The notes under the pieces: generated by a model
Databases searched by the model: none
Seen by the model: only the letters and a program-made list of their open reading frames with translations
Told to the model about the DNA's origin: nothing
Position numbers and translations under genes: made by a program
Shown here: positions 1-64,000 of the stretch, piece after piece
How positions within the stretch are numbered: position 1 is the first letter of the stretch
Layout of the letters: each line of letters starts with the position of its first letter
NCBI GenBank assembly: GCA_054600435.1
Contig: BAAIJX010000016.1
Coordinates: 310,001 to 374,000 of the forward strand
DNA from: Neophaeotheca triangularis
Lineage: Eukaryota
Length of the DNA: 64,000 nucleotides
Reading direction: 5' to 3'

Positions 1-577
1 TGCAGCAGACCGGGTACTCGACGAATTACGTGCACCGGCCAAGCCGATCCAGTCCGGCGACATCCACACTCCCAAGACTCCTTTCCCGCAAACCTCCAAT
101 GCCGAATAACAGTCTCTTACTCTCGCTTTTTGAGGCGACTCTCCCGGTCCCATTGTATTCCCGAAGCACCCACACCTCCAATGTCTCTGGCCTACAATTC
201 CCTTTTCCCATAACGAACCCCTGATCTCCGACTTACAGCCTCCCGCTTCTGTATAATGAGACCATTCTTCCGAGCTGAGGGGGCGAGGCAAGGAAGAGTC
301 CGGGGGTTGATTTACTCGCAAAGCGCGAAAAGAAGGGGCAGAGACGAGAAAGAGAGTGGATGGGAGAAGAAATACGGAGTGTACATCAAAGCAGCATTCA
401 CCACACTTACCAAGACCCTCACCAGTTCTTGAGTTGAACCCAAGCAAATACGCAAACAGTGGGTACGAGTACAGGAGCAGTACATGCATCTTGATCCCTC
501 CTCCTCCATCTTCACCAGTCTACACTAGAACCACCCAAACACTCCTCAGCTTCTAATATAATCACGAGTGCATATTT

Positions 578-2286
578 CTACTCCCAGAACTCCCCAGACA
601 ACCACCTGTTGACCATCTCCAAACTCGCAACCGGCTGGTCGTGCGGCACCATGTGGCCACCAGCGTGCAAGCGTGAGAAAGTAAAGTTACCACTCGACTT
701 GACGGAGCCGATGTTCGTGCCGTCGGAAAGGAGCTCCAGATCCTCCATCTCAGCTTTCTGGTAAGCACTCTGGCCGGGCCACTCGAGAGCGTTGGTCCAG
801 GCAAGGTTGCCAAGCCAGTTGCACTGAAAAAGGACGTTAGCATGAGAAAAGGGGTGTTGGGGGAAAGAAAGTAGCTTACGATAAAGTCGGCATCACCGGC
901 GTAGACAAGGACGGGGATTTGCTCCAAAATACCCGGTACCAGACGGTGGAAGGGCTTCATCCAGTCACCTTGGAAGAGGAAGTTGCGGTTGATGTCGAAG
1001 TTGCAGCTGTCGTAGCTGTCGACCTCGGCGCCCAGCGCTTTCATGACGTTGTCCTTGTTGAGGTATTGCTGGATCCAGTCAATTTCGTCGTAGCAAAGAT
1101 CGCTGCCCTTGCACTTCTCGCGGACGTCGTAGGGGTTCTGGCCGGTCTTTTGGTAGGGACCGATCATGGCATTGTTGCAGTAGATCGAGGCGGGCACGCA
1201 AGTCCAGGCAGATTCGCTGTTGTAGCAGCTTTCGATCAGCGACTCGCAGCGCGGGAGCGAGTTGTCCATGGCAGTGCACTCGGATTCGGAAAGCACAGCG
1301 GGCCAGCCTCCGTCACCGCAGGCCATGGGGCGGTAGTAGTTGTACTGGGTCAGGCCGTCGGTAAGACCGTTGCCGATGAGGACAGACTGCAAATTGATGT
1401 TACGCTTCTTGTGAGAGAGGATCTCGTTGGCGAAGACGGGGATGTAGTGGCCGGCGTAAGACTCTCCGCTAATGTGGAATGGCTGCTCGGCGTACTCGGG
1501 GAACTGCTTGAAGAAGAGAGTCATCAAAGCGTAGACATCCTTGCCAGCTGCCACTGTGTTGCTGACGCTGCTGCCAGAGTAGGAGTAGCCGACGTTTACG
1601 GGCTGGTCGAGGAAGATGACGCTGGCATTGGCGTTCCATGCGCTGGGGTTGTAGTCGAGCTCAATTTTCTCGTTGACGAACGAGGGGCCGAGCTCCATGA
1701 AGAGACCAGTCAAGGAAGAGCAGCCGGGGCCACCATTCAGCCAGAGTAGGACGGGGTCGTTCTTGGGGTCGTTGCGGGACTCGAAGAACCAGTAAAACAG
1801 ATGCTTGTCATCCTCTTCGTTGTCAAGATATCCAGAATATTGCTTGACATCATCAACACCCAAGCTCTTGGGGTCGACCTTCTTGGTACGAAGGTTGAAG
1901 TTCTCGAGGTTACCCTCAATCTCGCGCTCCTGCTCACCCTCGCTGTTGGTGACCCAGACGTCCTGAATCTCCTTACCGACAGTGTGGAAGTCCCATTCGC
2001 TGTCATGCTTGCGGGTGTGCTTCTTGGGCATGCTGAGGTAGGACGCCTTGCTCATCTCTTCGGGGAACATCATGGCAACTTCATCCCAGAGTTGACGGGC
2101 GTCGTCGGTGAGGTGCTCAAGGTCGTGCTGGAGCTTGTCGAGGGACTTGGACCATCCCTTTTGAGCCTTTTGGCCAGCTCCTTTGAGCGCGTTGATGGCG
2201 TCTTGGGGAGCTTGGAGGGGTTGTTGTTGCTGGGGGACTGCGGCTGTGGCAGCGCCCGCTAGAAGGGCAGTAGTGAGGAGCTTCAT
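578..2286 (-). CDS. cpyA: Carboxypeptidase Y (serine carboxypeptidase S10), 2 exons; intron 824-879
   Basis: Signal peptide [15 protein letters not shown], propeptide, motifs [20 protein letters not shown] and GESYAG. Removing a GTAAGC...CAG intron restores GDADFI-CNWLGN and a C-terminus ...[10 protein letters not shown]...RWLSGEFWE*. Confidence 0.95.
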
Positions 2287-2637
2287 GTTGTTGATGAGAC
2301 GATGATGAGAAAGGTTGATGTGAGAGAAGAAGAGGGAAAAGGGAGGAGTCAATAGGAAGACGAGACGAAAGGGCCAAGGCAACAGGATGCGGCGTCGGCG
2401 TTTGGGGTGACAGAGTGGGTAGCTATGGTGATGGACGCCGGAACGCTATGACGCTTCCTATCAGCTCACGCGCCTGCCTGTTTCGGATGAGCTGTGGAGG
2501 TGCACGTGACATACCCCGGAAAGTGAATAATTCTACGTCATTAGGAGGACTTGAAGTTTACAAGAAATATCACCGACTAAAGCAACATCTGCCTCAGACC
2601 ACTCCGACTTTACTGATACATTCTACTAACCGCCAAA

Positions 2638-3729
2638 ATGCCGAGTGCTCAAATCAATCAGGTAAGAATGCAAACGAGAAGCCCAGACTCTCCTTCTCGA
2701 CTAACCACCAACGGCAGCCCTCCAACCAAATCCGCCTGACAAACGTCAGCCTAGTACGGTTAAAGAAGGGTACACCACCCTCACCACCCCTACTTCCCCT
2801 CAACAGCCCCCTAACAACTCCCAGGCAAAAAACGCTTCGAAATCGCCTGCTACAAAAACACGGTCCAATCCTTCCGCGCCGGTAACGAAACTGACCTCGA
2901 CAATGTGTTACAAATCGAAAACGTCTTCTTAAACGTCTCCAAAGGCCAAGTAGCCCCCAATGAAGACCTCTCCAAAGCCTTCCCAAAAATGACTCGGCAG
3001 CAAGTCATGCTCGAGATTCTTAACAAAGGCGAGCTGCAAGTCGGCGAGAAGGAACGCGCGCAGGAGATGGAGCGGGTGCATAAGGAAGTTGTTGACATGG
3101 TTGCTGGCAGGCTGGTTGATCCCAAGAGTAAGAGGGTGTATACTGCTGGGATGATCGAGAAGGCTTTGGATCAGCTTAGTTCGAAGGGCGGGCATGCGGG
3201 TAGGCAGCCTGGGAAGGCGGCTGGGAGGGAGGAGGCGGATAGGAGTGCCAGTCGCGAGCAAGGGGGTGCTGCTGGGATTAAGGGGGAGGAAGGGCAGGAT
3301 GGGGAGACTGCTGTCCCCGCCGAGAAGAGCAAACCCATCTGGACGGGCGTGAGCACGAGCAAGAGCGCCAAGTCTCAGGCGCTGGAGGCTATGAAGGCGC
3401 TTATCGCGCACCAGCCTATTCCCGTGGCAAGAGCGAGGATGAGGTTGCGCATTACGTGTCCCACGCAGATTCTCAAGCAGAGTGTCAAGACAGCTCCAAA
3501 GGCGGAGGGTGAGGAGGCAACTTCGAGTTCGGTCAAGGATAGGATTTTGGGTTTCGTCGAGCAAGTCGAGAGCCAGGACGTGTTGGGAGAGGAGTGGGAG
3601 TGCGTCGGGTTTGTGGAGCCAGGTGCTTTCAAGACGTTGAGCGATTTCGTTGCTACACAGACGAAAGGGAGAGCAAGGGCGGAGGTTTTGGATATGGCTG
3701 TCACGCATGAGGGGGATGAGAAGGATTGA
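2638..3729 (+). CDS. SDO1: Ribosome maturation protein SDO1/SBDS, 3 exons (2638-2661, 2718-2769, 2825-3729)
   Basis: Spliced N-terminus [37 protein letters not shown] is the SBDS signature. Also VFLNVSKGQVA, KGELQV, KSAKSQAL and IPVARARMRL. Confidence 0.95.
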
Positions 3730-3910
3730 GCGTGTTTGTGGGGGTTTTCCTAAGTTGAGCGTTCTAGCGTTTGAAAGAGATACCAGGTCGAATCGAAAAG
3801 GAAAAAAGTCTTGAAAGAACATTGAAAAGCATCACCACAACTCTCTATTGCCTCGCATTTACAAGTGACGAAACCAACCGAATTACAGCCCCACCAACAG
3901 CGATCATCCC

Positions 3911-5614
3911 CTACAACCTACTCCCTCTCGCCCCCAACCCCGCAAGCGCCCTTTCCAGAACCTCCATACCCTCACAAACCCTCCTCTCCGCCAATCTCGG
4001 CCCGACAACCTGCACGCCCATAGAAGCCCCCAAAAACCTCCTCCTCTTAGCCTCGCCCCCACTCCACAAACCGCGATTGTACTTATCCCAAGCATTCAGC
4101 ACGTTACCCTCAGGCATTTCAGCCTGCAAATCCCGCTCAGTGACAGCTCGAAGGGGCAAGACACCCGAAGGTAGATCGAGGAGGTTGAAAGCCGAAGTGT
4201 AGGAGACGGTGTTCCACTCATCGACACCGGGTACGGGGTGCGGGGCTACTGGGCAGATGAAGAGGTCGATGGGGGTTTTGGACAGGGAAGCGGAAGTGGC
4301 GAAGGGGTTGGGCGAGGTCCAGATTTGCAGCGCGGCGGTCTGGAGGTCGGTCTTTTGGGCTTGCAGGTCGCGGACGGTTTCTAGGGGTTTTGCCGGGCGG
4401 GATTTGAGGCGCTGGGCTAGCCAGGGGGAGAGAGGTTCGGAGGTTTTATTCAGCAATGAGAAGATGTGGTTGTAGCCCTCGAGGGAGACGAGGGCGTTGA
4501 AGAGTTTGAGAGTGCGGGTAAGGAGGGGAGCGAGGTCGAGGGGGATGAGTTGGATTTGTTGCGAGGGAGTTTTAGTCAGTTGGGTGGTGATGTCGTTTAG
4601 GAGGTTAGTGATTGGAGGAAGGGGCGTGGTTAGGCCGTCGGTCTGGATTACGCCTATGCGGAGGGGCTGGGAGGAGGGGAGGGAGGGTTGTTGGTGCCAG
4701 CTTTGGGGCAAGCAGTCGGGGTCCATTAGCCAGGGCGCTGCGTTGCTGACGATGCGTAAGAACATAGAGCAGTCGCGCATGCTGAGGGCGATGGGACCGG
4801 CTACGCTTTCGATGGCGAGTCTGCCAGAACCGGGGAGTTGGCCGCTTTCTTGTCCGGCGTAGGGGACTCGGCCGTGGCTGGGTTTAACGCCGTAGAGGCC
4901 ATTGCAGAATGCTGGAATACGGATGCTGCCTCCAACGTCTGTTCCCACACCTAAAGGACTGCCGCGCATCGCGACTAGAGCGCCTTCGCCACCGGAACTG
5001 CCGCCTGGGGTAAGGTGGGGAAAAGATGGATTGACGACACGGCCAAAGACGTTGTTGTGACTGTCGAGTGCCATTAGAGTTTGCGGGACGTTTGTTTTGC
5101 AGTACAGTACTGCTCCCATGGAGAGTAGCATTCTGACGAGTGCTGAGTTCTCTTTTGCTGGGTTGTAGCAGAGCGAAGCAATGCCAATGGATGTATCGTA
5201 ACCCGTGACCATGAATGAGTCTTTGATAGAGATTGGAAGACCGTGAAGAGGTCCTGTAGGTTTTCCAGTGCGAGCATATATGGTATCAAGCTCCTTGGCT
5301 CGGGTGATCGCTTCTTCGAAGAAGATCTCGGTCAGACAGTTGGTGGTCTGCTGGGCGATGGCTGCTCGTTTGCAGAATGCAGTCGTCACGTCAAGACTCT
5401 TGAGCTTTCCACTGGCCAAGGCCTCTAATAGAGAGGTGGCATCGTGGTTTTCCGTAATGGCCAGTTCGTTGCCAGAGAGGAGACCACATTCTCGGGGCAC
5501 TGAGATCGGGAGCCTGTCTTTCAACGAAGATTGTTCAAGTCGCCATTCTTTTGGGATTCGAGCACTGCGCTCTTGTTGCTTACGCGCTGCAATATCTCGC
5601 CAATTGTCGGGCAT
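3911..5614 (-). CDS. Amidase-signature family enzyme (general amidase/acetamidase-like)
   Basis: 567-aa ORF with GPLHGLPISIKD, KTNVPQ, PGGSSGGEG and GTDVGGSIRIP (Ser-cisSer-Lys triad motifs). Confidence 0.92.
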   Translation of the reverse strand: MPDNWRDIAARKQQERSARIPKEWRLEQSSLKDRLPISVPRECGLLSGNELAITENHDATSLLEALASGKLKSLDVTTAFCKRAAIAQQTTNCLTEIFFEEAITRAKELDTIYARTGKPTGPLHGLPISIKDSFMVTGYDTSIGIASLCYNPAKENSALVRMLLSMGAVLYCKTNVPQTLMALDSHNNVFGRVVNPSFPHLTPGGSSGGEGALVAMRGSPLGVGTDVGGSIRIPAFCNGLYGVKPSHGRVPYAGQESGQLPGSGRLAIESVAGPIALSMRDCSMFLRIVSNAAPWLMDPDCLPQSWHQQPSLPSSQPLRIGVIQTDGLTTPLPPITNLLNDITTQLTKTPSQQIQLIPLDLAPLLTRTLKLFNALVSLEGYNHIFSLLNKTSEPLSPWLAQRLKSRPAKPLETVRDLQAQKTDLQTAALQIWTSPNPFATSASLSKTPIDLFICPVAPHPVPGVDEWNTVSYTSAFNLLDLPSGVLPLRAVTERDLQAEMPEGNVLNAWDKYNRGLWSGGEAKRRRFLGASMGVQVVGPRLAERRVCEGMEVLERALAGLGARGSRL

Positions 5615-6061
5615 TGTGAGTGATGGAACGGTGACATGGTGAAAGGGGTCTCATCGAGGTTAGGGATGTATATATGTGAGGAGAGGCTCGATTGACAGCC
5701 GAGGTTGTGCTCGCTCAAGATTGCCTTCCTAAGGTATTCAAGGTGGCTGCAGCGTACTACACTTCTTCGATGCCAACACCTCATCTTACAGCATATTAGG
5801 AACGTATCAAGAAACAGACCATTTTCACGCCGTCAATGCCATTCCATCTCTACCGATGACCGTCTCGGATCTAGCGGATTGTGAATACAACCGGCTGTAA
5901 CGGCAAGCCCAGCTCCTCGGAAGTTGAACACAGCCATGATATGAACACAGCACCTCCAAAAGAGACCCCATTTTTCCTTTACATCAACAAACAGACACCC
6001 TGTCGCTCAAGCCACACCCAGAATCCAGAGAGTCCATTTCTATCGCGCCCGATCGTAAACC

Positions 6062-6481
6062 ATGGACTCAGCTATCAGCACCCTCACCACCACCGCACTC
6101 ACCATCCTCAGACCCCTCGATTTCCCCCTAACCCTCATAACCTTCATCCTCCTAATCCGCGCATGCGACTACTTAACAAACTGGACCCATCTAGGTTGGG
6201 CACGGGACCGCGCCATGGGAGCCGCACCCTACTGCATCGTGGCCTTCATCCTGGAAATCATGCTAACAATGCTGCTGCGCCGCTGGACGGACCCGATCAT
6301 GGCGAAAGTCGCGACGCCGCTGGGGATTGGTGAGACGACGCTGCCTTTTTTGCAGCAGTGGGTTGGCACTGGGTTCACGATGTGGCACATGCGGGCTTTT
6401 GTCGAGGATCGGAGGGTTTTGGGGGATTGGGGGGTGGTCGTTGGGTGGCGGGGGGAGTGGGAGTGGTCGGAGGAAGAGTGA
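6062..6481 (+). CDS. Small hypothetical membrane protein (139 aa)
   Basis: ATG-initiated ORF with 2-3 hydrophobic segments. It shows the C-rich 5' / G-rich 3' composition seen in real genes of this window. No family recognised. Confidence 0.5.
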   Translation: MDSAISTLTTTALTILRPLDFPLTLITFILLIRACDYLTNWTHLGWARDRAMGAAPYCIVAFILEIMLTMLLRRWTDPIMAKVATPLGIGETTLPFLQQWVGTGFTMWHMRAFVEDRRVLGDWGVVVGWRGEWEWSEEE

Positions 6482-6599
6482 TGGGTCTTCATTCTTTGAA
6501 ACCGCAATGATGGACCTTTGACGAAACGTCTGTTATTCACTGCACTGAGGGGTTTTCTGTCTTGGAGATCATCATCCGATGCAGACTTCTGCAAAGAGT

Positions 6600-7700
6600 C
6601 GCCTGGAGGCCGTCTATCTTACGACATGCATGCCTTCAGCGTTCCGAGGGTATGAGAGGACCACTTCGAGCATCGCCACAACTTCGTAATCGAGTTTCGA
6701 CTACATCGCTCGAGCTGCAAAGCTTCGTTGGCATTCCATAACCCATAACGCCAGTCAGCGCCAATCTCGCTCTCGCCAATCTCGCTCCTACAGATCTTTG
6801 CACAACGAGGAACATCCTCCCAGAGTCTATCGCGCCGCCCTCTCAAGACAGCTGCTCGTACAAGGAGGCCGTGTACCTTCCCGACGGAGAGAGATGAGAC
6901 GCATTACAGCAAAGCGAGCATTGACGGCACAATAGAATCGAAGGACCCAAAGACGGTAATAGCTTCTGATCAACAGTACATTATACAGGTCTGCCTTCAT
7001 TCCACGCCATTCCGTCCAGCCTTCCCTCGACATTGGAAAAAAAGCTCCCTAGGGATTATTTTCAGCCTAGCCACCAATTGCGAGTTTCCGGAGGGGGTGC
7101 TGGGCATAGACGGGGCTCGCAACAGACTTCGACCACGATCTGGAATCGCTAGTAGTCACACTACCAAGACTGCCAGCACCACGCCGTTCCTGACACATGG
7201 CGTACTGTTCCAGGTCGGGACCTGATTCGGTGCGCTCCCGGGCAGGGGCGCGCGATCAACAGCCAGCTACCTTTCGTAGAGCCGCTATTGCGCTCGCTAT
7301 TGGCTGAGCCTCGCTGATGCCAGATGTTTTGAGGCACTGAAAGCTGCTCGTGCATCGCCGCGAGAAGTCTTTGAATCGACCAGAAATTGCTAGAATAGGT
7401 GTGAAATGGTCGTAGATTAGGGTTATCCTACTGCGATTTTCCGAAATATATCCGCAACGTTTATCCAAGGAATTGTCTCGTTTTGAATCAGACAAACTCC
7501 TGTAGTATCCGGACCGAATTTCCGATCATATAATCTGCTTTCAGCACATTTTGCCTCTTCACCTGGTTCTCCGAGGATACGCCTGTGACACTTCGGCGTT
7601 GAAACAGCGGTCTGAGAGGAAAGAACGTTGATATGAGGTTGAAGGTCACGTGCGTGGAATCTAGTCCGACATCGGGTGAAGTGGCATCAGCTCCCCCCAC
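6600..7700 (-). pseudogene. Possible degenerate ORF relic
   Basis: Chain of short protein-like minus-strand ORFs broken by several in-frame stops (e.g. ...CLERAAR*TLGGCSSLCKDL*ERDWRERDWR*LALW...). No family recognised. Confidence 0.25.
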
Positions 7701-7882
7701 TTGTACACTCATATCTGGATTGCGGTACCGAAATATATCTCTCGCTCGAACGCTCACACTCTGCAGCCAAAAATCATCGCTTTTGTACTCACAGCCGTAG
7801 ATGTGAAAGAAAAAGAAAGAAAAAGCCCATGAACCCCCTTTCCCTATTTTCCGTCTCAGCAAGCACTGCCAACAGGATCTCA

Positions 7883-9826
7883 TCATACCCTCTCGCCCCT
7901 CTCCGTCTCAGCAAGAAACACCGACCCATCCTTTCCCCCCTCCGCTCCAGTCCTCCTGGCAACCCCATCAGCCTCTTGCACCATGATCGGCGCGCCAGGT
8001 TGATCCTCTCCCAGCGGAGGCGCAGCCTCCTCATCAACCTCACTCACAGCCGCACTAGCACCGGGCGACTCCTTGCGGTCCCTACGCTTCCGAAACAAAT
8101 CCTCCACGAAGCGATAAACCGCCAACGCGACCCCAAAAGCCAGCACGGCACACGCCACGCTGAAAGCCCGTCGGTACCTTGGTCGATCGTCCTGCCGGAA
8201 AATCTGCGCGCCGTAGATGCCCGCGATGTTGGCGCCCATGATGACCAGCGCCATTGCCAAAGCTCGTTCTTCCGAGTCGGTGCAGGTCAGGGACATCCAG
8301 GTGATGTTGAGCGGGTGCGCGAAAGTGCCGAAAGTTTGCGTGAAGATTGCGCCGAAGTAGCGGACGCCGCGGTTGTTGAGTTCGGTGAAGATGCGGTTGA
8401 AAATGTAGCCGAGTAGATGGCAGCTTAGGCCTGCTATGACGGTTTGGCCGCGGACGCCGCTGGGGGGATTGGGTGAGTCGGGGGGTTGGTTCAAGGGGTG
8501 GGTGGGCGTGCGACTTACTAGTGGTCCGAGACGTAGCTGAAGGCGAAGGAGACGGGGATTTGCAGGAAGAGACCGACGGACGCGAGGGCGTTGGCGGACA
8601 GCGCACCGTAGCCGAAAGAACGCACGATTGTCGGTGCGTAAGTATCGAAGGCTCGCTGGGGACCGTTGTTGCAGAGCGTGATGGCGAAGTGTACCCACAT
8701 TCTCCAGCCGGTGAACTTGGCGAGGTAAGTTGAATGCTTGCGAGGGAGTGAGAAGAGGTAAGACTCACCAATTTCTTGAAGGCGGTAAGTCCGATACGCT
8801 TCTTTTTCTGCCCCTTCATGGGATCGTCCATCAGAATGCGGGTGTTGAGGATGTGGATCTCCCTGTCGCTAAACACCTTCCACTTCGGCAAGAAAGTTGG
8901 GTGGGGCTTTCGGAAAGAGTCAGGAAGACAACAGCCCAAGACGATGCCGCTCAACACGGTGAAGCCTCCCATCAATACGAACAGCCACCTGGAAGAATAT
9001 GGTCAGCAGACTGGAGATGTTAGAGCTTGATCGGAGAGAGAGAGAGCGAACGTACCACCAGCCAGGTTTTCCTGCCACTCCACGCATGTGCAGAATCCCA
9101 TACGCAAGCAGCTTTGCCGACGCCTGGCCCGCTTGGTTACCGAAATAAAATACTGGAATTGTCAGATCCCCAACACCTTGGCTAGTTTACGATCTCCTTA
9201 CTCATAACTCGTTTGGCAGTCTCCTTACGGGTATACCACGTCGACAGAGTCCACAAGCCCCCTGGTATGAAGCCGCTCTCGGTGATCCCCAGGATAAGTC
9301 GCGTGGAGATGAAAGCTGCGTAGTTGGTCTGAAAAGCCTGGAAGGTGCTGACTATGCCGAAGAGGAAGAGCTGGAGTGTCAGCCATTTGCCCGGTCCTAC
9401 GCGGTAGAGTGCCATGTTTGCAGGTATTTCGAAGAGGACGATTCCCAAGGAGAGCATTTGCTGGCCGATATTGAATTGATTCTGGTCGATGCCGATGTCT
9501 TCCATGAAATTATCTGTAATGGCGTTGGCCATGTTGCCTCGATCGAGTTCTGAAGAAGAGCTGTGAGTTTGCATGTTGCATTATTGGGATTGGGAGGGGC
9601 GTACGCAAGCAGAAAAAGCCGAGGGTCAACAAGGGCATGATTATGAGGTCGAGTCTAGAGAAGTCAGCTCGAATCCGACAAAGCCGTCGCGGTATGGACG
9701 CCCGTACTTCCGTTTCGCCTTCTTCTCTTCCTCAGGAGACCAGTCGCAAGTGTACCTCGCCGCCAACTCTTCCGGCGACGGTCCTTGGTCCTTGCCATCC
9801 ACTGTGTGCGAGTCCGGTCTACCCAT
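7883..9826 (-). CDS. MFS transporter, Dal5/allantoate-nicotinate (ACS) family, 7 exons; introns 9655-9707, 9550-9604, 9153-9201, 8989-9055, 8716-8768, 8460-8518
   Basis: Spliced reading gives KRKLDLIIMPLL, QLDRGNMANA, FEIPAN, RLILGITESGFIPG, WYTRKE, PGWWWLF and GAQIFRQDDRPRY. All six introns are GT-AG. Confidence 0.9.
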
Positions 9827-12614
9827 GATTGCGGACGATGGAAAGTGATCAGATTATGACCGGGGACAGATCTGAATCTAAAATCAACTCAACGAGATAC
9901 CCCCAACCTTAACTACACCCTCAGCATCCCAAAAACTACAAGGATGCAGAAATGACACCTTTGTGTCTTTGACAGCGAGTACGCACATTCCAAGAAAGCG
10001 CTGGAGCTGGGCGCGAAGCCACCTCCGTGCCATTGGTATACCAAGGTCAGCCAAGTGAGCACAAACACCTCCAAACGTTGGCTCAAGAATCAAGAGCAGC
10101 AGCAAACAGTACCTGATGGAAAGCGACACCCGCCGCAAGAGATGTCGTGATCTCACGTATCACGCCCCCCCGGCGATTTACACGCAAACACACCTACGCT
10201 ACACGGTAGGATGGGTAGATTCGAATATCACGGCGCATATGTCGCCATTTGCGGTGTCGATGGCTTTCGAGTCCTTTTCATGCAGTGCTTGATGGACGAG
10301 CCCAATCGGCGGTTGTTTGTCAAAGAAAAGCCACGTGCGTTGCGTCGCTTTTGGTGGATGTTGACATGCTTGGCGCTTCGCACGCAATACCAAGGAGTTG
10401 TTATCGATGAATTTATGCGGCGCCTTTTGCTTGGGTTTAGTTGATGGCTTTTTGTACGACGATAAGGGGAGTGTTTGGATGATTTTAGTTACGTGGGCAA
10501 GTGGGAAGGGTACTGGGAATGGCCATGTCGCCGCCTCTGTTGTATGGCGTGATATGGCTTGGTGTGAGAAGTATGGAGATGAGTGGTACATTGTCGCCAG
10601 CGGTGTATCCTTTGCTTCACGCTATTCTTCCCAAATTGCTTCATCGACTTCATCGTGGGTTAGGTATGGAGGTATCGAGGTTGCTTTTACAAGTACCTTA
10701 TCGACTCGAAGATGGCAGCATTTCCTTAGTCATCGGAGTACGCGAACCTTGCTTCGCATCTCTCTTCACTCGATATTGACAACTTACCCTCAGATGGGTA
10801 TGGGTAAGGCTCGAAACAAGTAGAAGGAGGGGCAACGACGCAACCTGTCTCCCCATATGCTAACGATTCTACCACCGTCTCAGTTGATCAGCCCCGACTC
10901 TCCAACATGGCCACGCTCGCTTGGGCCGTATTCCACTCACTGGACCTTCAAAAACTGTAACCGCTCTAAGGATGCAGCCCTCACGACCGACCAAAGCGGC
11001 AAACCCACTCATCTAGCAGCTCCTGCTGAGGGTCTACACCCCGGCGGCCATAACATGGCGGCGCCGCAAACTTCCCCCGGGCGAGTTTCTCATGGCTGGC
11101 TTCGTTGAAACCCGCAATCTCGCACTCCAGCAGCTATTATGCGGCCTACGACTGGCTAGACCGAGTTATATTTCTACCTGGAGGCTGCAGACGCCGTTTG
11201 AGACATTTATCGTATCGGAGAGCGGTGTAGACAAGGACGTGGCGCGCGGTCAGTGAGTTTTGGGGGACACTTCAAGACAGGTATGTCGATCCCTCTCCTC
11301 CGTCCATTGCTAGACGGGCTAGTATAGTACCCGATAGAGGTCGACTCGACTCGCAGTATTTCTTCTTCCAAGCTGTTTTCCCCCTGGACACATATCTACA
11401 TCACACTCCCTAGCAGTTGACACTCTCTCTCACAACTCGCACTCCGCTCTTGAGACCGGTGAGCAGAGCATCTCAACCCCCAATGCAACCACTTCTACAC
11501 TGCATCCCTGTGTTATCCCATTTCAAACATAGCTTGTTACTTCCCTGCTCCCGACTCTCACTTCGACCTTAGGGTAGGTAGCAGGATATGACATCCCAAA
11601 ACCCGATGCAGGTGCATTTCCGCTGCTTTCCTTTGGCCGGGAGGGCTGCATCGCGGTGACAACGCACTATGCGCTCTTTCCCGACTCCCATTTTGATGTT
11701 GGGAGAGCAGGACATAGCATCCCGTGAGTAAATGCAGATGAGTTTACGTTGCATGTTCTGGTCGGGTAAGCTGCATCGTAGCCAATGCGCCATCTTTTCT
11801 ATCAGTCTTGATAATCTTTCTAGCTTTTATGGTCAATTTTAAACTCATGCCGTGATTGCAGGTTACGATGGTTGTATCCTGCTTTTCTTGGGGTAGGCCG
11901 AATCCGCACTAGCTAGAAGAAAATGCAAGTACGCCTACTGTGTCTCTAGAAGGGACAACCGTATGTCGCGAGATGTGCACGAAAAACTGCTCTCGGGTTC
12001 CTCGTCTCGGGCCTCCTCGACCGTGCTGCCTACGATATTCAGGACATTGTCATTGTCCTCTTTGTGAGCCAAATCAGTCAAATACCAGCTGTTCGCATTG
12101 GGAAGGCACGTCGTTCTTTGTCTTTCCAACGTCACTGCATCGATGCTCTAGCCCTCACAAGTTGGTGTGTGTCTTTTCGTTGGCCTTTCGCTACAACAAG
12201 GTTGCTAGAAGGTTGCTCGGTGACGGGGCTACAATGTCCACAGGTCAAATTGCGTTGAATGGCGCTCAATGGTACTCAATGGGCCGTGATGCCTCAACAT
12301 TTGCTCAAATCCGATGCAAAGAGTATAAGTGAAAACCAGACTCAATTTGCACCCAAAAATTATTCCGAGTAAACTGCTCGACAGAGCAAGCTCTAGAGTA
12401 TCACCTGGTCGTGGCGCACAACCAATGGCTACAAATGACTCTACGAATGTTCAAAACATACCCTTCTTAAGAGGTCTGAATTCAGCTTCTTATGCGGTCA
12501 AAAAAAAATTAAAGTGCAATTTCCTGTATGCCCATATGCTTATGCGTGGTTCTAAGGCCGGGGGTAGCCTCAAAAAGCCCACTTGAAACCCAAAAATCGG
12601 CGAACCAGACAAAT

Positions 12615-12624
12615 AAAAAAAAAA
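12615..12624 (-). terminator. RNA polymerase III terminator (T10) for the tRNA gene
   Basis: First run of 4 or more T on the tRNA sense strand, about 85 nt downstream of the discriminator base. Confidence 0.7.
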
Positions 12625-12630
12625 GATGGA

Positions 12631-12700
12631 TTGCAAGATTGTGGACAATCTCGTAATGGATTTAGACGGTAGTTTGCAAGTCTGTTGACAGACTCGTCAT
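12631..12700 (-). repeat. Two tandem 27-nt hairpin repeats (period 43 nt) in the tRNA 3' trailer
   Basis: Minus strand ATGACGAG-TCTG-TCAA-CAGA-CTTGCAA (12674-12700) and ATTACGAG-ATTG-TCCA-CAAT-CTTGCAA (12631-12657). Confidence 0.8.
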
Positions 12701-12709
12701 ATTCAAGGC

Positions 12710-12872
12710 TGCCTGGACTCAGAATCGAACTGAGATTTGAGGATTACTTGAAGTAATCAGCCTGATGAAGCATGCTCATATATCTAGAATTTAGTTAGCG
12801 ACTGTAGCAGATCAGAGCAGAATTTTGAAGTGACTCACGAGACCTCCGTCCTAACCATTAGACGATCCGGGC
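12710..12872 (-). tRNA. Elongator tRNA-Met(CAT) gene with two introns: spliceosomal-type 12784-12838 (between C34 and A35) and canonical tRNA intron 12745-12780 (37/38)
   Basis: Predicted mature 72-mer GCCCGGATCGTCTAATGGTTAGGACGGAGGTCTCATAATCCTCAAATCTCAGTTCGATTCTGAGTCCAGGCA. It has a D-arm GTCT/GGAC with GG, a T-arm CTCAG-TTCGATT-CTGAG, anticodon stem GAGGT/TCCTC with U31-U39, loop CT-CAT-AA and discriminator A. There is one C4-A69 acceptor mismatch. tRNA fold is high confidence; Met identity depends on the first intron being removed. Confidence 0.85.
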
Positions 12873-13234
12873 TGTGGATTGATGGTCGTTGGGAGTCAAA
12901 ATTTAATATGACCTTTCAATTTTGTGTGTTTTCTTAAATGCCTCGGTCGTGCACCTTTTGGCACGCTAATTACGGCACACTCACAGGCGCTCTGCAGACT
13001 GATAAGCTTCTTCTTATCGGGTGAGCTTCACAAGAAAGTGAAAGTGCCAGCTGGCTGACATCAGAACAAGTTTCGAAACATCTGGACACATTGCACGTCT
13101 CTAACATTCCCTCGAGGCCTTTTCTGTTCAAAGTAATATCCTCGAGAACACTACAAGCAATCAAATGTACTAAGGATACCCCTACCGACTTCCCTTAGTC
13201 GATCAAAATCACCCGTCTGCCGTATCACGAAAAA

Positions 13235-16200
13235 ATGTTACCCTCAATCGGGGGCCGCAATGCAGCCCTCTCCCCCTTTACTCTCTGCATCGCCCTCTTC
13301 CTCCTCCTCGCCACCACCGCCAACGCCGCCTCTAGCGTTTTAGGCATTGACTTTGGCACCCTCAACCTCAAAGCTGCCCTCGTAAAACCCGGCATTCCCC
13401 TCGAAATCGTCCTCACAAAAGACTCGAAACGCAAAGAAGCCGCGGTCGTAGGTTTCAAACCCTCCCGGGACGAGAAGAACAAAATCATCGCCGAAAATGG
13501 CAAGTTCCCGGAACGACTATACGGTGGGGATGCACTGGCATTGCAGGGTAGGATGCCCGGGGAGGTCTTCCCGAATCTGAAACCGCTGTTGGGACTATCT
13601 GGGTCGGAGGCTGCGGAACGCGATGTTGAGGCTTATAGGTCGCGGAATCCTGCATTGCAGGTTCAGCACGATGGGGACCTTGGTACGACGGTGTTCAAAA
13701 GTGAGGCATTCACCGAGCAGGAGCAACCGTGGAGTGTGGAGGAGCTGTTGGCGATGGAGCTGGCGAATATCAAGCGTAATGCAGAGGGGTTGGCGAAGTC
13801 AAGCGTGGAGGACGCAGTCGTCACTGTGCCTGCATTCTACACTGCGGACGAGAGGAGGGCAATTGAGACGGCCGCGGATCTGGCTGGGTTGCATGTCATG
13901 TCGCTCGTGAGCGATGGTTTGGCTGTTGGGCTGGACTACGCGAAACCTAGGACCTTCCCAATGGTGACTTCGGGCGAGCAACCTGAACATCACATTGTGT
14001 TCGACATGGGAGCTGGATCTACCACAGCCACCCTTCTACGGTTTCAGGGCAAGAGTGTTAAGGATGTCGGACGTTTCAACAAGACGGTTCAAGAGGTTGC
14101 TGTGGTTGGTGAGGGCTGGGACCGCACACTCGGGGGTGATGCACTGAACAGTGCCATTGTCGAGGACTACATCAACAAATTCTTGCAAAAGTCGGAGGTT
14201 AAGAGTCAGGGAACAACTTCCGAGGGGCTCAGAAAGAACGGCAGGCTTATGAGCAGGCTGTTCAAGGAGGCTGAGAAGGCCCGCCAGGTACTGAGTGCGA
14301 ATTCGGACACCTACAGCTCGTTTGAAGAGCTTCTGCCAGACATCGACTTCAAAGTTAAGCTCACGAGGGCGGAATTCGAGCAGCTCACCGAAGGCCTTGC
14401 TAAGCGTGTTACTGTCCCTCTGGAGGAGGCATTGGCCGCGGCGAAGCTTACCATGAACGATATCAACAGTGTCGTGCTGCATGGAGGCGCCATCCGTACG
14501 CCTTTTGTTCAGAAGAAACTGGAAGCACTTGTTGGTGACAATGCCAAGCTACGGACCAACGTTAACGCGGACGAGTCTGCTGTTTTTGGTGCTGCATTCA
14601 AGGGTGCTGGTCTCTCGCCTTCCTTCCGTGTCAAGGAAATCAGAGACAGCGACATTGTAGGATACGCTACGGGCATGACTTTTACCGATGGCAGCAAGGA
14701 TCGCCGCCAGGTTCTATTCAGCCCCACCAGCCCTGTAGGCTCTGGTGCAGCCACCAAACAGGTCGCCTTCAAGGACAAGGATGACTTTTCTTTCGGTCTC
14801 TTCCAGGTCGTTGGCGACGTTGACCGGCCCGTCTCGCGCGTTCAAACCACCAATCTGACTGATGGCGTCGCTCAACTGAAGGAGAAATTCGGCTGCGAAA
14901 AAGACGACATTAGCACCAAGTTCAGCATCAAGCTCAGCAATATCAATGGCCTGCCTGAAGTCCTCTCCGGCTCAGTAAGCTGCGAAGTAGAGGGGTCAGG
15001 AAAAGCAGGCGGTATGATGGACTCTGCAAAAGACTGGCTAGGATTTGGGAAGAAGAAAGACCAAGAAGCTGAAGATGAAGAAGACGCAGGGCCGACTGAA
15101 GAGGTAGAGGCCTCAACATCCTCTGCGACCAGCGATGCCTCTTCGGCCTCCGACTCCGCTTCCGCCAGCGCCTCCAAAGCTCCCGAAGCCCCCAAGAAGC
15201 ACACGGAATCCGTCATGGTCTCTTTCACCAGCACATCGCAGGGCAACCCCCAACCCAACCCCTCTCAGATCAAATCAATGAAAGACCGCCTCGCAGCCTT
15301 TGACCGCAGCGACGCCGCGCGCTTCGCCCGTGAAGAAGCCCTCAACATACTCGAATCCTATACCTACTCGACCCGCGACTTCCTCGCCAACACCGACTAC
15401 ACGTCCTTCGCAACCGATGCTCAACGAGAGGCCATCAGCAACCTTCTAACCAGCACCCGCGAATGGATGGAGCAACCGGGACAAATGGCTTCAGCAACCG
15501 AATCCGCCTTCAAAGAGAAACTCCAAGCGCTCAAAGACCTCGTCACGCCGATCCAAAGCCGCCGCAAAGAAGAACTCGCTCGTCCGGAGAAAATCACCAC
15601 TCTGCGCGACAGCCTTTCCAAATCCGAAAAATTGATCACCAACATCGAATCCCAGCTCTCGCGCGCCTCGAGCGAATCCAGCACTTCCACATCCACTCCA
15701 AGCACCACCTCTACATCCACCGTCGACGACCTCGAAGACGGCGACGAAACAGCTTCCCCTTCACCTAAACCGTCCGACCCCCCGGCCTTTAGCACACCCT
15801 ACACCGACTCCGACCTCGCTGACCTCCGCGATACCCACGCCAGCATAGCACAATGGCTGACTGACAAGGAAAGCGAGCAACAAAACCTGCCCTCGCACGA
15901 GGAACCCGCGCTCCTGGTTACAGACCTCGAAGCCAAAAGCTCCCAATTGGGGCTTATAACACGCAGAATCCAAGACAAAAAACTGCAACCAAAACCGAAG
16001 CCCAGGTCTTCTTCGTCCAAGAAGTCGACGAAGAGTAAGAGTGCTAAGTCGTCCAAGACTAGCACGGCGGATGGTGAGGACAGCACGGATGGGCCGCCGA
16101 TTGTGGATTTGGATATGGAGGCTTTGAAGGAGGCATGGAGGGAAGGTGGGGAGGGGGTAGATGAGGAGGAGATTTTGAGGCTGGTGGAGGAGGCCAAGGC

Positions 16201-16261
16201 TAGGGCTGGGAAGGGGGAAGAGGTTGTCCCTGGCGAGGAGGGGACGCATGATGAGCTTTAG
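13235..16261 (+). CDS. LHS1: ER-lumen Hsp70-family nucleotide exchange factor Lhs1/GRP170 (HYOU1)
   Basis: 1008-aa ORF with signal peptide, VLGIDFGT, VKPGIPLEIVLTKDSKRKE, FDMGAGST, VNADESAVFGA and C-terminal HDEL. Confidence 0.95.
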   Translation: MLPSIGGRNAALSPFTLCIALFLLLATTANAASSVLGIDFGTLNLKAALVKPGIPLEIVLTKDSKRKEAAVVGFKPSRDEKNKIIAENGKFPERLYGGDALALQGRMPGEVFPNLKPLLGLSGSEAAERDVEAYRSRNPALQVQHDGDLGTTVFKSEAFTEQEQPWSVEELLAMELANIKRNAEGLAKSSVEDAVVTVPAFYTADERRAIETAADLAGLHVMSLVSDGLAVGLDYAKPRTFPMVTSGEQPEHHIVFDMGAGSTTATLLRFQGKSVKDVGRFNKTVQEVAVVGEGWDRTLGGDALNSAIVEDYINKFLQKSEVKSQGTTSEGLRKNGRLMSRLFKEAEKARQVLSANSDTYSSFEELLPDIDFKVKLTRAEFEQLTEGLAKRVTVPLEEALAAAKLTMNDINSVVLHGGAIRTPFVQKKLEALVGDNAKLRTNVNADESAVFGAAFKGAGLSPSFRVKEIRDSDIVGYATGMTFTDGSKDRRQVLFSPTSPVGSGAATKQVAFKDKDDFSFGLFQVVGDVDRPVSRVQTTNLTDGVAQLKEKFGCEKDDISTKFSIKLSNINGLPEVLSGSVSCEVEGSGKAGGMMDSAKDWLGFGKKKDQEAEDEEDAGPTEEVEASTSSATSDASSASDSASASASKAPEAPKKHTESVMVSFTSTSQGNPQPNPSQIKSMKDRLAAFDRSDAARFAREEALNILESYTYSTRDFLANTDYTSFATDAQREAISNLLTSTREWMEQPGQMASATESAFKEKLQALKDLVTPIQSRRKEELARPEKITTLRDSLSKSEKLITNIESQLSRASSESSTSTSTPSTTSTSTVDDLEDGDETASPSPKPSDPPAFSTPYTDSDLADLRDTHASIAQWLTDKESEQQNLPSHEEPALLVTDLEAKSSQLGLITRRIQDKKLQPKPKPRSSSSKKSTKSKSAKSSKTSTADGEDSTDGPPIVDLDMEALKEAWREGGEGVDEEEILRLVEEAKARAGKGEEVVPGEEGTHDEL

Positions 16262-17226
16262 CGTTTTTGGAGGGTTGGAGTTGCGGGGGGTAAAGACTAC
16301 TTGCTTGTGGTAGAGGTGTATAAGTATTTTTTCAAGATGATGTTTTCCACGCTGTTTTGTCCCTTTCTCTGTGGTGTGGAGTGACGCCTCCCTTGTATTC
16401 ACCGTGTGGGTGTCACTGTCATGGCGCTTGCAGTACTGTCGTCGTGGTGTTGCCCTGCCCGCCCGGTATTAGTCGCACTAGTCTACAAAGTGGCTACCAA
16501 CGGGCCCCTTAGAAGCAAGGCAACTTCCAACAAACCGAAGAATGCACACCAACACACCAACAACTAACCAAAACAACCACATCAACCCTTCCAATCACTA
16601 TAAACACCACTCTACAATGTTCCCAATCTCACAAAACCCCCAATCTCCCTCAAATTAAGCCATCACCGAATCGGAAAGCTGCAACCCAAACTCTAGAACT
16701 AACCCTAGCACTAAAATCTCACGAGCGGAAGATGCAAGGTTCGCATTGGTTGGGGTTGAGAGGCGCTAGTTCTAGGACGAGTCTACTAAGGAGATACTTC
16801 CAACAGTCAGTAAGGTAATGTGCATTAGTATATGACGTAGACTTCTAGTCCCTGTTATTATTGTTCGCTGGGGCTTAGCGCGCGAGTTACGTGGGCGTTA
16901 AGGTGGGTATGTGCCGTACTAGTAGTCTGAGGGAGGGAGCCGGACACGGATGTGCGGATGTCCTCGACTCCTCGAGCTGGCTGTTGGTGCTGGATGTGGG
17001 AGAGAGAACAGGGATGGCGAGGAAGGCGAGAGAGAGCGAGACCACCTGCTCAGAACTCTGTACCGTGGCTTGATATCTGCAAAGCAACAAGGGTAGTTTT
17101 CATCGGACATACATACATACACACACACACTCCACCCTCCCGACATCTTCGAGAAGAACCATCCACCACGGCCACCGCCACCGCGGAGCCTCCATTTTCG
17201 AATGCATTCCCTATGCACTCACCCTT

Positions 17227-18815
17227 CTACGGCTCTTCTCGAACAGTATCAGCCTCATACCTCTTCCCCCTAAAAGCCCAGACGCCAAAATTCCCCGCAG
17301 TCACATCGCCCGGATCGAGGTCATTCAAATCCCAGCGCAAACTCCTGAAACGGTTTTCCCCCGGCTGCAGCAGCACATCCGCTTCCCCGCCACTATTAGC
17401 TTGCACCCACTCGATATCGCGCTGCATGTCGAAGTCGGTGTAGCCCGTGCAAATGACGGGGACTTTGGTCTCGAGTAGCTGGGGCAGAGTTTCCGCCCAC
17501 TCGTGAGAACTAGCTGGGTGGCCTAGGCCTGGGTGGAACAGCACAAAGGCGTCGAAATATGGGTCGTAGGGTGCGAAGTGCTGGGCTGAGTGGAGTGTGT
17601 GGTAGTAGTCGACGTATGTGGAAATTTTAAGACTGCCGCCGAGGCCACGGTCTTCGACAACGGCGCCGAAGGGGTTGGAAGCGTTGCGTTCGGGGAGTGG
17701 GAATTCATGCTCGCGGTTAGACATTGATTCCGGCCCAATGAAGATTAGGTGGAAAGTGCTGCGGGGGAAGAGATGGGAGAGTTGCAGCCAGACTTCGCGG
17801 GGGAGGGAGGATTCGGCGCGCGCGCCGAGGATGAAGAGGCGGATTGGTGGGGGGTTGGGGCGGAGGCCGGAGATGGAGGTACCTGCGCCTGTCCGGGGTG
17901 GGTGGAGGGTGTAGCGAAGGGCTGATAAGGGAAGAAGCTGTTAGTTGGGGTTCGGGGGGGCTGTGGAGAAGGGTACGGCTTACCGCTCAGTGATTTCAGG
18001 CCCTCGGCTGTTAGTCTGCCGTCGCGGCCTTTCATGCTGTAGGGGCTCAGTTCGTGGAGGACGCTGCCAATTGTTATGGGATAGGTGAGTAGCCTCGTGA
18101 CCTGCCTCATGGGTCGTTCCTCATTAATGGCGTTGAACTCTCGCGAGAAGAGGAGGGTGTCCCAATTCGTCATGTTCACCATTGCCTCATCTATCTGGGG
18201 TCCCGGGTACTCAAACTCAGGAAAGAAGCGTCCACTGACTAAGTCGTGATCATCTTCGTTGATTTCCCGGAGGACATCGCAGAGCTCTAAGTGTGATTCG
18301 TAGTCATCTACAAAGTGCTCCGCCGAGCATGAAACGGGAATGCCGCAATCGGGACATTCGTAGCGGACGTGGGCGGGGGGTTCAGCGCCTGTTTTGAGCG
18401 ATTCTGGGTCTCCTGGTGATGTGGGAGTGCGGGTTGCACCGTGGGCTGGGTGAGGGCAGTAGGCATTTTGCCGGATTACTGCTGCGCGTTTGCGGATGAT
18501 GGGGGACGGCGAGTTGGTGAAGGAGTGGAAGAGGTTGTTGGGTTTGAGGAGGAGGCGGGATTCGTCCGGTTGGGAGGAAGGCTTGTCTGTTCTCCTGCCG
18601 CGTACATCCAAGTCGGGGGGAGTCTGCTTGGCTTGCGATGTCGAAGGTTGTGCAGCTCTGTGGGAGGAAGCATTATGTATTCTGCGGGTTTGTAGAGGCT
18701 GTTTCGAGGTGGTCGTGGAGAAGACTCTATGCGCTGTTCGAGTCGAGGGAGATGATGATTTTGCAGACGACGTTGCCAGCCGTAAACAGCGACTGCAAAT
18801 GCTTTTCGAAGACAT
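17227..18815 (-). CDS. MSS51: Mitochondrial COX1 translational activator/assembly factor Mss51, 2 exons; intron 17922-17983
   Basis: Mitochondrial-type presequence, zf-Mss51-like segment (CPDCGIPVSCS...H...CDVLREINEDDHDLVSGRFFPEF), TYPITIGSVLH, spliced GLKSLSALRYTLHP, GARAESSLP and FHPGLGHP. Confidence 0.92.
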
Positions 18816-19197
18816 GGTCGGGGGTCGGGGGTGGGTGGTGGTGTTGGTATAAGAGGGGTGCAGTCGTCCAGTCGAGCTCGAATGTCGTCCGGGTCATCGA
18901 AGGAAGCCGAATGGGGATGGTCCGCCGCATATTGATTGGCAATTGATTGGAACGCAGCCAAATGTTAATGAATATGACGGAGATATGCCCCGCGTGCTCC
19001 GAGCTCCGCGACTTCGCGCGTCTATCAAAAAGTTGCCGACACTCATGGTTCGACCCTCACCTCTGAAACACTCCCACCTCATTCTACCCATTCTCCACCC
19101 TCACATCTACTGCGCAGTGTCTGTCGCATAGCAGTTCCAACACTCTCTACCTTTACGCGCCTACGGGCAACCCGCTCCCTCACCTTCATTCGCCGAC

Positions 19198-22100
19198 ATG
19201 GCGTCGACCGTCACCACCCAAGCCTTCTACTCCCTCACCCTCTCCTCCCCGACCGCCACCACTTGCGCCGTCTCCTGCAATGTCCTACCCGATGTCTCCA
19301 GCAACGACGCGCAAATCCTAGAGGCGCGCGGCACTCGCCTGTTCCTTCACCAGGTCGTCAACGTCCCCACGGCTCGCGACCCCAATGCGCAAGCCATTCA
19401 GACTTTCCTCGAACATGACACTTTCGGCATTGTTCGTCAAGTCGCTGCCTATCGCATTGCCAGTACTGAGAGAGGTGAGCATATCCAGTTATCTCCTAAC
19501 AGCCTTCACCCAGCTGACACTCCTACTCGACAGACACCCTCGTCATCACCACCGACAGCGGCAAGATTACCTGCCTGCAATACGATGCCGACAACAACAC
19601 CCTCAAGATTGTCAGCCAGGAGACTTACGGAAAAAGTGGTATTCGTCGCGTCATCCCGGGCCAATACCTCGCCGCCGACCCTCGAGGCCGTTGCTTTATG
19701 ATCGCCAGCACGGAGAAGAACAAGGTCGTCTACATGCAACAAAAGTCCCCAGATGGCATCAGCACTTCCAGCCCGCAAGAGGCCAACCAGCAAGGCGCCA
19801 TTTGCTTCGCAATGACTGCGCTAGACACCAATTGGGAGCATCCAGTCTTCGCTACTCTAGACGTCGACTATATCGAGTTGGAAAACGATCACACTGGTGA
19901 AGCGCATCGGCAGAGACAGAAGCTGCTCAAATACTACACTGCAGACTTGGGTATCAACCACGTGGTTATGAGCTGGTCCACTCCCGTCGACTACTCCGCC
20001 CACATGCTCTTCGGCGTGCCTGGTGGGACCAACGGTCCGGGTGGTGTTATTGTCTGCGCCCAGAACCGCATCTACTATCATCACGACAAGCAAACGACTC
20101 TTTGCGTCCCGATCCCTAAACGTGAAGGTCCCACCGAAGACAAGGGTCGTACCCACCGCATCGTCGCAGGAGCTGTCAACTTGACGAGGAGCAGACATGA
20201 CTTCTTCCTTCTACTGCAAGAGGAGTGTGGGGACGTCTTCATCCTCACATTCGACTACCACCTCAACGAGCAGGGTCAAAACACGTTCAAACCAAAGAAG
20301 CTCATCCTCAAATACTACGACACCTTCCCCGTCGCTCGCAGCATCGTCATCATCCGCAAGGGTTATTTCTACTTTGCCTCAGAGAATGGCGCCAACAGAC
20401 TCTACCGTATCGACAGTATCGCCGATGACCCAGATGTCGAACCAGAAAAGAACTTCACCTCTGATGGTATCACCACCAATGCGTCCGAGTCCATCCCCCT
20501 CTGTACATACACACCCCGAGGTCTCCTTCACACTGCTCTCGAGGCAGAGTCGCCAAGTTTGCATCCTCTCATGAGGGCTAGAGTTGATGACAACCTCGGT
20601 GTCGGCTTTGGTCAAATCTACACAATCCAAGGCACAGGCAATGCCAGTAGGATGAAGGGGATGCGTCATGGTCTCAAGATCGACGAGAGTACTCGCAGCC
20701 CTGCCAACTCTGTTGCTCCAATGAGTGACATCTTCACAATGAGGCAGCGCGCTACCGACCCCTACCACACCCACGTCTTGCTCAGCTCCAAGTACGCCGA
20801 GCGGACAGTCGCGCTCGAACTGGAAGGCGAAAATGTTGCGTCCAACGACAACACTCGCTTCCTCACAAATCGCGCCACCATCGCAGCCCAGCAAATGGGT
20901 GAAGCTGCTCTCATGCAAGTCCACAGCAAGGGCATCCACACCATCCTCCCCGATGGCAGAATCAACACATGGGAGGCGCCTAGCAACCGTTCGGTGCTCG
21001 CATGTGCTGCCAACCAATACCAGTGCGTTCTCGGATTAAGCACTCTAGAGCTTGCCTTCTTTTTCTCGGACCCAGACGGCAACCTCACCGAGCTCGAAGA
21101 GAGGCCTCAAATGAGCGGGCAAATCACTTGCCTTGCTGTCGCCCCCACCCCAGAAGGTTCGATGCAATCCAAATTTGGTGTCGTCGGTTGTGATGATAGC
21201 TCGATCCGGGTCTTCTCCATCGAGATCGAGTCACCACTCGAGATGCACTCAATTCAAGCCGTCAACGGAATTCCTAGCTCCTGCAAGATTCTCAGCCATT
21301 ACGACCCGGCTACTGGTGGTAGTGTGATGATGGTGCACATCGGCATGAAGAATGGCATCTACTTGCGCGCTGTTGTCGACGAGCATACAGGCGATTTGAG
21401 CGATGTCCGCACCCGCTTCATTGGCCACGAGGAGGTCCATCTGTACGTCGTCGAGGTCGAAGGTCAGGACTGCGTTATGCCGTGCTCCAGTACCCCCTCC
21501 CTCGCCTACAACCACCCGGCGACTGGACACTTCACTGTCACGCCTTTGGATACGCAGCAGATAGTGTCTGCTGCCAACTTCCACACCGAAGAGGGTCGTG
21601 CTCTATGCTGTCTTACTGAGTCCGACCTCATGATGTTCAACGTTCGCTCTCTATCTGGTCGCATCATTGAGGAGTCGGTCAGGCTCGAAAACACCCCCCG
21701 CAACTTTTCCAAGCACCCCCACGAACCCTTCTACTACATCGCCGAGGCAGACGCGAACACTATGAGCAAACAGACCGTCCGAAGTTTGATGGCCGCCGCT
21801 AACGCTAGTATCCCCGACGAAGAGATGGATGGTGTTCAGCAAGATCTTCCAGAAGAGTTTGGTCTGCCTCGTGGACCAGGCCATTGGGCGTCAAGCGTGC
21901 AAGTCGTAGACATGCGCGGTTCAGAAGGTATGACTTTCTGGGACCCTCACGAGGTTCCCTCCGAAGAGAGAGCTAACTATCTAGTCACCTGCACCATCGA
22001 CCTCGACGAGAACGAAGCGGCCATGTCAATTGCGTGCGTTTCCTTTGCTAGTCGCAACGACGAGCCCTACGTCATAGTCGGCACCGGACAGCACATCGGT

Positions 22101-23009
22101 ATGCCTCACCAAAAGGGTTTCGTCCACGCCTATCGTCTACTCAACGGAGGCCGCACTCTCCAATTCATGCACAAGACCGAGTTCAAATCCCCCGTCCTCG
22201 CCCTCTGCGCTACCTCGGACGGCCGCGTGGCCTTCGGCGTCGGCAAAGAACTCATTATTTACGACATCGGCAACGGGCGCATGCTACGCAAATCGCGCTG
22301 CCCAGAAGCGGCCTCCAACCGCGTCGTCAGCATCCTCAATCACCGGAATCGCTTCATCGTCGGCGACGTCAAACACTCGCAAACCTACATCACCTACAAA
22401 CCCACCTTCAACCGCCTAATTCCCTTCATCGAAGACGTGACGGAACGCTACACCACCTCATCAGCCCTGCTGGACTACGAAACCGTCGCCATGGGGGACA
22501 AATTCGGCTCTCTTGTCCTGCTCCGCTGTCCATCCCGAGTCTCCGCCGAAACCGACGACGTCGGCACAAGCGGGCACATCGCCAACGAACGCTCCTACCT
22601 CTCCGGCGCCCCCTACCGCCTCGAGTTGCAAGCCTCCTACTTCCTCAACGACATCCCCACCACCATCCTCCGCACCCCTCTCGTGGCAGGCGGCGAAGAC
22701 CTCCTCGTCTGGGCCGGCTTGCAAGGCACTCTCGGCTTCTTCGTACCCTTTTCTTCTCGCACTGATGCCGATCTGTTCGAGCAGTTGCAGAGCCAGTTGC
22801 GCGCTGAGGCGCCGCCGCTTTCCGGCCGCGATCATATTGCTTTCAGGGGCTACTATCAGCCGGTTAAGAGTGTGATTGACGGGGATTTGTGCGAGAGGTT
22901 TTTGGAGCTGGGGGCGGCGCAGAAGGCGAGGATTGCGGAGGCTGTCGGGAGGGGGGTTAGGGAGGTTGAGAAGAAGGTGCTGGAGATGCGGTCGAGGGTC
23001 GCTTATTGA
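19198..23009 (+). CDS. RSE1: Pre-mRNA splicing factor Rse1/SF3B3 (U2 snRNP), 2 exons; intron 19475-19533
   Basis: Spliced ETYGKSGIRRVIPGQYLAADPRGRC.MIASTEKNK, VPGGTNGPGG, GDKFG, PPLSGRDHIAFRGYYQPVKSVIDGDLCERF and C-terminus MRSRVAY. Confidence 0.92.
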
Positions 23010-24614
23010 GTTGGGTCTCCTCGGCGGATCGGTGGTTTCACTGCCGGTGCACTAGCATTGTTGCGTGGGTGTTTTCCATGGGTTTTGACGACGGATGGGT
23101 AGCAAGGCGATGGCGCTTGGGGCGTTTCTCGCGTGTAAAGAAGGCACGCCAGCTTGTAGCATAGGTCCTGCTAGCGTGATACCCCACGACGCTCAGCTAG
23201 CTAGCTTTTTTCGAATGAATGTGAAAGTCTTTCTTGTAGCCCTTTCCCCGGCTTTTTCTATATTATTTCCCCCGTCGCTCCTGGTTGCTCATAATTTGCT
23301 GATCGCTCACGACCCTTCCTCCGCTTGCCAACGAGTGATACCGGAGACAACTCTACCTACAACCAAGAAGAGGTGGGAGTTGCTGAAACGACTGGATCCA
23401 CGAGAGTCCGGGCTGAGCTCCTCAATCCCTCACCACGAACACCGCTCCCCTACCTGACTCCAGTGCCGAGGAGCCATGGCACACTCGCTCTAGATAGCAT
23501 AACCCCTCCCAAACGCTCTAATCGCCAAAACCAGCCCACAAATCAAACCACCAAGCACGCCCCCTTCGCCCCCAGCCAAAACCACCCTCCACCCTCTCCA
23601 CGAAGCCCAGCCCCCCGGTACTCATATCGCAGACCCCAAGCCCCCGCTCTTACCACCAAGATGCTCTCACTACAGCGTTCTAGCCACTAAAGACAACTAC
23701 CTTGACCCCGATTCCCCGGCTTCCAGCTCGCTGGCACGATATCATTGTGGCTTTCGCCCAGTGCCGTGCTCAATGGGAATAACTTCACAACCTTGGAAGC
23801 CGCTAGATTGTCAAGGTGAACTGACTGACTTGCCATGAAGTTTCTATCGGGTTCTGCCGGCGAGTTAGGCAGGAATACCGAGGCCCTGGTCTAATGTTTG
23901 GGGCTTTTGGGTTGGGTGATGGGGCTGGAGGTTTTTTGTGTTGGGGGTGGTGGGTAGGGTTTTGTGAGGGTGGATTGGGGGGTTGGCTGGGGTTGGAGAT
24001 GTGGATACAGTATCGTTGCACTTCTTACTTTGAGAGGAGGGGGGAGGGGGGGGAAAATGATTGGCGAGTTTGGCGATGAGGTGTGGGGTTGAGGGCATAA
24101 GGGAAGTGATGTTGGGGGTTGGTGCGGTTGCTGGTGCTGGTGCCTGGTTATTGGGTATTGCTTACGGAGTTGACGAGGCTGGTGAGTTGCGGTTGTTGAG
24201 GATCACTTCTGTTGCTGGCGCTTAGGCTTGGAGGTACGTTATGGCGCGTATAAAGCTGGCGGTTTGCGAGTGTTGTGGATCAGTTCACTTGCTGCTGCTG
24301 AGGCAAGGCCCTGTCTTCCAGCTTTCAGAAGACGCTATGTTTGCTTACCTCCACCTACCATGTTGGGCCAAGACTGGCGGCATGGGGACTACTCGCTTGC
24401 AGTTTAGACTGCTTAGAGATTCTTCACCTACCTCGGCCGAGACATGCAGAGAGTTACCACTGGCGACATCAACCTCACTCGAGGCGCGCGTGATCAGGCG
24501 CCTTCTAATTGACTGCTGCATAAGTGAACTCCGAGCAACTATCCCACATCTTCAAGACTACCGACTTCAACAATTGCGGCAACCACAGCTTCTCCACGAC
24601 AATTCACCACCGAC

Positions 24615-25439
24615 ATGTCGAAACGGAAGACCTCTGACGATCACCTCGACCTACCTGCTAGCAAGAAAGGTAGGCTCACGTCCTCCGACAATACTTTCGC
24701 GGCAGAGGCGTTGAAGAGGTATCAGGCTGTGTCAGCGAGACAGGCTTTCAGTTCACGTCAGGCAACATTGCGGGCGTCTTTCGATGGGGAGACGGCGGAT
24801 GATCCGGGAGAGGATAGCGAAGGTATGTGTGGCTTTCTATCGCATACTTTGCTTATCGATCTCGAGCTGACTGCGCCAACAGATTTGGAGGTTACAGCTG
24901 CTGTCGATCCCACAGCTGAAGCTTTTGACTTTTTATCCGGACAGGCGGGCCAGACGCTGAGTGCTATTCGGCATCTGAAGGATACGATTGACGCCCAAGC
25001 TCGGCAGATCGAGGCGGCTAACCTTGAATTGCAAGAGCGTGAGGAGCGCATCATCAACCTGAGTCTTCAAGCAGTGCTGCAGAGAGATGAGCATATAGAA
25101 ACCCAGAAGCAAAAGGACGAGGAGATTGAAAAGTTCTGGATTCGGGCTGCGCAAGCCGAAGATGATGCTGATTGTCAGCGCGGTCAAAAAGAAAAGCTGC
25201 TCGCCAAGTTTGACTTGATTGAGAAGTCATACTTCCGTCACCTTGGGCTTGACAAGGGAGAGATTGGCACAAAGATCATCTTTGGCATTAAACAGCTCGA
25301 GATGGAGCGCAAGATGCTGCAGGACGACAGGGATGTTCTCAAGGAGCGCTTGGCGGCATCGACGTTGGCGGCTCAGAAGACGCTGGATGCAATTAAGGGG
25401 ATGACTGGGACGAGGTCGCTGGAGGACGAGACCAACTAG
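24615..25439 (+). CDS. Orphan coiled-coil protein (local family member A); probable 60-nt in-frame intron 24823-24882
   Basis: Basic NLS-like start MSKRKTSDD...KKGR, heptad-rich C-terminal half, GTATGT...GCTGAC...CAG intron signals. Confidence 0.65.
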   Translation: MSKRKTSDDHLDLPASKKGRLTSSDNTFAAEALKRYQAVSARQAFSSRQATLRASFDGETADDPGEDSEGMCGFLSHTLLIDLELTAPTDLEVTAAVDPTAEAFDFLSGQAGQTLSAIRHLKDTIDAQARQIEAANLELQEREERIINLSLQAVLQRDEHIETQKQKDEEIEKFWIRAAQAEDDADCQRGQKEKLLAKFDLIEKSYFRHLGLDKGEIGTKIIFGIKQLEMERKMLQDDRDVLKERLAASTLAAQKTLDAIKGMTGTRSLEDETN

Positions 25440-25771
25440 CTGAACGTGGACCTCCGGCATGACTATGGCGGGCGAGGCAGGGAATGGAAAGAGTGCGAAT
25501 CCCAACAGCTGCTACTCGTAAGAATGCGAGCTTGGATATTCCCAGTTTCGTTCAATTACTGGGCATATCTCGTTCGGGATACAACTTGGCCGGAATAGGA
25601 AGGCACGTTCTCTGATCTGCGTAAGTTACAAGTCATTCGCCTCGCTCTTTCCCTATAGCTGCGACTTCTTACGGCTGCTGTTCTGGGGCTCGACATCAAG
25701 ACTTTCTGACCTCACCTCTCCATCCTTCTTCCACTACCACCGCACCTCACTTCACTAGGCCATCAGCCGCG

Positions 25772-26728
25772 ATGACAGACTCGATGCCGTTGGTATGTCG
25801 CATCTCCCAGTTCACTGCTGTGCGGGTGTACACTTGAAGGGGTCGACAAGCTAACATAGAGTGCAGGCTCGAGTCTACACGTCTTTCCCGGTGCAATCGT
25901 CACCCTTGCTACTTGAGCGCCTGTCATACAGACCCCAATCAACGGTTGCGATGAGATCCGACGACGAACCCATGAAAAGGTCCAAACGGCTCTGCGCCGA
26001 CGCCAAACCTAATCCACCAAGCACGAAAAGAGCAAAAGTATCAAAGTCCGAGCCAGCCGGTCATACTACAGAGAACGCTTTCGAGATCCTGTCCAAGCAA
26101 GTCGACCTGTCCAAGCAAGTCGACCTGTCCAAGCAAGTCGACCAAACCGTCGAAGCTATCCAGCACCTCAAGACAACCATCACCGAGCAGGCTGAACAGA
26201 TTGAGACCTCGGGGAAAGCGGTCAAGACCCGAGACGAGCGAATCTTGCAGCTTGAACTGCAAATCGAGGAGCAAGCTACAATTGAGCTGAGGTGCGGCGA
26301 GATCCGAGCTATGAAGACGCGACTGGAGAAGGCAGAGACCGATGCTCTCCAACAGCGCACCGAAACTGCTCACAGCTATCGTGGGGGTAGAGGAGCAATT
26401 TCTGTCCGAGTTCCATAAGCTGGATCGCTCAAGCCCGGTGGTAAACCTTTTATTTCGAGTCAAGCAGCTTTACCGCGAGCGCGAGAAGTTGCAAGGCGAC
26501 CAGAATTTCCTCATGCGGAGTTTGGACAAGGATATGAAGGATGGCGACAATCTTATGTCACTTCTGAAGACATTTGCGGAGGCGGCGCAGTCTGTTGATC
26601 AGTACTTGACAGCATCTTCCGAAGGCTCGCAAACGGTGCTTTGTCGATTTTCAATGGTGCACAGAAAATTAAGTCTCCCCAGTAACGATCTAAGGTACCC
26701 AATGCAAAAGCTCAGAAACGGGGTCTAG
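25772..26728 (+). pseudogene. Frameshifted paralog of the 24615 coiled-coil gene (member B)
   Basis: ENAFEILSKQ...QTVEAIQHLKTTITEQAEQIE aligns with AEAFDFLSGQAGQTLSAIRHLKDTIDAQARQIE. Similarity continues in another frame after about 26360 (KLL...LFRVKQLYREREKLQGD vs KLL...IFGIKQLEMERKMLQDD). Probable first exon 25772-25792. Confidence 0.7.
26089..26142 (+). repeat. Perfect 18-bp tandem repeat x3 (CTGTCCAAGCAAGTCGAC, encoding LSKQVD)
   Basis: Three identical copies read directly from the sequence. Confidence 0.95.
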
Positions 26729-27563
26729 GATCGGGCCCTCTACCGGGCTAGCGATGTGAACGAATGGTCCCGAGGGAGCTGACTCTACTCAAGACTGGCG
26801 GCAGTTATCGGAAAATTCAGTCCACAATGCTCCCCTTTGGCTTCCCTTATCTGAACGCAGCCACTCGGTCACCTATAGGCACTCCGACATTGCTGAAACA
26901 CATAGATGCTTTCTTCCACTATCTGGAGTGCCTGGCGAGCGGACAAAACATGTTGAATCTGCTACCTTCTTTTTTAGTACCCGGTGTCGCTCGGTAGAAT
27001 TCAGTTACCCCTGGCAACTCCGCTGACATCGACCTGAGCAACATATGCCTTTTAGTACCAGGGAGCAACTACCCTCGTAGCAATAAAGGGGGCCCTTGTC
27101 ACCCTCTTGTCCCCTCATCAGCGCCAGGGAGCGTTCGCCCCGTCATGTTTCCCCCTTTCCGCTGCCTCCGGGCCTCCGCTATGACTTCGATTGACAGCCC
27201 CCTCTCTTCTCTCATAGCCACTTGTGCTACTTAACGGGCGTTGGAGGGATCGCTAGGCTTTGGCCTGCCACCACTCACACCGAAATGCTTCTGGCAGTGC
27301 CATTCACTTTCGAATCGTACCTTCTACCACTGTCACATGCTTTCCATCGTTTACGACACTCTTAGCGCTAAGTCAGTACGCAATGGCCACCGCCTCAAGC
27401 ACCTTTCAACTTCACAGCGGCTGAAAGAACTCCATCAATCTTTTCCACACTAGGCAGACTTCACTCCACCAACCCCTGACATCTTCGAAGGCAAGGCATA
27501 TTTTTCTAACCGCCGATGCTTGTTCCCTTTCACTAACACCGTCTATGAAGCTTCTTCCTTTTC

Positions 27564-29093
27564 ATGAGCGGCACGATGTCTAAAAGGAGGGCACCTGAGG
27601 GTGAAGAGTGTGAAGAGCACGACTCCAACAAGAAGAGCCGAACGCTTCACAGTGCAGAGACCACGAAGCAAGGCATCGAAAAAGCCAAAATGTCGCTTGC
27701 TGAGCTTGCCGAAGTTAGAAGAAAGAGGTCTTTGAGCAATTACCTTTCAACTGCACGCCAAGAGCGCCGAAGGAGAAAGGACTTTCCGGACCTCAGCGAG
27801 AAAGAGAAGGAGTCAGCGATCTAGGAGGTGGAGGAACGAGTTCGTCAGAAGTTTGCGGCTACCTACAAGCCCATAGGGCTGTCTACCTTACAGTCGCAAG
27901 GCACTACCGAAGGGAACGATGAGGAGGAATATTTGGGGCCAGGAGGAGAGAAGACATCCCCTAGGGCCGGGTCCCCAGGACATGACACCGTCACGGCGGC
28001 ACCCGGGCTGAGAAGCAGTGATATCTCCAGCCACCAAGACGAAGCGAAGGACGATGTTCAACAATTCGATGATGCCAGGTACATGAGGAAGAAGAAGGAG
28101 AGCATGTCAGCAGCTGAGGGAAATCGTTTCAATTCTAGGCTCTACCAAGCCAGAAGCAAAAGGAGGAGCGCCGCAGACTTTGAGTCTCTGAGCGAAGAGG
28201 AGAAAAGATTGGCCCTGCAGGAGGCTGAGACGGGGTTTTACCGGCGAGAAAGGCAAAAGATGGATGCCGCAAACAGAGATCAAAGCACCTGGATGCCCTC
28301 ATCAGCACCCTCTATGCATCATGGTCAAGAACATGAAGTCACCGAGAACATGTCGCCTCTTGCCTCCTTCACGAAGCGTCATTCGCAAAGTACCAGCGAG
28401 CCACCTCAAGGAAAAGCAACCCATACCAACACAGCCATGCACAATTCTTCCGAGCGCACAAGGGACTCCTTCAACCCCACTTCCAGCGCTACTGCGCAAG
28501 CAGTCAACCCATCTTCAGCAGACGACGCACTCGACTTTCTGGCTACGGGGCTCAGCACCATCCGCCAATCCCTGGACGATGCCAAGACCAGCCTCAGCAA
28601 GAAGGAAAAAGAGCTCTCGGCCATCAAACTCCAGCTTGAGGCCAGCGAGGCCAAGAACATCCAGCTTGAAGCGGAGGTCAAACATCACAAAGCGACCATC
28701 GCTGACTTCGAGGAGACCAAGCTCGTTGACGAGACCAAAATGGACAAGATCAAGGAGCTGGAGCTCGCTTTGGCCGCAGAGAAGCGGCAGTCCCAAAGCA
28801 AGACCGACCGATTCCAAGGACTCTTTGATCAGGTTCATGAGATTAGCTGCCTCATCTCATCACCCGAATACGACACCGGCTTGGAGAGGCCAGAAGACCA
28901 CTTGAGAAAGCCAGAAGACATTGTCGAACGTCTGAGGAATACAACGAATGCGCTGGCTCGGGTGCTGGAGAACAATCAAACGAAGATGGTGATGTATGAG
29001 AGAGACAGGGAGGAGGCGGTTTCGGCGATGGAGAAGGTACTCGAGGCTTTCAAGGGTAAGAGGAAGATGGAGGCCGGGAAGGAAGAAGAGTAG
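27564..29093 (+). pseudogene. Coiled-coil gene (member C) interrupted by one in-frame TAG at 27822-27824
   Basis: ORFs 27564-27824 and 27828-29093 are in the same frame. The internal repeat DFPDLSEKEKESAI*EVE vs DFESLSEEEKRLALQEAE places the stop at a Gln position. ADDALDFLA resembles the family motif. Confidence 0.7.
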
Positions 29094-30496
29094 TAGGAAG
29101 GAGTATGGAGAGAGCTGTGCTTAACCATGATTAGGGCATTGAGGCATTGGAAATGGGCGTTCGTGGCGGTCTCGGCGGTTTTGTAGCTAGTCTGAACCAG
29201 TAGAGTGCTCGCTAGGGTCAGTATAGCCGTGGGCGTAAGATGGCCTTTTAGATGCAAATGCAGAACAGGTCGACAGGAAGCAAGCGCCGGGGGGCAGTAG
29301 TAGCACCAAGCATGATGCTGTCTGATCTTTCCTTGTATGGCATTTGACCGTATCGAGCCCTGTAATTCAGGCCCATCTCACTCAGCAGCGAAGCCAGGTT
29401 ATTGAAGTTACGTAGCCTTACCCGGTATCACTACTGCCAACAGATTTTCGTGAAGGTTGCGTTGGGCTTTAGAGACTGGAGACTCAAGGTGATCTCTGTA
29501 TCGTTGAGGTCCTTCAATAACAGCACTCTGGATGCTACTGCACAGACCGTAGAAGGAGGCTGGCCTCTCTCCCTCAGTAGATAAGCTTTTGGACGCGTGA
29601 AGGCCGCGAAAACCCTTCGGATGCTTTCACAATACCAAGAGGCGCCTTGTCGTCCATTTTAGTAGCTTCCGTCAACGATAGACTTGCTTCCTCAGCCAAG
29701 TAGGCAAAGTGTCTGTATTGTCTCGCAACGCTGGTATGAAGCGTTTCAGGGGCCGATCTCCTCAGTCGTTGCCGTGGCGCAGTAGATATATCGAGGGCTT
29801 GAACAGCTTGGAAGGGCCTTCAACTTCACTGGACGTTGGCTGATTCGAAATTTGTTGGCAGGAGACGAGGAAGGCTGCCGGCTGCCGTTGATCGTGCCAC
29901 TTGCTTTTGCTAAGCGGTCGCTTGCTTGCTTGCCTGCTCTACTAAGGCTTACAACTTCCTGAGCCTGATCTGGTCCAAGTCTCACGGTAAAGCACTCTTC
30001 TACAGTCCGCCATCTGACGACAAGACAAGGCTCACTGCTGCTTGGCCGACAGCTTACAACCCACAACGACTCGACCATGGCACGCGAGCGAAAGGCCGAT
30101 GCCTCAGATACCATACCCTCGAAAGTGGTACCGCCACCACGAGAGTCGCGCGTGTCAAGGCTTCCCATTCTTCGTCCAAAGCCACCACGGCTCACTCTGA
30201 CACCAGTCAGTGAACCTCTCGGGATGGAAACCACGGTCAGTGAAGCTTCCAGTAACCGCATCTCTCATCTCCTGGCGCGGTTGATGTCAAAGAGCCCGGT
30301 GGCTTCACCCTGCTTCAGCGCTACTGTGAGAGCAACGAATTATGCTGTCATTTGCTTCTTGCAAGGGAAAAAGCAGCATGCATGGTCAGGGAGGTAGTTA
30401 GCAGCTTCACTCTCATCATTTATACCAACCCCGCCCGCAGCCTACTTCTCATTCATTAGTCTCCTAGTATAGCTCGAGCAGGCAATAGCAATGTAA

Positions 30497-31789
30497 ATGA
30501 GCCGTAGGCCGAGGGCCTTTGGAACTCCACTCTACTCTCCCGGTCTCGTGATAGGCATAGCACAGCCTTCCACTCCTGTTGCGCCCTCTTCCCTCTTCGA
30601 TTCCTTCTCCTTCCCCTTCTCCTTACACTGTTACACATCCCACGCGAGCCAGCTCCGAGCTGGTCTGCCCCAAGTCCCTTCATCTCCAAAGACTCGCATC
30701 AGAACTCGACCAACCCCTGGAAGATTTCTGCCAAGAAGCCAAAATCGAGTAACCCAACATCTCCATCAAGATGAGCCGCTCCTCGAACCGCTACCGGAGC
30801 CTCTCCCCGAGCCCAGAGAGCGACGAAGGTACACCGCATCACACCACCCCTCGCCACGATTAGCCTCGCTAACAAACCAACTAGGCAGCGAAGACCCCAG
30901 TGGAACCTCGCTCGCGGCGATCGATGCCGCTCTCATCTACGTCAACACACATCTCGGCAATACCGGATCAGGTGAATGGCACTATTCGGTTCTTCGCGCC
31001 GGTATCAAGGAGTTGATTCTAGATGGTGATACGGCGGCCGCGAAGCTCCAAGAGGCGAATGATCTCAATCGCAGGCTCGGTGCTGAGAAGTTCAAACTGA
31101 ACGAGAAATTGCTGAACTCTGTTGAGGTGAAGCAGGAAGTGATGGATGAAGAAGGGATTGCTGGGGACGCAAAGCCGTTCCAAGGGTCCAAGAGGAAGCG
31201 AGAGTCCGAGGAGGAAGAGGGGGCCAGGAAAACAAAGAGAGCCCGGGTCTTCGTCGCTCATCGGGTCGGGAGCCGAGTGTCGAAGACCTTGACTGGGTGT
31301 GTGCGTACAGCTGCAATCCGCGCCCGCCCAAAGTCCAGTGAAGGTTGGTTCGCCGACGCGCGAAGAGCACCGAAGCCTTCGAATCTGCCATCGGTCAAAG
31401 AGCGAGCCGCCGATGCCGTGGCGTCCCTGCTCAGATCCCGACCCAAGCGCGCAGACTTCGACGAGCACATGACCGGCCTGAGTTGGTTCTCACGCATGGT
31501 CGCCGAGAAGGAGAAGGACAAGGCGCAGGCGAAGAAAATCGACAGACTCGAACGCTCGAACGCCAGGCTTTCCAGAGAGAACAGAACCGTCAGGAAAGTG
31601 CGTAACAACCTCCTAAAAGCCCATCACGCTCGAGAGTACCACCTCGAAAAGGTTCAGAGGGAGTTGAAGGATTCCCTACGCGCTGAAGCTCGTGTTCGGA
31701 GGGAGCTCCACGGTGCCTCGAGCCGGGAGAAAAGGAACGCCGAAAGCAATCCTGAAAGGAACGCGCGGAGCACCTGCGTGGGACAGTAG
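30497..31789 (+). CDS. Hypothetical basic/coiled-coil protein (430 aa; true start uncertain)
   Basis: Long ORF with NLS-like GSKRKRESEEEEGARKTKR and two predicted coiled-coil segments. No family recognised. Confidence 0.5.
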   Translation: MSRRPRAFGTPLYSPGLVIGIAQPSTPVAPSSLFDSFSFPFSLHCYTSHASQLRAGLPQVPSSPKTRIRTRPTPGRFLPRSQNRVTQHLHQDEPLLEPLPEPLPEPRERRRYTASHHPSPRLASLTNQLGSEDPSGTSLAAIDAALIYVNTHLGNTGSGEWHYSVLRAGIKELILDGDTAAAKLQEANDLNRRLGAEKFKLNEKLLNSVEVKQEVMDEEGIAGDAKPFQGSKRKRESEEEEGARKTKRARVFVAHRVGSRVSKTLTGCVRTAAIRARPKSSEGWFADARRAPKPSNLPSVKERAADAVASLLRSRPKRADFDEHMTGLSWFSRMVAEKEKDKAQAKKIDRLERSNARLSRENRTVRKVRNNLLKAHHAREYHLEKVQRELKDSLRAEARVRRELHGASSREKRNAESNPERNARSTCVGQ

Positions 31790-32455
31790 TTCTGAGAGTG
31801 ACGATTCGGATTGCATTGACTCGGAAGGTGCCGGCTTAAAAGCCAGCAAAGATAGAGAATGGAAGTGATGGTAGAGAACGAGCTCGGATAGAAATCCGGT
31901 GATGGTTCGGCGAGGGAGCTTTCCTCTACCTCTACATACGCCAAGCCGCTGGCAGAAGTAGCTACCTAGTCGCCCCTGCCCTCCACGCCGTTGTGCTGTC
32001 GCCGTCAAAGCCTTGTCGGGCTACGTAGAGTGGGAGATTGGGTTTCGAGGCGCATCCGTTCGCTCGCATTGAGAGCTCTGGACTCTAAGTAGCCGTGTCC
32101 CGGCCACTACTTCGAAAAGCTCTCCGGCACGTGCGTTACTAGGAGCTATTCGGCAGTGAGTATGGGTCCATACGGTGGCAACACCCAGAGAAATACTAAG
32201 GGGATAGTCGACAAAGTACTACAATTCCTTCGTTCCAAAATTGACTTCTTGCTCGCTGTCATGGGAAATCGACTACGACTATCAGCGGTTTCGACATCAG
32301 TCCCAGCAACAACCCTCTCTGCTCCCCTCCGCTCCTTTTCACGCACAAAACAGCGCATCCCCTCTTCAGCAGTCCGAGAGCCTTCAAATCACCCGCGCAA
32401 TACTCCCCCAGGCCCCCCTCAAACCCCAACCCACGACCCGCCAAACATACCAAGA

Positions 32456-35151
32456 CTAATACGGCACAGTCTTAACCTTCCCCCTAACCTCGTCGGGCAA
32501 ATCCTCCAACCCCACCAAACCAAGCTGCAGCGCATCGCCCCAAAAAAACATTGCCCGATGCTGCGCATACCCCAAATAATCAAACTCCTCCTCCAGCTCG
32601 TCCTCGCCCTCGGTGGACTCGGCCTTGACCTCAGAAGAACCGCTCGCACCCCCTACATTTCTAGTCTCGACCGCGCTCTTGAAATCCTTCGCAGCTTCGT
32701 GCTCGCCAATCAACTCGCGATACTCTTCGGCGCGCTCGCCCAGACTTTCTTGCACCGGCGTCTCGACGATATCGCCGTCGGTCGTCTTGGCGGCGCTTTC
32801 GTCGCTGCCGTCGAAATCCGGCATCCCGGGCACTTTGGCTTGCACGATGCCCCAGGCGACCCATTGGGCCGTGTTGGCGAGACGCCAGAGGCGAGTTTCC
32901 GCTAGCAGGTGCTTGACTTCGGCGTCTTCGGCGGCGCCGTCGTCCGAACCCGCTCCCCCGGTGCTATTGCCGCCGGTTTGCTGCTCGACGGTTGGAAAGT
33001 AGGGGTTACGTGCGTCGAGCATGAATTCGGAGATGCTGGTCGTGGGTCTGCGGGACATGTCGGAGAGGGCGGGGCTGGTGGTGGAAGAGGTGGTGATGTT
33101 GGCGGCCATGGGAGTGAGTTTGGGGGTCGAGGCGTTGAGGGCGGGTTTGTGCTGGACGTACGAGCGAATGAAGCGTTCTTGCTCGTTGGGGTTGGGGTAG
33201 AGTTCTGTTTTGCATGCGTAGGGTTTGCGCTCTTCGTGGTAGTTGTAGCACCATTCCGTGAAGTGGTTGGCGAATTCTAAGCCCGGCAAATTGGCGTTGG
33301 CGTATTCAAAGTCGATGACTACGAGGCGTTTGTGGGTATTTGCGGGGAGTAGCAGGGGTGATTCGCCGCCGGGGGTGAGACGGAGGATGTTGCCGTATTG
33401 GGTCTGGATGAGTCAGTAAGAGTCGGTGAAGTAATGTCAGGTACTTGACGTACATCGTTGTGGGCGAAAACGAGTCTCTCCTTGATCTCTTTCGGGCCCC
33501 CGTAGATACTGTTGAGGTACTCGCGATACTTCTCGACAGTCTTTTTGAACACAGGCCACTTGACACCGCAAATAAGGCCGCGCCTCTTCCACGCATCGTC
33601 TCCGGAAGGCTTTTCGCCTGGCTTCTGCGACAACACCTGCTCGTCGAGCCAGCACACAACCTGCTCAACGCGGGCAACCCACTTGTCCCAGTTGCGCCAA
33701 ATAAAAGGACCAGCATCGCGCTCGCTGTCAAGGAGTTCTATTCCAAAGTGCAGCTCGCGCATACGCTTTGCGATTTGTTTGCTTGTATCCGGGTTGTGCA
33801 GATCGTCATGAGTCAATGTCTCGGCGTGGAAGAATTCTTCGAAGCGCCCATTGGCAAACGTGCCGAGAAGACGAGGTCCAATACGTTTGCGAGCGAGACG
33901 ACGCAAAATTTGAAGTTCCTCCTCTCGATCGATTAGATGCTCAACCTGTGGACCGTAGATACGGAGTAGAAGCTTTTGTGGTGCCTTCTTTGACGTAGAA
34001 GGGCCATCTTCGGGTAGTTCATTCGGGGGAGTTACCACGTAAACGGCATTTGTGAGCGCTCCGCTGAGGCGCTGGACCTCAATCTTCTCACTGAGCTTCA
34101 TGGGAACACGGCGCCATCCTTTCAGGCGAAGGGTATGCGTAAGACGGACGATCTCGAATTTGAACTTGCCCCAGGCATCCTTGTCCTTGACTACGCGGTC
34201 ACCTTCATCGTCACTGGAGTCTCCGTTCGTATCGGAAGCCTTGCCACTGTAGGACATGGTTTTCGAGTTGTCCAAAGTAGCATCGCAGGACGGCACAAGA
34301 ACGTCACCTTCGAAGTAATCCGTGTCGGAAGAAGCGGTAGATCTTTTGCGGCGATGAAGGTTCCTAACAGAGGGACGGGGACGTAGCTGAGAACTGTAGG
34401 ACGGTTTGCGCGAGCCAGCACCCAGGGAAAGATTCTGTTTCAAGATATTCTCGAGTCTGTCCAAATCAGTGGAGCCATCAGATTCCTCCGACTGGGTTGC
34501 TGTTTCCTCCTCTGCGGCCCGATCTTTGCGATGAAGGTGGAATCCGTGATGCTTTCTGCCGTGCTTAGATTGCTTCTTCGCGGCGTGCTTACGGGACTTT
34601 TTGGCCTTTTCATCTTTGATCCAAGCCGAGATGCCGTCCACGAGACTGTCTAGATTTTTCATGTGGCGTGAGGAAACATCAGAAGGGCTTGTCTCGCTTT
34701 CGAAGTTGTTGCCATCCAGTTGCGGAGTTACCGGCTTCAACTGTGGGCTGATGTTACTCCGACCGGTCAAGCGTTTGGAGTTTACGCGCTTTTGCAGAGG
34801 TCTCTTGCTGCTCTTTTCTTCAAGCTCGAAGTTGTCGACATTCTTTTGATTGCCTAGCATCATGGGTGAAATAGTCTCGGCATTTGGGTCAATTGAGACG
34901 GCTGGAAAGGGAAACAAATAAGCTTAGATCTTGACAGGCACTTGGTCGTTGAGAGCAAGGGACCTGGCGCCAAAGCAAGATGGGTGCGATCAAGGAAGAA
35001 CCCCACAAGAAGAAAGAAACAGCTTACTTTTGGGCGTGTTGCGAGGGGAAGTGGTGTAGTTCATTCCAAGGTAGGAGCTGGGAGAAGCACATCCTTCAGG
35101 CTCTTGCTTGAGTATGCTTGAGGGTTTGGAGTTTGTATCCGAGTCTGCCAT
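32456..35151 (-). CDS. Choline/ethanolamine kinase, 3 exons; introns 34902-35027 and 33404-33453
   Basis: HTLRLKGWRRVP, RLSGALTNAVY, LLLRIYG, IGPRLLGTFANGRFEEF, Brenner motif restored by splicing (FAHND-TQYGNIL) and VIDFEYA...EFANHFTEW. Confidence 0.93.
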
Positions 35152-35714
35152 GATTCTACTACGGTTAAGCGCCTCGACGGCCTGCGGTGTTAGTAGCAGC
35201 GAGGCAGCAATGAGAGCAAGTCTTCCGTCTCAGCAAGGCTAGGTAAGGGATTGTGTGCTAGCAAGGAAGTAATTTGCAGGCGGCAAGAAAGTGAAGGTAA
35301 GTGAAGGTGAGTAGTGTAGTGTATAGGTAGGTAGTAGTGAGGTTGGAAAGCTGGTCATCCAAACCAAACCATGGAACCTAACCAAGCACGGAACACAGCT
35401 GGAACGCAGGGCAAGGCAAGGCATGGCAAGGCAGGGTAGCCAAAAGGCTTAAGCTTATCGGATGTCGCTGCTTGATGCCCGACGTCTGGCCATGATTACG
35501 GCAGTACCCGTGTATATAGGCCAATCACAACACTCGCTGCTTTGTCCCCCCCGCCATGGGCCATGGCCAGCCAACCTTGAGGCCAGCTCGCCTTTGCTTT
35601 TTCAAGACAAAGCGATTCCCGGACGTACACACGATCTTCGTTTGATCATACATACACAGCTAAAAAAACGTATCCCATTACGGCCATTCCACCCCAACCC
35701 CAACCCTACAACCC

Positions 35715-38477
35715 TCACAAAGGTTCTCCCCCTCCCTCCTCCCCTCCTAACCCAACCCCCCGTCCCCTAGCTCCGACAACCGCACACAAACACTTACCCA
35801 CAGCCTCCAAATCCCCCAGCAACGTAACATGGCCCCTTTCACTATTCACAACCCCGCCCCTAACGACTTGATACCCATTCGGCACCATGGCAGCCCTAGC
35901 AAGCACAACCCCATCCCCACTTGCAAAAGCCAAGTTATCGTAGGCATCTGCGTGCTTGATACCCTCGCGACCTTCGACTTTGGCGCCGAAGACGGTCGGG
36001 GTAGATTTACCGTAGATGACGGCGTGAGGGGGGTAGAGGTTTGAGGCAGTGTGGGCGGGGTTGTGGGCTAGTGCTAGTTTGAAGCGTTTGATGTTTGCAA
36101 GAGTGCGGGAGAGGTAGCTTATGGCTTCGCGGCGGGGGAGGGTGACGGTTGTGGCTGGGGAGGTTTCCGCGTGAGAAGTGGAGTGGCGGTCGATGTTGTT
36201 GGCGGCGAGGGCGGTGGCGGCGTTCGTGTTGGAGTGCGAGGGCGAGAGCATATCTGGTTCGGCGACGGCGTGGATGTTGGTGGTTTTGGAGGGATCTGAG
36301 CCGGGGTTGGGTTTGCTGTTTTTGCGCCTGGGGATGGGGAGGGAGCTGGCCATTGAGGTGAGGCGGCCTGTGAGGGTTTGTTGTTCCGGTGGTGGATGGA
36401 GGGGTGGAAGTGGTCGTGCTACGCAAGGTGAGAGTCGGTTGTCGATCCATGTGTTGACGTCGAAGAAGTCGACGGGGTATTCTTCTTTTGTGTTAATATC
36501 GAAGAAGCAGCGGCCGTCCAAGGGAAGAAGCGCAAAACTTGTGCGGATGGAAAAGTTGACTTGCGCGGTTAGTACTTTGCTGCTGAGCAGGACCTCGTCG
36601 CCGTTCCGTAGCGGGCCCAGGATGTTGACACAGGTATTGGGTACACCTGCGTATACTACTCCACGGAACAATTCTGGCCGCTGGTTCACGGCGTGCCTGG
36701 TGATAAGCCCGCCAAGAGAATGTGCTATCACTGTCGCGCCTCTTTGCTCCTTGGGTACGCCGGGCGCATTGCAAGGCAGGCTCTCGAGAAACTTTATCAT
36801 CTTCTTGCTCAAAAACTCAGGATCCAGCCGCCAATCGTAGCCATAATCATGTACCCTGAGCTTGCCTTTTTGCGCCTTTTCACACGCTCTCAGGCGCTTG
36901 AATAGCCGTCTCGAGATATCGACGGGTCCAATATGAGAAAGCATGCCACCGGGAATGATCTTCTCTTCAGCTTTCTCGTCATCATCCGGACCAAAACCTA
37001 CCTCGAGATCTGCTTTTCGAATGTTCAGTCCAACTTTAATTGGAACCCACAGTTGACGATGCGGAGGCTCGGCAGACCGCAATATAGAACCCCTGTAACC
37101 ACCAAGTATCACCAGATCGCCATCAAGCTGCTCACAAGCATTCCTAAAGTACGGGAATTGGTGCTTGTCCTGGGCTGCGTCACTAGATGCAGGCCTCGCC
37201 GAACCGTGACGCTGACCCGAGGAGAGATCATCCGACCGTATCTGTTTTGGGTTCCCCGAGGCCGATGGTTGAGCTGGCTGGTCCTTGGGCTGTCTGAAAC
37301 TCGATCTGCGACTAACAGAAGCGCTGCGGACAAAATCCGAGGTGAAGTTTGATAGGTTAAGACTGGAAACCGAAGGCAACTTGAAATTGGAGTCTTGCCA
37401 GCTATCTTTGATGGCTTTCGCCCGGCTGTTGACTTGCTCTCTCACGTTCTCGAAACGCGAGTCGTCACCTAGGGAGGACACTCTCGACAAAGTCCGCTGC
37501 GTGATCAGCGAATCAGCAGAGGCCGATCGACGTAATCGCGGGTTAGAGACGTAAGAATGGGCCTGTTGCAACTGCGGTCGACTGGGTAGATCGGGGACGG
37601 TAGCCTTGGACTCTTCTTCAATAGCCTCCGGCTGAGGGCTGCCTCTCCTCGTGTAGAAACCTTCACCAGTGCGAGTCCGTCTCAAAGGATTGGGAGATTG
37701 CTGGTTCTCGCGATCCGAATCGCCTCCCCAAGAAGGCCACTGGAAGTTCTGCGAGGCGAAGAAGCTGCTCGAGCGTTTCCGGCGTGATACAATGTCTTCG
37801 CTTTGATCATTCGAAAATAATGAGGAGAAGTTTGAGAAATTCGGCGCCCACCGACTCTGCCTATCTTCAACGTGCCCAGTCGGCCCACTCGAAGCCCGCC
37901 GTCTATTGAAAGGTATCCGGTCCATGAACGAAGTACTCTCCCTCTTATCCGTGCGCTGAAAATTGTTATTCGGCCCAGCTCGCCATGGCGACGGCAACCG
38001 CACTTGCGCCTTCCGTGGTGACCGTGGGGGACGTTCTTCTGCCAATGGGAGATCAGAAGAAGACGCCGTCTGCGGTGTAGTACTCTCATTCTTCTCATCA
38101 ACAGCCTCGCCGACTATGGCAGGGATGTCAACCTCTTCATCATCAGGCTCAGGCACTTCGACAAGGGTATCCGGCGGTCCATCTAATGCACCCGCGAAGA
38201 ATCCACCCTCATCCGCCATCGCCGCTTGTTTCTCCGCCGCCGGGGTCGTGGGTAATAGGTATCGATTCTGCTCGGCGCCGATGCTGACACCAAGCACGTG
38301 CCTGGCCTGCTCGGCCGGTATGCGCCCCTGCCTGGCCTCATCGTCGGACGAACTCCCAGTTGCTTCGCCGATGATATCGTTGTAGCGGAGATCAGCCAAC
38401 GCTCGAGGTTTGGGTTTCTGCTTGGTCCTCCGCTCGGCAATGCTGCTCTTGCTGCTACTGTTCGTTTGCGTCGCCAT
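35715..38477 (-). CDS. Alpha/beta-hydrolase, LCAT/lipase-like, similar to yeast YJR098C family, with long disordered N-terminus
   Basis: LGGYRGSIL, YGYDWRL, nucleophile elbow AHSLGG, SGDGVV and GHVTLLGD. First ATG at 38477 (MATQTNSS). Confidence 0.8.
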   Translation of the reverse strand: MATQTNSSSKSSIAERRTKQKPKPRALADLRYNDIIGEATGSSSDDEARQGRIPAEQARHVLGVSIGAEQNRYLLPTTPAAEKQAAMADEGGFFAGALDGPPDTLVEVPEPDDEEVDIPAIVGEAVDEKNESTTPQTASSSDLPLAEERPPRSPRKAQVRLPSPWRAGPNNNFQRTDKRESTSFMDRIPFNRRRASSGPTGHVEDRQSRWAPNFSNFSSLFSNDQSEDIVSRRKRSSSFFASQNFQWPSWGGDSDRENQQSPNPLRRTRTGEGFYTRRGSPQPEAIEEESKATVPDLPSRPQLQQAHSYVSNPRLRRSASADSLITQRTLSRVSSLGDDSRFENVREQVNSRAKAIKDSWQDSNFKLPSVSSLNLSNFTSDFVRSASVSRRSSFRQPKDQPAQPSASGNPKQIRSDDLSSGQRHGSARPASSDAAQDKHQFPYFRNACEQLDGDLVILGGYRGSILRSAEPPHRQLWVPIKVGLNIRKADLEVGFGPDDDEKAEEKIIPGGMLSHIGPVDISRRLFKRLRACEKAQKGKLRVHDYGYDWRLDPEFLSKKMIKFLESLPCNAPGVPKEQRGATVIAHSLGGLITRHAVNQRPELFRGVVYAGVPNTCVNILGPLRNGDEVLLSSKVLTAQVNFSIRTSFALLPLDGRCFFDINTKEEYPVDFFDVNTWIDNRLSPCVARPLPPLHPPPEQQTLTGRLTSMASSLPIPRRKNSKPNPGSDPSKTTNIHAVAEPDMLSPSHSNTNAATALAANNIDRHSTSHAETSPATTVTLPRREAISYLSRTLANIKRFKLALAHNPAHTASNLYPPHAVIYGKSTPTVFGAKVEGREGIKHADAYDNLAFASGDGVVLARAAMVPNGYQVVRGGVVNSERGHVTLLGDLEAVGKCLCAVVGARGRGVGLGGEEGGGEPL

Positions 38478-39458
38478 GATCCGGCTTTGCGAATGGGAGG
38501 CAAGAAGGATGCTGTTTACACTAAAGCTGCCAGATTTAGGTAAGCTTTCACGATAGTAGTAAAACCTCTGTATTCGAATGCCGTCATACCGATAGAAACA
38601 AAAGCGCAGCAAAGGATTTGGTTCGGCGTATTACTGCCGTGACATCCGGGCCGCTACCGGAATAGGAAGGGAAGGCTTTACAAATCATCAGTCAGGCCAC
38701 GCTTTCCTGTAGCATTTCCTGGCCGCGCTGACTGTGTAATAAGAGTAGGTTACGACGGGCTGCATGGCGAATGAAATACGAAAAATCCAGGGCAGCTGAC
38801 CGGTCACTTATGAAGTCAGGATGAAGGTCGGCTGCGGATGTGCGCGCAACAATGAGAGTGGAGCGTTGCTGGCGGGAGGCTGCCAATGGCCCATGTGCAT
38901 GATGTCTTGCACAGCCCCTTAGAGTTTGGCATGTGTAGAGATAATCAGGATAATAATGCATGCATAGGAAGCTTAACAAGTTACTACAGCCGGCGATGCC
39001 TCCTAGTGCGCTTTTCGGGTTTCATCCGAGCTCCAGGGCTGTGTGGGAACAATACAACTTGGCATCTGATATCAACTTCACACCACCCCACAACCTCTTA
39101 CTGGCAGGCAGAAGGAAGGCATGACGTTTAGCCATGGCTACAAGTGTTGATACTCCCGTCGATCAGATGAGCTCTGCTCTTTGACTGCAACAGCAGCACA
39201 GCGACGATTCTCCATTCACATCTGTTGGATGGCATCACACGACGCCAAAAGAGGCAAAGATGGTGCTTTGAAACTGTTTATTTTGTCGAAGCGTAGGCTA
39301 GCCGTAATTACAAACCGATTCGCATTGCTGGAACCAGCAGTAGCACTAGACCGGCAACCGCAGATAGCAGGCAATGCAAGGGTGGCTTTCCACCAGCGCA
39401 CCCAGACACCGCCGCAAAAACACCATCCCATGCGACGACCACAGACACAACAAGCCGT

Positions 39459-40310
39459 CTACCTGTTGGACTTGGCCACGCGCTCCAGCTCGTCCTTCTT
39501 CTTGATCGCGTAGCTGTTGCTGCTGCCCTTGGCGGCGTTGATGAGCTCTTCAGCCAAGCACTCTGCCACGCTCTTGATGTTGCGGAAAGCCGCTTCCCTG
39601 GCACCGATGGTGAGGAGGGCGATGGCCTGGTTGACGCGGCGCAGAGGCGACACATCGACGGCCTGGCGACGGACAGTACCGGCGCTTCCGATACGGGTGC
39701 TGTCCTCACGGGGGCCGCAGTTGACAATGGCATCAACGGCTATTTGGATGGGGTTCTGGTCGGTCATGATGTGGATCTGTAGTATCACTTCTCGTCAGCC
39801 ACCAAACTCCCTTTGTCTCTTTCTATTTGTGTGCGCAAATCTGTGGGCAGTGGGACGTACGATCTCGAAAGCGTGAGCGACAATGCGGACAGCCATGAGC
39901 TTCTTGCCGTTGTTGCGACCGTTCATCATGAGGGAGTTGGTGAGGCGCTCAATGATCGGGCACTGGGCCTTGCGGAATCTCTTCTGCGCATAGCGACCAG
40001 CGGAGTGGGGGAGGTAGACGGGTTGGCGGATTTGGATGTAGTCGCTGTGATAGTAAGTTGTTAGCCATACTGCTTCGCTTCCCCTTGCACCCGCAGTATC
40101 GCGAGGCCACTGTCGCCGCGTCCTCCATCGGTCGATTTCCCAACTCGCTCAGTGAGGGCAGACATACGTGAGCGAAATATCCCTAATCTCAACATCGTCG
40201 TAGGTCCACTTGTTGAAGAGCTTAGTCTGCCCGACGCCTGCGGCGACGTCCTTGGGCAGGACTGGGTAGCCCTGGGGCGCCTCGACCTCAACTTCGCCGC
40301 TGTCAGACAT
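39459..40310 (-). CDS. RPS5: 40S ribosomal protein S5 (uS7), 3 exons (40168-40310, 39861-40044, 39459-39776)
   Basis: [66 protein letters not shown] and [13 protein letters not shown]. Confidence 0.98.
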
Positions 40311-40833
40311 ATTCGCGGTTGGCGTATAAAGTTGTCTGGTTTTGGATCCTGGGGCCGGGTGGTGGTGCTGTTCGAGTCGAGATACCTGGCGCCTGGTTGT
40401 GAGCTTCTGATTGTGAGCTTTCAACACGATAGTGTGGTGTGGGAATTCCAACGACGCACGGACGTTCGCGTCTTGGCAAAAGCCGACTCCCTCCTGCCTG
40501 AAATATCAGGCGTGAACATTTACAACAAACTTTCTCCGCAAGCGACCGCCCCCTCGAGGACTGCACAACTATTTGCCATACCTTGGAACATTACAACAAC
40601 CATGGACCTCGAAATCTCAGCCAGTAAGGTAGCTACTATATCACAATTGCACAACCAAAACCACAGCCAAATACAAACCTTCTCCCATCAGCCACTAAAG
40701 ATGCATACATGTAGGTTGAAAGGTAAGCACCATGGGCCATATCACAGAGTAAGTACGGTCAATCCCTCTGTACCCTTCAAATCTCCTCTCAACCTCTACG
40801 ACCCAACGCTCCTCTTCTCTCTTCAAAGCAAAC

Positions 40834-41181
40834 ATGGACCGCGCATCATTCCACCCAAGACTTCGCGAAACCACCTACCCAAACCCAGCATGTCTCGCTT
40901 GCCGTCACCCAACTGTCCTCAAATCCTGCTCTCCCGGCGATCTAGACGGCCAGTCCTGTCGTCCATACCTCGCCTGCAGATCATGCGGCACCTTGTCTTG
41001 CTCCATCGACATGCGCGGCACTTCCCGAAAACCCGGCTTGCCATTGCCGATTGCTCAGTAGACAGCAACCTTGGAAGACACGAGTACCGAGGATGGTGAT
41101 GACGATAGGCGTTCTTTGTTTTATTGGTGCGCTGTTGGAGCGTGCCAATTCATGAGGCGCGCAGCGTGGTTGACTGGTTAG
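40834..41181 (+). pseudogene. Degenerate Cys-rich (GRF-type zinc-finger-like) small gene with two compensating frameshifts
   Basis: Frame A PACLAC...RPYLACRSCG...DMRG, then frame C LPENPACHCRLLSRQQ, then frame A RRSLFYWCAVGACQF. The stitched Cys spacing resembles fungal GRF-like proteins (recalled, not searched). Confidence 0.5.
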
Positions 41182-42151
41182 TTTGGGGCGTGGAAGTTTA
41201 CGCCCGCAGTCTTGTACTGAGGTGACGAAGGGGCGAGGAAGTCAGGGCGTTCTTTATGCCCTGGTCAAGATACTAGTCGTTCCGATGGCATTGAGGCAAA
41301 GGCACACCAGGGAATATGAAGATTGCGAAACTTATCTCGGCAAGAAGGTTACTTCTTTGGTGGAGGATTTTCTGAACGTCCCGAGGTGGTTCTGAGGAGC
41401 ATGGCGGTGTTAGCGATTTTTAGTGTAAGTCGCAGAACCACGGCGCCTCGTCTAATCTACTGAGGCTGCACTTTGCAGTTTGTTCTCAGCGCCGAGAGTA
41501 TGACGAGCAGTCAGACTCTGCCATAGAAAGACTGGGAAGAAGAGCGGACGCTTCGTCGTATCGTGCTCTTCCAGGCTGATGATAGGTTTTGCTGCTGAGG
41601 AACCCATTGGCAAGCCTTCCTATGATTTTCAAGCGGTTGGTTTACAATACTGGTAGTACAGTAATAACACAGAGTCCTATTTCATGCCTTGAAACTGACT
41701 GCTGTGTCCGAGACACCTTCAAGGTTAACATTGGATACCTTCCCTACAGGGGGTTTATCTTGGCTACGCTCGATAAGGGAAGCTTAATGGCACATCGACT
41801 CCCTTATCTCGCTCCGTCGTTTCTCCGATGCAAATCCTGACGACCTCCTCTTTAGATTAGACTCGACGAGACAGAAGCCTCGCCTCGAACGGTTACATCC
41901 TGCTATAAACTCTACTTACCTGAGAGCTACTCATCGGCCTTTGGATAATACACCATGCCCCTCCACGTTACTCGTCGGCAATGCCGGCACGACTCTGCGA
42001 CCTGCCCACTTCTGATACCAACACCCTGACCCAGCCATTCTTACGGCCATTCGGATCTCCAATCTTCCTATATCATCAGAGAATGGGAGTCTTGCTGCTC
42101 CCACATGCACCTCCCTGAGCCTTGTTGAATCTGTTCGCGATCATTTCCACC

Positions 42152-43984
42152 ATGGACCGCCGACGAAGCACAGTCGCAGACGACACCCAGTTGGCCGCCC
42201 TGGGCCATCAACAGGAGCTGAAACGGAACTTTTCCTTCCTGTCTATGCTGGGTCTGGCATTTGCAATTCTCAACTCCTGGACGGCTCTCAGCGCCTCTCT
42301 CTCACTCGCCTTACCCAGCGGAGGCCCTGTCAGCGTGATATGGGGGCTTGTGACAGCAGGTAAGCGATACTTCAGCTCAGATTGGTGCTTCACAGCTCGG
42401 CCGCTAACAAGCATCTTCAAGGTGTCTGCAATCTCTGCCTCGCAGCCTCCCTCGCTGAATTTCTAAGCGCCTACCCTACAGCAGGCGGTCAATACCATTG
42501 GGTCGCGGTCATTAGCCCGGGAAAGTGGATGCCCATATTCTCTTGGATAACAGGCTGGATCAACGTCTCTGGATGGATCGCTCTAACAGCCACGGCGGGC
42601 TTACTCGGCAGCGACCTAATAGTGGGTGTAATTGCGCTATACCACCCTACGTATGTGGAAGCACGATGGCAGCAATTTCTGATATATCTGGTGTACGCCG
42701 CTATAGCGTTTGTCGTGAATGCTTTTGGCAACGCCATACTGCCGTACGTCAACAAAGTGGCCATAACATGGACTATCGGTGGGTGGGCGATCATTTGCAT
42801 TACGGTTCTGGCTTGCGCAAGCCCAGACTACAACAGCGCCGAGTTCGTGTTTGCAGAGTTCATCAACACTACCGGATGGCCAGGCGGGATAGCGTGGCTT
42901 CTCGGGCTTTTGCAAGGTGGACTTGGCCTAACAGGTAAGTCGGCTTACTCTAGGCTCTTTATTTGCCCAGCTGACTCGTTTTAGGCTACGATGCAGTCGC
43001 TCACATGATTGAAGAGATCCCGGACGCAGCTGTTGAGGGTCCCAAGATCATGATCTACTGCGTAGCCATTGGCGTTTTCACCGGCTTCGTATTTCTCACG
43101 TGCCTCCTTTTCGTCTCCGGCGACGTAGACCAAGTCATCGAGTCCAACGCTGGCCCACTTGGTCAAATTCTCTACAACGCAACCAACAGCCGCGCGGGCA
43201 CTGTTTGCCTGCTGATGTTTCCAATCCTTTGCCTCCTCTTTGCGGGAGTTTCCATTATGACCACCAGCTCTCGCATGACGTACGGTGAGTTTGCTCGTCC
43301 CATAGAGTAGATCCCCGGACCTTCCCACTAACTCCCGAACCAGCTTTCGCCCGCGACTCCGGTCTACCTTTCAGCCGATATCTCGCAAAAGTCCACCCAC
43401 GTCTCGAGGTCCCTCTCAACGGCCTCTTCCTTACAACAATCTGCGTGGTCATCTTCGGCCTCATCTTCCTGGGCTCTAGCGCGGCCTTCAACGCCATCGC
43501 CTCCGCTTCGGTAGTCGCTTTGGGTCTTACCTACGGGATACCAATTCTTCTCCACGTCGTTCAAGGCCGCTCCAAAATGCCTCCAAACCGACCCTTCAGA
43601 CTCCCTGAATGGTTAGCGTGGCCTGCCAACATCATAGGAGTGGTCTATGTCATAGTTACGACGGTCCTCTTCGTCTTTCCCCCTGCGCTCCCTGTCAGCG
43701 GCAGCTCGATGAATTACTGCATCGTTGCTTTCGCCATTGTCATTATCATCAGTACCGTGCAATGGTTCATCGACGGGCGCAAGAATTACACTGGCCCCGT
43801 TGTCGAGATTGATACGAACTTGCTTGTTGCTGCTCAGACGAACGAAACAGCCTTTTCAACGCAGACTGAGATGGCAAAGGAGACGAGGACTAGGGATGAC
43901 AAGTCCAAAGGCAGCTTTGCTGGCGAGTCAATCGGAACCGCGGAGACGGGGATGGAGAAAGAGAGGGAGGATTTGGGGGTTTGA
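42152..43984 (+). CDS. APC-family amino acid/choline/GABA permease (ACT subfamily, Hnm1/Uga4-like), 4 exons; introns 42360-42421, 42935-42984, 43285-43343
   Basis: LGHQQELKRNFS, GGPVSVIWG, SLAEFLSAYPTAGGQYHW, GYDAVAHMIEE, SSRMTYAFARDSGLPF and MNYCIV; many hydrophobic segments. Confidence 0.93.
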
Positions 43985-45386
43985 TTGCGTTGCCTCTGAC
44001 GTGATGGCACAGGCTTGAGATGGTATGTTTAATCCTTTCTTTTCTTCCTTCTATGCCCTTCGGCTGAGCCCTGTGGCCTGGCGTCGAACCTCTTGTTGCT
44101 TGCTACTGTGATGAGAACAGGATTTCCGAAAGACTTTGTGTGGAATCTTACTTTTTTTTAATATACCAATTGTTCCTTCTGAAAGATTGTTGCAACTCTA
44201 TTTTGCGGATTCCGATTTGAATGCTCGTAGAACGGATTGCTGACAGCGCTTGCAATACTACAGACATGCAAGGCTTCACGAGGAGCACGAAATTAATGAG
44301 ATTTATGATGGATGAGTAGAGCTTGTCGCAAAAATAATCAAAAACAAAAAATGGACTTCTTTAACATAGACGGAATACATGTTCTTTTTGGAAACGGAGT
44401 TACCCGAAGAGGGAACGCTTGCCGTCTACCCAGTGGCTTGCTGAATAGCAACTACGCTCGCTCAAGTCTACTATAACATAGCCGAATGCAGACAAATTGC
44501 CATTTCAAGACCTCTTTAACAACCCCGTCCCCTCAAGGCAAATGCAAATACCTTTCAGGATTGATGTTGAGATCGTCGTCCAAGGTGGTCGATGTCGATG
44601 GTCGCGAGCGAGAAGGGCGCTTTGACAGGGTCGATTGTCACCTCCGGCGGCAGCATCAACAACAGTACCAATGTGATCTCAATGTGAAGGGTAACGAGAA
44701 ACGCAAGATTGGCAACACCGAAAATGGGTGGTCCTTAATTGTTTTTTTTCCACATTCTACATTAAACCGCAAGCCACTCCCAGTCCTGCTTGTCTCGAGT
44801 CAATCGAGCTGAAGACGCCAAGGGTTAGTCTAGACCATGCCGCCGCCGCCGCCATGACTTGCAACCACCGATCTCACCATCTCGGGCTCGCGATCACTCA
44901 AAAAAACCAAGAGCAGGTTCCTCCCTCCTTCCGCTGACCCACCAGCCCAACAAGAAGCCCAAGCAGGAAGACCACCAAAAACCTAGCTCTCCTCCCCTTT
45001 TGATATCAATGCCCCCCTCACTCACGTCAGAAAGAACCCATGAACACGAATTTTCGCCCCGGGAGCGAAGTGCTAATAGCTAAATGGAAGGAAGAAGGAA
45101 GAAGCAAGACCCAAACCCAAGAGCAAAAGCTTTCCCAGCCGCAAGGGGTATCCGAGAGAGTTCGTGTCAACATTTGCCAGCCGTTACGTTCGATTCCGCG
45201 ACCGAGAGCGATAGACGGTCCCTCGCATCGTTCGTCGTGATGAATCAAAAAAGAAAAGAGAAAAGGATGTTGAAGAGGAGAAGAGGGAAGTTGCCGTAGA
45301 TTCCAAAACCACCGAAAGCCAGCCAACCAGCCAGCCCAGCCCAGCCCAGCCACCCAAATTACTGCAAAACCGTCCACCGGCCGCTT

Positions 45387-46976
45387 TCACAGCCGACTTC
45401 TCATCGCACACGTATACTTCCTTGCCGGGGTCGCTTTGGCAGCCGCTCGCGGTTTGTCCGGGGCACGCACTGGCCATTTGCCATCGGCCTTGCGCTTGGA
45501 GACGCGCTTCTGGAGGTTATTAAGCATTTTGGTAGCCTGAGGCTCGGCGTAAACGGAGCGCATGGAAGTTTCCATGGTCGCCCAATCGCAATGGCCGTTG
45601 CGTTGGCCCGGTTTGGTCTCGAGGTGGGTGATGAAGTGGTCTGTCGCATTGTCGGAGCGGCTCATACCGAAAATTCCGGTTTTCTTGCACCCCTGGATCG
45701 GGCAGGGGTACTCGGGGAGGCTGACCGTGTCGTGCATTTTGGCGTGGCGCTTGAGGTGCTCGCTGCGGTCGAAACCGCGGTTGCAGCGTAGGCCGGTCGC
45801 GCGGTCGACGCCGGTGCAGCGGAATTTCTTCTCTTTTGGAGCCATGAATTTGCGGTCCGGGCATTTGATCTTGCCGTCGGACATGGAGAATTGGTCGCCT
45901 TTGGCTGTGATGAGGATGTTGCCGAAGTGCATTTCATGGCAGGGCTCGCGAGGTTTGCGGATGCGCTTGGTGCTGCTGGTGTTGCGCTTGCGGATTCTTT
46001 GGGGCAGTTGGCTGCTTTGAAGCATGTGAGACGGCCTGGCTGGGGTAGGACTCCAGAGCGCTTCTTCTTTGATGGCCATGAAGCCGTCTTCGTCTTCCGA
46101 GGCGAAGTAGGCGTCCTCGGGGCTTGGTGGTCTGGCGAACACGTAGCTGTCCTGGCTGTCAAAGGAGCAGCTGAAGTCTGATGACATTGCACCCATGCCA
46201 TGTTGAGGGCTTTCGTAGGGAGAATAATCGTGCATGTAGTCGTCGTCAGGAGGTGTCAGCTGGGAAGGAACGACGACTTGAGGGTGTTGGTACATGGAGC
46301 TGGACGCCTGGCTATAAACCCCTGGCATTTCCGAGGGAGGATGACTGTAGATGGGTGTTGTCGTGTGGGTATCCATAGCCAACGCCTGGCTCGTATCGAA
46401 GAGCGTGGCGGTCATGCCGTTGGTCTGTTGTTGATGTAGAGCCTGAGATGCAAGTTGTGCCCCAGACCAGCAGTCCGCGGGCATGTAGTCGCACCCATCC
46501 ATGGCCATGCTGTCCGTGTATCCATGATGACTTGCCATGAAGTACGACTGATTGGGATCGACCGACTTCGAGGTGCATTGGCCGTGAGGCTGCATACCGC
46601 TTTGCAGGAGTTGTTCCTGCAGGCTTCCAGCAACGTACGACCCAGATGGTACCTGGGCGGGAGTGTTGCAGGCAGATACCGAAAGCTGATGATATTGACG
46701 ACCGGAATGCTCCTGAGATTGTTGTTCAAACGAATGGACCGGAGTGGCTGGGTGGGAGAAAGTGTAATCTGTACTCGTCGCCGAGTACGGTGCATCGGAT
46801 AGAGACGAATATGTCAGAGACGGTCGTCGACTATCACGAGCGGACTGAGGCGGCGTGAGCCACCCACCGAAAGAAGTTGCTGCTGTTGTCTCCGTCTTCC
46901 TGAAAGAAGCACTGGTATCGATGCCAGGTACGGGTGCTCCTCGACCGTATCGAGTTGGGGTCAGCTTGGAAGCCAT
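45387..46976 (-). CDS. C2H2 zinc-finger transcription factor, BrlA-like finger region
   Basis: 529-aa intronless ORF with S/P/Q-rich N-terminus. Fingers C-x10-C...FDRSEHLKRHAKMH and CPIQGC...SRSDNATDHFITH are followed by KPGQRN. Confidence 0.8.
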   Translation of the reverse strand: MASKLTPTRYGRGAPVPGIDTSASFRKTETTAATSFGGWLTPPQSARDSRRPSLTYSSLSDAPYSATSTDYTFSHPATPVHSFEQQSQEHSGRQYHQLSVSACNTPAQVPSGSYVAGSLQEQLLQSGMQPHGQCTSKSVDPNQSYFMASHHGYTDSMAMDGCDYMPADCWSGAQLASQALHQQQTNGMTATLFDTSQALAMDTHTTTPIYSHPPSEMPGVYSQASSSMYQHPQVVVPSQLTPPDDDYMHDYSPYESPQHGMGAMSSDFSCSFDSQDSYVFARPPSPEDAYFASEDEDGFMAIKEEALWSPTPARPSHMLQSSQLPQRIRKRNTSSTKRIRKPREPCHEMHFGNILITAKGDQFSMSDGKIKCPDRKFMAPKEKKFRCTGVDRATGLRCNRGFDRSEHLKRHAKMHDTVSLPEYPCPIQGCKKTGIFGMSRSDNATDHFITHLETKPGQRNGHCDWATMETSMRSVYAEPQATKMLNNLQKRVSKRKADGKWPVRAPDKPRAAAKATPARKYTCAMRSRL

Positions 46977-49900
46977 GTTGTATGCTAATGATGAGTGTCA
47001 GCACTGTGCCTTTCCACGCAAGACTCCATGCCACGGACTTGAACCGTTACGAATGTACTTTTGGTAAAGGGAGGGCACGAGACAATGATCCACGAACAGA
47101 ATGAATAACAACCACGGGGAGGCATGTGGCTTTTTCAACGCTTTGAAACATATTCGAGCCGGCCTAGCAATGTGAAAAGCGAGCCGTTGAACGTACCGTT
47201 GTGGAACATGGCAGTGGTCGATGGACCCTTTGGCCGACGAGCGACACCTCACGTCAAGCTCTGCTCGAGGGTGTCTTGCGAAGCTCCTTCACTGGCTCCG
47301 TTAGCAAAAATAAAGGCCGGATGCACGCGCAAATGCCAGGCACAACCGTACCCGAAGGCCTACAGCAAAAAGGCACCAACGGATGGCGGTAGTAGGCGGG
47401 TAATCTCCAAAGAGCTGCAGCCTGGATTGCTGAACTAGTCGGTAAGGGGGTGAAGCTTGAGCCAACCGTAAAAGGCAAGGATTCAGGTACGAAGAATACG
47501 TTTGCACAAGAGGTAGAATTGATGGCGAAGAGGGTGTGCGCTCTCTGCAGACTGCGGAAGCTACCTTGCGGAAAGAATGAGCAGTCGTCTTGCATCCAAC
47601 CAGCGAGACGAGCTATTTACCTTGCGGGCGACCTTCAAGACTGCGGCCTGTTCCCAAAGATGTGGTTCAGGGAAAAGCGGGTGGTCTGGAGGGTGGTCTA
47701 CCATTGTAACGTTAGCCTCTAGGAACGCCTCCCTCTGAGGAATGCAACATACCAAACTGGACCGACACCCATCACACGAGCACGACTGTCGACTGCTGTG
47801 GCAACGTCTGAAAGATGCAGCGGTTACCCCAATCATCTCTCCTCACAATTCCTCGACGGAAGACCGTCATATACAACCACAATCGACGACCTGGCATTGT
47901 TTACCCTCCTTCGAGGCGGTCTGCACTCCACTCTTCACTGCTGCAAACGCACAGACGGTCGTTTCATCAAACTGATCGAGCAGGACGATTGGACCCTTTA
48001 CAGCCTCTGAGGAGCAGGCGAAGCATCATCCCAACAAGACAATCGATCCAGAGATTGATGTGCCCATCGAGTGACGGTGTGTGCGACCGCAATTGAGAGC
48101 TTGTCCAAAATCTAGTGGACGTTGTAGGAGTGTGGAGTCTGCAGGATTATCAAGACTCGACTGGGGCTGCACTATAGGCATGCGCGCTGCGGCCGTTTCC
48201 GGTGCTGCAGACAAGGTGTGGCGTACATGTCGGCTTGCTGCCGTGCCTCGCGAGATGATCCGATGGTTTGCTCATCTGGTGCGGCCACCCACACAGATCT
48301 CGCGGCCGGTGGCAGCTGGCGCTGTCATCTGGCCTTGTGACGCCGAATCCCTGATATATTGTGCGAGCTTACACCAAAAAAGTTGTAGATTCAATACTTC
48401 AGGTGAGAGCAGGCCGTGGAGTTTGCGCCGTCACTGTAGAAAGTCCAACCGGGCTTTTGGTCGCTGGAGAAGGCTCGGGTTACACAGCGTCATGTCGTTC
48501 GCAGGGTTGACCGATGTTATAATCCGAAGCTCGGACTCGCCAACAATCCTCGCAATCGGCGGTAGAGATGAGTCGCAGCATTCCAGCAAAGCCTTCGATT
48601 GTGAATATCCCGAGGAAAACAATCGATCGACGGGCATCGAGTCGTCTGCGAATGGAACGCGGTTGATCGGCCATAGAAGCCGTCCTAAAGACCAGAATGT
48701 AAGGTAGCTACTCAACCAAAAAAATAGAGCTCCGAAACAGGGCCCTCGCCACGAGCATCTTCGCAAACTGAATCTGGGGTTCGTGAAAGGGCACTAATGC
48801 TGCGCGTTCCTGATCTTCATACCTTCCCGGCTCGAAAAACTTGCGCCATCAAACCGCTCGGCAGGTTGGATTAAAGCACAGATCCTTGCAAAGTATAGCG
48901 GAAGCCAGCAGACAGATTTTCCCGCTTAGGTTTTGGGCCATGTAGACGCTGCCGCACATTGCCGCCAGGAACGCCTACCCTTGACAGCGCGACCGCTTGT
49001 CCACTGGTCCCCAGATCTTCCTTTGCTGCCGTAGCATCACGCGGCCGCACAAATGGACCGTTGTAAGACAATGGTCGCTCGAGTGGGGTACCGTAATTGC
49101 CCTTGCCATCTAACACGCCCCCCTTCCCAAGCCTGCCAAGCGCGCTCACCATTCTTCGACAAGCGACAGAGGTGTCGGCCAGGCGTTACACAAAGCAGCG
49201 CAGCATCGCCTGTGCGCGCACTGGCGACCCACTCAGGAATCCAACCACACGCCGTGTTGCCGGCTAGAAAGAACGCAAGCTCGCTAGTTGGTTTGGCAGC
49301 CTGGAACGGCTCCGATTCGGGCGCTCGCTGAGGGTGAAGAAACTTGTGGTCTGCGGAACCCAGGGCTCTTTTCGCGGTGGTTGTTGAGACCCTTCGTCTC
49401 CGTGTTGATGGTCAACAGTCGTGGGAGTGCAACCAGGTAACCACAACACCGGCTCGTTCTCTCCCCCTCGACTTCAATGAAAAGCAAAGTCCTCGCTCTC
49501 GTGTCACACCCTCGCAGATGCATTCGGAAGAGAGAGAGAGAGAGATGCATCTGCAGGACTAAATCGTTAGCCTTCCCGCGATGCAGGTGGTAAAGGGTGC
49601 GTCAAGAATGTGGGTACGTCAGCGAACACCCGGGAGCAATCCATTGACTTTCGCCTCTGACTCGCTCACTAGATCGGAACTGATCAGTGCGTCGATGGTT
49701 CTCGACCGCCATAGCAGTGTTAGTGTTAGTAGACGATTCCTACCTCAGAAGGAACCCGCTCCAGCTACCTACCTTTAAGCGGACGAGCCGAGCAAGGCAC
49801 CCGCTCTGCCGTGTAGCCAGCGCTATACGTGGATTCACTTGGCCTTCTACTCACTTCCATTGACATTTGGCCTCGCATTTGCCCAAAGCGACCGAGCCCG

Positions 49901-49993
49901 CAAACAAGCATTGGCTCAAACTCGATACTCGTTCAGATCGGTACAGCGAGGAGGATACGTCCAGAACAGATTTACATTTTCTCTCCTCATACA

Positions 49994-52300
49994 CTACGCC
50001 TTCTTACCCCCCTTCTGGCCCACATTCGGCGGCGGGCCGCCCTTCTTCGCGGGGCCGTGAGCGCGCTCGCTCTTGCTCTTGCCCTTCTTCCACTCCATGC
50101 CCGCCTTGCGCTCATCGCGGTCCTGCAATCTCTTCTTCTGCTTGTTGCTGAGCTTGCCCTTGGGTTTCTTATCCTTGGCGCCATCGAGAGGTCCGTTGAG
50201 CTCCGCCGCACCCTTTTGCTTTGCGGCTTTCTTGTCGCTCTCGCTCTCAAACCACGTCTTCTTTGGCCGCGACTTGATCTCGTCTTGGTACTTGACGAGG
50301 TTGTCGGCGCGGGTGAGGTCGCGCTCAGTCTGTTGCATCACTTTCTCCTCTTTTTCTTCTTTCATGACTGCTTCGATCTCGGGCTCCATCTTGTCTAAGC
50401 GAGCTTTCCAGGCCTCTGCGTCTTTGGGATCGACGGTGCGTTGCCTGATTGTTGCTCCCTGGGCTTTGGCCGCTTTGACAGCAGCTTTGACGACCTTGCG
50501 ATCAGGCTCGGCAGCTATGGTGCAAGAGCGACCAGAGCGACCAGCACGGGCCGTACGACCGACTCTGTGCAAGTAGATCTCGTGGGATTGCGGCGCTTCG
50601 TAGTTGAGAACCGTTTCAACGTTCTTGATATCAAGACCTCTGGAGGCTACGTCGGTAGCCAGTAGAAAAGAAACCTGTCCCGATCTGAACGCCTCGATGG
50701 CGGCATAACGCTGCTCCTGAGTGACGTTTCCATGGAGTTCTGCAGCCTTGAGACCGCAGAGAGCGAATATAATTCGCACACGATGCGCCTCTTTCTTCTG
50801 TCGGAAGAAAATGATGACCCTTTCCGTGTGGATCTTGTCGCAAAGGTACATGAGGTAGCCCAGTCGCTTGTCTTCGCGCCCAGGTCGTAGTCGTACAAAT
50901 TCTTGAACAAGCCCTGATACAGTCTGTCGCTGCGCATCGACCATCAAACGTACCGGTCTTTGCAGTCCGACGCGAATCAAGTTGTCTACACTCGAAGTCA
51001 TAGTGGCGGAGAACAGCATGGTCTGTCGAGACTTTGGGATAGTTGTGAGAATCTCGTTCAACTCGTCCGCGAAACCGTCTTCAAGCATGCGATCGGCTTC
51101 ATCGAGCACCAGAATCTCAAGCGTGTCAACAGCGAAGGAGGCCGAGTTCCTCATGAAGTCGATAAAACGTCCAGGCGTGGCAATGACAATGTCAGGTCGT
51201 GTCTTGAGTTGCTTCTCCTGCTCCTTTGAGCTCATACCACCGATTGCCTGTCCAAAAGTGATGTCGGTGAAGCTAGCCAACTTCCTCGCAACGTTGAAAC
51301 ATTGCAGCGCCAGTTCACGCGTAGGCATCAAGATAGCTACACGGGTCGTTGCCACCTTTTTGGGTCTGTAGAGAAGTCGCTCGAGGATTGGAATGATGAA
51401 AGCGGCCGTTTTGCCAGAACCAGTAACAGCACCACCAACGACATCCTTGCCCAACAACGCCACAGGAATAGTCTTTGCCTGAATAGGTGTGGGCGCACCA
51501 AATCCCACAGACGAAACACCCTTCAGAATCGGTCGAGATAGCGACATGGCATGAAAAGTGGTATCCGAGAGCTGCACGCCATCCTTGGGTATCGACTTCT
51601 CGTCTTCGGGTGCAAAGAAAGCCTTCTCACGTTTCCGCTTCTCAGCCTCTTCATCCTCATCGCCTTCGTCGTCGTCCGAATGCTCCGGCGATTCGTGACC
51701 GTTGGTAGCAGCCTCAGCCTCATCCTCTCCATCTTGCTCTCCGCCAGCCTCATCATCTTCCTCCTCCTCCCCATCAACCTCATCACCACTACCACTCTCC
51801 TCAGCCCCACTCCCCACCGACTCCTCCTCATCACTCTCATCCCCAAACCCACTCCCATCATCCTCACCCCCACCACTCCCTCCAACCTTCCCCCCACCAC
51901 CCCTCCTAGCGACAATCTCATCAATCCGATCCGCCTGCGCCCCTCCCTCCCCCACCCTCCCCTTCCCCGAACCCTCCCCCCAGACATCAAAAGCCTCCAA
52001 CCCAGCCGTCTGATCCACAAGCTGGAAATCAAACCCAGGATCAATATCATCCACATCCCCATCAACGGCACTAGCACTAGCAGCAGCGGGGGCGGGATCA
52101 ATCTTGCGCTTCTTGCTAGCTTTGTCGCTGCCTTTGTTCTTGGCGGGCTGGGTCGCGGTGGTGGCGGTGGTAGTGTCGCGTTTACGCTTGTTGAGGGCGG
52201 ATGCGGGCGGCGGTGGGGGCGACGCTTCGTCTTCTTCGAGGGGGCCGTTTTCGTCGTCGCTGAGGGTTAGGATGAAGTCGTCGTCGGAGACGGGTGCCAT
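49994..52300 (-). CDS. DRS1: DEAD-box RNA helicase Drs1/DDX27 (60S biogenesis)
   Basis: Start [15 protein letters not shown], acidic N-terminus, Q motif (PTPIQ), [29 protein letters not shown] and [11 protein letters not shown]. Confidence 0.94.
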
Positions 52301-52797
52301 GGTTGCGGTGGCGGTGTGGGGTGTTGAGAGTTTGATGTGTTGGAGGTTTTGGGGAATTAATTGCTGGGTCTCGAGTCTTGAGTACAGAAAAAGTTCGGAC
52401 GGAGCTTTGGCGATTGATTCTGCCGGTGCCGGAATTGCGGGCGGTGTCGGCTGCTTCTTGCTTGTGGCACGAACGTGACTACTAGTCTGTGAGAAATAGA
52501 ATGTATAAGGGGGTGTTTTCATGGACGCAGTGTATAGTATTGTTCGTAACTCAGTGACATGCACATATTCATAAATGTTGTATATAGACAGACCGGCATC
52601 CCATCCATGCCTCGACCGGAAAATTTCCCAGCAAACGCCGCCGCAATGCACCCTCGTATACCCCAGCCCGTGAACTCCACGAATATCCAGCAGCCTCTTA
52701 ATCCCAATGCAATGCAACAAGGCTCTATGCATGAATTCCCGTCCCGGCAACTCCAACAAAACATCCCGCAATCCACCTTCAAAACCCACACCCTCTG

Positions 52798-53608
52798 TCA
52801 CGCCTGCGTGGGCGGCGCCAAATGCGTCTTCCGCATCGCCAGCTCCAGATCCTGCTGGCTAAACGGCTGGTGATCGTGGGCAACGGTATGAATGCCATTC
52901 ATCTTGTTCTCGTCCTCGGCCGTGCGCTGCCGGCTGAGCGGTACGTTCTCTTTGTCTCGTGACTGCACGCGTGAAAGACCGACTATTGCCCCGCGGAAAA
53001 GACGCAAATCAGCCTGTGAGCACCGACGGGTTGTGAGAAAGGGTGGATAGGCGACTTGGGAGCTGTGGCAGGCGTCGCACCGGTAGGGTGTAGGGTGGGC
53101 GTGGTTACGTACCATTTGTGACGTCGTCGTCGCCTTCCGCTTCTGGCTCTGTGGTCAGAGGAGTTTTGCGCGCGGCACCGTGCCCGCCTTCTCGGGGCCT
53201 GAGACCGCTGCTCGGAGGGTGCGAGTAGTTGTTGGCGCTTTCGGTCGAGGCTACGCTGTTCCTTCGGCTCTTACCGCCGCTTTTGCCGGACATGCTTTTG
53301 TTGCCGACGCTTTTTCTACCCATGCTCATGAAACTGTTCCTCCTGCTCGGTAGTCGCGTGCCCATTGGCGAGTATGTCGATTGGAAGCTCTTCCTGCGCC
53401 ACGCATCTGCAAAGCTAAAGGCCTCAAGTTTCTCCTTGTGCTCTTTCTTTGGGGGTGCCCGGTATTTTGGTCGTGGCATCGGCTCGCCAGGTTTGTAGAC
53501 ATTGCTCGGCCAATTTGAGTAGTCAGATTCGGTTGTGCTGGTTTTCGAGAGGGAGTCGGTGCGAGATCGAGGCTTGAAGAACCTCTTTGCTCTTTCACGG
53601 AAAGGCAT
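52798..53608 (-). CDS. Conserved-looking fungal hypothetical basic protein, 2 exons; intron 52983-53112
   Basis: Motif [13 protein letters not shown]...[19 protein letters not shown]...YSPMGTR. A GTACGT...GCTGAT...TAG intron joins in frame to VGLSRVQ...APPTQA*. Confidence 0.75.
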
Positions 53609-55777
53609 GTTTCAATGTGGAGTGCTGGTTCGCGGCCAGCGCTGAGAGACCAACGAGAATATATGGGCGCGAGAAGACTCGGCGCAAGATGGATGAATCG
53701 TTGCTACTGGGACCCCTTGGTACTTATGTGGTGCAAGTGACCTAGAACATGGAGCGTGGAAAGAGTGGTCGAGGGTGACGTATGCTCCGTGGCTCTGCTG
53801 GGACTGTTGAAGGTTACAGCTGGGGTGATAGGGAAGGGGACTTGTGAGGTCCAAAGACCGAACAGCTGCGTTCAATTGGGCGAGTGGCTTCGAACGGTGG
53901 AGAGGAAGAAGGGAGAAGTTGAGATGTTAAGCAAGTAATAGAGGGCAATACGAGAGAGTACGCAAGACGAGGCCAGGGTCAGTTAGAAAGGCAGGGAGGG
54001 CAGGAAGTGTGAAGTACAGGTAGTGGGGTACCTCATAGTCGTGCGTTTAGTACATCGGGTGTGGACGTAGAAGGAAACTACCGGCCGATAACCCGAAGGA
54101 TCAAAAGAGACTTCAACCAAGTCGCGTGGGGTCCCGTGCTCTACACATGGGCGGAAGGTTTCTGTGAACACTTTTGGTCAACCTTGATCCAATCGTGAGG
54201 TTGGCGAGAAGTGTAAAGGTAGCGCCGAAGAGGATTCTTCCGGAGACGGTCTTATTCTTATTATTATTATGCCAGGTACACGCACCATTGGATAGAGTCC
54301 GGGGATGGCGTCTTGGTTGGTGGCGCGGCGTGCATTAGAAATGGTGACGAGATGTGTTTCGCATTGGACGGGGTCAATGGAGGCCTGCATAAGTAGTCCA
54401 ACAGTAATTCTCCAAAGGCAATAGGCAATAATGGATTGTTGTCTGTTGGTTGGCTGACTTGTCTGGGTCGTTCCAGTTCTACCTCGAGCACGAGTGAGGG
54501 CTGAGTGACAACCCCCGGGAATTCGACGGCAATGGACGGCAGAGGAACATGACAGTCAATTTCCGTGGGGATCTCTTCATGGGTCACATTGGGGTGGGGG
54601 ATTGTTGAGCCCTCCGGTGCAAGCTGCCTTTGGAGTGTCATGTCATGGGGGTGGGATGATGACTGATGAGGTACGGAGGTGCTGCACATTGGAATTCCAA
54701 GTTTCCGGCCTTTATCTCACCGCCCAGCGTGCACAAGAAACTGGGCGCTCAGCTTTGCCCGATTCCTGCCGTTGTATGTATGTATGTACTGTATTGTATG
54801 TATGGCTGCTTTTGCTGCTCCGTTGAACCGTGCCGTAGTAGGAGGTAGCTTGTCTCGCTTGCATGGTAGGGTACCGACATTATTCTGCCGTACTATCTGG
54901 AGGGACATGGTCGAGGTCAAAAGTGCGTTGCGAGGCGTCACTTAATTACTAAGGTCCTGCTAGTAGTAGTACCGAGGACGCGCACTCGCTCACAGACGGG
55001 AGCAACGACAAGATTATTGTGCATTATTCTACCTCGTAGTGAGATGCAGCGAGTTCCGACACCACTGCCAATATCGTACCATGCCATGCCTCTGAGAGAC
55101 GCGGGAATTGGTAGAGTCTTGTTTTAGTCGTCTTATTAGTCGTCTATGCTAGAAGGGCGAGACCCGTCGACCTGGTGGCGCAAGGCGGCTATGTCGATCC
55201 GAGGCGATCACGCGTCATGCTTCTAGATTCGACCCGTCGACACCTCACATTATTACTATTCATTCACTGACACAAGTCATTGCTTAAGGTAGTCCTTTGT
55301 AGGCGGCATCACCGACGATCCAGCCTTCCATGGTTGCCAACGTCCAGTAAACGTGCCTCTCGCACGACACCTGTCCAACTTCTAGGCCGCCCCTTTGGTG
55401 GATCGTTTCGTCGTGGCGCAGGTCATGTAGCTGCGAAACATGGCTGTCAAGCTGCTTTGTTTCTACCTTACCTTGGCCTCTTCGACACCATTGGCCGAAT
55501 GAGGCTTTGTTCTTTGTTGATCCGACGTCATGTGTATACGGGGACGCGCATCGTGAAAGAGCTCCGGCTGCCCCGCCGTCATAGTTAGTTAATAGAGGTG
55601 AGGTGCTAGATGAGAGGTAAGAGGTAAGAGGTCGGAGCTATTGTACTTGTTTATAGATGCTAGCTACCCTCCTGCCTCAACTCCTCTTTGCCTGTAGGTT
55701 TGACTTTTACATTCATCCCGAAAGCTGCGACTACCCGGTACTTATCCAACACTCACACTGACAAAGCAAAGGACATC

Positions 55778-58357
55778 ATGAACGACCTGTGAGTATGAGC
55801 ATATCACTAGGAAGCTGAGGTGCACAAGGCGACGGGCGAGAGTAGTAGCTGATCTCATCCAAGTACACCAGATGGCTCAAGAGACGAGCGGGTGATGCCT
55901 GGAACGGACGGCCAAAACGGGCAATTTGCGACCTCATCCGATGGCCAGGCAGCAGCGGCACCCATCACTGGTGCACCCCAAGTTGACTCCAAGCCCAAAG
56001 GGCGAGGCATGCTTGGAGACGTTCTGTAGGTTCTTTAGTGATTTGTAACGCACTGCAGCTCTCTAATTGTCCTCAGAAACCGCCAAGACAACGCGAGCAC
56101 AATGGCCATCCGACATGGACACACTGGACCCTACGCCAGCCCCGATGCCGAAGACCCTACGACTGAAAGATCCTTCCCCCTGGCAGGAGGCCAAACATCT
56201 TCCACCTCGCAGGCAGATGCTACACCTGATGCTACGGATATCAGCAGTTACGATGGCAGTTCAGTACCCCTCTCCTCCGGCACAGACAGCTCGCTCGGTG
56301 GCGGCAACGAGCTCCCCGTCTTTGCTACCTTGCAAAACCAAAGGGGCCCGCACATCACGGATACCGCCAACAGACTTGATCCTCACATCCCTGGCGAGTT
56401 CCCAAGCGACAATGGCGAAGATCGTCATGACCACTCAGGGTCCGCAATCGGCCCTGCCGCTACTGCTCCAAGCACAGGCTACGGAGCGAACCAACTTCCT
56501 TCTTCGAAGAACGGCCTCGACTATTCCTCCGCTAGCGAAGCACCAACCCCAAGCGCCTCCGAATCTCCGCACGTAGCTGACCCCATGTCCCAAGTCCCCA
56601 GCAACCAACACAACTACGGCAGAGACGCCGCAATCGCTGGGGGAGTCGGAGCAGCGGGTTACGGGGCGTACGCGCTCAACAAAGACCGCGACACACCACA
56701 AGCTGGCGAGAACACTCAGCCAAACGACGGCGCGTACCCAAGCTCCACCGCAGTAGAAGAGCCCATGTCGCAGTCCAGCCCGCGCTACCCGTACGGTGGC
56801 GGCGCAGCTATGGGCAGCAGCGTGCCGAGCAGTCTCCAACGGGCGCCTTCATCGCAATACTCGCAGTCACCGGCGCCCGTCCCTGCCGAAGAGCCCGGTA
56901 GCGAGCACAACTACGGCCGTGATGCCGCACTAGCCGGCGGCGCTGGGGCTCTGGGGTACGGAGCCTACAAGCTAGGCCGGGATCGCAGTGACGCGGAACC
57001 AGCCACCAACGCTTTTGGGAACGCTCCTGTCGAGCCCGCTGTTCAGAGGGAACCGGACATGCCCAGGAGCCAGCCCATGGAGCCCGACGCTCCAGGTGTC
57101 CCTTATGCTGAGTTTCCTATCGAGCAAGCACATGGTCTCAACGCTCCTGCCGATCTCGACAAGCAGCGGGTGCCTGAGTCTCAAGACGAACATAACTATG
57201 GCCGCAATGCTGCTCTTACGGGTGGTGCTGGGGCTGCGGGTTATGGTGCTTATCAGTACGGCAAGGACCGGGACGGCAACCCGGCGCCTGAGGACTTGGA
57301 CCCCCAGCAGCCGACTGAAGCGCAAGAGGAGCACCATTATGGTCGTAATGCTGCTCTCGCCGGAGGTGCTGGGGCGGCTGGTTATGGTGCTTACCAATAC
57401 GGAAAGAGTCGCGACACTGACCCTGCATCGAACGATTCAAGCAACGCCGACCCCAATACCGTCGCACCGCAACAAGCTTCGTCCTCGGAATATCCTACGA
57501 CGGACGAAGAAAAGGACCACAACTACGGCCGCGACGCAGCAGTAGTCGGCGGTGCCGGAGCAGCAGGAGCTGCAGCCTACGGTGCAAAGCAATACTACGA
57601 CGACAAACAGCAAGACCACGACGCCGCGCACGACGCCGAGCTGGAGAAAGAGCGAGCCAAAGCGGCGGAAAAAGCCGAAAAGCAACACGACAAGGACATC
57701 AAAGCCGCTGAGAAAGAGCAACACAAACACGAAAAGGACGCCGAGAAAGCTGAAAAGAAGCATGCCAAGGAAGAGAAAGCAGCCGAGAAAGAGCAGAAAC
57801 AACACGACAAGGACGACAAGAAGCACGCCGCTGCCGTCGCCGCTTCGGAGAAGGAGGAGAAGAAACACCAGAAAGAGCTGGAGAAGCAGAAACATGAAGA
57901 GGAGAAGGAACGCTACAAGCAGGAGGAACAGCGCAAGAAGGAAGAAAAGGAACGCCAGAAACAGCTCGAGAAGGAGGAGAAGGAGAAGAATCCCTCCCTC
58001 ATCCATAAAATCTTACATCCCGGCCACCATCACGGTAAGAAGGAGGACGAGGACCAGACTGCCGCCGACGACAATGAGCAAGCTACCGCCGCCCCTGCTG
58101 CTGCTGCTGCTACTTCTCGCCAGAGCAACGAGGATTCTCGCAAGAGGGACGAAGATTTGCAGCAGAAGGACTCGCACCAGTCGGGCCATTCGAAGCGCGA
58201 TCAGCATATTAAGCAGCCTGGTGATGACGACGAGGAGGAGGGGAAGGAGGGGGATGAGGGACTGGAGGGGCCCGGGAAGTATCAGATTGGCCATGCGGGG
58301 GTGAAGACGGCTGCGGATGGGAAGGGGCATAATCGGTTGCATAAGGAGCCGAAGTGA
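55778..58357 (+). CDS. Repeat-rich hydrophilic/disordered protein, 3 exons (55778-55788, 55864-56025, 56077-58357)
   Basis: Two GT-AG introns link MNDLTPDGSRDERVMPG...GDVL to the 751-aa ORF. Five H(N/H)YGR(D/N)AAxxGGxGAxxYGA-type repeats, TDTANRLDP and IPGEFP motifs, and a K/E/H-rich helical tract. Confidence 0.82.
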
Positions 58358-58899
58358 ATGAGGATTTCTCATTGTGAGGTGGGGGTTAAGGGAGGAAGCT
58401 GATGAGCGCGGACGAAGGGGAGGCTGAATGGCAGAATGTAATGGGCAGGATTTCGCGGAGGGGTTTGGGCTTTTTGGTTGATGATGGTATGCGATTACCC
58501 TTTTCTTTGGTGCTTTTTGGTTGTAGGTTTGTCGCTAGAAGTGAGTTTTCACTCGTATTGAAGATTTTCATTTAGGGCTTTTCCGCCTCAGCCTGCAATC
58601 CCTCTGCCATACTATAACCTCGCTTTGGATGAACAATCAATTGAGACTTTGAAGTTGCCTGCATGAGAAGAGTAACGGAAGCTTCATCTAACAGGACGTC
58701 CCCTCTCTCTCTCTCACCCTCTGGCGCTCGTTGCTGTCCCCTGGAAACAAAATCCGTGGAGCCAACAAGCACCACTTGGTATACCAGCCGCCCTTACACC
58801 ACCAGCATACCACAAGGAGCCCCCTTTTCAAATCTCGGCCATCACTGCTCCGACTCGCGCTTTGAAGTGAGAGTCGACCTTCCTCCGACCGCTGCTAGT

Positions 58900-59340
58900 G
58901 AAAGCACAGTCATCCTGACTAACTGCTTCCTTGAATGCAAGGGCAGACGACACCCGAATAGAAGCAAAAGGTCGAAATCGCGGGAGAGAGGGCGGCGAAC
59001 AAAGCATTGACGAAGCAATTAGGAGAGGAGAAGGTGGCTCACGCCTGCAACGTGGCTGAGAACGAGAAACTCGTCAAGCAGAACGCTGTCCTACACGAGA
59101 CCAGTGCGGCGCAGGTCAAAGAGGTGAAGGTGAAGGACAGACAGATCAAGGCCGCCGAGAGGGCCTACGAGGCTCTCGGCAAAGCGATCAAGCCTTCACA
59201 TTGACCTCGCTTATAGCTTCCATAGGATGCTGGAGTGCTTGGGTAGCGATACGGTCATGAAGAAGGCCTCCAGGAGGAGATGTTCGGTGTTTCAGCTCAG
59301 GAGGCGGTCTCAAAAGGCGTGGAGAGCGATTAAGGTACTA
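58900..59340 (+). pseudogene. Degenerate coiled-coil ORF relic
   Basis: E*KQKVEIAGERAANKALTKQLGEEK...KDRQIKAAERAYEALGK followed by several in-frame stops. Confidence 0.4.
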
Positions 59341-59925
59341 GCCTTGGCGTGCGAGCTGTAGCATCCTGGGTTGACTTAGTCAAGGTTAAGTCACCACGGT
59401 GTGCCCAAAAGGCTCGGTAACCCAATCCGTGCTAGTTCCATGCTCGTTTCGACGTTGTTTGAAAGCTCTGTGCTCGAAGTGAGTATGTCTGCCGGGTCTT
59501 TCGGCACATTTTACGCTTTTCAGTAGGCCTCCTTCTTGGTCCTTCTTGGAGGTGTCTTTTTCCCTCGCTACGTAGCGCAAGTTCAGGCCTGTAAGCCCCT
59601 GGAACATCCGCTTCACCTTTAAGCGGCTCGACCCAGGTGTTTCCTCGGGGAAGAACACCATCCCCTAACACGCCTGCGGCGGGTAGTTCCCCGGTTTCCA
59701 ATGAAGGCTTTCTAAACATCTGCTCATCCAACCAGCACGAACCTCTGGAGGCGATTGACCAAGTAGTGACACCATTTCACTGAAGACCCGTTCATCCTGA
59801 CACATCTACTCCACTTACCAGCCCTTACTTCTTTCTACTCACATCGAACCCGGAGTTAGCTTCTTAGCACTACAGCGTTGGTATCCATTATTCCTCTCAC
59901 CAGCCTCACTCACGGTCTTGAGGAA

Positions 59926-60727
59926 ATGGCTTTCAAGCGCGAGGCGGATGACAACTGGGGCGCCCAGAACCCCTTTCGACCAGCCAAGTCAGCAAGAATT
60001 GCCTACGAGCGACCAAATGATCCTTTCGGGCACAGGCCTCAAGTTAGGTGGGGCGATCCTCACGATGGTGAGTCCACTTCTACACGCTCTTCATTCGCTC
60101 CTGTTGGATGTTGGACTAAGTGCAGCGTACTCAGGAACCATCGATCAAGGGGTGCGGACCGTGACCAACGCCTTCAACACGTACGACACCAACGAGCGCC
60201 TCAAGATGAATCTGAGAGCTGCGGAAGCTAGCGCCGAGGCTGCGAAGGTCGAGAACCGGGATCTGAATGCATACATCAGCGAGCTCGTAGCCGCCAACAA
60301 TTCTCTCAAAACCGAGAACAGGCATCTTGAGCACTGTTTCGACACTTCTAAGCGGGAGTTGAACAGGGCGTTGGCAAGAACGACAACTTCCGACGAGCAA
60401 GAGCTTCAGTCAGAACTGCAATCGCTACGACAACAACTGGAGGAAGCTCAGAGAAACTTTGCGGCCGAGGAGATCTGCCACAAGTCGGCTGTAACGGAGG
60501 CTTACGACCTCAGGGATGAAGTTGAGAGGCAAAAAGCCCAGCTCAAGACTTTTATGTATTGGGAAAACAAGATGGCGAGAGAGTTTGCTCAGCAAAAGAC
60601 AAAGGCTGATCAGGCCGACTTGAAGCTCCGCGAGAAAGAGGAGGCTGTTCGGCTGGCTGCTGACCAAGCTCGTTCGCTTGCTACGAAGTTGCAAAAGGTG
60701 GCGACTCCGCATTGGGAGTATGAGTAG
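59926..60727 (+). CDS. Orphan coiled-coil protein, 2 exons; intron 60068-60125
   Basis: Exon 1 MAFKREADDNW...PAKSAR, a GTGAGT...ACTAAG...CAG intron, then heptad-rich exon 2. Same architecture as the 24615 gene. Confidence 0.7.
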
Positions 60728-61430
60728 GCGCGCAGCCGCCAGCTCTCGACCAAAAGGCTTCTCGCGTTCTGGCAAGAATCGGGTATGGGGCGGGCAGGGT
60801 GCAGGCAAGCTGCGGTTACGATTCGAGGCCTTCAAGGCGAGGAATAGAAAGGTAGTGCCGGAAGGATGTCAAATCATTGAGGCAGATTCGGCAGTAATAG
60901 GCTCTCAAAAATTCCAGCAAAGCTCGTCCGGGAATGAAGATGTTGAACTCCAGCATAGCCAAGCCTGCTCTTTATTTCGTACGCTCAGAATTCCGGAGCA
61001 TCTTAATTGGCCATGTGGGGTTTGAGATTCAATCAGAAATCATTTTCCGATGGGCCAAGTGTGTTGTTGCAGAAAGGTGAAGTTGCGACAGCGCAACATT
61101 TTTGACAAGCGTTCACATGGCGAGGACGGGCGTCCGTAAGTTAGCGTGATGTTCGAACAGCCAATCATATTAGCGGTCGCACATTGCAACCTCACCTCGT
61201 GAAGCATTCTCTGGCAAACATCTCTCACTGCGCTATGTTTGTTGCACTTGTCGGTTTGGAGAACGTTATTTTATCTACGTAAAGATGGCATCGTGGATAG
61301 CCAACCGCTTGCTCCTCAATAAGCACCACGTAGTAGAGTATTCGGGATCTCAACGACCATCGGCAGAGCGAGCTCCCGCGAAATCTGTGTAGGCATTCCA
61401 ATACCGCTAAAAGGTGGAAAAAGGGGGAGT

Positions 61431-62060
61431 TTGTTCAGGGCCTCATACGTCCCTCAAGTGCAGCCAGGGAAAGACGAAAGTTCCTCAATGGAATTGGCTT
61501 CATTCTCCCTGGCAAGCCTCTTTCGTCGATGGAAACAACAACACATCTATTTAAAATACATCCTCAGGTCGCTGTCAATTAAGAGCCATTGGCCAGAGGA
61601 AGAAATTATTGAAGCAATGCACGTGGCTTTGGAAGACCTCAAGAGCCACACTCAACTTTCAGTCAACAACTAAAAAGATAACCAAACCGCTGAGCTCAAT
61701 GTCAGGGAACCGAAAATGACCATCAAGCGTCTGCTCTAGTTGGTACTAATCGTCAAGGCCTTACGTCCATTTCACAGTTCAACGATCTTCGCTTCGACCT
61801 GCAGCGATCCGAGAACAAGCTCTACCAGGTCGAAGACGGAGCGCAACGAGCTTGACGAGCAGCTCGACCAGCGCGACGAAGAGCCGAAGGCGCTTCAGAT
61901 CTCACACGATGCGAAGGCCGCTCACCAAGAGGCAATGAGGTCCGTTCTGGAGAAAGACGTCGGACTGCTACAAAAGGCGCTGAAGTAAGAGCTTGCTCAG
62001 GTTCGCCCTCGTCAGGTTCCCGACAATTTGGACGTACAGGACAGCATTTTGAGCACTAAC
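61431..62060 (+). pseudogene. Degenerate coiled-coil ORF relic
   Basis: Fragments such as EAMHVALEDLKSHTQLSVNN* and KTERNELDEQLDQRDEE...LEKDVGLLQKALK*, separated by stops and frame changes. Confidence 0.35.
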
Positions 62061-64000
62061 TGAACGAGGGGAATGAGTCGAATCTCGGTCGCTTTAGCTC
62101 AATCGCGATGTGAGAGAAAGAGAGAGGCGAGGTCGGGGTTAGAGGGCAGGCTACTTCACAGCCATCGGACTCTGAAGCAGGCGAAAGCGAGGCGGGTGGT
62201 GTCTAAATTGAGGAACATTCGGACGCCGAATTGTGCGCTGAACGTCAGGAGGCTTAATTCTCTGAAAGGGGCAGTAGATTTGGTGGCAGCATCTGGAACA
62301 TGGCAGGAATGTGAGCAAACCCGCAAGCAATTTCTGGACGCTGTGAGCATCCGTAGCCCTCAAGACACTTGGCAACCACTCAAAACCTTTTTATGTGATT
62401 GGAACCAGAGGAAGGCTTTGGTAAAAAGTATGGCTTCTACCTAGGTACCGCCGCCCTAGCGACTAGCTTAATCGTCTTTTGTAGTCCGCTGTCGAGACTT
62501 CGAAGCAAGTCTGGTACCCTCAACGATCAATCTCTTCAGTTACTGTACATGGGTTTATGATTTGCGGAATGGCAAAATCGAGTCAGATTCACTCCCAAAC
62601 TCCAGTTCTTTTCTCTTTTCAAGCCACCGGCCCAAGTTGTTCTGACATCGAATCCACTGAAGTTTTCTCTTCGCCGAGATACTGTCGAACATTGGCCAGA
62701 TCCATGATAAAGCCATGGCCGTAATTCTACCTAGGTAAAACGAGCGGTTGAGATCGGTATCGAGGACCCCAGAATCCGACACCGGATCATTCTACAATGA
62801 CCGCTTGACTTACATACTTTCGACCGATAGCGAAATTGTTCTGAAATGCGTCAAGGCTCGAAGACCTTTATATCGAACTTTGAAGTAGGCTGAAAGTCAG
62901 GGGAAGCAGAAGCTCTGATTTGACAAAGTAAGAGGGCGAACTGCGCCAAGACTTCATGAGGTGACGATGACTGCTAAACAATATATTCAATTTCCTGCCA
63001 GGCACTTATAAATCTGCCCAAGAGGCGCAGTCGGTATGTTCGCCCTACTAAACTTCCCAATCCGGACGCTAGCTGACTCAATCCAGATCCAACTCCCCTA
63101 TCCCTCAATAGACTTGGGTTCAATTCCCCGTGGCAGCGCCCGTCCCCTTTCTCAGTTACGACGTTAAATTAGCGACTGAGACGTCGTGCAGTTCACCGAC
63201 GTATAAGTACAACTGCGAAAGCTAAACCAATTCTCCATCGAATGAGTTCACTTTCCCTCTAGTGCGTTGTTCTTAGAGGCTTTCTTTTTGCCCTTTTTGG
63301 ACAAGTATGGCTTTGGGCAGTAATAGCATCTTTTCTGCGAGATTGATTGAGTGAACTCACTGGGCTCACTTAAAAGGACATGATGTTTTCCACGTATATC
63401 ACTAGCTTTACGAGGAGCCAGGACCGATTGTTCGGAAGCAGAGCCTGAACACACAGCAAAACCTGGGCGCTAGCATAGAGAAGATCCGTGTCAGTTCCCT
63501 AACGTCTGGTGAGCACCTCTATACTTCGTCCAGTCCGCTCTACGATAGGGATCATGAACCTTGGTGCCCTTACAAGTTGGTGGAGAGACCGAGTCGCAGG
63601 GCCAACTCGCCGGGATCCGAGCAATCCATCCAATCGCTAGCTCCCCATGCTTGAGGCCTCACCTAACTCATCGCCTCAGCCCCTTTCGTCACCCGGCGCT
63701 CGAGCAAATGCTCTGACCACTTCCGCTTCATAAACAACTTCTTCCCTGCACACTCACATTTCAAACTTTACCGACTGCGGACACTCTGCAATCAAAATCA
63801 GGATGTCTTCCAAGCGCTCTGCCGACGGCATTGAACCCAAAAGCCCCAAGCGCTCTTCGTATAAGCACCATTTCATGCTTAAGTGAAGCGAAGTACAGAG
63901 CGCAACTGATCGCAAAAAGAACATTATAATTCTTGCGCTTCCGACTCGCTTGAAAAACACCTCATCAACCAGAAGCCGGCACATGACAATTTGAACAAGA

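Follow-up and report, generated by a model that had tools for sequence, protein, structure and literature searches.

An interrupted CAU tRNA gene with a long, hairpin-bearing 3' trailer in a fungal genome with GT-AG introns in other tRNA genes

The tRNA gene and its introns

In the window, by which we mean the whole stretch of 64,000 nucleotides that was analysed, positions 12872-12710 of the minus strand form a tRNA gene (Rfam RF00005, 37.8 bits); beyond its end at 12710 comes a trailer with two predicted hairpins (Table 1). At the Rfam gathering score there was no match in the window, and ARAGORN run without its intron option detected no tRNA there. The gene next to the tRNA locus encodes an Lhs1-type Hsp70; its best named relatives, at about 69-70% identity, are proteins from Oleoguttula, Meristemomyces, Vermiconidia and Friedmanniomyces. 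The host of this 25.4 Mb genome (136 contigs) is what we take to be a Teratosphaeriaceae-like fungus.

Table 1. Features of the tRNA gene and its trailer. L066 and L068 are two fungal orthologs found in metagenome data.
Feature	Positions	Strand	Basis
tRNA exon 1: tRNA positions 1-34, the last being wobble C34; contains the A box	12839..12872	-	Rfam alignment and alignment with orthologs L066 and L068
55-nt GT-AG intron, splitting the anticodon at 34/35	12784..12838	-	Sequence; in-silico removal gives CAU; splicing predicted
3-nt exon, tRNA positions 35-37, between the two introns	12781..12783	-	Deduced from the uninterrupted anticodon loop of the orthologs
36-nt canonical tRNA intron at 37/38	12745..12780	-	Sequence; boundary from the 7-nt loop and comparison with L068
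tRNA exon 3: T-arm (B box), 3' acceptor strand, discriminator A73	12710..12744	-	Rfam alignment, sequence
Trailer hairpin 1: 8 bp, 4-nt loop	12677..12696	-	Fold prediction
23-nt linker	12654..12676	-	Predicted pairing with own D-arm; not replicated in the orthologs
Trailer hairpin 2: 8 bp, 4-nt loop; short flanks common to the orthologs' second hairpin	12634..12653	-	Fold prediction and alignment
T10 run, first possible Pol III terminator	12615..12624	-	Sequence

Spliceosomal introns are usually confined to mRNAs and a few further RNAs. The consensus of the U2 type comprises a GT start, a branch-point motif, a YAG end and, in this setting, a length usual for fungi. The 55-nt intron has all of these, with a consensus-like 5' site and the branch-point motif at 12799-12794, 9 nt before its end; both orthologs lack an intron of this type at 34/35. 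The 36-nt intron is complementary at its 5' end to the anticodon loop, and ARAGORN placed its boundary differently. This canonical intron may itself be constrained. Its anti-anticodon segment, followed by small hairpins, is kept in both orthologs, and it lies mostly within a contig that is common to both haplotypes of run X2, which are described below.

ARAGORN labels the gene Thr(CGU) with an 80-nt intron. This identity was ruled out, because both orthologs read CAU and the CGU is made by the first bases of the intron. Removing the GT-AG intron in silico restores a CAU anticodon, which is uninterrupted in both orthologs. The resulting tRNA has the CAU anticodon, A37 and A73 of an elongator tRNA-Met, whose hallmark is an unpaired U31-U39. 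It shares these four features with the ordinary elongator Met gene of the same genome (L031), and has a similar D-loop, 4-nt variable loop and T-loop, while all four stem sequences are unlike those of L031. Since the genome contains initiator genes as well as L031, the gene represents a third CAU family. It is far closer to L066 and L068, which come from another fungal family, than to L031, and so is a separate, older paralog.

We considered whether this CAU tRNA could stand in for a missing Ile(UAU), an idea weakened by the presence of an Ile(UAU) candidate, given which the tRNA need not be a reader of AUA. The candidate (L135, G000:C15, about 273896-273990, minus strand) is divergent, and a short GT-AG intron may lie within its 3' acceptor strand. 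A separate Thr(CGU) gene was not found among 56 Rfam matches, 60 B-box loci, 10 of the 18 anticodon-pattern matches and 3 Thr-type 5' ends, searches that were incomplete. Splicing by the endonuclease alone would leave a CGU anticodon and make one gene the source of two decoders, which we consider most improbable.

GT-AG introns in other tRNA genes of the genome

At least 17 other tRNA genes carry introns of the GT-AG type. Seven are supported by automatic intron removal followed by ARAGORN (61 candidate sites at 60 loci), namely Val(AAC) L077, L081 and L098, Leu(AAG) L079 and L095, Ser(GCU) L112, and L092; their isotypes were read manually, the ARAGORN isotype labels being unreliable there. 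The other ten of the 17 were read by eye from printed sequence: initiator Met L058 and L159, Ile(AAU) L054 and L057, Ser L113, L087, L115 and L090, Leu(CAG) L109 and Pro(AGG) L118. One intron of L095 begins with GC. Once their introns are set aside, L054 and L057 match the uninterrupted Ile(AAU) gene L012.

The initiator T-arm motif gave nine matches, two of which are initiator genes. These contain two (L058) and three (L159) introns at differing positions and imply the same mature tRNA. Both initiator tRNA-Met genes that were found, L058 (G000:C12, about 484916-485110, minus) and L159 (G000:C38, 154249-154492, plus), are thus interrupted, and ARAGORN detected neither. The A box of L159 is cut by a 5-nt exon; a B-box-like sequence lies inside the last intron of each gene. 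The T-arm patterns also found three copies of Val(AAC) and two of Leu(AAG), every one of them interrupted, in counts that miss copies with an intron inside the searched motif or absent from the assembly. A search with an A-box pattern was uninformative (263 matches against 263 control matches).

As the genes found for initiator Met (two), Val(AAC) (three) and Leu(AAG) (two) would all need splicing, the spliceosome would be essential for tRNA maturation in this fungus. We infer spliceosomal splicing of these genes from their sequences, and think it very probable that the spliceosome is a routine and essential tRNA maturation enzyme in this fungal lineage.

The search for a B box with a nearby T-run also picked up the snRNA genes of U6 (L116) and U5 (L124). 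The U6 gene has its B box downstream, aligns with positions 1-105 of 105 of its Rfam model over 100 nt, and is apparently without an intron. Two related structured RNAs of about 200 nt (L117, G000:C45:44410-45040, and L108, G000:C25:261000-261640, both minus) end in a T-run with a B box downstream; they have no Rfam match at E 0.05 and are possibly SRP-like. At L082, L094, L105, L114 and L121, inserts of up to about 200 nt separate tRNA-like 5' and 3' ends and a terminator is present in each; these loci, also without an Rfam match at E 0.05, are possibly tRNA-derived non-coding RNAs or elements. Tandem tRNA genes occur at L018, L020 and L042. Among them, Gly(GCC) is followed about 30 nt on by a second tRNA with a hairpin in the spacer, and two Arg(ACG) genes stand head to tail. 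Mitochondrial-type tRNA genes cluster near the start of the 614-kb contig G000:C10 (about 11189-11612 and neighbours, L004 and L036), which reflects either mitochondrial DNA inserted into the nuclear genome or an assembly error.

The trailer and its hairpins

A preliminary description of this DNA had reported a T-run about 85 nt beyond the tRNA end and, in between, two hairpins with nearly identical flanks and two compensatory pairs, and both observations hold. The trailer, 12709-12625 on the minus strand, is 85 nt long and its longest internal T-run is 2. With a common 3-nt tail the hairpins occupy 12696-12674 and 12653-12631, 43 nt apart. Six of the 8 pairs in each are identical, two are altered on both arms, and a G-U pair is present in both. 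The same description held that this pair forms on the tRNA-sense strand alone. On the plus strand the position is indeed unpaired in the hairpin-2 stem, but overall the plus strand folds about as stably (-21.5 against -19.0 kcal/mol for the tRNA-sense strand, z -2.0 against -3.5). The internal repeat (18/23 and 24/33 identical) was equalled by 0 of 400 dinucleotide shuffles, and the folding of the trailer by 0 of 200 shuffles.

To judge how unusual such a trailer is in this genome, we used a list of 56 Rfam tRNA matches obtained from the 63 of 689 candidates that were scored. Setting aside 12 mitochondrial-type matches on contig C114 and 2 on C10, one likely pseudogene and one partial match left 40 other nuclear genes. 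Among these, single genes have 1-38 nt to the first T4 and one tandem pair has 140 nt, so that the 85-nt trailer is more than twice as long as the longest single-gene trailer; with the first T5 as the end point, two single genes come to 65 and 69 nt. A hairpin is nothing exceptional in a trailer of this genome, as 5 of the 18 trailers of at least 18 nt fold better than all but 6 of 200 shuffles. The tRNA-His gene L024 (G000:C20:103511) has a 65-nt trailer with two strong hairpins and a T4 inside the second.

The hairpin motif is unique to the locus: in the whole genome it has 2 exact matches and 2 with two mismatches, the control having 4. A covariance model, which the preliminary description had proposed for finding the motif beside other GT-AG introns, was built from both hairpins and run against 82 sources (168,841 bases). 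It matched both copies, their reverse strands and one further sequence at E 2.9. Neither the other GT-AG-intron tRNA genes nor the trailers of L066 and L068 gave a match. The Rfam scan proposed alongside it likewise gave nothing for the trailer better than E 3.1. A box H/ACA or C/D snoRNA was rejected on this and because the sequence has neither C and D boxes nor the long, pocketed hairpins and terminal ACA box of the H/ACA kind.

Conservation in haplotypes and orthologs

Four random changes in the stems would keep all pairs with p 0.009, and with at least 7 Watson-Crick pairs the value is 0.003-0.004. A single template-switch event can alter both arms of a stem without selection, and template switching could yield the same paired changes in fewer steps. 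A second line of evidence comes from run X2, on which the haplotype comparison relies, runs X3-X5 being without coverage of the tRNA or trailer. Over 12100-12866 it contains two haplotypes; their distances from the window in the far flank are about 2% and 6%, which suggests a hybrid or a mixed strain. The diverged haplotype has 39 substitutions over 12364-12690, 37 of which are listed. Of these, 35 fall in 12394-12625; the two that fall in the trailer (12644 and 12645) are in the loop of hairpin 2. From 12661 to 12785 one contig is common to both haplotypes, with 2 unplaced differences. With two changes placed in the loop and two unplaced, the count for the trailer is 2-4 changes in 84 nt. Within the GT-AG intron, as deduced from a contig bubble, there are no fewer than 11 substitutions and 6 gap letters over 51 nt.

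The trailer has fewer changes than the adjacent flank (Fisher, p 0.0006-0.008) and than the inside of the GT-AG intron (p 0.0004-0.004), less clearly so than 12394-12530 alone (p 0.03-0.15), and shows no significant conservation against the more distant upstream flank (13/231 changed, p 0.19-0.51). The flanks of active tRNA genes are described as normally hypervariable in PMC6130373.

A metagenome search returned 15 matches, of which two are fungal orthologs (L066 and L068, from one metagenome data set by contig name) and the remaining 13 are prokaryote- or phage-like tRNAs; searches of viral and prokaryote genome collections gave no matches. The neighbour gene of L068 is closest to proteins of Pseudocercospora, Lecanosticta and Fulvia, a different family from that of the window host, which makes the L068 host look Mycosphaerellaceae-like against a Teratosphaeriaceae-like window host. 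Both orthologs have trailers without T-runs (99 nt in L068, 84 nt in L066) and with two predicted hairpins each. The L068 trailer folds better than 199-200 of 200 shuffles; that of L066 does not stand out, with 35-56 of 200 shuffles folding as well. In sequence both are unlike the window's trailer except for the short flanks of hairpin 2, the three-way alignment is weak (covariation term -0.11), and the covariance model finds neither.

L068 has no GT-AG intron and keeps the two-hairpin trailer. L066 has a GT-AG intron in the acceptor stem, at position 4/5, which is absent from L068, so that GT-AG introns in tRNA genes are not confined to the genome of the window. All three members seen of the divergent CAU tRNA family have the two-hairpin layout, which goes with this family and predates the GT-AG intron.

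The claim in the preliminary description that RNA structure is under selection in the precursor thus finds modest support in the compensatory pairs, the haplotype constraint relative to the adjacent flank and the ortholog layout, support that does not extend to the comparison with the far flank. We consider selection on structure likely; the trailer is real and probably functional.

Interpretation of the trailer

The reading we put first, tentatively, is that the trailer is a co-transcribed small RNA like RUF70 of Yarrowia lipolytica, released by tRNase Z, an option that the preliminary description had also named. Pol III, directed by the internal A and B boxes, would make one precursor that ends at the T10 run. 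The spliceosome would take out the 55-nt intron and complete the CAU anticodon, and the tRNA splicing endonuclease would then take out the 36-nt intron, in what is a presumed order. tRNase Z, in an established pathway, would cut after A73 and set free an 85-nt RNA consisting of a spacer, a hairpin, a single-stranded linker, a hairpin and a U tail. This RNA would work like RUF70, its stems protecting the ends or binding a protein. The near-identical hairpins would be specific to this lineage, probably through a local duplication of 43 nt and later compensatory change. The length of the trailer, the compensatory pairs, the haplotype constraint, the ortholog layout and the RUF70 precedent favour this reading. 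It is weakened by the p values for the far flank and for 12394-12530 alone, the small number of orthologs (two, from one data set), the failure of the model in the orthologs, the weak alignment, the L066 fold, the frequency of hairpins in other trailers and the possibility of template switching.

Two other readings rank below it, both rather unlikely. In one, the trailer would act in cis as a processing switch: the linker, framed by the hairpins, would pair with the gene's own D-arm and hold the precursor from its cloverleaf until a factor or splicing intervenes. The predicted precursor ensemble has about 14 such pairs with or without introns (the fold with both introns out used an intron one base short). 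The duplex, at -16.9 kcal/mol, is better than with any of 28 other tRNAs here and is equalled by 59 of 2000 dinucleotide shuffles, but 151 of 2991 random genomic 23-mers pair equally well. The orthologs argue against the idea: 217 of 2000 shuffles and 6 of 28 unrelated tRNAs do as well in L068, whose precursor folds without this pairing, and 570 of 2000 and 16 of 28 in L066. In addition, the idea arose after the fact from the precursor fold, and energy models leave out tertiary structure and modifications.

The other takes the trailer for a generic or neutral one, in which a common one-hairpin type was doubled by the 43-nt duplication and the piece is degraded after cleavage. The stems would be kept by template-switch repair or by weak selection against disturbing the folding of the tRNA. 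Significant hairpins in other trailers, a motif confined to this locus and the lack of a sequence-level match to the ortholog trailers all fit. The recurrence of the length and two-hairpin layout in both orthologs does not, nor do the few changes of the trailer between two hypervariable neighbours, nor the persistence of the G-U pair in the two copies, since palindrome repair would be apt to remove such a pair.

Compared with a small RNA of the RUF70 kind, a microRNA-like precursor is very unlikely. It has a precedent in Neurospora milR-4, which PMC3547838 describes as cut by RNase Z from a tRNA-containing Pol III transcript in a filamentous ascomycete, but stems of 8 bp are too short for a duplex of about 20 nt. 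Least likely of all is the suggestion in the preliminary description that a hairpin-bound protein brings the Pol III transcript to the spliceosome, which the joint occurrence of hairpins and a GT-AG intron in the host gene and L066 would suit, and which fails on L068, with hairpins and no such intron, and on the 17 other GT-AG-intron tRNA genes, none of which matches the hairpin model and whose trailers measure 1-25 nt (the B-box search required a nearby T-run, which favours short trailers; for 9 of the 17, the search that found or counted them set no such condition). The hairpins therefore track the tRNA family and not the intron.

Taken jointly, the statement that the spliceosome is routine for tRNAs here, and that a conserved third CAU tRNA would gain its anticodon only after splicing and lead an undescribed 85-nt structured RNA, is one we regard as plausible and hold less firmly than the RUF70-like reading by itself.

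Significance and comparison with known systems

The locus matters less for its trailer than for being a clear case of a tRNA gene with an apparent need for the spliceosome. If real, the spliceosomal introns of essential tRNA genes would couple translation directly to the splicing machinery, provide many natural substrates for studying the splicing of uncapped Pol III transcripts, and open a view on how introns insert into abundant RNAs. The trailer, if RUF70-like, would be a second fungal case, of moderate novelty. Annotation was misled here: ARAGORN calls Thr(CGU) at this gene and misses both initiator genes, so that "missing" tRNAs in such fungi may be hidden. A literature search, judged mostly by title and start of abstract and with subscription journals mostly outside its scope, turned up no description of tRNA genes with spliceosomal or mRNA-type introns; this does not prove novelty. 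According to bioRxiv 10.1101/614032 and PMC10275265, a eukaryotic tRNA gene has at most one intron, which the tRNA endonuclease removes. PMC13451320 describes yeast pre-tRNAs that are capped and have only weak binding to the nuclear cap-binding complex, a possible but unproven route to the spliceosome.

Spliceosomal introns in other non-coding RNAs offer one comparison. In PMC5855946 they are reported from fungal U6, U1, U2 and U5 snRNA and rRNA genes. As in our tRNA genes, canonical 5', branch and 3' sites occur in abundant non-coding RNAs, including a Pol III transcript, at scattered positions and several per gene. The host list in section 14 of that source is without tRNA, whereas here the hosts are tRNAs, in one case with a split anticodon, and some also carry an endonuclease-type intron.

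For the trailer, milR-4 is alike in that, in a filamentous ascomycete, Pol III co-transcribes a small-RNA region with a tRNA and RNase Z sets it free (transcription and release being presumed here); it differs (PMC3547838) in needing a long stem partly cut by Dicer in place of two separate 8-bp stems.

The closest parallel is the tRNA-Trp(CCA)-RUF70 system of Y. lipolytica (PMC2566860). RUF70 was found through its distant terminator and is a stable processed RNA detected by northern blot, while the trailer RNA is predicted from DNA. In both, a structured RNA (a putative one here) of about 70-100 nt lies directly 3' of one tRNA type, with a terminator only at the end of the RNA and presumed release by tRNase Z. 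A dicistronic small RNA of this type would have no terminator within about 50 nt of the tRNA and its first T-run some 70 nt or more downstream; the distance is 85 nt here and 84 and 99 nt in the orthologs. Compensatory base changes, known from RUF70, affect 2 of 8 pairs between the internal repeats here; across the three orthologs covariation is weak, and the model misses the trailers of L066 and L068. The trailer is not RUF70 itself, because the leader, CAU in both orthologs and after intron removal, is not tRNA-Trp(CCA). In Yarrowia the leader is a tRNA-Trp in 13 copies and the first stem adjoins the tRNA; here the leader is a single-copy CAU tRNA and the first stem starts 13 nt after it.

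Follow-up and report, generated by a model that had tools for sequence, protein, structure and literature searches.

Can the anticodon of a tRNA be split by an intron of the kind that the spliceosome removes from mRNA, and if so, does the gene still yield a tRNA? This question is raised by a tRNA gene of 163 nt on the minus strand (12872 to 12710) of the window, the whole 64,000-nt stretch of DNA that we analyzed. Read directly from the sequence, the gene consists of five pieces, in the order exon, insert, the trinucleotide ATA, insert and exon, and their positions and signals are as follows.

12839..12872, minus strand: tRNA exon 1, 34 nt, tRNA positions 1-34 by the Rfam alignment, comprising the acceptor 5′ strand, the D arm, the anticodon-stem 5′ strand and C32-T33-C34 at its end
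12784..12838, minus strand: insert 1, spliceosomal-type, 55 nt, between C34 and A35
12833-12838, minus strand: donor GTGAGT of insert 1, as read in the sequence
12794-12799, minus strand: branch site GCTAAC of insert 1, in which the presumed branch nucleotide is the A at 12795, 11 nt from the final G of TAG
12784-12786, minus strand: acceptor TAG of insert 1, as read in the sequence
12781..12783, minus strand: micro-exon ATA, 3 nt, which would be A35, T36 and A37 of the rebuilt anticodon loop
12745..12780, minus strand: insert 2, canonical-type tRNA intron at 37/38, 36 nt, starting with TATGAG and ending in GTA
12710..12744, minus strand: tRNA exon 3, 35 nt, A38 to discriminator A73 by the Rfam alignment, comprising A38, the anticodon-stem 3′ strand, a 4-nt variable loop, the T arm (TTCGATT loop) and the acceptor 3′ strand

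This five-piece layout had been proposed in the initial annotation of the locus, and we reproduced it exactly, with every statement about the sequence confirmed. The 55-nt insert at 12784-12838 carries the fungal donor, branch site and acceptor attributed to it (GTGAGT, GCTAAC and TAG), slicing and pairing place the 36-nt insert at 37/38 with an antepenultimate G for C32, and the longest run of T in the 163 nt is two; hence the gene has no T4 run, as had been claimed for insert 1, despite its AT-rich inserts. The tRNA body is in good order apart from a single mismatch in the acceptor stem (C4-A69). All other stem pairs hold, the anticodon stem contains a T31-T39 opposition, the A and B box regions are intact, and inspection by eye found the conserved tRNA positions T8, A14, G18, G19, A21, T33, G53, T54, T55, C56, A58 and C61 in place.

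Detection by standard tools depended strongly on their settings. With permissive filters, the Rfam tRNA model (RF00005) aligned end to end with 12710-12872 on the minus strand at 37.8 bits, against a gathering score of 29, the alignment carrying a 95-nt insertion in the anticodon loop; RF00005 was also the sole Rfam family at E <= 0.05 in 62 kb of the window. With default filters at the gathering threshold, Rfam returned nothing in the whole 64-kb window, and ARAGORN in default mode predicted 0 tRNAs there. When introns were allowed, ARAGORN found one gene in the window; it scored the native sequence 104.2 as Thr(cgt) and assigned it a long variable arm besides an intron of 80 nt. Removal of insert 1 in silico changed the call to Met(cat), and removal of both inserts left a 72-nt Met(cat) tRNA with a score of 109.8. 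Taking out 91 nt at 37/38 instead gave Thr(cgt), again with 109.8, so that ARAGORN is unable to choose between the two forms. The initial annotation had predicted that routine annotation would report tRNA-Thr(CGT) with one 91-nt intron, and that the isotype score would shift toward Met upon removal of insert 1, a comparison made here with ARAGORN; the Thr(cgt) call and the change to Met(cat) came out as predicted, whereas the intron was reported as 80 nt with a long variable arm and the equal scores of 109.8 express no isotype preference. Standard tools miss or mislabel such genes, and further cases may hide unannotated in fungal genomes.

The signals of insert 1 are those of a U2-type spliceosomal intron. 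Its 5′ splice site, GTGAGT, fits the pattern GTRAGT, and its 3′ part combines a CTRAC branch site (GCTAAC, with the A 11 nt before the G of TAG) with a YAG acceptor. As a local reference, we used a loose pattern scan restricted to candidates that bridge two open frames, which gave 34 rows representing 30 distinct intervals. The short class among these, which we take as inferred introns, comprises nine intervals at eight places, 50-62 nt in length, with CTAAC, CTGAC or CTAAT located 9-19 nt before the AG. At 55 nt, insert 1 falls in the middle of this range, in line with the earlier claim that it has the size of the window's mRNA introns, and its signals are better than most of theirs. At the sequence level it is indistinguishable from a local spliceosomal intron. 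Its predicted structure is also slight: the minimum free energy is -3.3 kcal/mol (z +1.25), and 182 of 200 shuffled sequences fold at least as well.

To estimate how often this arrangement would arise by chance, we generated 400,000 artificial sequences with a Markov model of the non-coding DNA nearby. The simulated probability of GTRAGT at a fixed place was 4.7e-4, and that of a branch site and YAG which delimit an insert of 40-80 nt and place a purine at the rebuilt position 37 was 7.8e-3. The product, for an intron-like insert directly after C34 followed by a purine at 37, is 3.6e-6, or 2.3e-7 if the anticodon must be CAT; the pattern of insert 1 is more than chance. Over both strands of the window, the strict pattern GTRAGT/RCTRAC/YAG has four matches compared with 1.6 +/- 1.2 in 40 simulated windows, which is no window-wide enrichment, and the corresponding frequency of about 1e-5 per position bears on the per-position chance estimate alone.

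Two other origins or roles of insert 1 were considered and rejected. Smith-Waterman comparisons with insert 2, the exons, the upstream sequence and the trailer were no better than with shuffled sequences (p 0.13-0.78), which speaks against local duplication, and the insert is absent from the frame-bridging candidates, as it should not be if it were a frame-bridging intron of a minus-strand coding gene. A repeat search and self-BLAST found no second copy of insert 1 in the 64-kb window and no repeat that involves the locus. The sole internal repeats seen in the window by self-BLAST are a 92-nt direct repeat (57174-57265 and 57315-57406, 79% identity) and a weaker 47-nt pair nearby.

Insert 2, by comparison, looks like an ordinary tRNA intron. 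It is located at 37/38 once the 55 nt are removed, and the combined 91 nt also lie at 37/38 if the gene is read as Thr. The hallmarks of eukaryotic tRNA introns, as given in PMC10275265, are complementarity to N32-N35, an anticodon-intron pair between C32 or U32 and an antepenultimate A or G, and a 5′ splice site in a loop. For insert 2, the 5′ splice site is in a loop, the antepenultimate G lies opposite C32 for a possible anticodon-intron pair, and TATGAG pairs with the rebuilt CTCATA through six Watson-Crick pairs. The possible C32 pair is the same in the Met and Thr readings, and TATGAG can likewise form six pairs with CTCGTG, the unspliced sequence, four of them Watson-Crick and two G-U; the complementarity noted in the initial annotation is therefore real, but it does not serve as an argument for the rebuilt anticodon.

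What distinguishes the two readings is the base next to the anticodon. Phizicky and Hopper (PMC10275265) state that t6A is invariably found at A37 of tRNAs with NNU anticodons. Removal of a single intron would leave G37 beside U36, where a tRNA-Thr(CGU) should have A37. Since G37 breaks this rule and the intron-like pattern would have to be a coincidence, Met is favored over Thr. The features of an elongator tRNA-Met (CAT, A37, a 7-nt loop and a standard cloverleaf) appear only after removal of 12784-12838, and the earlier claim that this exact excision rebuilds CAT with A37 proved correct, with a 7-nt loop and the ARAGORN call of Met(cat). We take the rebuilt loop, together with T31-T39, to match eukaryotic elongator tRNA-Met. 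On the sequence, the gene is best identified as a tRNA-Met(CAU) of the elongator type that has a canonical intron at 37/38 and an anticodon split by a spliceosomal-type insert.

The tRNA gene is located 363 nt upstream of the LHS1 start codon in divergent orientation, and three neighboring features are relevant.

13235-16261, plus strand: LHS1, the neighboring gene, an Hsp70 of 1008 aa ending in HDEL
12625..12709, minus strand: 3′ trailer, 85 nt without a T4 run
12615..12624, minus strand: T10 run, the earliest T run that could stop Pol III, 85 nt beyond the discriminator

The LHS1 protein also indicates the host. Its closest relative, encoded on an assembled contig of 10.5 kb, has 86% identity over the N-terminal 480 residues, and the closest named relatives over the same residues, at 72-74%, are from Meristemomyces frigidus and Oleoguttula mirabilis, both members of Teratosphaeriaceae (Mycosphaerellales, Dothideomycetes). 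Judged by LHS1 similarity, the host is a Teratosphaeriaceae-like Dothideomycete. In species of Mycosphaerellales, Collemare et al. (PMC3609843) describe intron gains that exceed losses about tenfold, with new introns, many of them introner-like elements, losing structure and shrinking to ordinary size.

For comparison across relatives, an alignment of 34 LHS1 proteins led to 80 related loci with a total of 676 kb, the best of which is 73% identical over the LHS1 segment that aligns best. ARAGORN with introns allowed predicted a tRNA at none of the 80 loci (0/80). A blastn-short search of the exons, both inserts and both flanks against the same loci gave only words of 11-17 nt at E >= 0.18, and Rfam in evalue mode had 0 hits in the 12 closest loci with their upstream flanks (61.7 kb), while the same mode, as a positive control, recovered the tRNA gene in 62 kb of the window. 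With no tRNA at the loci of sampled relatives, which reach at most 73% LHS1 identity, the locus is not old in this position; the missing syntenic tRNA is silent on splicing itself. A 22-nt pattern of the 5′ half (20 specified bases) had 0 matches in metagenome contigs, a collection that holds at least 132 fungal LHS1 stretches, and a 25-nt pattern of the 3′ half had 0 matches in prokaryotic genome contigs. An 18-nt pattern of the 5′ half had two matches in prokaryotic genome contigs, both in contigs of bacterial metagenome-assembled genomes (MAGs) with no tRNA at the site, and these were set aside as chance.

Taken together, we put at roughly 0.85 the probability that this is an elongator-type tRNA-Met(CAU) gene which already possessed a canonical 36-nt intron and was since invaded, exactly between C34 and A35, by a 55-nt GT-AG intron in a Teratosphaeriaceae-like host. 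Its present state is a separate matter: this is either a tRNA that, as the first of its kind, depends on the spliceosome, or a copy put out of action by a recently acquired intron. Our preferred account, held tentatively at a little under even odds (about 0.45), is that the intron entered one of several tRNA-Met gene copies not long ago, and that this copy now supplies no tRNA-Met or at most a trickle. We thus infer an origin by intron gain and a tRNA output that is now low or absent. Under this account, Pol III would not stop before the T10 run, which lies 85 nt beyond the gene. The tRNA endonuclease, which measures from the tRNA body, would on its own cut after G37 and before A38, the first of these cuts lying 3 nt into insert 1, and the product would be a CGU/G37 molecule that fits neither a Met nor a normal Thr tRNA. 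Any tRNA-Met would come from whatever fraction of transcripts the nuclear spliceosome reached first.

Several observations are consistent with a silent copy: the C4-A69 mismatch, the 85 nt past the gene before any T4 run occurs, and the absence of syntenic copies from the relatives sampled. The host order is known for rapid intron gain, and tRNA families are redundant, so that a disabled copy costs little. There is also no printed precedent that we found for a spliceosomal intron in a tRNA, and PMC12530127 (2025) and the 2023 review PMC10275265 assign spliceosomal introns to Pol II transcripts and tRNA introns to TSEN, and present the two as unrelated systems. On the other hand, decay beyond the one mismatch is absent. 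The tRNA invariants are intact, the three splice signals match the consensus in full, the borders of the insert are placed with single-base precision, and the AT-rich inserts contain no T4 run. Such intactness is what selection for two-step splicing would be expected to leave, and a dead copy would show it only if the insertion were very recent. Moreover, fungal Pol III (U6) and Pol I (rRNA) genes bear spliceosomal introns, which makes Pol III transcripts possible substrates.

The latter points lead to the strongest alternative, a gene that works in two steps. In this scheme the nuclear spliceosome, forming a lariat at A12795, would join C34 to A35 and rebuild CAU with A37, after which TSEN and Trl1-type ligation would remove the second insert to give a functional elongator tRNA-Met. 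We regard this as possible but on balance doubtful. It would account for the exact restoration of a 7-nt loop with CAT and A37 upon removal of 12784-12838, for the tRNA-intron hallmarks (PMC10275265) of the 36-nt insert that remains, for full-consensus signals in an insert with little predicted structure, and for 163 nt with intact tRNA invariants and no T4 run. The order of events is also plausible: the SEN complex is cytoplasmic in budding and fission yeast (same review), so a nuclear spliceosome would act first. The intron of S. pombe U6, a Pol III gene, is spliced, and many fungal ncRNA genes have such introns. If the insert arrived by reverse splicing, the site would necessarily be one that the spliceosome can reach. 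These arguments are countered by the exon context, TC|AT, which is unlike a usual splice junction. The donor is part of the anticodon arm in an RNA that folds fast, TSEN can process the unspliced form too, and the C4-A69 mismatch, a terminator that follows only after an 85-nt trailer and the absence of a printed tRNA precedent from our searches weigh here as well. Transcripts that escaped the spliceosome could be cut by the endonuclease alone to give the CGU/G37 tRNA, in which case one gene could have two anticodons depending on which machine arrives first.

A second alternative, which we judge improbable, is a tRNA-like sequence inside an unannotated minus-strand Pol II transcript, for instance one divergent from the LHS1 promoter, where the GT-AG intron would be spliced and the tRNA perhaps released. 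The divergent position 363 nt upstream of the LHS1 start and the 85-nt trailer without a Pol III stop are compatible with it, and it would explain recognition as a spliceosomal intron, yet insert 1 bridges no open frame, the ORFs tested between 9884 and 13194 contain no Pfam family, and the A and B box regions are intact. Least probable of all, and very unlikely in our view, is a tRNA-Thr(CGU) gene with one 91-nt canonical intron whose first 55 nt resemble a spliceosomal intron by coincidence: the native ARAGORN call, the score of 109.8 shared with the Met form, the CTCGTG-TATGAG pairing and an anticodon-intron pair common to both readings agree with it, but G37 next to U36 contravenes the A37/t6A rule (PMC10275265), the intron-like pattern has a chance of about 4e-6, and the rebuilt loop with T31-T39 presumably belongs to elongator tRNA-Met.

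Returning to the invaded tRNA-Met gene, the closest parallels to insert 1 are the introns of fungal non-coding RNA genes. PMC5855946 lists spliceosomal introns in U6 (a Pol III gene, with removal by the spliceosome in S. pombe), in the U6 genes of many more fungi, with up to four per gene, in Rhodotorula U1, U2 and U5, and in rRNA genes; the initial annotation had likewise named U6 snRNA and rRNA as fungal non-mRNA genes with such introns. Fungal U3 snoRNA genes often carry them too, with two in a Baudoinia species (PMC5832005), a genus that is also among the LHS1 relatives. Insert 1 shares with these introns the GT-AG borders and branch site, an ordinary fungal length and a structured non-coding host gene, which for U6 is likewise transcribed by Pol III; the known introns are species-specific insertions with interiors that are otherwise unconserved. 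The difference is that the host here is a tRNA gene that also carries a TSEN-type intron, which would place two unrelated splicing systems in series. The determinants of intron insertion into ncRNAs are called unclear in PMC5855946, and tRNA does not appear in its list. A tRNA does not belong to the spliceosome, and the insertion can therefore not be put down to closeness to the active site. 

Compared with canonical TSEN introns (PMC10275265), the 36-nt insert is alike in its 37/38 site, its complementarity to the anticodon loop and its antepenultimate G opposite C32, whereas the 55-nt insert lies at 34/35 inside the anticodon and has spliceosomal signals in place of those features. The introner-like elements of Mycosphaerellales, as described in PMC3609843, resemble insert 1 in the order of the host (by LHS1 similarity), in complete signals and in base-exact insertion, but they are multi-copy, longer than regular introns and stably folded. 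Insert 1, at 55 nt, with a z of +1.25 and a single copy in the 64-kb window, lacks these traits within the window; it is possibly a degenerated introner-like element, in keeping with the loss of structure and size reported in that paper. Some tRNA genes of Archaea and Cyanidioschyzon merolae (PMC3978253) likewise have more than one interruption, with one outside 37/38, but those introns are bulge-helix-bulge endonuclease substrates, and by eye no such motif is apparent at the borders of the 55-nt insert: for a 4-bp helix with 3-nt bulges, the required pairs would be one G-C, one G-U and two mismatches.

In the main texts of the papers that we searched, no spliceosomal intron is described for any tRNA gene, just as the initial annotation had known of none, and four exon stretches of 13-17 nt, searched as DNA or RNA in the full-text literature, had no match. 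Spliceosomal introns in non-mRNA genes are known; what is new, as judged from the sequence, is a spliceosomal-type intron in a tRNA gene beside a TSEN-type intron. Should processing follow the two-step scheme, no earlier tRNA would be known to have a spliceosome-assembled anticodon, and the transcript would be a naturally occurring Pol III pre-tRNA in the mRNA splicing pathway. If the copy is dead, spliceosomal-type introns can still land base-exactly in a tRNA gene, and the locus would bear on the routes of intron gain (reverse splicing, retrohoming and introner spread) in an order where gain is very active.

Some further features of the surroundings were recorded. GC content drops to 0.41-0.44 around the tRNA, which lies in a gene-poor stretch of about 3.5 kb (9600-13200) between a minus-strand MFS transporter and plus-strand LHS1; ORF fragments of the transporter span 7883-9580 on the minus strand, with no recognizable gene between there and the tRNA. 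A TATA-like ATATTAAAT is located at 12901-12909 on the minus strand, 29-37 nt upstream of tRNA position 1. The trailer contains two stable hairpins (12675-12699 and 12634-12653) and has a fold z of -3.1, with 1 of 200 shuffled sequences folding as well. Each hairpin is followed by the same short motif ending in CTTGCAA. These elements may be two copies of a palindrome to which a protein binds, or may belong to a long trailer of the tRNA. Beyond LHS1, an MSS51-like gene at 17227-18893 on the minus strand, with the Pfam families zf-Mss51 and MSS51_C, has an apparent intron of 62 nt at 17922-17983.

Follow-up and report, generated by a model that had tools for sequence, protein, structure and literature searches.

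The tRNA gene and its surroundings

The window analyzed here is the whole 64,000-nucleotide (64 kb) stretch of fungal DNA, in which one tRNA gene of 163 nt lies on the minus strand at 12872..12710, with G1 at 12872 and the discriminator A73 at 12710. The gene was delimited with the Rfam tRNA model RF00005 and with ARAGORN when introns are allowed. It is the sole Rfam tRNA match in the window and the sole candidate in our own pattern scan for a T arm joined to an acceptor strand, and neither the Rfam tRNA model nor that scan found any other split tRNA gene in the window. RF00005 scores the gene at 37.8 bits, above the gathering threshold of 29, with E-values of 2.9e-6 for an 801-nt query and 2.3e-4 for the whole window; this score is modest. 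Under permissive filters, the Rfam alignment covers the model from end to end and places 95 inserted nt in the anticodon loop. The Rfam gathering run with default fast filters gave no match in the window, and default ARAGORN, run without introns, reported no gene in the 64 kb. With introns allowed, ARAGORN returned one gene, a tRNA-Thr(cgt) whose parse combines an intron of 80 nt with a variable arm of 15 nt; this parse was dropped, and the Rfam alignment, which has a 4-nt variable loop, was preferred.

The tRNA body follows the order acceptor, D arm, G26, anticodon stem, 4-nt variable loop (AAAT), T arm, and A73. The acceptor strands, GCCCGGA and TCCAGGC, form six of their seven pairs and the stem is not fully paired, the exception being a C4.A69 mismatch. 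The anticodon stem is built from GAGGT and TCCTC with U31 facing U39, and the T arm reads CTCAG-TTCGATT-CTGAG. A15 with U48, G18 G19, T54 T55 C56, and A58 are all present, the A and B box regions are intact, and no run of four T occurs inside the gene. Sequence and Rfam alignment divide the gene into a 5' exon (12839..12872, minus strand), which holds positions 1–34, that is, the acceptor, the D arm, the 5' strand of the anticodon stem, and C32 U33 C34, and a 3' exon (12710..12744, minus strand), which opens with A38-T39-C40-C41-T42-C43 at 12744 and continues through the variable loop, the T arm, and the acceptor 3' strand to A73.

A TATA-like TATTAA, putative in its role, lies 36 nt upstream of G1 (12903..12908, minus strand). 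The first downstream T-run, which consists of 10 T and is the likely Pol III terminator, is found 86 nt after A73 (12615..12624, minus strand). Between the tRNA 3' end and this run is a T-less trailer of 85 nt (12625-12709, minus strand) with two short hairpin-forming repeats; trailers of this length are unusual among tRNA genes transcribed by Pol III. The tRNA gene is located 363 nt upstream of, and divergent from, an intron-free gene on the plus strand (13235..16261) that encodes a 1008-aa Lhs1/HYOU1-type Hsp70 of the endoplasmic reticulum ending in HDEL. By this gene, the window is assigned to Ascomycota. No ORF of at least 100 aa overlaps the tRNA gene on either strand.

The linear reading of the anticodon

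Counted linearly from G1, positions 32–37 read C-T-C-G-T-G, which gives the anticodon CGU and places G37 at 12836. The preliminary description had stated that, without spliceosomal splicing, positions 34–37 read C-G-T-G and are followed by the same 3' exon; the position count bears this out, with 91 nt (12745..12835, minus strand) between the two. These 91 nt are what the tRNA splicing endonuclease (TSEN) would take from the unspliced precursor, and they overlap a 55-nt candidate intron, an A-T-A triplet, and a putative 36-nt intron, all described below. The span singled out in that description, 12745..12840, runs from U33 through the last intron base. The 72-mer left after removal of the 91 nt is called Thr(cgt) by ARAGORN.

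Anticodons with U36 are expected to be followed by A37 (t6A). The CGU reading has G37 instead of the A37 that would be looked for in a tRNA-Thr, the anomaly that the preliminary description had noted. In the predicted fold of the CGU 72-mer, U31:A38 and C32:G37 are closed, which leaves a loop of only 4 nt. A histidine reading, which could be considered for the presence of GTG and a His-like body, was rejected: GTG occupies positions 35–37, and a shift to accommodate it would put C at position 33.

A candidate spliceosomal intron nested in the anticodon

GTGAGT (12838..12833) stands directly 3' of C34, CTAAC (12798..12794) is found 40 nt on, and TAG (12786..12784), the first AG past CTAAC, comes 10 nt later. 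Together they delimit a candidate spliceosomal-type intron of 55 nt (12784..12838, minus strand). The GTRAGT, the CTRAC, the nearby YAG, and the typical length of a U2-type intron are all found in it, and, as judged from its sequence, the unit carries every fungal spliceosomal intron signal. The same signals would explain the linear reading. Because a GUR 5' splice site placed directly after C34 must show C-G-U-R at positions 34–37, CGU and G37 are the GUG of the 5' splice site in tRNA numbering and therefore need no function of their own. On this reading, the CGU with its G37 is not a designed second anticodon.

The window itself offers a standard for local introns. Strict GTRAGT..CTRAC..YAG units occur five times on its two strands (128 kb), the 55-nt unit being one of them. 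Two of the five are proven introns of 50 and 59 nt in a permease gene, where the frame is kept between long ORFs and the flanking exons match positions 42-196, 204-300, and 302-426 of the Pfam profile AA_permease_2. This amino-acid permease gene lies at 42119-43984 on the plus strand, and both of its introns are in phase 1. Since the 50- and 59-nt introns share the strict form, real introns of this genome look like the unit in the tRNA gene, whose length of 55 nt falls between the two.

The strict unit is rarely reproduced by chance within the tRNA gene. When the 94-nt insert was dinucleotide-shuffled 200,000 times, 166 of the shuffles contained it at some position and 34 had it starting right after C34. 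Across the window, the five observed units compare with a mean of 2.47 (sd 1.66, maximum 7; 100 shuffles, both strands), and the motif is not clearly enriched. Very many windows were screened for the preliminary description, so a rare coincidence is possible. A second copy that would mark the 55-nt intron as a repeat or a mobile "introner" is absent from the window.

The predicted spliced form and its CAU anticodon

When 12838..12784 is removed in the script, positions 34–37 become C-A-T-A and the anticodon loop becomes CUCAUAA. CAU followed by A37 is missing from the linear DNA and appears only after this removal. The A-T-A at 12781..12783 (minus strand) would be a micro-exon supplying A35 U36 A37, and the next 36 nt (12745..12780, minus strand) would be a tRNA-type intron at the canonical 37/38 site. 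The length of 91 nt, long for a tRNA intron, would then arise because it is the sum of 55 and 36. ARAGORN calls the resulting CAU 72-mer Met(cat), its minimum-energy fold is the cloverleaf, and A37 after U36 in the spliced loop fits the t6A rule.

Elongator tRNA-Met carries U31 opposite U39 in yeast, plants, and humans, and its variable loop is of 5 nt. U31, U39, and A73 are all in the present sequence, and so both U31 and A73, by which we judged an elongator tRNA-Met, are found. The D arm and the 4-nt variable loop, in contrast, are ones that we take to resemble His-, Glu-, or Gly-type tRNAs rather than elongator Met. The tRNA had been described as having a Met body; that label is backed for the anticodon arm only (U31.U39, C32, A37, A38, and A73) and does not extend to the D arm and the variable loop. 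PMC7797078 gives U31 as the Pus6 target peculiar to yeast elongator tRNA-Met, the one cytosolic target of this enzyme, and PMC9976931 places the pair 31-39 among the positions that distinguish eukaryal tRNA-Met.

Predicted endonuclease cleavage and the order of the two reactions

TSEN recognizes the mature tRNA body, measures from it to the splice sites, and needs a proximal base pair between the anticodon region and the intron, according to PMC10485636. The preliminary description had likewise held that TSEN locates its cut sites largely by measuring from the tRNA body. In the present gene, the 37/38 site is accompanied by a C32 (12841) that is pairable with the G at intron position -3 (12747), in the unspliced and spliced precursors alike, since both carry the same 3' part of the insert. 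TSEN acting on the unspliced RNA would therefore be expected to cleave at GUG|AGU, yielding CGU with G37. It had been proposed that TSEN, if it acts first, could excise all 91 nt to give a tRNA with a Met body and a CGU anticodon, either a second product or a misdecoding species; this route fits the sequence and the published TSEN rules. The CGU and G37 are explained without a second product. A35-U36-A37 lies within the 91 nt, and the spliceosome must therefore act first for a CAU product to form. As the sequence is read here, the order of the two reactions would be obligatory for that product.

The subunits of the SEN endonuclease are located on mitochondria in both S. cerevisiae and S. pombe, as reported in PMC6169838. 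By analogy, we infer that compartments alone could set the order in the present fungus, with nuclear splicing preceding cytoplasmic tRNA splicing. An order set by RNA folding was considered and rejected. The pair probability predicted for the anticodon stem does not exceed 0.02 in the unspliced RNA or 0.08 once the first splice has occurred, so that the stem is about equally weak at both stages and thermodynamics offers no cue to the order.

The anticodon stem is predicted to be weak because of an inverted repeat at the 3' site and a decoy partner in the intron. The repeat, GATTACTT-C-AAGTAATC, comprises 17 nt straddling the 3' tRNA splice site (12742..12758, minus strand) and was recognized from a self-match of 16 of 17 bases and from the folds. 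In the predicted folds it covers the 3' splice site, ties up A38-C40, and competes with the anticodon stem. A pairing possibility lies at the start of the 36-nt intron, where TATGAG is the exact complement of CTCATA, positions 32–37 of the spliced form (12775-12783 / 12836-12841, minus strand). Since TATGAG directly adjoins the anticodon after splicing, the normal anticodon-intron helix is not predicted. In the unspliced RNA, TATGAG is predicted to be able to pair with CUCGUG via two G.U pairs.

Interpretation and alternative explanations

The explanation that we regard as best, and hold with about even confidence from the arrangement of the sequence, is a gene with nested introns whose sole intended product would be a CAU tRNA; the CGU form would be a look-alike that arises automatically and is made through leakage at most. 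The locus would be a nuclear ascomycete tRNA gene with its anticodon broken between C34 and A35 by an ordinary 55-nt U2-type intron, which would border a normal tRNA intron of 36 nt on its 5' side. The precursor would be transcribed, probably by Pol III, and the spliceosome would then join ...CUC to AUA... to create C34-A35-U36-A37. The tRNA endonuclease would next cut after A37 and before A38, taking out the remaining 36 nt, and after ligation the mature tRNA of 72 nt would have the loop CUCAUAA and decode methionine. Location would be the main factor keeping the order, given a nuclear spliceosome and an endonuclease that would sit on the mitochondrial surface, as it does in budding and fission yeast. 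A CGU species, if formed at all, would be a minor product of leakage, and its anticodon loop would be poor; charging of this species with threonine would be harmless, and rare charging with methionine is conceivable.

Several observations weaken the case for a nested Met gene. These are the acceptor mismatch, the modest Rfam score, the long trailer, a body that is not like elongator Met, and the lack of relatives in metagenome, genome, and viral contigs. Model-based results that also weaken it are the low predicted probability of the anticodon stem, the absence of a predicted anticodon-intron helix, and a motif frequency that is not clearly above chance window-wide.

The locus may instead be a dead or silent copy that is decaying and makes no useful tRNA; its ancestor may have been a functional gene in which the nested intron was already present. 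The C4.A69 mismatch, a score of only 37.8 bits, the scans of metagenome, genome, and viral contigs in which no relative was found, the distance of 86 nt from A73 to the first T-run, the weakly predicted anticodon stem, and a body presumably nearer to the His/Glu/Gly type than to elongator Met would all suit decay. Against decay stand splice signals, A and B box regions, and tertiary partners (A15/U48, G18 G19, T54-A58) that are all intact, a spliced 72-mer predicted to be a cloverleaf, and the absence of an internal T4; in addition, a single mismatch is tolerated in some working tRNAs. We consider this possibility unlikely, although it retains appreciable weight.

The linear reading would be taken at face value if the locus were simply a tRNA-Thr(CGU) gene whose single canonical intron is 91 nt long and contains splice-site look-alikes that arose by chance. 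Both the ARAGORN call and the linear count put CGU at positions 34–36, the insert starts at the 37/38 site with C32:G(-3) available, CUCGUG can pair with UAUGAG in the insert to give six further pairs on the anticodon stem in a constrained fold, and the strict motif is not enriched window-wide. Against this stand G37 after U36, which violates the A37/t6A rule, the predicted shrinkage of the CGU 72-mer to a 4-nt loop, the occurrence of the full motif right after C34 in just 34 of 200,000 shuffles, and a length of 91 nt that would need a separate explanation; U31.U39 is, to our knowledge, not a trait of tRNA-Thr. A plain threonine gene therefore appears quite improbable.

A programmed dual output, in which CAU and CGU tRNAs would both be intended and their ratio would come from competition of splicing with export or TSEN, is very improbable. 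Both routes obey known TSEN rules. According to PMC9976931, threonine identity lies in G35, U36, and acceptor pairs, to which yeast adds A73, and this yeast element is present here. Methionine identity rests on CAU, yet the E. coli MetRS mischarges tRNA-Thr(CGU), according to the same source (PMC9976931). One gene could in principle feed two decoders in a regulated ratio, with nuclear splicing in competition with export to the cytoplasmic endonuclease. The CGU tRNA would then either be charged by ThrRS and serve as a hidden threonine isoacceptor, or now and then receive methionine from MetRS at a low level, in which case Met would occasionally be inserted at ACG codons; we give this very little credence. 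The CGU with G37 follows automatically from the 5' splice site, and G37 together with the predicted collapsed loop would make a poor decoder. Finally, the GT-AG unit could belong to a Pol II transcript, for example a divergent one that starts at the Lhs1-like promoter (~13.1-13.2 kb) and runs through the tRNA gene, the tRNA itself never being spliced by the spliceosome, and the divergent position 363 nt from the Lhs1/HYOU1-like gene and the long T-less trailer are consistent with this, but the lack of any ORF of at least 100 aa over the tRNA gene on either strand and the restored perfect anticodon loop, which it leaves unexplained, make it highly unlikely.

Relation to known systems

The spliced form proposed under the nested-intron explanation is close to the elongator tRNA-Met genes of plants, which have the loop CUCAUA, an intron ending in ..AGUA, then AUCC, and U31 opposite U39. 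The present gene would share with them the loop CUCAUA followed by an intron ending in ..AGUA and then by AUCC, as well as U31 opposite U39. Unlike the present gene, the plant genes have a short tRNA intron only and an anticodon that is contiguous in the DNA. With canonical TSEN/SEN tRNA introns, the locus shares an insert at 37/38, of 36 nt or, in the unspliced reading, of 91 nt, and a C32 pairable with position -3 (PMC10485636). It differs from them in that no normal anticodon-intron helix is predicted and the anticodon is not found as three adjacent bases in the DNA.

The intron of the fungal U6 snRNA is the nearest precedent. In PMC5855946, the U6 snRNA of S. pombe, which is made by Pol III, is described as spliced by the spliceosome, and mRNA-type introns are reported in many fungal U6 genes and also in U1, U2, and U5. 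Like U6, the putative host here is a small structured noncoding RNA, normally made by Pol III, with a short intron that has canonical 5', branch, and 3' signals. The fungal U6-type introns are otherwise unconserved and often species-specific, as the same source indicates (PMC5855946). Unlike U6, the host is a tRNA and not a component of the spliceosome, so that reverse splicing at the catalytic center gives no explanation of its origin, and the putative intron interrupts the anticodon itself and is nested next to a second intron, which belongs to a different class.

The disrupted tRNA genes of Archaea, red algae, and nucleomorphs, which include split and permuted genes and genes with several or oddly placed bulge-helix-bulge (BHB) introns, are similar in being multiply interrupted and in being missed or misnamed by gene finders, as described in PMC3978253 and PMC4090602. 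In those BHB-type genes, according to the same two sources, the tRNA endonuclease excises the inserts at the bulge-helix-bulge, whereas the present insert has GT..CTAAC..AG and no BHB motif was seen in it. A search of full-text literature, whose coverage excludes most subscription journals, returned no paper describing tRNA genes with spliceosomal introns.

Should the 55 nt truly be spliced out, a single tRNA would require two splicing machineries, unrelated to each other and acting in a fixed order, and its anticodon would not be present in the genome as three adjacent bases. Gene finders would miss such a gene or name it Thr instead of Met, and fungal tRNA inventories would be distorted. The supply of the tRNA would be tied to spliceosome activity, and the locus would offer a clean natural experiment on whether precursors that are due for nuclear splicing first ever reach the tRNA endonuclease.

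Searches for related loci

Relatives of the gene were sought with patterns made from its two halves. The 5'-half pattern (24 nt) gave no match in metagenome contigs, a looser gapped pattern gave a single unrelated locus there (L001), and the 3'-half pattern gave only five unrelated bacterial or viral loci, on two Ligilactobacillus genome contigs and three viral contigs (L002-L006). The metagenome locus (L001:330-580, minus strand) contains a complete tRNA-Glu(CUC) gene, scored by Rfam at 54.5 bits and placed by ARAGORN at c[388,460], flanked by the apparent 5' and 3' halves of another tRNA-like gene that is similar to it. Pairing is possible between the outer acceptor strands, and the arrangement looks as if one tRNA gene were inserted within the anticodon region of a second. 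The five bacterial and viral loci share, at about position 300, an identical T arm and acceptor 3' strand ending ..TCCGGGCA together with conserved upstream sequence. ARAGORN found a tRNA at none of these five loci, and the shared element may represent a prophage attachment site that carries the 3' fragment of a tRNA.
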